Origin: Sphyrna mokarran
Lineage: Eukaryota
Direction: 5' to 3'
DNA: 64,000 nt
Assembly: GCA_024679065.1 (NCBI GenBank)
Contig: JAGIQG010000024.1
Location: 40,362,001 to 40,426,000, forward strand
Shown piece by piece: positions 1-64,000 of the stretch (within the stretch, counting starts at the first letter, position 1; each line of letters opens with the position of its first letter). The notes below the pieces were generated by a model. The model saw nothing but the letters and a program-made list of their open reading frames with translations, did no database searches and was not told the DNA's origin. The position numbers were made by a program, and so were the translations under genes.

Positions 1-56
1 AACTTGTTTATTTAAACAAATTTATTGAACACAAAAGTAGTGATGTTATGTTTCCA

Positions 57-435
57 TTGTACAGGACATTGATGAGACCATATCTGGAATATTGTGTATA
101 GTTTTGGTTTCCTTACTTAAGGGAGGATGTAAATGCACTGGAGGCAATTCAGTTCACTAGACTAATACCTGGAATGAATGGGTTGTCTTATGAGAGAAGA
201 TTGGACAAACTAGGCTTCTGAACTCCAGCAGATATAAGAGAGAACTTGTTTGAAACATGTAAGATCCTGACAGGTCTTGATGGGTTGCTGTAGAGAGGCT
301 GTTTCTTCTCGTGGGGGAATCACTGTTTAAAAATAGAGTTTTTAAGACAGGCCCATTCAAGATAGATATTAAGGTATTTTGTTCTCAGAAGGCTATGAAT
401 CTTTGGAACTCTCCTTCAAAAGACACTGCAAGCTG
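57..435 (+). mobile_element. Degenerate CR1 LINE 3' fragment (ORF2 C-terminus)
   Basis: Decayed match to the CR1 C-terminal motif L-V-R-P-H-L-E-Y-C-V-Q-F-W-S-P (agaccatatctggaatattgtgtatagttttgg) seen intact elsewhere in the window. Confidence 0.75.
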
Positions 436-813
436 CATCTTGTGAATAAACCCACTGTCAAGAAAAATAATTGTTTTATTTCACACCACTAATTGGCTTG
501 GGTTCATTTAACAAAATGACAACTATTCATACAAAATATTTTGAGATGTTGGCCATTTGTCCCCTAGGTAGATTTATTGTTACAATGAATGTGTGAACAT
601 AATTAAGTTGTACATGTTTTGATGTCTAAAGCCAGCTTTTACAGAACATCAGACCACATGAAACTCATTCTTCATGATCCAGAAAGATGCAAGCATTTAT
701 CAAAGCACAGTAATAAAAATGAATAGGAGTTTAATGCTCAGAAATAACGTGCTGTTTAATTTTAAACTTTTAAACAAGGGAAATACTGACTTCTGGCCTT
801 TCTGTTGTTACAG

Positions 814-942
814 AATGTTTAACAATGATGGAGAAGAGGTGAAGCGAACAACATTTGCAGCTAGTGGCAGTTACACCAGTGCGCTGACAGAAGGATCCTT
901 TGACCTCTTTGGTGACAGAGTCATTAAGCTTGGCACTAATAT
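814..942 (+). CDS. OSCP1: OSCP1 internal coding exon (first visible in window)
   Basis: ttacag|A ATG...AAT AT|gtaagc. Encodes MFNNDGEEVKRTTFAASGSYTSALTEGSFDLFGDRVIKLGTNM, matching the vertebrate OSCP1 segment ...EGSFELYGDRVLKLGTNM. Phase 2/2. Confidence 0.93.
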
Positions 943-1079
943 GTAAGCATTCCATAATCCACTCCCTCAGTGTCACTTCGGTATCAGTCCCAGAAGGCTT
1001 AAGCTCATCCAACTCTCTCCATCTGCCTTACAATATACCACTGTGGAATGAATGAAGAATCAAGAAGTCTCACTCAAAA

Positions 1080-1640
1080 ATGTTGCAACCGTACAAAACT
1101 CTGGTGCGGCTGTACTTGGAGTGTTGCGTACAGTTCTGGTTGCCGCATTATAAGAAAGATGTGGAGGCATTGGAAAGGATGCAGAGGAGATTTAACAGGA
1201 TGTTGCCTGGTATGGTGGGAAGGTTTTATGAGGAAAGGCTGAGGGACGTGAGGTTATTTTTGTTAGAGAGAAGAAGGTTAAGAGGTGATCTAATTGAGGC
1301 ATACAAGATGATCAGAGGGTTAGATAGGGTAGACAATGACAGCCTTTTTCCTCGGATGGTGATGGCTAACATGAGGCAACATAGCTTTAAATTAAGGCGT
1401 GATAGTTATAGGACAGATGTCAGAGGTAGGTTCTTTACTCAGAGGGTAGTAAGGCGTGGAATGCCCTGCCTGCAGCAGTTGTGGACTCGCCAACTTTAAG
1501 GGTGTTCAAATGGTCAGTGGATAGGCATATGGATAACATTGGAATAGTTTAGGTCAGAGGGTCGTTAGATTGGTTCCACTGGTCGGCACAACATCGAGGG
1601 CCAAAGGGCCTATACTGCGCTGTAATGTTCTATGTTCTAA
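1080..1640 (+). mobile_element. CR1 LINE 3' end, 5'-truncated
   Basis: ORF 1080-1499 has KTLVRLYLECCVQFWLPHY...LERRRLRGDLIEAYK. Ends in gggcc...gtaatgttctatgttcta tail. Same subfamily as 55375-56218. Confidence 0.93.
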
Positions 1641-2034
1641 AAATGATTCATTTGGCATTCTTGGTGGATAAGGCCCTATCTTGCACCAAATGCTGTTCAG
1701 CCATTATGTCTGTGCTCTGTGACCTACATTGACCTGCAGTTAAACAATACCTTGATTTTAAAATTCTCATCCTTGTTTATAAATCCCTCTTTGACCTCTA
1801 ATCTCTTACAGCCCATCGCATTGCGGAATATTGGCGTTTCTCTCATTCCTGCCTCTTTAGCATCTCTGATTTCAGTCCCTCCACTGTTGGTGGCTGTGCC
1901 TTCAGTAATTGGGCTCTAGAATTCCCTCCCTAAACCTCCTTGCTTTTCCACCTCATTTCCCTCCTTTAAGATAATCCTTTAAATCTACTTCTTTGGCTCA
2001 TCTGCCCATATACTATTTTATGTGTCATTCTTCA

Positions 2035-3670
2035 CAGTGAAAAACAGAAATAACATGCCAAAAATTAATGACAAGAAAGCTATGGCAGGTGAGAACCTAG
2101 AAACTATGGTTATCACTAAAGAGGTAGTGTTGGGCAAATTATTGGGGCTGATGGAATGCATCCCAGGGTATTAAAAGAGATGGCGGGAGAAACAGCAAAT
2201 CCACTATGGTAATTTACCAAAATTCACTCGACTCTGGGGTCATTCCCACAGATTGGAAAACAGCAAATGTGACACCATTGTTTTAAAAAAATAGTGGATA
2301 AAAGGCAGGTAACTATAGGCCTGTTAACTTAATTTCTGTAGCAGAGAAAATGCTTGAATCATTCACCAAGGAAGAAATAGCGAGACATCGGGATATAAAT
2401 TGTCCCATTGGTAAGACGCTGCATGGGTTCATGAAGGGAAGGTCATGTTTGACTAATTTGGTGGAATTCTTTGAGAACACTACATGTGCAGTGGACAGTG
2501 GGGAACCTTTGGATGTAGTTATGGGGATTTCCGGAAGGCATTTAACAAGGTGCCGCATCAGACTGCTACATATGATAAAGATGTAAGGTGTTATGAGTAA
2601 CGTATTAGCATGGATGAAGAATTGGTTAATTAATAAAGTCAAGAGTAGGGATAAATGGGTGTTTTTTTTTGATTGTTGATCAGTGTTGGGACCTCAATCG
2701 TTTATGATTTACAGAGATGATTTTGGGGTGGGGACCAAGTGTAGCGTGTCAAAATTCGCAGGTGATGCTGAGGTCAGTGGCAGAGCAAAGAGTGCAGAAT
2801 ATGCTGAAAAACTGCAAAGGGATATAGATAGTCTCAGTGAGTGGGTGAGGGTGTGGCAGATGGAGTACAATGTTGATAGATGTGAGGTCATCCATTTTGG
2901 TAGGAATAACAGCAAAATGGATTGTTATTTAAATTGTAAAAAATTGCGCTATGCTGCAGTGCAGAGGAACCTGGATGTCCTTTACAAGAATCACAAGGAG
3001 TTGGTTTGTAGATGCAGCAGGTAATTAAGAAGGCAAATTAAATTTTATCCTTCATTGCCAGTGGGATGGAGTTTGAAAACAGTGAGGTTATGTTGTAGCT
3101 GTAAAAGGTGCTGGTGAGGCCGTAGTAGGAGTACTGTGTGCGGTTTGGTTTCCTTACTTGAGAAAAGATATACTGGCACTGGAGGGGATGCAGAGGAGAT
3201 TCACTAGGTTGATTCTAAAATTGAAAGTGTTGGCTTATGAGGTGAGAGTGAGTGGACTGAGGCCATTCTCACTGGAATTCAGAAGAATGAGGGGAGATCT
3301 TTTAGCAACATATAAGATTTTGAAGGGAATTGATAAGATAGAAGCAGGAAAGTTGTTTCCACTGGTGGGTGAAACTAGAGCTAGGGGGCATAGCGTCTAA
3401 TTGAGGGGAAGCAAATTTAGGACTGAATTGAGGAGGAACTCTTTTACACAAAGGGTTTTGAATCTGTGGAATTCCCTGTCCACTATAAGCTATCTTATTG
3501 AATGTTTTTAAGGCAAGGATAAATAGATTTTTAAACAAGTAAAGGAGTTAAAGGTTATGGTAAGTGGCCAGGTAGGTGGGGCTAAGTCACAAAAAGGTCA
3601 GCCATGATCTTATTGAACGGCAGAGCAGGTTTGAGGTGTCAAATGGCCTTCCCCTGGTGCTAGCTCTTAT
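2035..3670 (+). mobile_element. Old CR1 LINE ORF2 fragment (RT and 3' end), frameshifted
   Basis: HGFMKGRSCLTNLVEFFE, KFAGDAEV (decayed FADD), LQRDIDSL..WQMEYNVDRCEVIHFG and RRMRGDL motifs across broken frames. Confidence 0.9.
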
Positions 3671-3949
3671 ATGGCTTGAAAACATATTTTGTAATGTTCT
3701 GAAATACCTTGAGATGAAATTTTACACTAAAGCCTTTATATAAATGCAGATTGTTACTGTTATAGAACTCAGCAATGCATATCAAAAGATCAAACTTTGT
3801 TTTCTCAGCTGTATGCCTCACTGCTTCAATTGGTGGGGTTCTTACACACCAATTAATTATTTTTGGCACTACAGTTGACCTTAGCATCCAGGGGCCAGGA
3901 AGTGGGTGTGTGTGTGTATGTTCACATCTGTTGAATGAGGTTATGCTTA

Positions 3950-4525
3950 ACTGAGTTACCTTCCAGCTGGTGAATATCCTGCCAACATTTTGCTTAAATT
4001 ATGTAAGAAGAGATGACACTTCATTGAGTCATAACTATTGACTGTCAAGCAGAGATGGAAAGATTCTGTAAAGTTGGAGATAGTCTTTGCTTGGCATTTG
4101 AGCAAAATCTGTTTGCCAGTAATCAGTGAAGCCTGAATGTTTTTGCTACTGTATCTGTGGGGTTGTGAATGGCATTGAATATGGTGCAATCTATCTGCCA
4201 AAGTCCGCACTTCTGACCGTATGTTCCAGGGAGGGTCATTGATGGAGCAGCTGATGATTAGGCTTAAGGTATTGCCCTAAGAAATCTCTGCAGCGATGTC
4301 CTGGGGCTGAAATAATTGACATTCAACAATCTCAACCATCTTCCTTTGTGCTGGGTATGACTACAATAAGTAGAGAGGTTCAATCCTGATTTCCATTTAT
4401 TTCAATTTACCAGTGCTTCTTGATGTCACACTCTGTCAAATGCCACCTTGATATGAAGGACAGCCACTCTTACCTAGCATCTGGAATTCAGCTGTTTTGT
4501 CCATGTTTGGACCAGGGTTGTATGT
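3950..4525 (-). mobile_element. Decayed L2/CR1-group LINE RT fragment (family distinct from main CR1)
   Basis: Reverse complement resembles a PQGSVLGP..FSCFINDLP RT motif. Homologous to 25690-27250 (shared caaccatcttcctttgtgct). Confidence 0.6.
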
Positions 4526-5717
4526 TTAAGCTATACATGGAGTAAATGATAAGTGTCATTTGGTTCGTTTAAAGGATGAAGGAAGCAGTAAATGAACAAT
4601 TCAGTTGAAGCACTGTGATTGTGCTGCATTAGTCCTCATTCACTCCAGGAAATTCAGCAACTGTTACTTCAACTAAATCACTTCAACTTTCTTACACTAT
4701 TACTTTCACTGCCTCCCATGCCAAGGTGCTTCAGGAATCACCACCGATTTGTCTGTCATCTTTATAGGAATGGCAGTGGGTTATATTGCATCTCTTCCCC
4801 AAATGTTACATAGGTCTTAAGGTAATTGAGCTACTGTGTGGGGTTCAGGTAGTAGGGTATTACCTGATGTATGATTGAACCATACTGGCTTCATCTATAT
4901 TTATGCTGATTCAGTTTATTTCTATGTAGTGATGTTATAGTTGACTGTACCCAGAGAGGGAAGAACCTAGCCTGGGTTCCTGATTGTAATCCATTAGCTC
5001 CTCCCTTGGGAAGTGTGATTAGGTGGGACAGTAGTGATACTTCTCATGACCTGCAGAACTTTGCTGCTGTCCAGACTTGCCACTTAACTAGTTTCTGAAG
5101 GATATTTAGTCTGTTGTGGAAGAGTCATACTATGCCCCAAGCTTGAATTTGGAAAAAGTAGAAGGGGGAAATATTAAAGGTAACTTGTTCAATGAAGTCA
5201 TTGATGCCTGCCATTTACATTCTGAAAGCAGTGATAGTGAAAGAATGCCTAATGTCAACACTGTTCTGTGTGAATCAGTTCACAGTAATGTGAATCAGTT
5301 CACTTCTTTGTAAGTGGTCATTCTTCAAACCAGCAGACGCAAAAATGATATTTCTAACAGTGTCATGCGTGCATTAAAACAATAACTGGGATGAAATTGG
5401 TGGCAAGTTCCCACGCTAGTTACTATTAGTGCAGTTAATAAAGGGACCGATTGGGTCCAACAACAATTATTTCACATTATTTGTTACTGCTTCCTGTATA
5501 TTCAAGAAAGCAAAAGAGAATGAGCAATGCCCTATCTGCACTTAGTGAATGGGTGCAGGTTTGGGTGATTATTGTTCCGGGAAGCTGTCAATGGTGCTTG
5601 TTCATTAAATATGTTTTGCTTCCAAATAACTGAGCCAAAAGCTTTTTACTATTACTTTTTATTATTATTGATGTTGTGCTTCTTATTAAAACTCGTGCAT
5701 TGTCTCAACGGTCACAG

Positions 5718-5787
5718 GTACAGCGTTTCACGGCCTGTGGAAACACACATGTCAGGGACGTTGAAGAGCTCAGCTGCACGCACAAAG
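5718..5787 (+). CDS. OSCP1: OSCP1 coding exon
   Basis: cacag|G TAC AGC...ACA AAG|gtcagt. Encodes YSVSRPVETHMSGTLKSSAARTK (cf. YSVNQPVETHVSG). Phase compatible with both neighbours. Confidence 0.9.
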
Positions 5788-5899
5788 GTCAGTGCACACG
5801 ATCATTGCTGTTTCTAACTTCATCATGTTTTTATTGGTTATTCCCATTTTCTTTCCATTCCTCTCCTACAGCCAAACTAATTTATATTTTTATGTTAGT

Positions 5900-6650
5900 A
5901 TAACATGGGTAAATGTGAGGAAATGTGAACTTTTGGCAAGAAGAATAGGAAAGCAGTGTGTTATTTAAATTGGGAAAGATTACATATGCCTGTGGTACAG
6001 AGGGATCTGGGTGTCCTAGTACGCAAACTACAAAATGTTAGTCTCTAGGTACAGTGAATGATGAGGAAGACATATGGAATGTTAGTGTTTATTGCAAGGG
6101 GAATGGAATATAAAAGTAGGGATGTTTTACTGCAACTGTACAGGCCATGGCTGAGAACATATATCTGGAGTACTGTGTACGGTTTGTCTTCTTATTTGGA
6201 AAAAAATGTATAATTACTTTGGAAGCCTTTCAGAGAAAATTCACATGACTCGTTCTTGGGATGAAGGGTTAATCTTATGAAGAAACCCCTATAGTCATTT
6301 GAGTTTAGAAAAATTAGAGGTAATCACTCTAGATAGAGTGGATACTGGGAGGATGTTCCCTCTTGTGAGGGAGACGATAACTCAGGGATTGCTTAAAAAC
6401 AAAAGGCCTCCTTTTTAAAATGGAGATGAGGAAAAAACCTTTCTCTCAGAGGGTCGTTGGAGTGTTGAATTCTCTTTCCAAGAAGATCGTGTGACTGAGT
6501 TAGATTTTTGTTAGACTAGGGAGTCCAGGGTCCAGGAGCAAGGGAAGGTGGAATTGAGACTACAACCAGTTCAGCCATGATCTTATTGAACGGGGGAGTA
6601 GGCTGAGAGGTCCAAATGGCCTACCTCCGATCCTACATCCAATATATTCA
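5900..6650 (+). mobile_element. Degenerate CR1 3' fragment
   Basis: Decayed KCE..HFG / QRDLGV / LEYCV motifs and the cagccatgatcttattgaa...aaatggcctacc CR1 3' UTR. Confidence 0.8.
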
Positions 6651-6814
6651 ATGTAGAATGTCCATTGGGTCAATTTGTAATTTAAAGGTAAAGATAGGTA
6701 AAACAACATCAATAATTTGAATTTATACAGTACCTTTAATGTTGACATTGATTAATGACCTAAGCCAGCTGCATCTGAATAGCTATCAAGAAGGAATATA
6801 TGTGATGCATTGCT

Positions 6815-9800
6815 AAAAATAATTAATTTCATGTTCTTTGGATCAACTAACTACACAAATTTAAGTATGTATTTCTCTAGATTTAACTATTTTTAAATGT
6901 GTTATTTGCCCATAAATCATTCTCTACTTCAGAGTGCTTCATTGTAATATTTAATGCCAATGTGTCAAAACTAGCACCTGAATCAACCAACTCAATATGA
7001 CCAATTAAGGTTTGCAATTGCTCTATTCCTTTAGATATATTGATGATCCTAAGATCATCAGAGATGGGAGTAACAGTCTAAAATAGGATTGTTGATCTAA
7101 AATTATTGCAGACCTACTTTGCTTAATATCTAAATCTAAACCAATACATTTAAAATGAACCCAATTTTAAATTCTATGATGTAAAATCTACTTAATAGCA
7201 TGTTTCTCAAACTTCACAGTACACCCAACCGATAACTTCATTCTGAAGATGGCTGAATATTTTCTCTTTTGATACCAATGAATCATTGTGTAATCTACTT
7301 ATTGTTGAACACAGCCTATTTTCAGAACAGATCTGAATGAACGATAGCATACCTTAGAAACAACGGTTTAGGCCATTAACACAATTGAGGAACAGTTCCT
7401 TAAATTTATTTCTGCATCTGCATTTTTAGATGGTTTCAGAAACAATTTTCTCTGAAAAGTTTCAACTTGCGGAAACATAGCATTTAATCTACACTCCTGT
7501 GACTAGTAGCCAAAAGAGTTAGAAAGATTTTCAAGATCACTTTCCTCCAATATCTATGTTACCAAGTCACTCTTCAGAACCCCAACCCCAATGTGACAAA
7601 TCTGGTTGTCTTTCATCTGGTACTTTAGAATAAACTTCAAACTCTCTCCAACTATCTAATTCAATTTGTTTTGCCTCTTGTTAGTTTATCCTCATGTTTA
7701 TTGGTAGCTATCAAAACTTCATGGTCGTGAGAACTTGTGCTTCCAGTCCTATTAGGAAACTTTCTTGTGGCCTGCATTTTATTGTGTTACAGTCAAACTA
7801 TGGCCTCTTCCCTTTATGGCTGGTAAGGTTACAACGTAAAGATCACTTGCTGGAGAGTCTTTTTGTGATTGTTTTCTGATGCAAGAATCACTTTTGGACT
7901 CTCTACCGGTACTTGTGCTCCATTCTACCAGCCCATGGACCTCATTTCCATCCTCTGAAGATGCAACCATATCAGTAACTTTTCCTGAATGCCCATAATT
8001 GTCACATCCCTCCATTTAGTAAACCTTTCTAGAATGTCACACGAGTGATACCCAGGATAATTGGCTTTTGGATTTAACGGTTGTATCCTGTGTGTCATGA
8101 ACACACTTTTGACCACTATTTAGCTCCTTAATCTATTGTATTACATTCCTCAAGACCTTTATTACTTGATACAGGGTGCCTCATTTACTCCTATCAGCTG
8201 TTCAAAACCTGACAGTTAATTGTATTAATCGTAAGCAATGAACCTTAACAGTTTGATTCTCATGTTTGATAGGTACTGTTTTAACCATCTTGGCCTATTA
8301 CTTTATCAAGATTTTTCCATTCCCTGTGATCTTTTTTTCAATATGCCAAGTCTGTTGAATTCACTTCTGTCTCAGATGATCTTATATTCTGCATCAGAAC
8401 TTTCTGAATTTTCTCTGAGAACCCCAACCTTGATGAAAACCAGTCCTCTGCATGTAAAGCATTCAAAAGTGCAAAAAAAGAACTATTTGTAGGATCTTCC
8501 AGAGTGAGAGAACTATCACAAAACAGAGAAGGCAATTTGGAATTTTGACTATTGCCTGATTGATAAGAATAGGAAAAGATTTTCCCTCAATCGACATCTC
8601 ATTGTTATGCTTTACCACTGACTCATTATTTCCTTCATCCATGAGTAGGGTGAGCTGCATAGAACTTGTTTTGTTTAACTTAAGTTTTGTTTCCTCCTTG
8701 CACAGCCCTGGATCATTTAGTGTGGTGATAAGTGCGGAATTTGTGTTAAATACTCACATCAGTTTGGTAAAAATTTAGGAAGTAAAATGTGATTCCTGAT
8801 GAACATCATTGACACTTCAAACTGGTGCATCAACTCCTGCAAAAGACTGTAGAATGTTGTATCAGACATTATATGGAATATTACATTCTGTATTTTCTGT
8901 ATTCTTTTGCAAGAGTGCTGCTGATTCTAAATTATTGGCATGTTGGAGAATCGTAGAATGGTTACAGCAGAAACCATTCAATCCCTAGGTCTCTGTGAGC
9001 TCTCTGCAAGAACAATTCAACCAGTGCTACTGTGTTTTGTGCCATAGGCCTGCAATTATTTCCTTTGTAGTTAATGACCATTTCTGTTTTGTTTTGAAAG
9101 CCGCATTGAAAGTACCTCAACTACTCTGAGGAGAGCATTCCAGATTGTAACCACTCTGACATAAGAGAGTTTTTCCACAATCACCATTTCTTCTTTTGCT
9201 AATCACCTTACAACAGCTTTCCCTGGTTCTCAATCCTTGCACTAGTTTGAAGATTCTCCCTGTGTCCAGACCTTTCATGATTTTGAAAACATCCGTCAAA
9301 CATCCTTTCAACCTTCACTTCATCAAGGGAAACATCTACAGATTTGAACTTTTAGTTACTAACTAAAAGAATAACACATCGAATGAAATTTTCTGGCCGC
9401 ACTTGCCCCAAAACCATAAAATCTTGCCGGAGGTCAATGGACCTTTCCATGGTCTGCCCCTCATCCGCTCCACCCCCAGGGCAGGTGGGGCAGTAAAATT
9501 CCAGCCATCAAGTTGCAAATTTTTCAAACTTGTAATGAATAACTAAAAGCACTATTGACTAAGTGCAATTTTCTTTTTGTAAGTAACTTAGACTTCAAAT
9601 CACACAGAGAAACATTTCCCTTTCATACTTAACACATATTGCACTTTCCACAGAACTACAGTTCTTTTAGCAACTGTCCACAATTGCTCCCAACTTTTGA
9701 TAGATTGCTTCCTTTTTACATTAACAGCCAGTTAACTTGAATTCTAGAACTGACTTTTGCTGTGAGGGTTAGACTGGAAACTCTTTCCCTCCAACCCAAG

Positions 9801-10480
9801 CTGGAGAAGTCTTCCAGGCCTCTTTGAAATTCTTATGAATTCAGAATCTGAGCGCTCACACACATTCTGATTGGTTAACAACAGAGTCAGCACTTTCTCT
9901 ACTTCTAGTGCATGACCGTTTGGATGGAATTTACCGGCACTCCACTCGAGGTGAAAGGAGAATGCCGTTCTCCAAGCCTCGTCCACCCCCAAAATTGGGT
10001 AGGACATGCTGGTAAAATTCCAGACACTGCCTCTATCTCCTGCTCTCCACCTCCTGGATGATTGCAGACTGTCTTTGATTCCTGTTGATTTGGAGGGAGG
10101 TCTGTAACCTGATCTCAAACATGGCTTCCTCTGCTTCCTTTCCCTTGACCGCGTGAGTAACATATCTAGGAAGAATCGCTAATTAGCTATCTTTGATCCC
10201 AACTCACTTTCAACTTAAAAACACATGGATAGGTAATAGAACCACTGTTTACAACCCAATATGACAAACTTTTGGGAGATCCAGGGTCTACTCATTGTTA
10301 ACTTGGAAACCACTGCCATTGTCTCCGTGTAAATGTCTTGCACCTTCTTAATAAAACAATCTAAGACATCCTTTGCTCTCTAACAATTTAACCGTTCAGA
10401 CTTTATATCAGGCAGACTGCAGAACAGTTTAGATGACCTCCTTCCATTTACTTAAACTTAAAGGCACAGTTTCAAAACAT
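6815..10480 (-). mobile_element. Decayed Copia-order LTR retrotransposon (integrase then RT), GalEa-like, interrupted by CR1 and MITEs
   Basis: Minus-strand peptides: NALH...SEKIQKVLMQNIR (ORF 8338-8535), EWKNLDKVIGQDG and KHENQTVKVH (~8240-8325), then RT-like ILKIFLTLLAT, FQRKLFLKPSK, NCVNGLN, FKCIGLD (~7130-7540). INT lies upstream of RT. Boundaries approximate. Confidence 0.7.
8950..9335 (-). mobile_element. Degenerate CR1 3' end inserted in the Copia relic
   Basis: ORF 9117-9311 has DVFKIMKGLD..IFKLV. agaatcgtagaatggttacagc is the reverse-complement tail. Confidence 0.7.
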
Positions 10481-10974
10481 CATGATTCCACACGTCTCAA
10501 AATCTCTTTTTTTTAATAATTTTTTTCAGATCCAGATATGGATGAAGTATTGACTAACCTGATTGCTCTATAAAAATTCACTTTAGGTACCTCCTCAGGT
10601 TCATTCCACCTTCAGCTGCCAAACTAATTAACAGAAACCTCATTGATTCATATCTGTCCTATCACCATTTATCTACGTCCAAAGCTCTTCATGAGGATTG
10701 GTAACAAGCTGTTATTTCTTATCAAACTGTTGAACACATTGTTGTTCATTAACATAACTCATTCTCTATTTCTACACACTGACTTTTGCATTACAACAAG
10801 CATCTTAATGAAATAAGGCTAACTAAAGAGCTTAACATATGTTTTGTAATATGGTTATTTGTTTTAATTATCTGCCCAGTTGTTCTACCATAATTGCAGA
10901 GCCCTCATCTGACTAAAGTCCCTTTATCGGACTTGCAACAGCTGTTATCACATCTTTATTCTTTTAGGGCTTGG

Positions 10975-11585
10975 GCATCACTGGTTAAACCAGCATATAC
11001 AGCCATCCCTAATTGCCGTTGAAAAGGCAGTGGTGAATTGTCTTCTTGAACTGCTAGTGCAAGTGGTAGGAAGACTGACAGTGCTGTTAGGAAGGGACCC
11101 AGTGACAATGAGAAAACAGTGATATAGTTCCAAGGCTGGTTGGCGCCTTCTGGTGGCGATGTTCCTATGCATCTGCTGTTCTTGTCTTTCTAGATGGTAG
11201 AGAGTGAGAATTTGGAAGGTGCTCTGAAGGATTCTTGATGAGTTGCTGCTGTGCATATTGTAGATGTTGTACTGTGTAGGGAGTGAATATTTAAGCTGGT
11301 GGATCGGGCACCAATCAAATGGGCTGTTTTTTTTTCTTGGATGGTGTCCAGTTTCTTGTGTTGTTGGGAGCTGCACTCATTCGGGCAGGTGGAGAGTATT
11401 CTTTCACCCTTCTGACTTGTGCCTCGTAACTTATAGACAGGCTTTCTAAAATCAGTAGGTAAATTACTCTCTGCAGAATCCCTAGCCCCTCTCTTGCTGT
11501 TGTAATGGTTCTATTATGGTAGTATTTATACAGCTGGTCTGGTTCATTTTCTGGTCAAATAGTCACCCCCTCAGAATATTGATCA
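10975..11585 (-). mobile_element. L2/CR1-group LINE 3' fragment
   Basis: catccctaattgccgttgaaaaggcagtggtga tail plus ORF remnants. Homologous to 25690-25870. Confidence 0.6.
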
Positions 11586-11697
11586 TTCATTCCAGTAGTT
11601 TTATTTCTAGAGAAATTAACCCTTAACCTTGGGGAGCAGGGGTGGGGGGCAGTTAAAATCCCTAGCTTATTCTTTTGCTTTAACAAGAAAGAAGGAC

Positions 11698-11839
11698 ACT
11701 GGAAAAACTCAACAGCTCTGGCAGCATCTATCAGGAGAGAAACAGAGTAAACACAGAGTCTGTGTACTCAAAATTTTAACTCTGTTTATTCTGTTTCTCT
11801 CCCAATAGATGCTGACAAGAGCTGCTGAGTTTTTCCAGT
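11698..11839. repeat. Inverted-repeat (hairpin) element, probably PLE terminal-repeat derived
   Basis: Arms actggaaaaactcaacagctctggcagcatcta...gagagaaacagag and ctgtttctctc...tagatgctgacaagagctgctgagtttttccagt are reverse complements. Confidence 0.75.
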
Positions 11840-12279
11840 ATCCTCTATTCTTGTTTCAGATTCCAGCATATGCAGTATTTTGTTTATTTTATTCTTTTAC
11901 TTGTTTTAAGATAACTAAACATACCTTTTATTTTAAGCATATTTCTTGGGTTTTAACCTATATTCACCACACTTTCAAAGTACTGCATTGGCCATAGAGT
12001 GCTTTGATAACCTTGAGGTCAGAAAAAGGCTCTACAATATTTGTTTTCTCTTTTTGCGTTTTTAGAATGCATTTACTACGTTGCCATTTACAATCATGTT
12101 ACCAATGAGTGCCGGATGGTGTCTCTGCTGCAGAATCAAATCAGCATCGTGTTTTGGCTTGACTCTGGGATATTGATGCTGTGATGACAATTTACTCAGT
12201 GTGTCAGATTCCTTCCTATAATCTATCATTCACTTGTTTGTTTTTTTTAAATGTCATTGTTTCCTGTTCTTCATTCCAG

Positions 12280-12419
12280 GAGAATGCAGCTCCCAACCCT
12301 CTGGCTAAGGAGGAGCTGAACCTGCTGGCACAGTTAATGGGAGGTGTAGAGAGCAAGAAGCCTGTGGGTACTGAGCCAGGGTTTCGGCTGAATCTGTTTG
12401 GCACAGATGAGGAGGAAGA
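12280..12419 (+). CDS. OSCP1: OSCP1 coding exon
   Basis: ttccag|GAG AAT...GAA GA|gtaagt. Encodes ENAAPNPLAKEELNLLAQLMGGVESKKPVGTEPGFRLNLFGTDEEE, a strong OSCP1 match (APNPLAKEELN...GFRLNLF). Confidence 0.95.
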
Positions 12420-13256
12420 GTAAGTTGATTGCTTTTTTTTTAGTTGTGTGCCTTTTGCAGGAACAAAACGTGCATATACATCCACACATCCCTTCTCACA
12501 GACACCTCATGTGCATTCAGTTGCACCCCTTTCACATCCATATGTCCACATCTATGCATGATCTCACACACACATCCATGTTCATATATTTTCTCCCACA
12601 TGTTCACACACCCCACTGTGCACACGTTCACAGGTACGGAAGTGCAGAATTGACTCCTTGCTGTAAGATTCTATGAAAATTATTTTTTTTCACTTCTCAC
12701 AATGCCTCTGACATATCCTCGTTACGAATGGGAGTCAACTCAGACGAGTGCCTTGCATATTCTAATGGCACTCGTATTGTAGAAACCCGGTGTGGTATTA
12801 CTGTTTATGTTCTCAGCCGGGAAATTACGCATAATGTCAGTTAACCCAAAATCAAGGCAGGAAATTAATACATTTAGAATGATTTAATCCTCCACACACA
12901 CAGGAATTGTGTTGCTGTTACATCCTGCAGGAAGACCATATGGGCAGTGTATCTCTGAGAGAGAGGGAAATCCGAGGCATTTGCCATTATGTTAGATCGT
13001 GGTCTCGATCTAAACCAGGCCTTTAGATCTTAGTCCAGTGAAGGCAGTGGTAATGTAGTATCACCATAAAGCATTACCAATGAACATTACCATAACACAA
13101 CAAAATTAACCAGATATGGTGGAAATACAGGCTTGGTGCATACCATATTATGTGTGTAAGAAAGTGTTATTTATTGCAGTCTGATGTATTCTAAAGAATG
13201 AAGCAGGTTCTTCACAGCCACAGTAAGTTATGTTTTGGCCTATTTTTGCCTTCTAG

Positions 13257-13320
13257 TGATGCAGCGGCCATGAGGCTTCCAGATCTTTCGGATGAAGTAA
13301 TCGACATAGAGGTCTCCAAG
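13257..13320 (+). CDS. OSCP1: OSCP1 penultimate coding exon
   Basis: ttctag|T GAT GCA...TCC AAG|gtgagt. Encodes DAAAMRLPDLSDEVIDIEVSK (cf. AALTRPEELSYEVINIQATQ). Phase 2/0 fits both neighbours. Confidence 0.85.
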
Positions 13321-13330
13321 GTGAGTAGAA

Positions 13331-16300
13331 CTCACCCTACTAGACTAGATTTGGTAGTAGGACCGTGGCTAGCTAAGTCAAGGAAGTAACTGAGGACGTC
13401 GGCAACAGGGCTTCTGATGGTGTTTGTGGCAGATGAACCCAAAGAGTCAATGGTACAGTCACCTTGATGGCATGTGGAAGAACCAGAGTGCTGGTCAACG
13501 GATGAATCATTAGACTAGTTGTCACTGCGGGGCAGCTTTCTTATCCGCTAAGTATGTTATACTTCTGTGTACCACTTAGCATCAGATTTGGAAGCCCAGA
13601 GAGACTGTATGGTGGGGGCACGACACTGTCTGTCTTATTACTGTGCAAGGCGTGTTGGAAGTAAAGTTCCTGGATGACATTGAAAGCCCTATGGCGATGG
13701 AGTTAATGTGACGGCAGCAGGCTTGAGGAGCTGGAAGCTGCTAACATGAACTCTGCACATAGGCGGCTCACACAAGAAGGTCGCTACCTTGTTGAGTTTT
13801 CTGAGCAACAACAAGGTTGAGGCAGCTATGTGAGTGTCCGGGCAGCCCTTTTTAGGGACAGCACTGCCCGCCCTGGAAGGGTGGGGTAAAGAAAGCTTGT
13901 TCAGATTTCTCCTGGCTGGCTTACCGCAGCCAGCGGGTCTTCACCAAAGTGGTAAGAAATCAAAGAAGGTAAAACTGACTGTTGGCACATGGAATGTGAG
14001 AACAATGCTAGATAATGAATCAAGGCCAGAAAGGCGAACTGCTCTGATAGCTAAGGAATTGGCAAGATACAACATTGATATTGCTGTGCTCCAAGAAACA
14101 AGGATTGAAGGACAAGGACGGATTCAAGAAAATACTCACACCTTCTGGATTGGAAAAACAGACGAAAGGAGAGATGCAGGTGTGGCCTTTGCCATTACCA
14201 ACAAAATTGCTAGCAAACTGCCAATACTTCCAATAGGAATATCTGAAAGGCTTATGAGACTACATGTTCCCATCAAAAAGGATCGTTTCCTGAGCTTGAT
14301 CAATGTATATGCACCAACTATGGCATACTCTGACAAAGACAAGGAGTCCTTCTATCAAGAACTGGCTGAAGTAACTGAATATGTTCCTAAGACAGATAAG
14401 TTGCTCATCTTGGGAGATTTCAATGCCAGGGTAGGCAATGATCATAATACTTATGAAGGCATCATAGGAAAATTTGGTAAAGGCAAAAAGAACACCAATG
14501 GTGACCTTATGCTAAACTTTTGTGCGCAGAGGGAATTATGTGTTCCGACACTTTCTTTTGTCAGCCGGAGAAGAATTACTTCACTTGGATGCACCCTAGG
14601 TCAAAGCATCTCCATCTGCTTGACTACATTGTGACCCGCAGAGCAGATATGCTGGAGTTTCTATCAACAAAAGCAATGCGTGGAGCAGAATGCTCAACTG
14701 ATCACTACATGGTACAATCGCAAATTAGACTGAAATTGGTACTGCCAAGGCGAAAAACACCCAGTGACGTACCCAAGAAATTGGATGTCAACAAGTTGGC
14801 AAAGGAGGAACATCAGAGGAGACTTGTCGCAGCTATGACACTATCTCTCCAAAAAGGTAAAGAACCTCTCAATGACCCAGCAAACATTGAAGAATGCTGG
14901 AAGCAGCTTAAGGAAACCATTCATTCAACTGCAAGTAAGGTCCTCGGTCACCCTAAGAGAAAAACTCCTGACTAGTTTCAAGAACAAAATGAATCAATTC
15001 AAGAACTGCTGGAGTTGAAGCACAAGCTTTACATGTGTCACTTGAAAGAGAACTCTGAAACATTGTTCTCTGAAAGAAGCAGTGCGGCATTTAAGGCCGT
15101 GAAAGCCAAAGTTCAAAAGGAGATCAGGGCTATGAAGAACAAGTGGTGGAATAAGAAAGCAGAAGAACTGCAAACAATGTCAGACAGGAAAGATTCCCAT
15201 GGGCTCTTTTCAGGACTGAAAGCTATCTATGGTCCAAGAAGTAACACAATGGCTCCTGTGAAAACTGCAGATGGGAGCAAACTATGCACTAACAAGAAAG
15301 ACATCATTGAGCGATGGAAGGAGCACTTTTGTTACCTTCTAAACCAGCAAGGTGCGGTTGATCGCAAAGCATGTCAGGGGCTCACAACTAGACCAGTAAA
15401 AGAGCAGCTAAATGGAAACATCACGATGATGGAACTTGATAAAGCTCTAAAAGATACCAGAAGTGGTAAGGCACCCGGGCAAGACGGTATTCCATCAGAT
15501 GTACTGAAACAAGGTGGTCCTGCTCTGAAAAGTGAACTGCTAAACATATACAATGCTTGTTGGCAAAACCAATGCCTCCCTCAGGACTACAAAGATGCAT
15601 TGATTGTCACAATCTATAAGAAGAAAGGCAACCGAAGTGAGTGCAAAAACCACCGAGGCATCGCGCTTCTTTCCGTAGCTGGCAAGATTATGGCGAAGAT
15701 CCTGCTCAATCGACTCAAAATTATTTCAGAAAATGTCCTCCCTGAGAACCAATGTGGCTTTAGGATTGGAAGAGCAACTACAGATATGATTTTTACCTTG
15801 AGGCAACTCCAGGAGAAGGCGGCAGAACAGCAACAACCATTGAATATTGCCTTTGTCGATTTTTCACAAGCATTCGATACGGTGGATAGAGAAACCCTCT
15901 GGAGAGTGCTCAAAATTTATGGATGTCCAGATAGACTGCTCAAGATGATCAAACTATTTCATGAGAATATGTATGGCAAAGTAACTATTGAAGGAGATAT
16001 CAGCGAAGCCTTCAGCATCAACCACAGGGTAAAGCAGGGATGCGTACTTGCTCCAACTTTGTTCACGCTATATCTTGCTGCAGTATTGGAAACAATGGGC
16101 CAAAATCTGGACAAAGGTGTGTACGTTAGGACTCGCTCAGATGGAAAATTGTTCAACCTCTCAAGACTCAAAGCCTCAACCAAGATGAGAAAGGTATGTG
16201 TCAGAGAACTTCTGTATGCAGATGATTTAGCCCTCGTTGCCACTGATCCAAATGTGATTCAAGAAATTGTAGACCACTTCTCATCTGCTGCCACTCTTTG

Positions 16301-17195
16301 GCCTAAGAATCAATGCCTCCAAAACTGAACTCCTGTACCAGCCTCCGCCTCTGTGTAATGAAACCCAATCACCAGTCATGAAGATAAGTGGGCTAGCGCT
16401 GAAAAACACTGAGTCCTTCACTTACTTAGGAAGCGCTGTAACCAGCACCAACTTATCGGACCTGGAAATAGAAAGGAGGATTCAATCAGCAACAAAAGCT
16501 TTTGGTGCCTTGCAGAAGCGACTTTGGTCCTGCCATGACATTAAAATGTCAACCAAGGTCAAAGTGTATAATACAGCCGTTCTACCATCTCTATTCAACA
16601 GAAACGATGACATTGTACCGGAAGCATATCAAGAAACTAACCAAGATACAACTCAGACACTTGTGACAAATATTAAACATCAATTGGCAAGAGATGGTTC
16701 CTGATGTGGAGGTATTCAAACGAGCTGGAACGGTCAGCGCAGAATCGCTCATCACAGCCTCTCAGTTGCGGTGGACTGGCCATGTCATAAGAATGAGCGA
16801 CGATCGTTTGCCAAAAGCCGTCTTTTATGGCGAGCTACATGAAGGAAATAGAAAACATGGTGGACAGAAGCTGTGTTACAAAGATGTGCTCAAGCGCCAT
16901 ATGAAGAACACTAACATGGATGTCAACACCTGGGAGAAGGATGCTTTGGACAGAAGAAGTTGGCAATGCATTGTCAAGAAGACAATCCCACTCATCGAGG
17001 GAAAAAAGGCAGGAAAAATACGAAGCAGACCATGAACGCAGACATTTTGTTACAAATCAGACAAATCACAGTTGCCACCGATATGGGAGACAATGCCGAT
17101 CCAATGCAGGCCTTATAACACACCAACGTGCCTGCAGAATCTAAACTTCCAACACAGTCAACATCGAAATCGATGGACGCCAAAGGAAGGAAGAA
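13331..17195 (+). mobile_element. Near full-length RTE-clade LINE (APE endonuclease + RT + C-terminal Zn motif), disabled
   Basis: TVGTWNVRTM, LQETR, INVYAPT, LGDFNARVG, STDH (endonuclease); QCGFR, FVDFSQAFDTV, KQGCVLAPTLF, LYADD (RT); QLRWTGHVIRM, CRSNAGLITHQRAC. Several frameshifts and a TAG at 14973. Ends in a gaaggaagaa tail. Confidence 0.93.
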
Positions 17196-17518
17196 TATCA
17201 CTGGATCACTGTTTGCAACAACTGCACCTTGCTCTTTAATCAATGTACTTCCTGAATCAATAAAGATTTTAATACCAGCAGCCTTTTGTTAATTCAGCTG
17301 GATGGGCACCTGGGCCACTTCAAAGATGCAGGTGGTGGAAAAGGTGTTACAGTCCTGTCTCGTGCCCATGCACACTCTCACCAGAGTGGGTCACTGGACA
17401 GCACTAGAGGAGAGCTCCGCTGCTTTATTACCTATAGTGACAGTGCAGTCAGTTGTCATTGCTCCTCTAACTGGCTGAGAAGGTCTGATATATATCTTCT
17501 CTCTGTCTCTCTCTGCAG

Positions 17519-17635
17519 GACCAGCAGCAGCATGAAGAGTTGGCACGAATAATGGGAGAGTTCTGCGTCCAGGAGCAGCCCAGGCACAGTCGCAGTAAAG
17601 GGGATGATCTTCTGGCCATGATGGATGACTTGTGA
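17519..17635 (+). CDS. OSCP1: OSCP1 last coding exon to stop codon
   Basis: Polypyrimidine ctctgcag|GAC CAG...GAC TTG TGA. Encodes DQQQHEELARIMGEFCVQEQPRHSRSKGDDLLAMMDDL*, matching the OSCP1 C-terminus (EELARIMGEF...SKGDDLLAMMDEL). Confidence 0.95.
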   Translation, partial: DQQQHEELARIMGEFCVQEQPRHSRSKGDDLLAMMDDL

Positions 17636-18113
17636 ACTCTCCCAGTCAACAGTGAAGTTTCTTCCCCATGACTTATATTGGCACAACATCTGTGGCTGAG
17701 TCACTAGCTTTTAACTCCCCGACCAAGTTATATATGTTTATGGACTCACTCAGTTCCTGTCCCAAGAGCTGAATTCGCATTCTGTACAATTTTGTGCACC
17801 TTGGCACTGTTTCATCCAGTTAGATTCACTATCCATAGTACATACTAAACCAGTCAGAATGTGATTATATTCACCAACATTTATGATTGTCAACACCTGG
17901 ATTGTGGTTTGGAAAGTAATGGGCAGTGGAGGAGACAGAGGCTTTGGCTCAGCTGTGAATTTCTCCATATCTACAAACAGAAGGCAGATTTGTACAGGAT
18001 GCAAGTGTCTTTTTTGAATATGCATTTATGAAAATCAAATCTCACCAGGTAAAACAGACTCTGGCCTATTAATCGCCAAAGAGTGGGGACAGTAAAAGGT
18101 GAAAATGATACAT

Positions 18114-18424
18114 ATGTTGCCTCTCAGCACCAGGATCTGAGTTTGGTTCCAGCCTTGGGTGATTGTTTGATGTTCTCCCGGTGTCTCTGTGGATTTCCTC
18201 CGAGTGCTCCAGTTTCTTTCCATGGTCCAAAGACGTGCAGGTTAGGTTGATTGGCCATGCTAAATTGCCTTCTAGCATCCAAAGATGTATAGGTTAGAGG
18301 TAAATGTGCAGGGTTACAGGGATAGAGAAGAGGGGAGGGCCTGATTAGAATACTCTTTCAACAAGTCAATCCAGACTCAATGGGCTGAATGGCCTCTTTC
18401 TGAATTGTAGCACGGTGGTTCTAT
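18114..18424 (+). mobile_element. HE1/V-SINE-like SINE (CR1-type tail)
   Basis: V-like core gttctcccggtgtctctgtggatttcctccgagtgctccagtttc and gggctgaatggcct tail. Confidence 0.8.
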
Positions 18425-18867
18425 TGATAAGCATTTCATGTCATTGAAACAGTCAGCGTGGGTTATACTTGGGTCACAATATGCAATAGTCAATGACAGT
18501 AGCGTCACTGTGTCATGCTATGAAACCCTGATTTTGTGTGTGTGAGAGAGAGAGAGAGAGAGATACCTGACGTTAAAGTACGCGATAGTGGGGTCACTGG
18601 GTCACCTTACAAATCCTTGTCAGCAGTTATATGAAAACCTGCCAATCTTGTTCAGATTTGTACAATTTATCTAATCAAACAGCCACAAATCTTGTTTCTA
18701 GTTTTAATGTTAAAGGCAGAGCTGGTGTCAGGATTTTGACCTCTGCACCTAGAATTTCTAAAAGGTCAATTATTAATTGCCATTACATGTTATTATGTAA
18801 CTTTAAACAACTTTATTAAAATATTATAACCAAATTGAGTGTCAGCATTAATTTGTACTTAACATAC

Positions 18868-19318
18868 CTGATTCTCAGGATAAAGAGATTGAAGTATGAG
18901 GAGAGCTTAAACAGTTTGAGCTTATACTCACTGGAGTCTAGAAGGATGAGAGAGGATTTGATTGAGGTACATAAAATTTTAAAAGTGATTGATAAAGTAA
19001 ATGTAGACCAAATGTTTCCCCTTATGGTACAATCTTGAACAAGACGTCACAGGTCTAGGTTGTGAAGTGGTAGATTTGGAACTACTGGTGGATAGGATGA
19101 ATTTGTGGAACTCGCTGCATTGTAGTGCAGTGAAATGTGAATCGATGAATGGTTTCAAGAGGGAGATTTCTAATAAAAAGAGGGATATTGGGGAAGGTGA
19201 GGGGGAGGGCAATGGATTTGAGACTAGGAAAGAGATTAGCCATGATCCAATTGAATGGTGGAGCAGACTCGAGAACTGAATTTGCCTACTTCTGCTCCTA
19301 ATTTCGACATTCCTATTC
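18868..19318 (+). mobile_element. CR1 3' fragment
   Basis: LKYEESLNSLSLYSLESRRMREDLIEVHKILK, followed by the CR1 3' UTR. Confidence 0.85.
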
Positions 19319-19322
19319 CTGT

Positions 19323-19597
19323 TTGTATCACTGCCACCTCAGTGTCAAAGATCCAGATTTGATTCCCAGCTTGGGTCTTTGTCTGTGCTCAGTCTGCACA
19401 TTCTATCCATGTCTGTGTGGATTTCCTCCAGGTGCTCTGATTTCCTCAAACAGTCTAAAAGACGTGCTGGTTAGGTGCATTGGCCTTACTAAATTCTCCC
19501 TCGTTGTACCTGAACAGGCACCGGAGTGTGGTGACTAGGGGATTTTCATTGCAGTGTTAATAATGTTAATAATATTTGTGACACTAATAATTACACT
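19323..19597 (+). mobile_element. V-SINE-like SINE with alternative tail (type B)
   Basis: Same head and core as HE1-like copies but ends gactaggggattttcattgcagtgttaa...tgtgacactaataa. Confidence 0.75.
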
Positions 19598-20285
19598 TTA
19601 TTCTCAGTTTGTTAGACGTATTCTAAAATTTGAGGTATAATATTTTCATCCCATACAATTCTGATTTTCTATCTTGGATTTTTGACTGGCTCTGATTAAT
19701 CTTGTATTTACTTCACTTGCTGAAATAATTTATTTCAATATCTTAATTGTTTCAATATTACCTTTTTAATATTCACTCTCCATTAGCACTTTTTCCTCCC
19801 TTGCTTTTGTCAAGTGGCCTGAGAATGGTATAACTGGGCCATAGAGAGGGAATCGTGTAAAATTACATTTCATAAATTAAACAGAAAAAGAGCAGGGTAG
19901 TGATGTGAGAAAAGATAGGAAGAGACAGTGCAAACATAATGGTCTTAAAGAAAGACAACTAAAGGTTTGATATCTAAATGCACACAGCATTCATTACAAA
20001 ATGATGGTTGAATTTACAGCACAAATTTACTTCAATCCCTCTGAATCTCAGAGCTCTGCAATCTTTTGGCATTTAGACAATAAGCTTATTTTTCATTCTT
20101 CCTAACAACATGGACAATTTCACTTTTTCCCATATTAATATTCCATGTGCCAGATGTTTGCCTACTTACTTAATCAATAATAACTTAATAATTTTCAACT
20201 TTAAATGTCAAGAAACAAGTAGGAAGGAAATGGATTTCTCGATAGGTATTAACCAACAGCATGAGCAGTGGGTTTGAAGTCTATT

Positions 20286-20590
20286 TCATTTATTGCCTAT
20301 CCCTAGTTGCCTTGAAGAGAGTCAACCATGTTGCTGTGGTTCTGGAGTCACATATAGGCCAGATGAAGCAAGGACACCAGATTTCCTTCTCTAAAGGACA
20401 TTAGTGAACCAAATTGAGTTTTCTGACGATCCAAAATGGTTTCATGGACATCAGACTCTTTAATTCCAAATATTTTTTATTGAATTCAAATTCCACCATT
20501 TGTCATGATGGGATTCAAACTCAGGTCCCCAGAATGTTAGACTATTAGTACAGAAACTCAGCTATCAATAATAATAGCGCATCAGTTCCT
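20286..20590 (-). mobile_element. tRNA-derived SINE, second family (tail shared with the L2/CR1-group LINE)
   Basis: Reverse-complement B-box-like gggattcaaactc, body gatttccttctctaaaggacattagtgaacc, tail ttattgcctatccctagttgcc. Partial copies near 25490-25680 and 50205-50335. Confidence 0.7.
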
Positions 20591-20742
20591 CCCTCTGTGT
20601 ATCTGCCATTTGAATTGAGTGCAGACAGTTTTCTCTGTGGTTCTACAATTTTGGTTAATAAGTTTTGCGGTCTGAATTCTGCTGGATGTGGGCCATGATC
20701 AAACCAAATTTGTTTTAGCATTAATTCAAGAGTGCAGAAAGT

Positions 20743-21042
20743 TTATTTATTAGTGTCACAAGTAGGCTTACATTAAAACTGCAATTAAATTACAATGAAA
20801 ATTCCATAGTCGCCACACTGAAGGTGAATTTAGCTTGGACAAAGTGTCTAAGCAGCACATCTTTCAGATCATGGAAGGAAACTACAGCAGCCAAAGGAAA
20901 CCCGTGTAGACACAGGGAGAATGTGCAGACTCCACAGAGACAGCAACTCAAGTTGGGAATTGAACTCAGGTCTCTGATATTGTGAGGCTGGAATTGAACT
21001 GGGTTTCTGGCACTGTGAGGCAGCAGTGCGAATCAGTGTGCC
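20743..21042 (-). mobile_element. V-SINE-like SINE, type B tail
   Basis: tttattagtgtcacaagtaggcttacattaa...cacagggagaatgtgcagactccacaga, with a locally duplicated B-box segment. Confidence 0.75.
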
Positions 21043-21100
21043 CTCTTAATGTCATATTAGAGTGTCCTAGAGATAGCAAAGGGATGGAGAAAAAAAAACA

Positions 21101-21243
21101 GAAAATCTCAGCAGGTCTGACAGCATCTCGCTGCCTCTCTCTTCTCCACCCAATAGCTCAGCTGTGACGGTCAACCTGCCTCGAAGCAATGGCTTTTTCT
21201 CTTCGCCAAAAATGCTATCAGTCCTGCTGAGGTTTTTCCAGCA
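21101..21243. repeat. Inverted-repeat element, same family as 11698-11839
   Basis: gaaaatctcagcaggtctgacagcat ... atgctatcagtcctgctgaggtttttcc arms. Confidence 0.65.
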
Positions 21244-21369
21244 GTTTCAGATTCCATATATATTGCTTTTATGTTAGAGATTCTCCACCCAGCAGTGATC
21301 ACCCTGAGGCAGGTTGAGCTGAGGGTTATATACAGTTCCCCCAACACTGACAGCAACAGCCACCTCCAG

Positions 21370-21600
21370 CCTGAGCCACGTGCAGACCTACTTCCGGGTG
21401 TGAACATCACTGCGCAACCGCGGCGCTTCGAGGAGCACGTGTTTCCGGTCTTGGCGGAAGTGGCCGTTACCTGGGAGACGGGGCCTGCTGAAACGGGCTG
21501 TCGGAGCGGGAGAGGTGGTGAGTGAGGCGGGCCCGGAACAGCGCTGCGATATCGGGGAGAGGATGTAATCCACACCCGGGAGAGGCCGTGCCCACCCCAG
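21370..21600 (+). promoter_or_regulatory. LSM10: CpG-rich housekeeping-type promoter and non-coding exon 1 of LSM10 (donor GTGAGT at 21518)
   Basis: Locally CpG-dense unique sequence. ETS/GABP-type motifs ACTTCCGG (21390), TTTCCGG (21442), CGGAAGT (21455); E-boxes CACGTG (21377, 21436); TGCGCA (21411); GTG|GTGAGT donor. Assignment to LSM10 inferred from position. Confidence 0.75.
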
Positions 21601-21652
21601 GAAAAGTCTGACAGCACCAATTTTAAATCAAACCGATTTATTTGATAGTAAA

Positions 21653-21691
21653 CTTGCAAGTTTTCGGCCTTTGTGACCTTCGTCAGGCGAA
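21653..21691 (-). ncRNA. Minimal hammerhead ribozyme motif (PLE), copy 1
   Basis: TTCGC-CTGACGA-A-GGTC(acaaa)GGCC-GAAA-AC-TT-GCAAG. Core intact; helix I and the helix III palindrome each carry one mismatch. Confidence 0.7.
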
Positions 21692-22306
21692 TGAGGTGTT
21701 CTGGTCTCCAAAAGCGCACATATCAGCACAGTTACAGATTGCTGATTGGAATGTGAATCCTTACACCTAACCTGCTATTCAAGTCTTAAAGTGGCTAACA
21801 GCAGAGGTTAGAGAATTGTGTATTTTTTCCAGACAGCACAGTAAGTGAGGTTTTTTGCTAACCCAGGCAAGTTACGGGGGTTACAGATAGTGTGTCATGA
21901 AGCCAAGATCCCTGTTAAGACCGTCCTCATGTGTGCGGAGCTTGGCTATCAGTCTCTGCTCAGCGACTCTGCGCTGTCGTGTGTCACGAAAGCCCCCTTG
22001 AAGAACATTTACCCGCAGGTCGGAGGCCGAATGCCCATGACTGCTGAAGTGTTCGCCCACAGGAAGGGAACTGTTTTGCCTGGTGATTGTCGAGCGATGT
22101 TCGTTCATCCGCTGTCGTAGTGTCTTCGTGGTCTCCCCAATGTACCATGCAGACCAACAGGGATCTTGAGTTCATGTCGCACTTTTACTCACATTGTTAG
22201 CCACTTTAAGACTTGAATAGCAGGTTAGGTGTAAAGATTCGCATTCTAATCAGTAAACTGTAAACTGTCTGCTGTTATATGTGCTGTTTGAGACCAGAAC
22301 ACCTGA

Positions 22307-22348
22307 TTCACCTGACAAAGAGGTTGAAACACCTCGAAAGCTTGTGAG
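22307..22348 (+). ncRNA. Minimal hammerhead ribozyme motif (PLE), copy 2, core mutated
   Basis: TTCAC-CTGACAA-A-GAGGT(tgaaac)ACCTC-GAAA-GC-TT-GTGAG. CUGANGA is changed to CUGACAA. Confidence 0.7.
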
Positions 22349-22444
22349 TTTACTATCAAATAAATCGGTTGGACCTAAACCTGGTGTTGTCAGACTTCTT
22401 ACTGTGTTAACCCCAGTCCAACGCCGGCATCTCTACATCACCCC

Positions 22445-23710
22445 AGGAGAGAGAGTGTGCACTCACTGTCCACCCGGGGGGGAGACACTGTGTCCACTCA
22501 CTGTCCATCCCAGGGGAAGACAGTGTGTCCACTCACTATCCACCTCATGGGGTAGACACTGTGTCCACTCGCTGTCCAGCCTGGGGGTAGACACTGTGTC
22601 CACTCGCTGTCCAGCCTGGGGGTAGACACTGTGTCCACTCGCTGTCCAGCCTGGGGGTAGACACTGTGTCCACTCGCTGTCCAGCCTGGGGGTAGACACT
22701 GTGTCCACTCGCTGTCCAGCCTGGGGGTAGACACTGTGTCCACTCGCTGTCCAGCCTGGGGGTAGACACTGTGTCCACTCGCTGTCCAGCCTGGGGTAGA
22801 CACTGTGCCACTCGCTGTCCAGCCTGGTAGACACTGTGTCCACTCGCTGTCCAGCCTGGGGGTAGACACTGTGTCCACTCGCTGTCCAGCCTGGGGGTAG
22901 ACACTGTGTCCACTCGCTGTCCAGCCTGGGGGTAGACACTGTGTCCACTCGCTGTCCAGCCTGGGGGTAGACACTGTGTCCACTCGCTGTCCAGCCTGGG
23001 GGTAGACACTGTGTCCACTCGCTGTCCAGCCTGGGGGTAGACACTGTGTCCACTCGCTGTCCAGCCTAGGAGGGGTAGACACTATCTACTCACTGTCTAC
23101 TCTGGGGGTAGACACTGTGTCCACTCGCTGTCCAGCCTGGGGGTAGACACTGTGTCCACTCGCTGTCCAGCCTAGGAGGGGTAGACACTATCTACTCACT
23201 GTCTACTCTGGGGGTAGACACTGTGTCCACTCGCTGTCCAGCCTGGGGGTAGACACTGTGTCCACTCGCTGTCCAGCCTGGGGGTAGACACTGTGTCTAC
23301 TCGCTGTCCAGCCTAGGAGGGGTAGACACTATCTACTCACTGTCTACTCTGGGGGTACACACTGTGTCCACTCACTGTCCATCCTGGGGAGGTAGACACT
23401 ATCTACTCACTGTCCAGCCTGGGGGTAAACATTGTATCTACTCACTGTCCACTCCAGGGAGACACTTTGTCCGCTCACTGTCCACCCCAGGGGGGCACTT
23501 TGTCCGCTCACTACCCACCCCAGGGGGGCACTTTGTCCGCTCACTGCCCACCCCAGGGGGACACTTTGTCCGCTCACTGCCCACCCCAGGGGGCGACATT
23601 GTGTCCACTCTGTCTGCACAGAGGGGGGGAGACACTGTCCACTCATTGTCTGCCCGGGGGTGGGGGGCACTTTTATTCACTGTCCACCCTGGGGAGAGAT
23701 ACTGTCTTCA
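22445..23710. repeat. 35-bp minisatellite in LSM10 intron 1
   Basis: Unit GGGGGTAGACACTGTGTCCACTCGCTGTCCAGCCT, near-perfect over ~22551-23066, with variant and degenerate units on the flanks. Confidence 0.97.
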
Positions 23711-24011
23711 CTCAATGTCCATCATACAGGATGTGAGTGACCTAGCTCTGACTATTCACAAAGCTCAGTTTGGGTTTGAGGCTGACTCATTACAGCCTCT
23801 GTGAAACATGGAGCACAGGGCTGAGTTCAGCGGGTGAGGTATAAGTTCTGCATTTGATATCAGTGAGCCCTGGTCGAGTGGACGTCGATGGGAATCACTA
23901 TCCACATGATCTATTTCTTTTTCCTTTTAGATGCTGTTGCAGTTCTATCAGTGAACACATTTGAGTTGGTCTAGCTACTGTTATCAACTGATTGCTCAGT
24001 GAGTGAGCATC

Positions 24012-24377
24012 ATGTCGCTGAGTCACTCTATTAAAGAACGGACAATTGCAGAGAACAGCCTCATCATTCTTCTCCAGGGAATGCATGGCCACATCACCAC
24101 TGTAGACCTCAGGGATGAGAGCTCTGTCAGGGGGTGTTTTGTTAACGTTGATGCCTTCATGAATATCCGGCTATCTGACGTGACCTACACTGACAGGTGG
24201 GGCAGAGTGTCTCAGCTGGACAACTTCTTTGTGACTGGCAGAAATGTACGTTACGTTCACATCCCAGACGAGATCAATATCATTAAAACCATCCAGAGTC
24301 AATTGGAGAAAATCCACCGAGTACGCAACTTTGGGGGGAAAGATCGAGGCAGAAGAGAGTTCCCATCAAGAAAGTAA
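24012..24377 (+). CDS. LSM10: U7 snRNA-associated Sm-like protein LSm10 (121 aa, single coding exon; acceptor at 23930/23931)
   Basis: [23 protein letters not shown]...TTVDLRDES...[18 protein letters not shown]...[14 protein letters not shown]...HRVRNFGGK matches LSM10. The OSCP1-LSM10 order is conserved as in human. Confidence 0.97.
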
Positions 24378-24428
24378 CAGTGGCTTGATCCTGGAGATAA
24401 TGCATCTGAATTGGATGCAGAATTGGAC

Positions 24429-24434
24429 AATAAA
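24429..24434 (+). terminator. Probable LSM10 polyadenylation signal
   Basis: AATAAA ~50 nt after the stop, followed by G/T-rich sequence. Confidence 0.55.
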
Positions 24435-25689
24435 AGAGAATGTATCAGGACTGGGTGATGATAGGGAGGGGTTATTATGACTGAAGGTGGTATCTGGATA
24501 GGTTGGATGATGAGGGGTTAGTGGGATTGGATGGTATTTTGTGTGGTTTTATGGAGATGTATTGGGCAGGGAAAATGTGAGGGTTTCAGGACTGAATGGT
24601 GTTGGGGCTGTATCACGACTGGGTGGATAATTGGGATGGTCTTAGGAGCGGGTGCTGTGTGGGTTTATCAGGTCATGGTGGTGTTAGTAGATATCAGGAC
24701 CAGGAGTGGGCTGATTGGATAGGCTGGATGTTCAGAGGGTATAGGCTGGGGTGGTGTTGGAGTTTATTACTGGATGCTAGTGTTGTGGGGGGGTGGAGTG
24801 GGGGATGTTTGGAAGGGTTTTAGTGTAGGGGAGATTTTCTGGGGCTGTTGGGACTGGGTGATGTTGAGGGGGTATCAGGCCAGGGTAACGGGGTTTATTA
24901 CTGTGTGGTGGGGGATGGGGGGGGGCAGGGAGGTCAATGTTTGGAGGGTTATTAGGGTAAGGGAGATGTTCTTGGGCTGCTGGGACTGGGTGGTGTTGAT
25001 TGGGGAACCAGGTCTGACAGTATCTGAGTGGGTTATGAGGACTCAGTCAGTATGGACTCAAGGTGGTTGCGGATTAGAACAAACTGCACTGTCACTTTGG
25101 ATCACTTGGCAGAATCTTCACCTTTCGGCTGGAAAGTTGTAGCTCAAATTTATCAATCTGTCAACCTGCATTCCAGAGTAGCACTGAGAGAGAGCTGCCT
25201 TGTTGAAGTTGCTGTCCTTGGAAACACTAAAACACTGTACCATCTGCTTGGTTTTGTGGGTGATGTGGACAGTGCAGCACTTTGGCAGTATCAAAAAGAC
25301 ACAAAATACTAGTTCCAGGACAACGTCTTTACCGTTAATATCAACACACTTTGACCATGGATCTTGCTGTGCAGAGAGCAGCTGCTGCAATCCATCACAG
25401 AAACATTTTGGAATATCTCTGTAAGGTGAAATATAAATGCAGTTCCATCTCTCACACTGTCATTGTTTTTATCTGTGCTGCCTCCTAATAGATGGCTTTT
25501 TACGACAATGGTTTTATTGTCACCATTATTGAGATTAGCCTTTTAAAATTAATTCCAAATTTATGAATTGAATTGAAATTCCACCATCTGCCATGATGGG
25601 ATTTGAACCTGTGCTGCAGAGTATTAGTCTGTGTTTATGGATTATTTGTACATTGACGTTACTGCAATGTCACAACCTTCATCTAAAGC

Positions 25690-27250
25690 TTCTTTAGTGT
25701 TGTTGGAATTGCACTCATCCAGGCAAGTGGAGAATATTTCATTGTACTCCTGACTTGTGCCTTGTTAATGGTGGATGAGTTTCAGGGACTTAGGAAGTGA
25801 GTAACATGCCACAAGATTCCTAACTTCCCCAGTTCCTTTAGCCACAGCATATGTCTGCCCCATTTACATTTCTGTTCAGTGCTGACTCCCCATTAAATGT
25901 CATGGGAAGCTGGTTCGATTCTCTCATTAGCAAGGACATTTCTTGGTACTTGTTTAGGGTAAGAACTGTTTAATTCTGAGTGAGTTACAAATGGTACTGA
26001 ACACTGTGCAACAATCAGTGAACTCTTCTAACCTTTAAATAGAGGGAAGTTCACTGAGGAAGCAGCTGAAGATAGTTAATCTTAAGACACTGCCACAGGA
26101 GGCCGTCAGGTTAATGGCCAGAGACTGAGATGATTGACCTCCAACAACCACAACCATCTTCCTTTGTGCTAGAAATGACTCCAGCCAGCGGATGGTCTTT
26201 CCATTGCCTTCAATTTTTCTAGGGATTTGATTTCACACTCGCATTCTGGATGTCAGGGACAGTCTCACCTCTGCTCTGGAATCCAGCTCTTTGTCCACAT
26301 TTGGCTGTAGTGAAATAGGAGCTGAGTAGCTCTGGGTGGAATCCAAACTGAGCCAATGAGTGAGTTGTTGCTGAGTAAGTGCTGCTTGGTAACATTGTTT
26401 TTTTTTAATACATTATTTTTATTTTTCTAGCAAATATTGCAATATAACTGCAAGTTCACAAATCTAATGTGTACTACTGAGAACATACATAGACAAAGTT
26501 GAGTTAAAGTAACAATACCACAAAACCTGCTTGATAACATTGTCAACAACAATTTCCATCACTTTGCCGATAATTATGAGTAAAATGATGGGATAGTAAT
26601 TGGCTAGTTGATTAGACCCTGTTTTCTGTGGTTAGAATACATCTGGACAACTTTGTAATTTATTCAGTAGAATTCTGCTTTGTGGCAACTGGAACAGCTT
26701 AGCTAGAGGCAAATTTAGGATATTGTCAGGGCACAAGTTATATCCAGTACCTTGTACCATTTCCTGATAATACATGGAGTAAATTAATTAGGTTGAAGAC
26801 TGCTTTCATGATGCTGGGGCATCAAGAAGAGATTGAGATGGTTCATTTATTCAGCACTTGTTCCTGATGATTGTTGCAAATGCTTCAGCCTTGTCATTTC
26901 ACATTCATGCTGAACTCCCTCATCATTGAGGATGGGGATATTTGTGGAGCTTCCCCCTCCTCCTTCAATGAGTTGTTTAATTGTCCACCACCATTCATGA
27001 CTGGATGTGACAGGACTGTAGACATTTAATCTTTTGGTTGCAGAGTCAACCAAATATTCGTATTGTCTAAAGCACGTTACTTCCACTGTTGAGCTTGCAT
27101 GTAGTTTGTATTCTAGTGTCATCATGTTGGTGTGTAGTTTTCAGGTATGCCAGGTTCTGCTTTTGACGTGCTCTCCTATGTAACTCTCTGAAAGAGGGTT
27201 GATCCCCTGGCTTGATGGCAATGGTAAGAATGATGGATATTCCAGACTAT
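25690..27250 (-). mobile_element. Decayed L2/CR1-group LINE ORF2
   Basis: ORF 26847-27125 SSHEWWWTIKQL..GGGSSTNIPILNDEG and RT remnants at ~26040-26170. Confidence 0.7.
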
Positions 27251-28287
27251 GGATATCCCAGACCAGTGCATCACTGATCTGAAGCGTTAACTGTACATGT
27301 ACACACACGCACATGCTGCCTGGCCTAACATGTACTTCCAGCATTTTCAGTTGAGCAAACATGTACTTTATCACAGTTCCAGGATGTTTTTTGAACTGTG
27401 CTCTAAATTCAGTTACGGATTGTGGTTGAATATAATTCTGCTTTATCAAGACTATCTTGGATTAATGCATCTCCACAGATTGAATGGCAAGAGCCACTGT
27501 TTTTAATTTCTCTATCTGCCAGGATTTCACTCTGTTTTAGATCAGACTTCATTGGCTATAATATAAAATGGACAGTGAGTGAGAGAATGGCATTGTGATG
27601 TTGCTGATTACCGGATTACACACAGCAGCAATGAACTGGATTTATCTACACTAAGCAGATTAACAGTGAGTCATCACAACTTTATCCAGCCTTCCTGAAC
27701 AGAAAATCTAATAATTTTTGAAATCTCGGAACAGCCTGCTTAATAAACCTTCAAAAGGTTTGTGAGTGAAACTTATTCACCTTCCATTCAGCAATCTGTT
27801 CAAGATTTTTAAATAAAATGTAGTTTTCCTTTTACAGCTATTTGCCACACAGTGGCAGCATTTCCTCCTAGTTCTGATTGTTCCAGTGAAGATGGCAGCT
27901 TATTTGCTTTATAAGAATGAGGCAGAGTATCCCTTGGCACAGACACACTCAAAGGTACAAGAGCCAGGTCCTGCCGATGCTGAAAAACCGGAATGTCAAT
28001 AAAAAAAATACTTGGGATATTCAGCAGGTGTGGCGACGTCTGCAGAGAACAAAACAGGTCCACATATCAGAGTGCATCACTGATCTGAAGCATTAACTGT
28101 ACGTGTACACACACGCACATGCTGCCTGGCCTAATGTGTACTTCCAGCGTTTTCTGTTGAGCAAACGTACTTTATCACAATTCCAGGATGTTTTTTGAAC
28201 TGTGCTGTAAATTCAGCAGCCTGTAAACACTGGTACCACTTTACCGTGGTGTCCCGCAGCTCTGCTGGTGAAAACATGATGTTTAGG

Positions 28288-28505
28288 AGGTCGCTTTATC
28301 TCAGCTGGACAGCTGGTTCGTGAAGCAGAGCGATACCGACAGCTTGGGTTCAATTCCCATACCGGCTGAAGTTATTCACCCCATCTTCTCAACCTTGTGT
28401 GAGGTGTGGTGACCTTTGGGTTAAATCAGCACCAGTCAGCTCCCTCTCCCCCTCAAAGAGGAGAACAGTCTATGGTCATCTGGGACAATGGTGACTTTAC
28501 TTTCT
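28288..28505 (+). mobile_element. tRNA-derived SINE, third family
   Basis: A/B-box-like tctcagctgg...gggttcaattcc and tail atggtgactttacttt. Reverse copy at ~36207-36385. Confidence 0.6.
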
Positions 28506-29492
28506 TTATTCTATATAATGTTTAGCTGTCAATCTGATTCCTGACTGACGTGATGTATCAGGTTTCATAAAGGTGCAGCGTCATACTGGAAAAACAAGTT
28601 ATTCAGACAGAATGGAAAGCTTTTAAATATCTTTGGTAACACCAGAGTGTATGAAAAAAACATACTTTATGTTGAAAATATAAACTTTCCCTTACCATAA
28701 TAATGTCGTCTTTAAACCTTTTGAGCACTCTTAAGTTCCTGTGCTTTATTTCCCATTTACACCTCCTTGAGAGTAAACCCCTTGCCTTTTTGTTTATTTA
28801 ATTACTCATCCATTTTTACCTTGCATCATCTCTTTTGCCATTCAGTCATTCCTGTCCTCTCTGTCCTGTCATTTTTGCAACTTGCTTAAGAGCGGTTCCT
28901 TTCCAATTTCAATGCAAGTTCACAGACTGATCCCCTGAAACTCTGTTTCCCCCTCCACAAATCTCTGTCACTGCTGTGCTATTTGCTGAGTTTTTATTGC
29001 CTTGCTTTACTTTGCAGTCCGCATGAGTAAGCAAGAAATCTGTAGCTAATTGTGTTTGTACACAGTGTTGGTGCATGTTCATTCAGAAACTAGATGTTAA
29101 ACAGAGTGAGACTGCTGCAGAATGCTTACTGATGCAGAGTCTCTGTAGTCAGAATTCAGATGGGGAATCAGTGCACATTTATGATGCCAGCTGTTTAACC
29201 GAGTGGGTTATTTACATCTTATTAGTGTGGTTCCTTCTGAACTGACTGCCATTTAATATGCTGAACACATTGCCTGCAGTGCAGCCTTGTCACACACCTA
29301 CAGACAAGCATGTACTTGTCACACACTCAATAGACACACAAGCACACACAGTCACTATAGTTGCCAACCTTCCCAAATTGCTCCAGAAATTCAAGATTAA
29401 TTTCATGGACACTGCTTGTGAACAACACAGAAAAAAAATTACAGGCATTAAAATAGTTATTTTCATTTTCTTTGAAAACTTCTTTATTATAG

Positions 29493-29878
29493 AGCACAGT
29501 GGTTAGCACTGATATCTCTCAGCACCAGGAACATGGATTCAATTCGAGCCTTGGCTGACTGTGCAGTGTTTGTACATTCATCCTGTGTCTGCGTGGGTTT
29601 CCTTTGATTTCCTCCCACACTCCAAAATACACAGGTGAGGTGGATTAGCCATGCTGAATTATCTCTTAGTGTCCCAAGATGTGTAGGTTGGGATTTACGG
29701 GGTAAATAGAACAAAACAGCACGGGAAACAGGCCCTTCGGCCCAATGAACCTGCGCTGCCACCTCAATGTTCGTATGAGGTTACAGGGATAGGGCCCGGG
29801 TGGAACATTCTATCGGAGAATCAGTGTAAACTCGATGGGCCAAATGGCCACTTCTGCACTAAAGAGATTCTATGAGTC
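29493..29878 (+). mobile_element. HE1/V-SINE-like SINE interrupted by an antisense CR1 3' tip (29708-29770)
   Basis: gcacagtggttagcact head, V core and gattctatga tail; internal agaacaaaacagcacgggaaacaggcccttcggcccaa. Confidence 0.85.
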
Positions 29879-30938
29879 TATATTAAAAAAATTGGTGATG
29901 GGAATAAGGCTGTTTGACTGATAGTCAAGCAGAATTGGTTTTTCAATTAGAGTAGGAATGTATAGCACAATGTTAGTGGATAAAACAGTGACTCAGGCTA
30001 TTTGGGGGAAGGTTCACACAATTGGAATACATTAAGCAAAGTCTGGCAGGTCATATTCAAGATATCAGCTCAGTTACTAGCAGAACATAGTGATATGGAA
30101 CAATCTGATCTGAGCAACAGGGACGTTGCAGTCTGTACTCCCAGTACGTCCAACTGAAATATCCATCATTCCTCACTGCTGGACGATGTCTCCCGCTGTA
30201 AAATGTATGTTGGTGATATCAAGCAGAAATCAAGAGTGCTCAGTTATGATTTGTAACCTTCTGTTATGATGCCGTTTATCCCGGCATATGCCCATGACCT
30301 TAATAATGAGGTTGATAGGATCTGTGCTTCGATAAAACTCACAGCCCTTGAGAGCAAGTAGGGAAAGTCCCGAAGCACAAAGTAGAGGGTTGATAGATTT
30401 CTAGATACTAATGATATTGAGGTATGGAGATAATGCTATCCATTAGCACAGAATTAGAAGATCAGTAATGATGTAGGTCTGTGTCTTGCAAACTTTTTTC
30501 CCAGTGACCCACTTTCACCATATGGCCATCCTTTGCAATATGTTATGTAGATGTGTAATGAAACACAACCTTTCCACTTTATTCTACGGTATATTGAACA
30601 TCACAGGGTCTGTTTCAGATCTATTTTCCAATTTATTCCAGCCATATTCAGCACAAAGAAAATGGGTGTCAGTATCTTGCAAACTCCTCTCATCAACATA
30701 TACATTCAAACTAAATATCCAAAATCAAACAATATACTAGTTTTCTGTACCTGAACCATCCACAGGAAATTGACTGCCATTTATTTGTGACAGATTTCTC
30801 ATTTGTAATACACTTCGGAATGCGGACCTCATCAGATCAACATGCTCTTTTTTAGGTGGAAACTTTTAAGTTTTTTTATTAGTGTTACAAATACCCTTAC
30901 ATTGTCAGTGCAATGAAGTCACGGTGAAGATCCCCTAA

Positions 30939-31166
30939 GGCAGCACAGTGGTTAGCACTGCTGCCTCATAGCACCTGGAATCCCGGTTCGATTCCCAGCT
31001 TGGGTCATTGTCTGCGCAGAGTCTGCATGTTCTCCCCGTGCTTGAGTGGGTTTCCTCCAGGTGCTCCAATTTCCTTCCACAGTCTGAAAAGATGTACGGG
31101 TTATGTGCCAAATTCTCCGTCAGTGTACCCGAACAGGTACTCGACTATGGAGACCAGGGGATTTTC
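30939..31166 (+). mobile_element. V-SINE-like SINE (type B) with an inverted tail fragment upstream (30870-30938)
   Basis: ggcagcacagtggttagcactgctgcctca...ggttcgattccc head and V core. Confidence 0.8.
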
Positions 31167-32794
31167 ATTTCTTATTTATAATACACTTTTGTAATGCGGA
31201 GCTCATCAAATCAACGTGTTTTTAGGTGGAAACTTAATAGAGCAAGTCGCCAATCATCTCTATCCGTTACCATCCCATCAATAAGGCTCATGTTGTTAAG
31301 ACCCAGGCCAGAAACTCAGATATTTTATGAAGTTAGCCTAGACCGAAAATTTTACATTAGATTTTTGGCATTGGTGAGTATACAAATCAAATTACCCATT
31401 TGAAAGCTTTTATCATCAAAGTTTATATAAGAACACAGAATATAATACAAAGTGTAGCATAATTTTTACCAATTCCAAGACTTAAACATGAAGCAGTATA
31501 ATTCTTAACAGCTACCTATCTATGTTGTTCTAATTCAAAACAATATCCCACAGACATACACCCTTCTTCTGAATTAGTGAACACAAACACAAGAATTTTC
31601 ATGTGATGCTGGATTTCACGTTTTTAAACAGTTCTGGATAGAGATCCTGACAGCAATTTTCGTCTCTGGTAGTTCTCAGACTTCAGTGAGGAGAAACAAG
31701 AGAAACTTCTCTTTCTGAACTTAAAAGCAGCATCTAAAACAGCAAAAATTCCAACTCCATAGAGGGGGAGAAGCACTGCTGTCTCTTTCATCTCTAAGCA
31801 GCTTCTGAAACCAAAACTGGATTCTCTGTGAAAACACAGCTGTCCTTAGTCATATGATCTGACTTGTCAATCACCTCCCAATCAAGCTTAACTCTGCCAT
31901 CCTATGGGAACACACACACAAAAAAACAGACAGAGCCACAGCTGCCATCTTGTTGAGTTCCTTGGTTATGTTGAATTTGCACGTTTTAAGTTTGTGCTAT
32001 CTTGCTTTTTGCATGTCAACCACAAGGTAGCACCAAAGTAGCACATTTTAAACAACACATTCACACCAACCAGCAGCAATTGGAGCAAAATTCCACAACT
32101 CGAAAAGGGACAGTGTTATCACAGCCCTGAGTCATAGCAATCGAGAGATCATCAAATTTGACATTATCTGAGATTCAGTCTCATTGGCATTTGTGGCTCA
32201 GTGTTAGCACTTGCAAATCCATGAAATTAATTCAATGACACAAATTAGATTTTTTTTTAACCAGTACAGCTTTAATTTTTGGTTAATTACTTATTCTGAG
32301 ATTACGATCCCTCATTTTAATTCTCCAGTCAGGAGGAACAAATTCTTAGCCTCTCCCTGTCAAGACCGCTAAACGTTGTATAACATTTTAACAAAATTAG
32401 CTAAATTCTCAACCATTTAGGCCCATTCCAGGACAGCCCTCCCACAACAAGAATCAACTTAGTGAGTATTCATCGCATTCTGTCTTAGGGCGAATTAGAT
32501 AAGAATAAATTGTACACAGTTTGCTCTTGCAAAAGCTCCCTCTAATTACAGCAGGAATTCCTCCCTTTTACACTGAAACCATTGTAATAAAGGCTGACCT
32601 ACCACATCTTCTCAGCCTATTGACTGTGTGATCTGTATACAAGAACACTTAAATCCTTCATTTGATCCCAGTGTAGTCTCTGGCCTTCCAAAAACTTCTG
32701 CTTTTCTATTCTTTCCTCCAAATTTCCCTATATAATATACCCATCATCTTCTCACCTTACTCAATCACTTAACTGGCCTAAACTCTTAGACAAC

Positions 32795-33070
32795 CACTGC
32801 CATCTCACAGCACCAGCAATCCGGGTTTGACTTTGGCTTTGGTCACTGTCTGTGCAGAGTCTGAGCATTCACCCCGTGTCTGTGGGTTTCCTCTGGGTGC
32901 TCTAGTTTCTTTCCACAGTCCAAAAGACATGCTGGTTGGGTGCTTTGGCCATGCTAAATTCCCCCTCAGTGCACCCAAACAGGCACAAGAGTGTGGCAAC
33001 CAAGGGATTTTCACAGTAACTTCATTGCAATGTTAATGTAAGCCTATTTGTGACATTAATTCATAAACTT
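32795..33070 (+). mobile_element. V-SINE-like SINE (type B) inside an old minus-strand CR1 (~32290-33290)
   Basis: V core plus the full tail gggattttcacagtaacttcattgcaatgttaatgtaagcctatttgtgaca. Confidence 0.8.
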
Positions 33071-33654
33071 TAAAACTTTTCCCATGGCTAACTTTTCCAA
33101 TAAGATTTGTACTGTCAGCAAGCTTGGACACATTACATGCAGTCCCCTCACCAATGTCAGAGAAACAGTTTGTAAACAATGAGATTAAAGCACCGATCCT
33201 CTATCTGTGACACCCTGCCACTCCAAAAATGACCCGTTTATTTTATATTCCCCAGTCACATGAGTCTTAATCCGGTGTAATCTTCAATTCACTTACCAGA
33301 ACTATTTATAAAATGTGCTAAATATATTTTCCAGTTCTGGAAATGTACAAATGTTTTCTCTTCTTATCAGTTTGCAAACTTTTAATGCTAATATGCTGTG
33401 TGAAAGTAGTGGATCTTTTTATACAATTCTCTTCACCTGATACAGATTTTCTGTATCACAAGAAGAATACAACATGATAACATTTGCAGCATATTGACTT
33501 TTTGTATAAAGGAATATATGTGTTATTGTTTAAGATTATACTTTGCCTAATTTGGCACAAAACACTATAAAGTTCATACTAAAAATCTAAAGAATGTAAT
33601 ATTTTGACTTACTTATCATAAGATTCAGTGGAAGATGCCAACAATTTATTCGTA

Positions 33655-34160
33655 ACAAGAATAGAGGACTTAGGACCATTTGGCCCTTCCAATCCACTTC
33701 AGTATTCAATTAGATCATGACTGATCTTGTTGTAGTCTTGACTCCCCTTTCCAGTCTACCCACCATTACCCTTGAATCCCTTCAACCTTAATCAGCCGTA
33801 AATACATTTAAAGATCCAGCCTCCATCCACTACTTTCTAGAGCAGAGAATTCCACCCTCCAATGACCCTCTGAAAGAAAAAAAATTCTCATCTGTAATTT
33901 TCAATTCACTGCCCACATAAGAGGGAGGCCTCTAATTCTTAAACCATGCCTTCAAGTTCTAGTCTCCCCTACAAGAGGAAACATCTTCCCATTATCTATT
34001 CTGCCCAGTCCTCTCAGGATCTTATATGTTTCAATAAGATCACCTCTCATTCCATCAAACTCTAGTGGGTACAGGCCCAACCTCTTCAACATGCCTTTTT
34101 AAGATAATCCTTCATCCTAGGAATCAGTCCAGTCAATCTTCTCAAAACTGCCCCTAAGCA
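33655..34160 (-). mobile_element. CR1 3' fragment
   Basis: caataagatcacctctcattc is the reverse complement of RMRGDLI; CR1 3' UTR at the left end. Confidence 0.8.
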
Positions 34161-35233
34161 TCATTAACCATAACAAGGATTAGAATGTGCATGTCATAAC
34201 ATTGACCTACACACTGATTGTAATTCTGAGTCACATATAAAAGCATTTGAGTTCATTTGCAGGTCATGGCTGGTACTGGGAGTACAACATTTTCCCCTCA
34301 GCAAGTAATCAGTGTTAGGTCAGACTGACAACCTAAAGGACATAGACCAGAACAACATCTAAAGCATCAGCCAAGCTTTAAAGCATTCATTCACTCAGGA
34401 GTAAAGAGTGAGGGCATTGGTCACAAACTTGTTTCGCCCATATCAAACTAATGATCAATGTTTGACCTGTTATCAGCAGTAAGCAATGGCATGGCGTGAC
34501 AAATATGATCTCAAAACAATTCTGCTGCATAGAAAATAAAGGTATTTTGTAAGATATTTTGTGACAATAAAGATTTATTTTTCAAAACTATGATGTTAAG
34601 TATTCGACATGCCTTCAATCAATTGTTGCAGAATTGCTTTGCTGCTATTTGGTATCAATCCCCTTTACACTTAATTGGGTTAATTCTTTGATTGGCGGTT
34701 GGAAGCGTTTGATCTTTTCCATGGGATGTTTGCCTTTGGATTGCTTTATGCAAAGCAAACAATTTTTCAGAGGGATCAGACATCTTCCACCGTCAATCAA
34801 ATAGATTAACTACAACCCAGCACAGCACAATAGGAAATATTAAAGGCTTTCTGATTGATTCTGCAAAGATCCACAAAATTAATTCAAGTGATTACATGAC
34901 ACAAGTTAGATTGTTCTTTGTTAAACAAGCAGAGCTTTATAAACATTTTTTGCAATGGTCCCCCTGTTTTTCTCAGACCCTCTGCACTTTCTGTGATTCG
35001 GCTCCACCACTGACACTTGACTCAAGGAACCATTATTGGCAGCGGAATGTTTTCAGGTAGTAGAACCATCAACAGCCAGCCACCTGACAAAATTATTAGA
35101 TAACAACAAGCTTTAGGTGCTTCTAATTAACTTTCTATCATCTTGGTGACCACAGGTTATTGAAGATTATCAAAGCATCATCACTATTCACTGATATCAG
35201 TTCCTTCCAATAAATCTCCAATGGGTTCAGATA

Positions 35234-35541
35234 GGGCGGCATGGTGGCACAGTGGTTAGCACAGCTGCCTCACAGCGCCAGGGACCTGGTTCAATTCCCA
35301 GCTTGGGTCACTGCCTGTGTGGAATCTGCACATTCTCCCCATGTCTGTGTGGGTTTCCTCCAGTGCTCCAGTTTCCTCCTACAGTCCAAAGGTGTGCAGG
35401 TTAGATAGATTGGCTGTGATAAATTGCCCCTTAATGTCAGGGGGATTAGTAGGGCAAATATGTGAGGTTACAGGGATAGGACAAGACCTGGTCGGTGCCG
35501 ATTTGATGGGGAAATGGCCTCCTGCACTTTAGATTCTATGA
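35234..35541 (+). mobile_element. Complete HE1/V-SINE-like SINE
   Basis: tRNA-like head gggcggcatggtggcacagtggttagcac (A box) ... ggttcaattccc (B box), V core, and CR1-type tail aaatggcct...gattctatga. Confidence 0.9.
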
Positions 35542-36814
35542 AGTGAGGAAAAGGCCAGTGATGGAAGCCGTTTAAAACACAGGTCCACCTGTTTCTCACA
35601 TTTATACAAACACTGCAGGAGGGTGGTACTTTATGGAGCCCACAAGAATGAGAACTCTGGCATGTGGAATGATTGAATTATATTAAATTTCAATATCCAA
35701 ATAGTGGGGTAAAGATTCAGCCAGCAACACTTCTGTCGTGTATCAAGACTCGTACTGTCCTGTAATGTGTTCACACTTGGGATACATTTGTAAGTGGGGA
35801 ATACTCATCACACAAAACCATTTCTTAATAAAGTTTTACTTTCCAGATAAAGTCAGCAGCATGTGAGAATCCTGTCACACCCAGCTCTCGTTTGTTTGGA
35901 GATGGCATTCACCGGGCAGATTTTCCTCATGGAGCTCTGTGCCACAAGGCACAGAGGGGAGCAGGAGGATGGCAGCTTGCACAGAGGCTCAGGACTGGCA
36001 GGGGTGAGGAAGAGATGTGGAGTGGAGTGGGGTTAGAGGCTCAGAGGAGTGCAAAAGAGATCCAAAGAAGGACATAGAGTGGGGTCAGGGACATGGAGGA
36101 GTGAAGCTGGAGTCCTTGGTGTGGTGGGGTGTGTGTGAGTGTCAAATAGGTTCTTAGGACGGGTGTTAAAAACTTAACTAGTTTAAGATGATCGGGTGTT
36201 GGTTAAAAAAAGGTAAAGTTGCCATAGTCTCTTTTGAAGGGAAGAACTGGCTGGTGATGATTTAACCCAAGGATCACCACAACTCAGGTAAAGTTGAGAA
36301 GGCTTTGTGGATAACCTCAACCAGTACTGGACTGGAACCCATACTGTTGGCATCACTAACCAGCCATCCAGCCAACTCAGCTAAACCAGTTAATTGTACT
36401 CAGATCTGTATATAAAGGACAATTAGCAGGCACTGGGCAATGAGTGTTAGTGGAAAAGTAAGCTCTGTGGCAAGCAATGAACAGTCTCTACCAAAGCATC
36501 CTAGTCTCTTCACAATCAGGCTTGGGAGTTTTCTCTCACACTGGGGGCAGAGAAAGGTTGCCGGAAAGTGAAGATTGGAGACTAAGATTTACTTCCAGGC
36601 AGAAGGTTAGAATTACGGTTACCTTTTTTTTTGAGAAGACCATAATTGGTGATGCTTTGAAGAAAGATGACTGAAACTGGTTGGCTGGGTGTGATTTTCT
36701 CCCACTATTTCTGAAACAGACATTATGATCGGAAAAATAAAATCAATGAATACACACAGGTTATGTCTCTAGGGGAAAATAAAGCAAGGAATGGGACTGG
36801 CACTTTCAGTTCCT

Positions 36815-37380
36815 CAGTAAGAATCTAGCAACACCAATTTTAAATCCAACCGATTTATTTGATAGTAAAATTGCGAGCTTTCGACACTCTGTATCTTCGT
36901 CAGGCAAATGCAGTGTTCTGGTCTGCAATAGCACACATATCAACACAGACAATCACAGATTGCTGATTAGAATGCGAATCCTTACATCTAACCTGCTATT
37001 CAAGTGTTAAAGGGGCTAACAATGTGTGTGAAGGGAATCCTGAGCATTGATTAGAGAATTGTGTATTTTCTCCAGACAGCACAGTAAGTGAGGTTTTTTG
37101 CTAACCCAGGCAAGTTACGGGGGTTACAGATAGTGTGTCATGAAGCTAAGATCCCTATTAAGACCGTCCTCATGTGTGCGGAACTTGGCTATCAGTCTCT
37201 GCTCAGTGACTCTGCGCTGTCGTGTGTCATGAAGGACCCCTTGAAGAACATTTACCCGCAGGTCGGAGGCCGAATGCCCGTGACTGCTGAAGTGTTCGCC
37301 CACAGGAAGGGAACTGTTTTGCCTGGTGATTGTTCAGCGATGCTCATTCATCCGCTGTCGTAGTGTCTGCATGGTCTCCC
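36815..37380 (-). mobile_element. Penelope-like element 3' end with 12-bp target-site duplication
   Basis: Near-identical to 21610-22138. Flanked by CTTTCAGTTCCT at 36803-36814 and 37381-37392. Confidence 0.9.
36871..36907 (-). ncRNA. Minimal hammerhead ribozyme motif (PLE), copy 3, intact
   Basis: TTGC-CTGACGA-A-GATAC(aga)GTGTC-GAAA-GC-TC-GCAA: full core, helix I TTGC/GCAA, palindromic AGCT helix III, UC cleavage site. Confidence 0.8.
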
Positions 37381-37892
37381 CTTTCAGTTCCTGCCAGAAG
37401 CAAGATCAACAAGTGTCCCCGGAATGAGACGCCCAGGAACTGGACAATATAGAGAGCTTGGATATTCTCTCAAATTTCATGGATAAAATTTAACTGAATG
37501 ATAACTTACTGAAAGCCGCTGAAGCTTGGTCAGATTTTGTTCAGTTTAGAAAAATGGATGATTCTTCATCATGGGGTTAAATCAACTATATACAAACTTG
37601 GAGCAACTCCTCTTGGAGATCGAGCATTGACGATTTCTAAATGAGCAATTACCTTTAAATTATTTGACTGTGCGAGAATATCAAAACAGATAGACTCTTA
37701 ACAGGAATTAGGTTCAAAGAAGGGCAACAATAATGAATCTGAAACCTGAAAAGAATTTCTGGGAAAGCATTAATTTCAAGTCAGTTTTATGGAGCAAATG
37801 GGTTTTTCAGCAGTGACAGCCAAGGTGGAGGATGCAGTGCCAGCAGCATTCTTGGATGGTTCGAATATACAAGAGGGACGGGGAACAGTTGT

Positions 37893-40636
37893 CTGGGAAG
37901 GGCACCCATATTTTAGCTGGGAGGTTAGCTGGAGTGTTTCGGCAGGGTTTAAACTAATATGGAGGGGGGATGGGGAGATAGAGGGAACTGGGAGTGGGAG
38001 AGAGATGGGTGATAGGGTAATTCCGGAGAGTAGGAGGGAGGATCAGAGAGTGCCTGAGGGCCTTCAGCGCATGTGTTTTAATGCGAGGAGTGTGACTGGC
38101 AAAACAGATGAACTGAAGGCAATGATGTTCGAGAGGAAGTTAGAAGTGGTGGCGGTGACTGAGACGTGGCTAAAGGAAGGGCAGGACTGGCAATTGAATA
38201 TTCCGGGGTATAAGTGTTTTAGGCATGATAGAGGTGGTTTGAGGAGAGGAGGGGGACTGGCGTTATTAGTTAAGGATCACATCATAGCAGTGCAGAAGGA
38301 GGGTGGTATGGCTGAGTTAGGAATTGAGTCGCTATGGGTGGAGTTGAGGAATCGGAAGGGAGAGGTTACTATGTTGGGTGTGTACTACAGACCGCCCAAC
38401 AGTCCGCGTGCCGTGGAAGAAGGGATATGTAGGGAAATTTTAGATAAGTGTAGGAAGAATAGGGTAGTTGTAATGGGAGATTTCAATTTCCCTGGGGTAG
38501 ATTGGAAGGTGCCGAGAGCGGAAGGTGCGGACGGGGAGGAATTTGTAAAGTGTGTTTTAGAAGGGTCCTTGGAGCAGTATGTGGATAGCCCGACTAGAGA
38601 GGGGGCTATACTGGATCTGGTTCTGGGGAATGAGCCAGGGCAGGTGGTTGACGTTGCAGTAGGAGAGCATGTGTCTAATAGTGACCACAACTCTGTCTGC
38701 TTTAGGGTATTAATGGAAAAAGATGAAGCCTGCCCTAAGGGGAGGGTGTAAAACTGGGGGAGGGCTAGATATAGCCAGATTAGGCAGGATCTTAGGGATA
38801 CCGACTGGGATAAGCTGTTCGAGGGTAGGTCGACACTGCACGTGGGAGTCTTTCAAGGGAAAACTAAAATTTTTGCAGGAAAGACATGTGCCGGTAAGGA
38901 GGAAGGATGGGAAAGGTAGGATTAGAGAACCGTGGGTTACTAGGGATGTTGAGGACTTGGTCAGGAAGAAGCGGGAGGCATATGTTAGATCCAGGCAAGT
39001 GGGGACAGAGACAGCGCTGGATAAATATAGAGAGTGTAGACGGGATCTTAAAAGGGGTGTCAGAAAGGCAAAAAGGGGCCACGAAATGGCTTTGGCAGGT
39101 AGGATTAAGGAAAATCCTAAGGCATTTTACTCCTATGTAAGGAGCAAAAGGATGGTTAGAGGGAAGATTGGACATCTCAGGGACAGAGGAGGGGAACTAT
39201 GCTTAGAGCCTGAGGGAATGGGGGAGATCCTGAATGAATACTTTGCGTCGGTATTCACGCGGGAGAGGGGCCTGATGTCTGTTGCTGATTTTGACAAAGT
39301 TGAGGATCCGTTGAGGGAAATAAAGATTACGAGGAAAGAGGTGTTGGGGCTGTTAGGCAGCTTAAAGACATATAAAGCTCCGGGGCTTGATGGCATTTAC
39401 CCCAGGCTGCTAAGGGAGTTGAGGGAAGACCTAGCTGGGCCTCTGACGCAAATCTTTGTCTCTTCCTTGGACACAGGCGAGGTCCCAGAGGACTGGAGGA
39501 TAGCAAATGTAGTACCGTTGTTTAAAAAAGGTCAGAGGGATAACCCAGGGAAGTATAGGCCGGTGAGCTTGACTTCAGTTATAGGTAAGCTAATGGAGAG
39601 GATCCTCAGGGACAGGATGTATGAGCATCTGGAGCGCTGCGATCTGATCAGGGATACGCAGCATGGCTTCGTCAAGGGGAGGTCGTGCCTTACGAATCTA
39701 GTGGAATTTTTTGAAGAGGTGACAAAAACGGTTGATGAAGGACAAGCCATTGATGTCGTCTGTATGGATTTCACCAGGTTTACCAGGATGCTGCCTGGTA
39801 TGGAAGGACTGTCTTATGAGGAACGATTGAAAACACTGGGGTTGTTTTCCCTTGAAAGACGTCGGCTGAGAGGGGATCTTTTAGAGGTATATAAGATTAT
39901 GAGGGGTATAGATAGAGTAAATGGTGGTAAGCTTTTTCCACCATTAGAAATGGATAGAACGAGGGGTCACGGGCTCAGGGTGAGGGGGGGCTATGTATAA
40001 GACGAATATTAGAGGGCAGTTTTTCACACAAAGGGTAGTGGGGGTGTGGAATGCACTGCTGAGTAAGGTGGTGGGAGCAGGCACTCTAGGGCTGTTTAAG
40101 GGTCTCTTGGACAGCCACATGAGCGTTATGCAGATAGAGGGATATAGTAGGACTGTTTAACTATGGCTTTTTTTTTCCACAGGTAATTCGGTCCATACTT
40201 GACCAACAAGGAGCATGCATTCGGCAGGTGGTGCGAGGACAGCTCTTGGATGTTGATTCATGGGTTGCCTGGTGCTTCATATCGTAAATGAGTGCTTTAT
40301 CTGGACCATCTGAAGGGCACCATGACAGCTCAGTGACTATCGCTGTAGCTGTGCAGACACTTGGAATTGGGCCGGTGTCTGCGGGAGTTTGTGCGTTCTC
40401 CCCGTGGTTGCGTGGGTTTTCTCCGGGCGCTCCGGTTTCCTCCCACATCCCAAAAATTCGCTCTTAGGCTGATTGGGAAACAAATTGACCCTGTATTGAG
40501 ATTCTTCCATATTAGGAATAACCTAAAATTAGAATAAGAAAATGGAATTGTTACTATAAAGTTATGACGGCGGCGCGGGCTCGTTGGGCCGAAGGGCCTG
40601 TTTCCCGTGCTGTGTTGCTCTTTGCTCTTTGCTCTT
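37893..40636 (+). mobile_element. Young CR1 LINE: ORF1 C-terminus, APE endonuclease, internally deleted RT, long 3' UTR, (TTGCTCT)n tail
   Basis: ORF1 end GTHILAGRLAGVFRQGLN*; endonuclease CFNARS, VTETW, GVYYRPP, MGDFN, SDH; RT KAPGLDG, YRPVSLTS, QHGFVKGRSCLTNL. TAA at 38749 and a frameshift near 38840. Confidence 0.93.
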
Positions 40637-41390
40637 ATCTCCTAAAACTTCCCCTAGCACATGCACACAAATAAATAACAAGGGTCTCTCTGTAGAAGTG
40701 GGTTTTAGAGGATAGGCATTATAAAACAAAGGATAAAGTCCAGAGGGTCTCAATGCTGTCGATTTGAAGTTCCCTTGTGTGAAACCACTAGTGGATATGT
40801 GGAAATTCTCACTAACAGAACTTTGACACAGAGGAGACAATAGAACTGGATCAGTTCTTCTTGTCTCAACTTTGCAGATCCAGATGCAGACAAGTTACAC
40901 TCAGACAGCAGGTTGAGAACCACACAGTTTCAGGTAAGGCAGAGAGAGAGAGATATACTGGTAGGGTATCTTTCCCTTCTCAGCTTATTCCCCAACAAGT
41001 GTCATGGATAGGAAGGGTCACTATAAATTGCTCTGATTTCTTCACTATCTACCCACCCTTTAACACATTTTTTTTATTGTGATTTTCCTTTTATAAACAT
41101 TGACGTATTTTTCCCAAGCCTTATAATTGGAAACATTCCAATCCTCTGTTAATAATTGGCACAGCAAACTCGAGGTAAGATCAAATAAAAGGGCTGTTTT
41201 ATTTTTACACCCACAAGAGGGATTTCACAATATTTACCACATTTTCACTCACCCAATAACTCCTTGAATTCAGTTCTACTGAACAATGTGACAAATGTGC
41301 TGGGGGAGGTTGTGTGACACACTTCCTCAACGTTCCCACGGCTGGAATCTTAAGCTGTTTCACTGGAGTCAGAATTCCTGTTTTTGGGAG

Positions 41391-42136
41391 ACATAGAACA
41401 CTACAGCACAAACAGTCCCTTTGGCCCACAAGTTGTGCCAATCATACCCGTACCTACTAGGCCACAGAACTATCTGTAACTCCAAATCCCGTGTACTCAT
41501 CCAGAAGTCTTTTAAAAAACCCCAGCGAGTTTGCCTCTACCACCACCAATGGCAGCCGATTCCATTCACTCACCACCCTCTGAGTTATCCCTAACATCTC
41601 CTCTGTACTTGCTGCCCAGCATCTTAAACCTGTATCCTCTCGTAGTGACCATTTCCACTCTGGGAAACAACCCCCGAGAATATATCTATCTATTCCTCTC
41701 AACATTTTATAAACCTCTATCAGGTCGCCTCTCAACTTTCGTCTCTACAGGGAGAAGAGACCTAGTTCCCTCAACCTATCTTCATTGGGTATGCCTCCCA
41801 ATCCAGGCAACATCCTTGTAAATCTCCTCTGCACCCTCTCAATAGCTTCCACATCCTTCTTATAGTGAGGCGACCAGAACTGCACACAGTACTCCAAGTG
41901 AGGTCTGACAAGAGTCTTATAAAGTTGCAGCATTACCCCCCAACTCCTAAACTCAATCCCTCAAATAACGAAGGCCAGTACACCATACGACTTCTTGACC
42001 ACATCCTCCACCTGCGAGGCCAATTTAAGAGTCCTATGGACCCGGATCCCAAGATCCTTTTGCTCCTCAACACTGCTAAGACTCCTATCCTTGATATTGT
42101 ACTCCTTCATCCCATTGGTCCTGCCAAATTGGACCT
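41391..42136 (-). mobile_element. CR1 3' end
   Basis: MLQLYKTLVRPHLEYCVQFWSPHYKKD...RGDLIEVYK. Same subfamily as 56219-57012 in the opposite orientation. Confidence 0.93.
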
Positions 42137-44483
42137 GGTTCGGTGTAACTAACTAAACCTTCTTATTTTGAAACTGTGCTTGGACTGCTGGGTGCCCCAT
42201 TATGGGAGATAAAGACAAAGGACAAAGAACAACACAGTACAGGAAACAGGCCCTTCGGCCCTACAAGCCCGCGCCATCCATTTTACCATTCAGTGAGTGC
42301 CTCATTCCTATCCTTCCTCTATCTACGACTTTTGTCTACACCTCTTGGACTTCACAGTAAAGGGGGTGCAAATTTAGAGAATTATAAAAGAGAATTATAA
42401 GATTAAGGGAGGTCTAATTTAGGGACAATTTGTTGACACCAAGACCTACGAAGGTTTGCTTATGTTCAGAGGTGGTTGGACCAGACTCACAGTGTCCGTG
42501 GCCACTGTTACTTTGAATTGGCTACAAGCATCAGGTGAGTGGCTGGAGACATTCTTTCAGCCCAGCAACTTGAAAATCACACAGAAAGTACTTTATAAAG
42601 TAAACCAGCAGATGATTTTTTTTCTCTGTCACACCTCAACTGTGACACACGAGTGACTCGAAAACCATCAAACCTTGACTGTTGTCCCTGCCATGTGATT
42701 TCCTGTAAGTAACTCTTGTCTTTCAGTTGATCTCCTATCAGTTAAAGGGATTGCTGTTCGAAACCAACAAACAATTTTCCTCAATTGCCAATCAGGACAG
42801 GCGATTCCTTGGAAGAAGCCAGGCTTGCTCCCAATCTGAAGTGAACTTATGATCCAAAAATATTCCACGTTAGTCTCCAAGTGTCCAGATAATGCGACTT
42901 ATTTCCATATTTAAATAACAATTTATAATATTGAAAGAAATGACTTTCCCGACAACATCCCGTGGTCATAAGTTGAAGGTTGTGAATACGTGCAGCTTTG
43001 GGTGAGGAATAGACTCTGAGAATATTAGTAAAAAAATGATATTTGTGCAAAGAACAGAAGAATGCCATTGCAACCAGCAGTAAGTCAACTATTGGTGAGA
43101 ATATAGAACATAGAACAGTACAGCACAGTGTAGGCCCTTTGACCCTCAATGTTGTGCTGAGCTACGTCCAAACCCATGATCAAGCTATCCCACTCCCTAT
43201 TATTCTGGTTAACTTTAATGCAACCATAGCGATTAGCCTCAGATAAAGAAAAGGTACTTTTCTTCTACATTTTGTAGATGTAGCGACTAGGTTTAGCCAG
43301 TCAATAGAAAAGGTAGAAAAGCAATTGTCAGCAAGAGTATGGAAAGGTGGATAGAGTCAGGACTAGGAGCAACAGCGGACTTCCCAATGGATAATGGAGA
43401 AGAATTGGCCACTGATGAATTCAGAAGCATGGTGTGAAATTTTAAAATCTGTAGCAATGTACACAGCAGCTGAGATACACGGGAGACATCATCACAGTGA
43501 TTGACAAATACTCCGGAAAAACTTTAGCTTACTAACTGAATTGCAAATTGATGACTGTTCTGGCATGGGCAGTACATTAAAAAAAAATGTTTCCGACGGT
43601 TGTGGGGCGAGGGGCTGCAGTCCCTATCAATTAGTTTATAGTAGGAATCCTAAAGTATCTTCAACAATGTGGGAAAATTCACCACCTTTTGGGGGAGGCT
43701 ATCATTAGTTCCATTTTTGCAAACACTTGAATGCTGTGCATGTGGGGAGGAAAGTGTTTGTTGGTGGAAACTTCAGTAATAAATCAGCAGAGCTTTGGAA
43801 TGAACTTTAAGCCTGGGTTCATGGTGAAGAGCATAAAGAATTTAAAAACCCAGAAAAAGTTATAGGTTCTGATAGCAAAATGGTAATTTTGTAACATGGC
43901 AACCAGACTGTTAGAGTACATTCCACGTGGCTTACTAATATTGATTATACATTGATGGAACCTGAACAAATGATGGAAACTGAAGATGCATCATGTACTT
44001 TGCACACATACATACCAGACCTGTACAAACAACAGATTGTGGCAGATAAGGGGCTAATTGAAAGAAAGCCAAATGATAATGACGACCAGGATAAGACCAT
44101 TAGTCACAAAGATCCACTACTGCAATTTGGAAGACAGTTTTGCCAGTTGGGAGGGGGTGCTAGTGAGTGGAGGGAAGCTATCATAGTAGGAAGGGCAGGA
44201 AACACAAAACACTGTCTGAATGTATAAGACCAGATGCAGAATATCAGATCTATGGATCTGCAGAAGGAAATAAAAATATGGAAAGTCCCCAAATTTAGTT
44301 TAAGTTCAGACAGTGGGGCTAATGGTGATCACAGCCTTGGAAAAGATCAATAACTTGTGAAAGGAAGTTTAGTCATAGGAAGGACAGGTCAAGCAGTCAT
44401 CATCCAGATAGGGAGAGGAGATCTAGTAGACCATGTAGTTTAACAAGCACAAGGAGCAAAGAACAGATGAGGAGAGGGAAGTG

Positions 44484-45330
44484 GGGGATGATTCTCCAAT
44501 CCCGCTGCACTAATTTTTTGGTGTAATGGGCCAGGAGATCTCAGTGGAGCTGGATTAGCACAATCCGCACTGAGCATCCAGCCCCGAGTGCCTCTCCCAG
44601 TGCTGAGTTTTCACCACCGAGAGTTCCATGCTGAAAATAGGCGCAGAGCTGCAATAGACATGCAGAAAGCTGTTTAAATATAATTAGCAGGCTCGAGACT
44701 GAAGTCTGTGGGCCAATAGTGTCTCCCCTCCCTGCTAGAGTGTTTCTCTCTAATGGGGTTTATAGTACCACCCCACTTTCAGAGAGCTGGCAGTCTGACC
44801 CAGTTGGAGTGAAGGGGTGTGACATTCGAGGCTCCCAGAGGATTGGGCACCAGGGAGGATGGCCTCGAATGCAGTGCCAACCTGGGCTCCCGGCACTGCC
44901 CAAGGCTCAAAGTGCCAATGCCCAGGGGAGCATCTTGGCACTGCCCACCAGGCATCAGACAGCGCCAAGGGGGCAGGGCCTGATGAGGATGGGGCCTGGG
45001 TGGATAGTCTGACTATCACTCGGCATGGCTTTGACTTGAAATGGAGGGAGGCCAGCGAATGAGGCTGGTCATCAGTGTTGGAGGCAGGGGAGAGTGCTGC
45101 CTGCTAAGTGGGGTTGGGACTGCCGAAGTTGTGGGGGAGGTTGGCACTGTGGGGTGAGGTGGAACTGTCAGGAGGGGGTGTGAAATCAGAGTTGGGGGGA
45201 AGTTGTGGCTGGGCCTGGACATATCGGGGAGGGGGGGGGCCAACAATCGGGGCGTGGGGGCAGAGGAGGTCGGGGGGCTCACCAATGATCGAACAACTGG
45301 GATGCTGGCAGACAGGCTGTAAGGTTGAAC
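44484..45330. mobile_element. GC-rich non-autonomous element, possibly Harbinger-derived
   Basis: Starts gggggatgattctcc, resembling the MITE termini in this window; GC-rich body. No partner TIR located. Confidence 0.35.
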
Positions 45331-46614
45331 ATCAGGTAGATTAACCCTAATTCAACAGCTTCTAAATTGCTGAGGTTACTCAATGTTACTCAATGAGCAG
45401 CACACTATCAGATAGGGTGAGATGCACTGAACTTTTCATGACCACATTGCATCTCTAATTACCAACTCCACGATGAGTTCCGAACTCATCAGAGTGGATT
45501 TCATTCTTTCCCATTCTCCTGGCTGCGTACATGGTTCTTGTAATGACCACGTGAGGAAGCGTGAACTGGCTCCTCTATATTCAACCTCCGTCATCGGTCA
45601 CAACAAAGATTTCACAAGGAGATGCCTGTTTTGAATCCAATGAATTTAATTATTTAAGCTGTGAGCCAATCAAACAAGATTTTCTTGAGTCAAAGGAACA
45701 ACAAATTTATAAACCACTAAACACACAAAAAAAGTGAAAGGCGACACCAAACACCCAGATATCAGAAATCAGAAGTACAATAAAAAAAAGACACTTGATT
45801 GTCCTCAAGATATAGATTTTTAAACTTTGCAACCAATTTAGAATTGCATTATAGTAAACACGGTCAGATATAGAAGATGTTGTGATAATTACAAAATCTC
45901 AATTCTCTTACAGACTTCTAATAATGTTGGCTTCCCACCTGGTTAATACCTTTGTTTCAAAAGAGAGAGGGGGACAGAGCCCAGCTCTCTACCTGTTTCC
46001 TCAGCTATGAATGTTCTTGTAATCTCTGTGATGGCTGCACTCTGGCCTGTTATACTTCACCCATTGTGTATTTGATTTTGGGCAGGTTTGTCTGTAGCAG
46101 CCATTGTTTAAATATCCAATGCTTTACATTTTAATGTCTGTTTCTCAGACATTGCTGTATTTTGATGGGTCTCTGAATTATGGGAAATGTCTCTCTCTTC
46201 CTGAAAGTGACTTATTTGTTTTTCATCTTGGAAGGTGGCCTTGCATTTTTAAGTAGTTTTCTCTGCTTAATTTGAAACTGCAAACTTTGCAGTCAGTCGA
46301 AACTTTGCAAATTACGTTTTCAAAATTAAAAAAGTGTAGTTTTTAACAACACTCTCTCCTGCATTGCAATACCCGCTGGGAAAAATGGCACCTCTCCTGC
46401 CACCTCAGCCTTTCCTGTGGCCAATGACATGGGTGTTTTTTCATTAGAAGCTGTATGTCTCAATAGGGACATGTTCTCAGCAGTCATAATGAAGTGTAAG
46501 TAGGTGCTCTGGGCACATGTCCACCCATATACAGGAGCAGTGTGTGTTCTGAGGCTCCTCAGATGATGTATCTGCTGCAGGTGAGTTGCCAGAGACTTGT
46601 CTTGAGGGTAGGGG

Positions 46615-46815
46615 ATTGTCCTCACCTTGTCAGAACCTATCAGATAATTGAGCTTTTTCTGGCATTCAATCCAGGTCTTTCTCACCATGTTCCATCACTG
46701 ACGGAGATGCAACCTGCACAAAGGCCTCCATAACCTGCATAGGTCACCTCTTCCAGCCACACTCCAGGGAGGAGACCTCCCTTGTCGCCATCATGGCCTT
46801 GAACATGAGATCAAG
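46615..46815 (-). mobile_element. Harbinger-type Myb/SANT-like protein exon relic
   Basis: Minus strand ...AFVQVA...VRKTWIECQKKLNYLIGSDK followed by a gtgagg donor. Resembles the RTWxQCRKKxNDL motif of Harbinger Myb/SANT (NAIF1-like) proteins. Confidence 0.55.
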
Positions 46816-47206
46816 TTCCATATCCGATAATCTTTGGGGCAGAATTGCTTTAGGCACAGTTCTTCTGGCTTTGCTGAGGCCTCTGGCATGGTCCCCATAC
46901 TTTCCAATGTCTGATAATATCTACCGTTTCTTCCTTCTGTCAAACAGCAGTGACTTCCACGGAGAGTTTAAATTGGGCTGCTACTCCTTTGACCCCGCCT
47001 CCACTCCTGCCCCTGTGGCCTCCAATTGGATAGAAAACTTGTTTCCATATCAACCCCATGAAAATATTGAGGTAAGGCAATTTCACCCCAGGGGATTTGC
47101 GACCTGTAAACAATCCCAAATCCTGTTTTCCTTCACCCAATCCAAACATTCAGTGTCAAGGGTATCAGGCACACAGTGGGGGGTCAAATGCTGGCACGGC
47201 CTTATC

Positions 47207-47369
47207 GGGACAGCACAGTGGCACAGCAGTTATCACTGCTGCCCCACAGCACCAGGGACCCAGGTTCAATTCCCATCTTGGGTCACTGTCTGTGCAGAAT
47301 CTGCGTGTTCTCCCCATGTCTGTGTGGGTTTTCTTTGGACGCTCCAGTTTCCTCTACAGTCCAAAAGAC
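47207..47369 (+). mobile_element. HE1/V-SINE-like SINE 5' half, truncated by an antisense CR1 insertion
   Basis: Head and V core ending at cagtccaaaagac. Confidence 0.85.
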
Positions 47370-47870
47370 AAGGAACAAAGAACAAAACAGCACGTGAAAC
47401 AGGCCCTTCGGCCCAACGAGCCCGCACCACCACCCCGATGTTCCCACCTCTACCCGCGATCCCTGTCCATGTTTATAGATCTATGGATTAAATACCAAAT
47501 TTGAGACAATTTAGGGAGAATTTGTTTTGCCAATTAGCCTAAGAGCACATCTTTGGGATGTGGGAGGAAACCGGAGCTTCCAGAGAAAACCCACGCAAGC
47601 ACGGGGAGAATGCGCAAACTCCCACAGACACAGGCCCAAATCCATATATCTGCACAGCACAGCGATACTCACTGAGCTGTCGTGTTGCCCATCAGGTGGT
47701 CCAGGTCAAGCATACACTAACAACGTGAAGCACTAGGATACTTTCGAAAAAGATCCAAGAGCAGTCCTCTCACGACCCATCGCGTGTATGTCCCTCATTA
47801 GACAACAAGGTGGACCAAAGCACCTGTAGGATAAAAACAAGTACATCAATATCATCATCTATTTACACAC
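47366..47870 (-). mobile_element. CR1 long 3' UTR with captured V-SINE (diverged relative of 40150-40636)
   Basis: Colinear similarity to 40130-40636, including the tail gggccgaagggcctgttt...gctgttttgttctttgttc. Confidence 0.85.
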
Positions 47871-47879
47871 TTCCCAGGG

Positions 47880-49790
47880 ACTCCCAAGGCTCATGATCCC
47901 TATTTATTCTGCAAACTTCTTGATCATCTCCCCCAACATTTAACTCCAATTCATTAATGTACACCACAAATAACAAGGGTCCCAGAACTGAGCTCTGTGG
48001 TACCTCACTAGAAACAGATTTCCAGTCTCAGAAACATCCTCTACCCTCACCCTCTGCTTTCCGTCTCAGCCAATTTTGGATCCAATGCGCTATTTTGGCT
48101 TGGATTTCATGGGCCTTTATTTTCTCGACCAGTCTGCTGTGCAAGACCGTACCAGAAGTCTTACTGAAGTCTACGCAGACTCCATCAAATGCATTACCTT
48201 CATCAACACTCCTGGTTACTGCCTCAAAAAAGACAAAGCAAATCTGTCAAACATGAATTTCTTGTAACAATTCCATGCTGACTATCCCTGATTAATTTGT
48301 GACTATCCAAGCACATGTATATTCCATCCCTCGGGACTTTTTCTGGTAACTTCCCCACCACCAAGGTGAGACTGACTGATCTATCATTTCCTGGTCTATC
48401 CTTGCCTTCTTCATTTAATAATGGAATAATATTAGCAGCCCTCTACTCATAGGTGGCACCTCACCTATGGCAGGAGAGGTTTTGAAAGTTACTGCCAGTG
48501 GCCCTCATATCTCCTTCCTCAACAGCTTGAGATACATATCATCTGGGTCTGTGGATTTATCCACTTTCAACTGTTAATATTTTTCTCTCTCTGTTAGTTT
48601 CCTAGTCCATCCTGACATCTACACCTACATTATCCTTTCTGTTGCGGAGACAGACACAAAGCGTTCACTGAGGGCTGCATCCTTGTCTTTCAGGTTTAGA
48701 CATTACCCATATGGTTGTTAATTGATTCTACTCTTTGCCTCGCTATTCTCATGCTCTTGATATATTTTTTAAAAACCCTTGGTGTTTTCCTTTATTTTAC
48801 CCACCGAGCTTTTTCGTGCAGTCTCTTAGTTTTCCTAATTTACTTAATAAGATACACTCCTGCATTTTTTATACTCCTGTAGGGACTGTACCATATGAGC
48901 TCTCAGTATTTACCATAAACTTCCCTTTTTTCCTCAATCCTGACCTTTAAGACCCTTGATATCCAGGGTTCTATGATCTTGACCCCATCCTTTGTCTTTT
49001 ATGGGATATATTTATCCTGTACTCTCTCTCTCTCCTTCTGGAGAGCCTCCCATTGCTCTGACAGAGTTTCATCTGCAAATCCATTTGGGCCATATTACAT
49101 CTCATCATAGTAAAATTAGCATTTCCCTAGTTAAGAACTTTTATTCCCAATCTATCCTTATCTTTTTCTATAACTATCCTAAATCTAAGTGAATTATGAT
49201 CAATATTTCCAAAATACTCGCCTATTGATATGCCTTCCACCTGCCCAGGGTAGAATTTTCCCTTCCATTGTTGAACTTTATGTAACCAGAATAATAGAGA
49301 GTGGGATAGCTTGATCTAGTGTTTGGACTTAGCTCGGCACAACATTTGAGAGCCGCTGTACTATACTGTTCTATATTCTATATAACAGCTGAAAAGTTCT
49401 TCTGGATCCAATTTAAGAATTTTGTTCCCCGCCAATCTTGCACACTAAAACTATTCCTGTTAATATTTTGGTACTTAAAATTCCCTACTATTAATGCCTT
49501 ATTCCTATATATTTCTGAAAAGTAATTACATATTTGACCCTCTGGGCAGAATTTTCCTGTCCCACCTGCCATGGGAATTGTAACAGGCGAGGGATGGGCC
49601 TCAAGCATAATTTTCATGGTCCTGGAGCAAGTGCAGTTGGAAAATCCTGCTCTCTATCTTTTGCTGATTGTTTGGGGTCAATTGTACACACGCAACAGTG
49701 TGTTTGTACCTTTTCTGTTTCTTACTTCTACCCACATGGCCTCATTCAAAGATAATACCTCCTCACTGCGATAATTGATTCCTTGATTCT
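47880..49790 (-). mobile_element. Old CR1 ORF2 (EN-RT) relic with nested insertions
   Basis: Reverse-complement SSVLGPLLF, YVDFSK and ALIVGNFKYQNIN...FLNWIQKNF (ORF 49378-49617). Confidence 0.75.
49544..49652. mobile_element. 109-bp MITE with 14-bp TIRs and 3-bp TSD (PIF/Harbinger-type)
   Basis: GGGCAGAATTTTCC ... GGAAAATCCTGCTC flanked by TCT/TCT. Related termini at ~9381-9507, ~9921-10025 and ~58509-58720. Confidence 0.7.
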
Positions 49791-49883
49791 GAAACTGTTT
49801 CGAAAGGAGGTTGATCTTGCCATGGTACTAAGTATTTCTGATTCTGTATTGAAAGTATACCCCGCCAAAAAATTCATTCTAAT

Positions 49884-50205
49884 CATCATAGAACCCTACA
49901 GTGCAGAAAGAGGCCCTTCGGCCCATCGAGTCTGCACTGAACACAATCCTTACCCCCATATTCCTACATATTATACCCACTAATCCCTCTGACCTATGTA
50001 TCCCTGGACACTAAGTGGCAATTTCTTAGCATGGCCAGTCAACTTAACCCACACATCTTTGGACTGTAGGAGGAAACTGGAGTTTCTGGAGGAAACCCAC
50101 GTAGACACAAGAAGAATGTGCAAACTCCACACAGACCCAGGAATCAAACCCAGGACCCTGGAGCTGTGAAGCAGCAGTGCTAACCACTGTGCTATCGCAC
50201 CACCC
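49884..50205 (-). mobile_element. HE1/V-SINE-like SINE
   Basis: Reverse-complement head (gcagcagtgctaaccactgtg), V core and catagaaccctacagtgcagaa tail. Confidence 0.85.
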
Positions 50206-51489
50206 GCAAAATTCCAGATTTTTATTGGATCCAAATTTCACCATCCTCTGTGTTGGGATTTGAACTCAAGTCCTCACAGAATTATCCTTGGTATTATTCT
50301 AGTGACAATACTACTACACCACTGCCCTACCCTAGTTGGAATTTCCTCAGGTTCTTTTCACACATTGGGCTACCTGCAAGTGGAGGCAGTGCTCACGACA
50401 GGTCTGCTCTTGTACTGGGTGGACAACCCCCCCCCAACACAATTGAATGCTGGAACGTCAGGTATGACGTTAAATTCAATATCGTTGTTCAGGAAACAGG
50501 ATGTGAGACTGAGTGTGTAATGTATGTACACGTTGCGTCCACTTTAAACTGTGACCCTGAGAGACCTTGTAAATTTCCACTGAACAAATAGTTTAGTTAC
50601 GACTGCAACCACAGAATGGAGCCTGTTAGAAACTGTTCCACCTGATGTTTGATCAAAAATGCTAGGCAGGTGTTGCCATGGTGAATAATCGCAAAGCTCT
50701 ATTTGACCCATATTCTTATATTTCCTACGTTATTGAAACTGTTCTGCAGTTAAAACTAATGAAGGCAGACAAAGGCAACAAACAACAATCTACATCATTA
50801 GTTGGATTGTTCAAATGGACATGTCTTGGTATTAACGTAAATGTCAATGTTATTTATCAATCATTTCTGGGCTTCCAATCTGGTTCTCTCGAGTTTTGAG
50901 TATTCGACTATTTACAGATGACACAAAGCTTAGAATCGTACTTGTGAAAATAGTGGCAGGTTTCAGGAGGGCATTAGGCACATTGGTGAAATGGATCATT
51001 CCAGAATAAATTATGTATTACATTTTGGAACATAAAATGAAGAAAGGAGAAATAAATTAACTGGTAAAAATTCAGAAGTGGGTTTGGGAACAGAAAGAGG
51101 GTGGTTTAGAACATTGAACATAGAAAAGTACAGCACACTACAGGCTCTTTGGGCTGTTGTGCCCAGCTATGTCCGAATTCAAGACCGAGCTTTCCCATTC
51201 CCTATCATTCTGGTGTGCTCCAGGTGCCTATCCAATAACTGCTTGAAAGTTCCTAAACAGTCTGACTCCACTATTACAGTAGGCAGAGCATTCCACACCC
51301 CAACCACTCTGAGTAAAGAGCCTATCTCAGGTACCTCTCCTATATCTTCCATGTAGCTATATCTGAATTTTATGTGACTCTTCACATCATTTCAGAATAA
51401 ACCTATACAACTACCATGAACCAGTGTCTCATCTCACAGATAATGTCAATGTAGTTTGCGACAGCTGCTTTTCTATTCTTCCTCTCTTA

Positions 51490-54342
51490 GAAAAATTACA
51501 ATGCAAAAAGAGCTCTTCAGCTCATCATGTCTCTGCTGGCAAAAAAAAGGAATTAGCTGCTCATTTTAACCCCATTTCCCGTGCCTTGGCCATAGCGTGA
51601 CAAATTCCAGCACTTCAGATGTAGACCCAGGTAGCCTTCAAATTAGTTGAGCATTTCAGCCTCAACCACCAACCACTAGTACTTCCACCTTCAAGGCTGT
51701 TGACGTGCATTTCAAGATCTTTCACTTCTTCAATTCCTCTCAATATCTTCCCATTTATCCTGCTTATCCCTTTGTTTGCCTTCCCAAATGCATTATCACA
51801 GACTTTTCCAGTTTGAATTCCATTTGCCACTTCTCTATCCACTCGACCTAGCCAGTGATACCATTCTGGAATTGACAGTAATCCTCTTCGCTATCAACCA
51901 TATGGCCCATTTTTGTATCATCTGCAAATTTCCCAATCAAGTATTCCACATTTAAGTCTAAATCACTAATATGTATTACAAACAGCAAGGTCCCCCACAC
52001 TGAGCTCTGTAGAACACCACTTGAAAGTGTCTGCCATTAGCAAAAATGTCCATCAACAATTACCCTCGGTTTCTGTCATGGAGCCAATTTTGGATCCAAT
52101 CGGCCACCTTCTCCTTTATTCCATGAGATTTCACCTGACCAATCTGCCAAGTTGAACTTTGTCAAATACTTTACTGAAATCCATATAGACAACATCCACT
52201 GTCCTATCCTCATCAATCCTCCTACTTACTTCCTCAAAAAATCCTATTGAGTTAATATGACATTATCTTCCTTTAATAAAAACTATGCTGACTATAGTAA
52301 TCAATATGGATCAATTGATAGATTAATTTTGAACAAATCAGTCCAAAGGTGAATGAGTTAGGTTGATTGGCCGTGCTAAAATTGCCCCTTAGTAACCTAA
52401 GATGTGTAGGTTAGAAGGATTAGCAGGGAAATATGTAGGGATATGGGGGTAGGGAATTGGTGGGATTGTGTCGGTACAGACTTGATGGGTCAAATGGTCT
52501 CTTTCTGCACTATAGGATTTCTATGAATCTGTGCCTAAGTGATGTTTTATCCTGTCTTTCAGATTTGTTTCCAATATTTTGCCCACCACCAAAGTCAGAC
52601 TGACCATCACAGCATTTTCTAAATAATGTCATACTTGTAGACCTCCAAACTTCTGGGCCCTCGCCTGTATTTGGTGAGGATTGGAAAATGTTCCTCAGAG
52701 CATCCGTTATTTCTTCCCTGGTTTCCATTCACAGTCTGGGACACAATTATAGAATCCTACAGTGTAGAGAGGGGCCATTTAGCCCATCGAGTCCGTACCT
52801 ACCACAATTTCAAACAGGCCTATCCCCATAATCCCATGCATTTATCCTACCAATCCCCCGATACTAAGGGTCATTTTGCTTGGCCAATCCACTTAGACTG
52901 CGGGAAGAAAACCGGAGCACCATGAGGAAACCCATACAGACACAGGGAGAATGTGCAACTGCCACACAGACAGTGACCCAAAAGAACAGGAATTGAACTC
53001 AGGTCCCTGGCACTATGAGGCTGCAGTGATAACCATTATGTCACCCTCAATCCATCTGACTCTGGTGATTTACCTAGCTTCAAGGATGCCAGTCCCTTCA
53101 GTAATTCCTCTCTCACTATACTTATTGTATCTAATACTTTATACTCCTCCTCTTTAATTAGAATGCTTGCATCATCCTCCCCCCCTCCCTTAGTGAAGAC
53201 AGAGGCATTGAAACTTTCCCAAATTTTCTGAGTGAATCCATAAGTTACCAGGTTCATTTCTGATCACATCTATTTTTCTTGGTTATTGCTTTGCTCTTAA
53301 CATGCTGGTAAAACATCTTTGAGTTTCCTTTGAATTTATCTGCCAGTATTTTTTCATATTCTCTCCTTGCTTTTCTAATTTCCATTTTTACCTCACCATT
53401 GTACTTTCTAAAGTCTATAGTATTAAGCTTTTTGTGATTGTTATAAGCTTTCTTCTCCTGCTTCTTCTTACCCAGAATTCTTCTGGATAACCATCACCCT
53501 TTATCTTTGTGGGGAACATGTCAACATTGTGCCTGTAGAATTTCTCCTTTGAAAGCCTCCCACTTCTTTGACAGCTTATCCCAAATAGATTATCATCATT
53601 ATTTGTTTGCATCCCAATTGATATTCAGGTAGCTGAATACCCCCAAAGATTACTTCTTTTGCATTTAGAAATCTCTCTACGTAGTTGTTCTTCTAACTCC
53701 CTTCCAATATTTTGGGGTCGACAGTACATTTCCAGTAGTGTAGCTGCCCCTTTTTATTTCTGAGCTCAACCCAAATGGCTTCATTTGATGCTTCATTTAA
53801 TGTATAATCCTTCCTCGTAGTTGTAATTGATTCTTTCATCAATAATGCGACATCACATCTTTTACACACTCCCCTACCCAACGACTACTAACAGCTGTAG
53901 CAAATCTTCCCACAAGGATTTTCATCCCAGTCCTGTTCAGATGTAGACCGTCTACTTTCCCTAGAGCCAATCCCAATGTCTGAGAAATCTGATGCCGTTT
54001 CTCCTTCACCAGCTTTCCAGCCTCCTGTCTAATCGTTAAATTCTTCTATTTCTATGTTTGTTTTTGTAAGGGATTGGAAGTCATTTGAAAATTATTGTTT
54101 TAGAGATCCTGTTTTTCAATCTCCTTCCTAGCTCCCTGAAGTTGTTTTCAGGAACTCATCCTCTTTCTTACCTAAATCGTGGACCATGATCTCAGGCTGA
54201 TTACCCTCCCCAGACAAATGTCCTGCAGCTGATCCAATACATTCTTGATTCTGGTACCAAGGAGGCAAAGTACCATCCTGTAGTCATGTCTATGACCACA
54301 GGAACACATCTCTATTCCTATAATTAATGAATTCCTATCAGT
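51490..54342 (-). mobile_element. Old near full-length CR1 (ORF1 esterase-like part, EN, RT, 3' end) with two nested SINEs (52329-52527 +, 52748-53047 -)
   Basis: Reverse-complement FADDTK, YMDFSK, FNASVFTK, EAIWVELRNKKG, and ORF1-like RMVLCLLGTR near 54250-54290. Confidence 0.8.
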
Positions 54343-54344
54343 AA

Positions 54345-55374
54345 GGAGGGGTGTGGGGTATATCAGAGTGTTACAGTGAGGGGTGTGGGGTATATCAGAG
54401 TGTTACAGTGAGGGGTGTGGGGTATATCAGAGTGTTACAGTGAGGGGTGTGGGATATATCAGAGTGTTACAGTGAGGGGTGTGGGGTATATCAGAGTGTT
54501 ACAGTGAGGGGTGTGGGATATATCAGAGTGTTACAGTGAGGGGTGTGGGGTATATCAGAGTGTTACAGTGAGGGGTGTGGGGTATATCAGAGTGTTACAG
54601 TGAGGGGTGTGGGGTATATCAGAGTGTTACAGTGAGGGGTGTGGGATATATCAGAGTGTTACAGTGAGGGGTGTGGGGTATATCAGAGTGTTACAGTGAG
54701 GGGTGTGGGATATATCAGAGTGTTACAGTGAGGGGTGTGGGGTATATCAGAGTGTTACAGTGAGGGGTGTGGGATATATCAGAGTGTTACAGTGAGGGGT
54801 GTGGGGTATATCAGAGTGTTACAGTGAGGGGTGTGGGGTATATCAGAGTGTTACAGTGAGGGGTGGGTATATCAGAGTGTTACAGTGAGGGTGTGGGGTA
54901 TATCAGAGTGTTACAGTGAGGTGTGGGAATAGTGTTCAGTGAGGGTGTGGGATATATCAGAGTGTTACAGTGAGGGGTGTGGGTATATCAGAGTGTTACG
55001 TGAGGGGTGTGGGATATATCAGAGTGTTACAGTGAGGGGTGTGGATAATCAGAGTGTTACAGTGAGGGGTGTGGGGTATATCAGAGTGTTACAGTGAGGG
55101 GTGTGGGGTATATCAGAGTGTTACAGTGAGGGGTGTGGGGTATCAGAGTGTTACAGTGAGGGGTGTGGGATATATCAGAGTGTTACAGTGAGGGGTGTGG
55201 GATATATCAGAGTGTTACAGTGAGGGGTGTGGGATATATCAGAGTGTTACAGTGAGGGGTGTGGGATATATCAGAGTGTTACAGTGAGGGGTGTGGGGTA
55301 TATCAGAGTGTTACAGTGAGGGGTGTGGGATATATCAGAGTGTTACAGTGAGGGGGTGTGGGGTATATCAGAGT
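54345..55374. repeat. 32-bp G-rich minisatellite (~32 units)
   Basis: Unit GAGGGGTGTGGG(G/A)TATATCAGAGTGTTACAGT, with a few units carrying deletions near 54860-55050. Confidence 0.97.
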
Positions 55375-56218
55375 AGGATGGATGTTACAGTTTGCAGAGA
55401 GACATAGATAGGTTGCAGAGCTGGGCCGTGAGGTGGCAAATAGAATTCAATACAGATAAGTGTGAGGTGATTCACTTTGGTAGGAATAACAGGCATATGA
55501 AATATAGGGCTAATGGAAGGACCCTTAATAGTGTTGTCGAGCAGAGGGATCTTGGGGTACAAGTACATAGCTCTTTGAAAGTTGGCACCCAGGTTGATAA
55601 AGTTGTTAAGAAGGCGTACGGTGTGTTAGCTTTTATTGGTAGAGGGATTGAATTTAGGAGCCGTGAGGTTATGTTACAACTGTACAAAACTCTGGTGCGG
55701 CCGCACTTGGAGTATTGCGTACAGTTCTGGTCGCCGCATTATAAGAAAGATGTGGAAGCATTGGAAAGGGTGCAGAGGAAGTTTACCAGGATGTTGCCTG
55801 GTATGGTGGGAAGGCCTTATGAGGAAAGGCTGAGGGACCTGAGGTTATTTTCATTAGAGAGAAGAAGGTTACGCGGTGACCTAATTGAGGCGTATAAGAT
55901 GATCAAGGGATTGGATAGGGTGGATAGTGAGAGCCTTTTTCCTCGGATGGTGATGACCAACACGAGGGGACATAACTTTAAATTAAGAGGTGGTAGTTAT
56001 AGGACGGATGTCAGAGGCAGGTTCTTTACACAGAGGGTGGTGAGGGCGTGGAATGCCCTGCCTGCAGCAGTTGTGGACTCGCCTACTTTGGGGGCATTCA
56101 AATGTTCGGTGGATAGGCATATGGATGATATTGGAATAGTTTAGGTTAGAGGGTCCACTGGCCGGCGCAACATCGAGGGCCGAAGGGCCTGTACTGCGCT
56201 GTAATGTTCTATGTTCTA
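55375..56218 (+). mobile_element. Young CR1 3' end with uninterrupted 250-aa ORF2 C-terminus
   Basis: ORF 55392-56144 open from LQRDIDRL to the stop; tail gtaatgttctatgttcta. Confidence 0.95.
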
Positions 56219-57012
56219 AATGTGTGGTGGTCCATTTTGGTAGGACTAATGGGACGAAGGACTATAATATCAAGGGTAGGAGTCTTGGAAGCGTTGAGGA
56301 ACAGAAAGATCTTGGGGTCCGGGTTCATAGGACTCTTAAATCTGCCCTGCAAGTGGAGGATGTGGTCTTTGTTGTTTGTTCTAAGAAGGCATATGGTGTA
56401 TTGGCCTTCATTAATAGAGGGATTGAGTTTAGGAGTCAGGAGGTAATGCTGCAACTTTATAAGACCCTTGTCAGACCCCACTTGGAGTACTGTGTGCAGT
56501 TCTGGTCGCCTCACTATAGGAAGGATGTGGAAGCTGTTGAGAGTGTGCAGAGGAGATTTACAAGGATGTTGCCTGGATTGGGGAGCATGCCTTATGAAGA
56601 TAGGTTGAGAGAGTTAGGTCTCTTCTCCCTGGAGAGACGAAGGTTGAGAGGTGACCTGATAGAGGTTTATAAGATGTTGAGAGGAATAGGTAGAGTGGAT
56701 TCTTGGAGGCTATTTCCCAGGGCTGAAATGGTCGCTACGAGAGGACACAGGTTTAAGGTGCTGGGGGGCAAGTACTGAAGTGATGTTAGAGGTAATTTTT
56801 TCACTCAGACGGTGGTGAGTGAATGGAAGCGGCTGCTGTCAGTGATGGTAGAGGCGAACTCGCTGGGGTCTTTTAAGAGACTTCTGGATGAGTACATGGG
56901 ATTTAATGGGATTGGGAGTTACAGATAGTTCTCTAGCCTGGTAGATACAGATATGATCAGCACAACTTGTGGGTCGAAGGGCCTGTTTGTGCTGTAGTGT
57001 TCTATGTTCTAT
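56219..57012 (+). mobile_element. CR1 3' end (second subfamily), directly downstream of the first
   Basis: ORF 56224-56778 VVHFG...RPHLEYCVQFWSPHY...RGHRFKV; tail gtagtgttctatgttctat. Confidence 0.93.
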
Positions 57013-57174
57013 CTTTGGACTATGGGAGGAAAACAAGAGCACCTGGAGAAAACCCACACAGACACATGGAGAACATGCAAACATCCACATAGATAGTGAC
57101 CCAAGCGAGGAATTCAACCCGGGTTCCTGATGCTGTGAGACAGCAATGCTAACCACAGTGCCAATGTATCACCC
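57011..57174 (-). mobile_element. HE1/V-SINE-like SINE 5' half, truncated at gtccaaagat by CR1
   Basis: Reverse-complement head and V core. Confidence 0.85.
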
Positions 57175-58739
57175 CACTCCTTTAGGTGCTATTGATAGCC
57201 TGACTCTGTGTCCTCCTCTCACATTCTCCTCTGCTGACTGACTCTCCCAGGGACCTCTGCTTACAGTCTTTCAGTCTTGAATCCTTCATTACTTTCAACC
57301 TGTATCTTAGGATTCAATTGCTGATCACTTCTCTTGAAACAGCACTTTTTGTATTACCTTCCCTGTGAGATCTTAAAAACCTTTCTTCATACAATTCAGC
57401 CTCCTTTTAATATTGAAGAGCCTCAATATCTCCAGTTTTAATATTAACTCTAGGCATTAACTCCATGTCCAGGTTTTAAATACTTCTTTTCTGTCTTGAT
57501 AACAAGCTTAAACAAAGCAGCGTGGCAAGAATAATTATGGCTCCAACATTAATTCCTTTGATTTATACTCCATTGATTTACCAATACAATTTACACTCCA
57601 TTCACTTTCTAAGTTGCTACACTTTAAAGTGAGTTGGAAGGTTAAGTTTCCAATTTATCACATTAGATAGCTTTCAAATACTTCAACTTAAAAAGTCAAC
57701 CATTTTTTTCAATTAGTGTGCAGTATTTTACATGTGCTTTTACAAAATTTTGTTTATTTGGCTCCTTTATAGATCTCCATTTGTAAAACATTAGCTACTT
57801 TCTTCAACTCTGAAACAGAGTACTCAGTTTTAACAATATATGTGAACTTAACATTCTGTATTGATAACTTGAATTCAGTGTAGATTAGACGTTATAGAGA
57901 TCCCAGCAGTGAAGAATGACCATCAAATATTACTGTGTAAACAGGTCCTGCTACTTCCTTTCATTAAATTCTTAGTTCTGTTCACTTTTCAGTGCTTTCA
58001 GTTTCCATTGTAGATTTGAGAAACTTAATAGATTTCTAGAAATTTGTCATTTCGTATGGGTTATAACAGTCCATTTAAGGCTTTACATTGCAAATGTCAA
58101 TTTGCTTAGTCAAGCAGGAGTTCCCATCTGAACTAGTGTTGACTTATGTTCATTCAATTATCTTGAAACACATAACCTACGTTAGACCCCAGAAGGTCCA
58201 TGGGGAATCACTGATTGATTTCCCCATGGGGCTTGTTGAATAGGGGTTTCTATGATAACAAACAGTGGCCTTTCCAGGTGGAACTCATTATCTGAGCCTT
58301 TTATAAGGCAGGCCTAGGACGGGGCCTGTTGAAATGTAGTTCCAGTCATGGAATAGTATGTGACTACCACAGTAGTAGTTTTATTTTGCATTCTGTAGTA
58401 AACTATGTTCGTTTTCAGTCGGACCTCATGATTCGTTACATAACCTCAAGTTTGATGCTGATTATACCAGTGAAAGAGTTAGACCTGTCCCTCCCACCTA
58501 TAAATACGAATACAATAAGTGGGATTTTCTCACCTCTCAGTGGGGTGTTTTTCAGTAGTTGGAGGTGGTCTGCCATTGGCCGACGGCAGAATCTTCTGGT
58601 CCCGTTGCATTGGGATTTCCCATTCATTCTGCCCATGCTACCAGGAAACCTGTGGCAGAGGTGATCCGTCAGTGGAACCAGAAGATATCACCAGTGTGAA
58701 GAACCAGAAGATCTTGCTCAAAGGTTTCTAATTTTGGAA

Positions 58740-60870
58740 TTCCATGTATTTATCCAATTCCATTTGAAAAGTTTCTAATGAAGCTGCTTCCACCCTTTCA
58801 GGCAGCGCATTGCAATTCATAAAAACTCACCACGTGGTTTTCTTTTCCCTCATGTCTTCATCTGGTTCTATTGTTATCTGCCTTAAATCTGTCTCCTCGG
58901 CCGCTTGGAACAGTTTCTTCTTTTTTCATTCAATTAAAATCCTCTTGAGCATTCCTATCAAACCTTGTCTTCACTTTCTCTGTTCTAAAGGAAACATCCC
59001 CAGTTTTTCCATTCCTCCATGTATTTCATCCTTGGTACAATTCTGGTTAATCTCCTTTGCACCCTCTCTAAAGCCATTCTCCTAATATGTGGTGTTTAGA
59101 ACTGGCTATAATTCTCTAGCAGGGTCTAACCAATTTATTACAAATGTGTAGCATAACTTCCTTGCTTTTGTGGTTGATGCCTCTTCTTACAAAGCAAAAG
59201 ATCCTGGCTGCTTTATTAACAGTCTGATTGAATCATTCAGCACAGAAGGAGGCCATTTGGCATATGCTAGCTCTTAGGTAGAGCTACCCAATGAATTCCA
59301 TGCCCTTGTTCTAGTTAGGAACACATGGTCGGTGCATTCTTGGAGGGCTGAAGGATTTGTTCCTGTGCTGTATTGTTCTTTCCCTGTGGCCCTGTCATCA
59401 TTTCCCTCCCATGTACTTCTCCAATTCTCTTTAGAATATTAATATTGAGACTGGTTTCATCAGCAGATTTGGTCTGATCTCATTGGAGTTTAGTAGAACG
59501 AGAGGTGATCTTATTGAAACAAAGAAGATTCTGACGGGAAGGGCATGGTAGAAATTGAAAGGATGTTTCCTATCATATTGAAATCTAGAACTGTGGGGGG
59601 TGGGCGGGTGGGTGTACATTTTCAGAAAAAGGGAGATTCCCATTTAAGATGAAGATGAGGGGAAATTTCTTGTCTCAAAGGATTATTTATCTTCGGAATT
59701 CTCTATGTCTGACAGCAGTGGAGCATTGAATGTACATAAGGCAAGTTTTGATCTACAGGAGGATCAGGAATTCATATGAATCAGGTGCAAATCTGCTGGT
59801 CAGCCCATATTAACCCATGCATCCTTCTCCAAATAATAAATAATTCTGTCCTCCAAAATGGTCACTAGTATTTTCCCATCACTGATGTTAGACTGACTGG
59901 ATACCAGATTTACCCCTGATTCCTTTTTGAACTAAAGAGTGACATTTGTAATCCTCCAATCCTCTGGCATCAATGGAAAAATTAAATACTGCAGTGGGCA
60001 CTTCTCTATCTTCATTCTCAGCATCCTTTAACAACTGAAGATACCTTTCATCTGGACTCTACCATCCTCCGCACCCCCCCCCCCCCCCACAACATATTGC
60101 ATTTCTCCAAGCACCATGCGCTAACATGCCCTAATCTGTTTCCAGGACTCATACCCAACAGTCATCAGATGCAGCATTCTACCCCTGGCTTTCCTACTTT
60201 GCAGCCTGTCAACCTCGCCAGTAGAAAACAAAATGAAAGTACCACCCATTTCATTTTTAAATCATGTATCTGTTTCTATCACACTCTCATGTAGCAAGAT
60301 CCTGGTCATTACCACTCACTGGTGTTTTGCACAATTCCAGCGTAACCTCCCAACTCATATAAGTTTGATTGTGGCTTCTCGACCACCACATCTACCTTTC
60401 CAGCCACTTTCAGGGGTCTGTGGACATGCATTCCAAGGTCCCTTTGTTCCAACATTCTTCTCAGTATCCATCCATTTATTGTATTCCCTGGCCTTATTAT
60501 CATTCCTCAAATCCATTATCAAACATGTCTCTGATTGAACCCCTGTTTTTCTGCCAATCTGATCAGTCCATTGATATCTTCCTGCATTCTACGGCTTCCT
60601 TCTTCATTATCATCGTACAGGTCAATTTTGCATCATCCACAAACTTCACAATCTTATCTCCTGCACGCAAATTCAAATGGTTGATATAACCACAAAAAGC
60701 AAAACATCGAGTCCTGAACCCTACAGAACTCCAAACAACTTTCGGTCACAATAACATCACTCTTTGCTTCCTATCTTGGAGCCAATAATGAGACTTTGTT
60801 TTGGTTCTCATGGGCTTTTACTTTTATATTCAATCTAGCATGGACTACATCAAATGCATTATCCTCAAAT
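58740..60870 (-). mobile_element. Cluster of old CR1 fragments (mostly minus strand; a plus-strand piece near 59475-59770)
   Basis: Reverse-complement FVDDAK and EQRDLGMHVH; plus-strand RTRGDLIET. Confidence 0.65.
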
Positions 60871-62746
60871 ACTATCACTGTGCTAAATGGAGTAGACTTC
60901 CAACAAATCAAACAATTCAAGACTGTGTGGAAATGAGGTGATGTGTTCCATGAACAGCAGCAGAACTGTACTCAACCACAATTTATAAGCTCAAGGCTCA
61001 GCATATCTCCCACTCCACTGCTGTCAAGACCTTCAGTACAGCCCCTTCAGTCATTTCTTGATTTTAGGTGGAGTGAACTGAATTGGCTGAAGACTGACAT
61101 CTATGACACTGGCAACCAGGAGGAAGCTTTCACTATTCACATACTGCAATTATTTTGATTCAAATGGCAGTCTCATTATCGATGTTAACAAGTGCAACTT
61201 GAGACAAATCAATAGCCAACACTATTTTATTTACAGTATCTGAATTAGTTTCCAGAATAGTAACAGCCCATTAAACCTGTCCCATCAGGTCCATATACAT
61301 TACTCTACTGTAATACCTTTCTCCATCTGTTGATTCTCGACTGAGTCTATTTCTGTCCCACCCCTGAAACAGTGCTATCAGCAGTTCTGTAATTCTCAAT
61401 TGCCTTTCTTGGCTGAAAGTCAACTGTAGACACACTGGGATTGAAACTTGGTTGTTGCATCTTTATTTGGATTCGTTACAAACAAAAATTAAGGTCCTGC
61501 CCACAAAGTCATGCAGAGACCACTCAGGTAAACTCTACCAGGAATAATTAATCAATTCTCATAGTTATATTTTTAACTACTAAAATTAGAGATTATTTTC
61601 AAAACACAAAGCTTGATTTGCTTAATCTAAGATGAATTGGGAAATCCCCGAGGAAATGCAGAATAGGTATTTTAAAACTATTTATGTCAAAGAAAGAGCA
61701 AACACCAATTCTTTATTCCCAATTTTTATCTATCGCCCTACATGAATGGTGCACCTTCAGGTTTGGCTTTTGCTTTTATAGTCCGCCCAATTTCAAAATA
61801 GCTGGTAAAAGGGGCATTTGAACTAAATTCAGGTTGGGTTAAGTTAATCATGAAGTTTTCAATGCTATACCAGATTGTACATGACTCTATGGGTTAGCAA
61901 ACCTATCTTACCCATAGATATAACCCGAGAAGTTATGGACATTAGTTTGCCTAGCTCATTGGATGCATCAAGAAAAGAAGGAATTACAATGCCTTTTATA
62001 TTGGATAGATTCCATGTTGAATAGTGAGCTTCTTTTTCCTGGGTGTTTGTGGCGCATGATCTCAAAAAATGCAGCAATTTTACTTTGGTATTGCTATGCA
62101 ATGCAAGACTCATCTATCAGATTAGCAACACCAGCACAAGTCCTCAACTTAATACAGCCGTGGTGATTGTCCCTTTAAGGATCAAGTAACATGATCCAAA
62201 CAAACCAATCAGGGAGTAGGGTGCAGAATCATCTTGGCGAACTCAGGTTTCTGGTCTAGAACCCCCTCAGGAACTGATTGCAGCCATGAGACTGCAAGTC
62301 ACTGAATAGCTTTTACCTGTAAATAAATGTGTTGCTGTTTTTCATCTAACTGGCCAATAAAAATTATTACAACAGCTTACACTTCCATTCAATGTGAATG
62401 TCACTGCTAGATTGTAGTATGAACCCATGCAAATGTTTTATTGGTTAGATTTTGCTTCAGGTTTATATAAATGAGTCATGTTTCTTCTGAATCAATCTAT
62501 ACTTACATTGTTATTTCTTAAACTTTACAACCTTACCCTCCAGGCAGTGAATCATTGCAAGTTTATAAAAACACCATATTCATCTGGCAAAAGCAACACA
62601 TCCCACTTCTCATCCTACATTGAGATAAAAAGTACCAGCAGCAATATGCACCCAGTATTTCTACCTTAAGGAAAATTTGTAGGTTTATTATTTTCCACAT
62701 TGTGATTTCCCAAATCTCTCAAATGCATCTCTAAGATGCGTGATTA

Positions 62747-63061
62747 GCATAGTAGAATAATGGTTATCACTGCAGCTTCACAGCTCCAGGAACCTGGGTT
62801 CAATTCCCAGCTTGGGTCACTGTCTGTATGAAGTTTGCACATTCTCCTCGTGTCTGTGTGGGTTTCCTCCCACAGTCCAAAGATGCGCAGGTTAGGTTGA
62901 TTGGCCATGCTAAAATTGCCCCTTAGTGTCCTGAGATGTGTAGGTCAGAGGGATTATCAGGTAAATATGTAGGGATTTGGGAGTAGGACCTGGGTGGAAT
63001 TGTGGTGTGTGCAGACTTGAAGAGCTAGATGGCATCTTTCTGCACTGAAGGGTTTCTATGA
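62747..63061 (+). mobile_element. HE1/V-SINE-like SINE
   Basis: gggttcaattcccagcttgggtcactgtctg, V core, tail ggtttctatga. Confidence 0.88.
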
Positions 63062-63855
63062 AATCACTTAAGAAAACAACAGGCACTTGTCCCGATCTCA
63101 TCACAGTTGGGCAATGTTTTGGTTGGCGGGTGCACCTGAGCTTTTTGGGGTCTGCAGCACCCTGAGACGCCCATCCTCTTTCTGCCCTCCATAGCAGCGC
63201 TGAGCCATTCCCAGTGCCTGTTTATTTGGCCAGCCAGTGTAAAATTGCAATCTGTAATAGTTCCCAACTGCAAGTATCAGGCAGTGTGGTCATGAGATTG
63301 TAATATGTTTCCAAGTTGGGCAAATTCTGGCCATCGTTGCTCTGCAATTCTTACAATGCAATGTCTAGCAATCCATTGAGTGTCTTTAAGACAGAGATAG
63401 ATTCTTGATTACTAAAGGGAAAAGGCAGGAGAAAGGGGATGAGAATCATATCAGCCATGATTGAATGGTGGAGCAGACTCAATGGGCCAAATGGAATATT
63501 TCTGCTCCTATATCCTCACTCTTCAGTTACTGTCTGTTTCTTTGCCTTTTTTTCCTACTTTCTTTTACTTAAAACCAGTGTCACTAATTTATTTTAAGGA
63601 ATAATGCCAAAAGCCTGAAAATTAGTGAGTAATGTCTCAGACAAAGCAAAATTGAATTCTTGAAAAAAAAAGTATAGAACCATCATTATTGTGAGCAAAA
63701 TACTAGTTATCATCTTATCTTAGATTTTTCTGTCAACTTTATAAATTGTATGTCACAATTACTAATTGCCCCTTTGTCTTCAAAGCTCACCAAAATCAAT
63801 AAAAACACACCCATAACTTAGTTGTTGGGATGAGATAATAGATAATTTTACATTT

Positions 63856-64000
63856 GGGATGGCATAGTGGTTAGCACTACTGCCTCACAGTGCCAAGGTC
63901 TTGGGTTAGGTTCTGGCTTGACTCACTGTCTGTATGGAGTCTGCATGTTTTCCCCAAGTCTAAGTGGGATTCCTCCCACCGTCCAGAGATGTGCAGTTGG
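63856..64000 (+). mobile_element. HE1/V-SINE-like SINE, cut by the window end
   Basis: ggcatagtggttagcactactgcctcacag head and V core. Confidence 0.8.

What the first reader, a model, noticed from the sequence alone, without database searches (positions are those of the whole stretch)
40165..40312. Conserved ~130-nt structured RNA module behind a splice-acceptor-like motif in a CR1 3' UTR (second copy 47693-47839, minus)
Seen: two clearly diverged copies both start with a pyrimidine tract plus CAG|GT. Both can close a long-range helix CAGGT-(5-nt bulge)-GGTCCA / TGGACC-A(T/C)CTG. Inside are conserved blocks (GAGGAC.GCTCTTGGAT, CCT.GTGCTTCA) and hairpins that differ in sequence yet pair (TCAT/ATGA versus CAC/GTG; a UUCG-capped stem in copy 2). 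Most CR1 3' UTRs in this window are short and lack it. Inference: an unannotated cis-acting RNA element (ribozyme, IRES-like, stability or packaging element, or gene-trap acceptor) maintained by the retrotransposon. I cannot assign it to a known RNA family; this is my best candidate for an undescribed system.
Basis: partly seen in the sequence, partly recalled or inferred. Interest (0 to 1): 0.7.

Follow-up and report, generated by a model that had tools for sequence, protein, structure and literature searches.

The report
Folded RNA domain in shark retrotransposon
The module is not a separate element: it is a 133-base stretch, predicted to fold, in the untranslated tail of a very abundant shark-type jumping gene (a CR1 LINE), where it likely helps the element's own RNA get copied; the splice-site-like motif in front of it shows no sign of being used.

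Summary
The module is real and has about 10^5 copies (21 hits in 600 kb). Wherever upstream element sequence survives, it is the 5' domain of the 420-550-nt 3' UTR of a young CR1 LINE clade: ORF2 stop, spacer, YnNCAG|G, 133-nt module, a full-length captured V-SINE without its B box, CR1 tail.
Seven subfamily representatives fold into the same three-way junction and rod on the sense strand (z -3.8 to -4.9). The fold decays less than neutral simulation (5/300; ORF2 controls not significant). Two-sided covariation is weak (2 of 43 pairs), and sequence identity (71-83%) is near the four-fold-site rate, far below the SINE part (90-94%).
No Rfam, 5S or MITE match. Copies joined at the acceptor are not in excess (31 versus 61 at a control position) and share no donor, which argues against ribozyme cleavage or productive splicing.
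Best reading: a cis-acting structural UTR domain under modest selection (0.5). This scan has reported the SINE-bearing clade several times on other DNA.

The parts
37866..39773 (+). 5'-truncated CR1 copy 1: end of the ORF1 region and ORF2 endonuclease to start of RT; frame break near 38720-38750; about 700 nt of RT missing at 39775/39776
   Evidence: blastn to long copies; Pfam Exo_endo_phos and RVT_1; ORF list
39776..40160 (+). ORF2 C-terminal part of copy 1; stop TAA at 40158-40160
40161..40183 (+). Short spacer with pyrimidine tract and CAG|G (3' splice-site-like; AG 40181-40182)
   Evidence: use as an acceptor not shown
40180..40312 (+). Structured module, copy 1 (subfamily F1a): closing helix GGUCCA 40190-40195 with UGGACC 40302-40307, short side hairpin, long rod with internal loops
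40315..40492 (+). Captured V-SINE: tRNA-like head with the B box deleted (about 40315-40376), conserved central domain (about 40377-40452), following 40 nt
   Evidence: alignment to free SINE copies of the genome; B-box-like word in 0 of 23 embedded and 20 of 69 free copies; 'V domain' is a recalled label
40493..40636 (+). Fast-changing linker, then CR1-type 3' tail (from about 40570) and short tandem repeat
47827..47905 (-). Copy 2 (subfamily F2): 5'-truncated spacer and pyrimidine tract
47693..47826 (-). Structured module, copy 2
47368..47690 (-). Captured V-SINE, linker and CR1 tail of copy 2

Best explanation
The module is the first domain of the long composite 3' UTR of a young, roughly 100,000-copy CR1 LINE clade, predicted to fold as a three-way junction with a long rod, and it likely acts in cis on the element's own RNA by stabilising or organising the UTR that ORF2 protein reverse-transcribes. 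Shown: position between the ORF2 stop and a captured, B-box-less V-SINE; co-mobilisation with ORF2; copy number; the same predicted sense-strand fold in all subfamilies; slower loss of the fold than in neutral simulation. Inferred: (1) the spacer, acceptor-like motif, module and SINE were picked up together when a CR1 transcript ran into, or switched template to, a host locus that ended in a same-strand SINE with a CR1-type tail; (2) source elements that kept the fold copied better, for example because it shields the UTR or insulates the SINE-derived domain and tail from misfolding; (3) the acceptor-like motif is a relic or a protein-binding pyrimidine tract rather than a splice site that yields mobile RNA.
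For: 29 of the 30 best F1 loci extend 142 nt or more into ORF2 by the upstream test, the remaining one being the window copy itself, and 29 of 30 F2 loci extend upstream of the module. Long copies carry an esterase-like ORF1 (OSK and GDSL hits) and RT. Module z -3.8 to -4.9 on the sense strand in 7 of 7 representatives; minus strand about 0 in 6 of 7. Core helices have pair probability mostly 0.75-1.0 when each subfamily is folded alone. Consensus energy -41.8 against -30.2 +/- 5.3 simulated, 5 of 300; six ORF2 control windows 16/60 to 53/60; an earlier five-family run gave 0/300 and 9/300. 13 of 21 variant pair states keep pairing against 35% expected, p 0.011. Module identity exceeds four-fold sites for F4-F2 (76% vs 59%, p 0.008) and F3b-F2 (77% vs 63%, p 0.036), while the spacer (47-61%) and linker (37-49%) on either side have decayed.
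Against: Module identity does not exceed four-fold sites for F1a-F2 (71% vs 64%, p 0.38), F1a-F4 (81% vs 81%) or F1a-F3b (83% vs 86%). RNAalifold covariation term 0.01, two-sided changes in 2 of 43 pairs; 4 pairs, 18 of 500 shuffles, on related sequences. The structure was derived from the same sequences, so pair counts are circular. The side hairpin is deleted in some copies (L164, L194). All subfamilies come from one genome; scans of viral and metagenome contigs found nothing. No functional data, and no source locus for the module was found.
Confidence: 0.5

Rival explanations
1. Neutral passenger: a hairpin-rich piece of host DNA captured with the SINE and carried along because it lies between ORF2 and the tail; the fold is inherited and slowly decaying.
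For: Sequence divergence near four-fold sites in 3 of 5 comparisons; almost no two-sided covariation; side hairpin and outer helix can be lost; the SINE part is much more constrained (90-94%).
Against: Neutral-decay simulation rooted on a stably folding real sequence reaches the observed consensus energy in 5 of 300 runs, with ORF2 controls not significant; neighbouring spacer and linker have lost far more similarity and length.
Confidence: 0.27
2. Functional 3' splice site: the pyrimidine tract and CAG|G are used, by LINE-internal or host donors, to make a short RNA of module, SINE and tail, or to regulate ORF2 output, with the fold gating access.
For: YnNCAG|G is kept in all eight subfamily groups while -4 and +2 to +5 vary, as at a 3' splice site; CAGG is kept in F3b although its pairing partner changed; such motifs occur once per 3225 nt in background.
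Against: Copies joined at the acceptor number 31 against 61 at a matched control 7 nt downstream; 30 of those 31 and all 7 F1 cases examined share no upstream donor; no joint to the acceptor among the 12 joints listed for four runs held as contigs; chance expectation is 0.14 per 450-nt UTR and a similar motif sits inside ORF2; the branch-point-like word in F1 and F3 can be explained by a microhomology deletion (read from the alignments).
Confidence: 0.13
3. Stop-proximal RNA stability element that works like the Rous sarcoma virus RSE: the pyrimidine tract recruits PTBP1 and shields the lengthened UTR from nonsense-mediated decay.
For: The tract lies within 21-103 nt of the ORF2 stop; PTBP1 sites near the stop protect from decay (PMC4764554, passages).
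Against: Only 2-6 CU-rich 4-mers in the first 200 nt, near chance, against about eleven clusters in the RSE; the UTR is only 420-550 nt and that paper calls a 397-nt UTR fragment NMD-permissive.
Confidence: 0.06
4. Self-cleaving ribozyme, or remnant of a known small RNA or MITE.
For: Stable fold closed by terminal helices; copy 2 reads TA-CAGGT...ACCTG like a Tc1/pogo terminal repeat (recalled resemblance).
Against: No Rfam hit; 5S rRNA of this genome aligns no better than shuffles (674 and 947 of 1000); no free element with such terminal repeats (0 matches); a covariance model finds only family copies in 664 kb; no excess of 5' ends at the module start; cleavage inside the UTR would cut ORF2 from the tail it needs.
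Confidence: 0.04

Closest known systems
CR1 LINEs of elasmobranchs (HER1 type) and their partner V-SINE HE1 (pair listed in a table of PMC3747384, passage seen; Ogiwara 1999 and 2002 not held)
   Same: Esterase-like ORF1, EN/RT ORF2, shared conserved 3' tail and short tandem repeat end; a tRNA-headed SINE with a conserved central domain shares the tail.
   Different: Here the SINE is inside the LINE's own 3' UTR, without B box, behind an extra 133-nt folded domain; other CR1s of the sample have UTRs of a few dozen bases. Identity with HER1 and HE1 themselves was not tested: no reference sequence available.
MER6 MITE carrying a V-SINE domain (PMC6887750; abstract, introduction and first results read)
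   Same: A V domain carried as part of another transposable element.
   Different: MER6 is a non-autonomous DNA transposon; this is a protein-coding retrotransposon, so the captured part must pass through RNA, and the module has no counterpart described in the text read.
Rous sarcoma virus RNA stability element (PMC4764554, passages)
   Same: Structured, pyrimidine-containing cis element just behind a stop codon of an unspliced retroelement RNA.
   Different: No cluster of CU-rich PTBP1 sites, much shorter UTR, no sequence relation tested or seen.

Membership tests
CR1-clade LINE 3' UTR | ORF2 with endonuclease and RT directly upstream | tested here: met
   Pfam Exo_endo_phos and RVT_1; copies extend into ORF2
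CR1-clade LINE 3' UTR | Esterase-type ORF1 (PMC13343379, passage) | tested here: met
   OSK E 1e-7 above its cut-off, Lipase_GDSL_2 E 2e-7 just under its cut-off, in L220
CR1-clade LINE 3' UTR | Conserved 3' tail shared with other CR1s, short tandem repeat end, variable 5' truncation | tested here: met
CR1-clade LINE 3' UTR | Placement by RT phylogeny | not tested
   no tree with reference CR1s was built
Independent SINE headed by the module | Fixed 5' end at the module start | tested here: not met
   31 versus 61 junction copies; 5' ends scattered
5S-derived SINE head (SINE3) | Similarity to 5S rRNA | tested here: not met
   674 and 947 of 1000 shuffles score as well; no RF00001 hit
V-SINE (embedded part) | tRNA-like head with A and B boxes | tested here: not met
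   head aligns to free SINEs but B box is deleted: 0 of 23 against 20 of 69
V-SINE (embedded part) | Central domain homologous to the published V domain | tested here: inconclusive
   78-82% identical to the genome's free SINE family; the V label is recalled, no published sequence compared
Rfam RNA families, including self-cleaving ribozymes | Covariance-model match | tested here: not met
   no hit over the module body at E up to 10; one 13.8-bit mir-379 match at 40146-40199, cut-off 56
Self-cleaving ribozyme | Cleavage in vitro | not testable with these tools
   needs an assay
Spliceosomal 3' splice site | Pyrimidine tract, YAG|G, no AG just upstream | tested here: met
   all subfamily groups
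Spliceosomal 3' splice site | Junction reads or spliced retrocopies | tested here: inconclusive
   no spliced retrocopies; only contigs, no raw reads, could be laid
Tc1/pogo MITE | Free copies with terminal inverted repeats | tested here: not met
   0 matches to one exact pattern; none by model in 664 kb
RSE-like PTBP1 element | Clusters of CU-rich sites near the stop | tested here: not met
   2-6 words in 200 nt

The most novel reading that the evidence does not exclude
A LINE has built a splice-in terminal exon: a conserved 3' splice site, gated by a folded RNA domain, opens onto a promoterless V-SINE and the RT-binding tail, so that splicing controls ORF2 output or host transcripts acquire a mobilisable end. 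About 10^5 such acceptors would shape shark transcripts.
Probability: 0.1. Interest if true: 0.75.

Novelty: new variant of a known kind. Interest (0 to 1): 0.4.

Why it matters
CR1 3' UTRs are usually a short tail. One successful shark lineage carries a 420-550-nt structured UTR with an unclassified RNA domain and a domesticated SINE. Because the element encodes its own RT, both domains can be tested by deletion in a retrotransposition assay, which also bears on the open question of what conserved SINE domains do (hypotheses listed in PMC6887750, introduction). The module alone is the weaker half: modest selection, no known function, no origin found.

Tried and rejected
Rfam at three scopes: nothing. 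5S origin: rejected. MITE origin: no free copies; one exact pattern only. Spliced retrocopies or a ribozyme-made 5' end: no excess, no shared donor. The window copy's 700-nt deletion starts at a donor-like word but is not a clean splice. Recursive-splice reading (CAG|GTAATT): only F1 has a donor-like word. HUSH evasion by a splice signal: PMC8770142 (passages) reports that splice sites around stuffer DNA do not protect. An alternative middle register with two apparent compensatory changes in F1b has pair probability 0.05 or less; left open. Viral and metagenome contigs: 0 matches. Contigs cannot show expression or absence of splicing. A focused look at reads around the acceptor and at other species' variants is still open. 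Literature searches found no description; nine exact search terms in the supplement of PMC13343379, seven of them DNA words, gave no module or central-domain word (two hits of one short word far from a 3' UTR). Repbase, Dfam, that paper's Zenodo deposit and the Ogiwara papers could not be seen, so the family may already be catalogued.

Full report
1. Observation. The two copies exist as stated and are 69.9% identical over 146 nt; similarity continues for another 338 nt at 76%. Rfam has no match over the module at E up to 10. The window copies fold with z -2.6 and -1.9 on the sense strand, and 0.15 and -1.4 on the other.

2. It is part of a common repeat. The 40 best matches are 99-100% identical for copy 1 (408 candidates) and 95-100% for copy 2 (1976 candidates). 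Two exact core patterns give 4363 and 4309 matches with 0 in reversed controls. A profile finds 21 copies in 600 kb of sampled DNA, or about 97,000 genome-wide; the sample was chosen by round coordinates and includes 100 kb beside the window, so this is rough. A covariance model finds only family copies in 664 kb.

3. Anatomy. Copies run upstream into CR1 ORF2 and are 5'-truncated at scattered places. The longest pair shares 3.8 kb and includes an esterase-like ORF1 fragment, and RT and endonuclease domains are present. After the ORF2 stop come a spacer of 21-103 nt ending in YnNCAG|G, the 133-nt module, then from 40315 a SINE that aligns from its first bases to the genome's free tRNA-headed SINE family but lacks the B box (0 of 23 embedded against 20 of 69 free copies), a fast-changing linker, and the CR1 tail. 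The names V-SINE, HE1 and HER1 rest on recall and on a table in PMC3747384 (passages) and text in PMC4824008 (passages); no reference sequence was compared. Other CR1 ends listed have short UTRs. 164 distinct near-complete copies sort into eight groups (F1a, F1b, F2, older F2, F3a-c, F4). Copy 1 is F1a; copy 2 is a truncated F2 beside an older CR1.

4. Fold. Seven representatives have z -3.8 to -4.9 on the sense strand and about 0 on the other, except F2 at -4.0. Shared helices: GGUCCA/UGGACC, invariant; a short side hairpin, shortened in F1 and deleted in some copies; a long rod with internal loops.

5. Selection. For: simulated neutral change from a stably folding real root reaches the observed consensus energy in 5 of 300 runs, while six ORF2 windows give 16/60 to 53/60 (one search gave 0/300 and 9/300 with five families and two transition rates). 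13 of 21 variant pair states keep pairing against 35% expected (p 0.011). Against: the covariation term is 0.01 and 2 of 43 pairs change on both sides; one search gives 4 such pairs, reached by 18 of 500 shuffles; these counts lean on a structure derived from the same sequences. Module identity beats four-fold ORF2 sites in 2 of 5 comparisons (p 0.008 and 0.036) and not in 3; the SINE part beats them in all 5 (90-94%). Selection on the fold is probable but modest.

6. The acceptor. The motif is kept in all groups while -4 and +2 to +5 vary, and CAGG stays in F3b where its partner strand changed. But such motifs occur once per 3225 nt, 0.14 per UTR length, and another lies in ORF2. If splicing or cleavage made RNAs that start here, retrocopies should pile up. 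They do not: 31 junction copies against 61 at a matched position 7 nt downstream. 30 of the 31 and all 7 F1 cases have unrelated flanks or local deletions. Contigs of four runs list no joint at the acceptor, but contigs cannot show absence and the tables were cut. Somatic use by host genes is therefore untested.

7. Origin. Not 5S, no free MITE, no hits in viral or metagenome contigs. The SINE begins two bases after the module and no remnant of the original short CR1 tail precedes it. I infer one capture of host DNA plus a downstream SINE, by read-through or template switch.

8. Mechanism. I commit at 0.5 to a cis-acting structural domain that stabilises or organises the UTR for reverse transcription. 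Position, co-mobilisation and predicted fold are shown; benefit and its nature are inferred. Rivals: neutral passenger 0.27, working splice acceptor 0.13, RSE-like decay shield 0.06 (PMC4764554, passages; CU clusters not met), ribozyme or small-RNA remnant 0.04. HUSH evasion was dropped after PMC8770142 (passages).

9. Novelty. Searches found no description. PMC13343379 (passages; supplement searched) surveys CR1s including sharks and holds none of the module words. PMC5786205 (passages) treats LINE parts inside SINEs, the reverse case; PMC6887750 (first fifth of the text) describes a V domain inside MER6. Repbase, Dfam and the original elasmobranch papers were not visible. Earlier notes of this scan, read after my reading was set, report the same SINE-bearing clade in this and other genomes; they are not independent evidence. 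Verdict: new variant of a known kind, interest 0.4.

Noticed in passing
window 40315-40492 and 47511-47690: The captured SINE part is 90-94% identical between subfamilies whose four-fold ORF2 sites are 59-64% identical; its head has lost the B box but is predicted to keep and strengthen hairpins. It is the more constrained part of the UTR.
   Followed up: partly
20 tail-anchored copies in L095-L114 and L145-L184: No 5' end fell inside the SINE part or linker, while 4 fell inside the module (one at a locus edge); may be a detection bias or a pause of RT at the fold.
   Followed up: no
L092:2165-3111, L093, L094 (5S rDNA cluster on C794): Module-bearing CR1 copies sit at the same place in several 5S rDNA repeat units, apparently amplified with the array.
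   Followed up: no
L112, L164, L167 (subfamily F1b): Four changes fit two compensatory pairs in an alternative middle register that the energy model disfavours; possible second conformation.
   Followed up: partly
L056-L060 (contig C1005): Five copies with identical flanks: segmental or tandem duplication, not separate insertions.
   Followed up: no
window 11702-11835: A long inverted repeat with weak chance-level Rfam matches, perhaps a MITE.
   Followed up: no
L004:1362-1608, run X3: A contig of a metatranscriptome carries a module variant with 26 other letters, including GA after CAG, so related variants occur in other samples.
   Followed up: no
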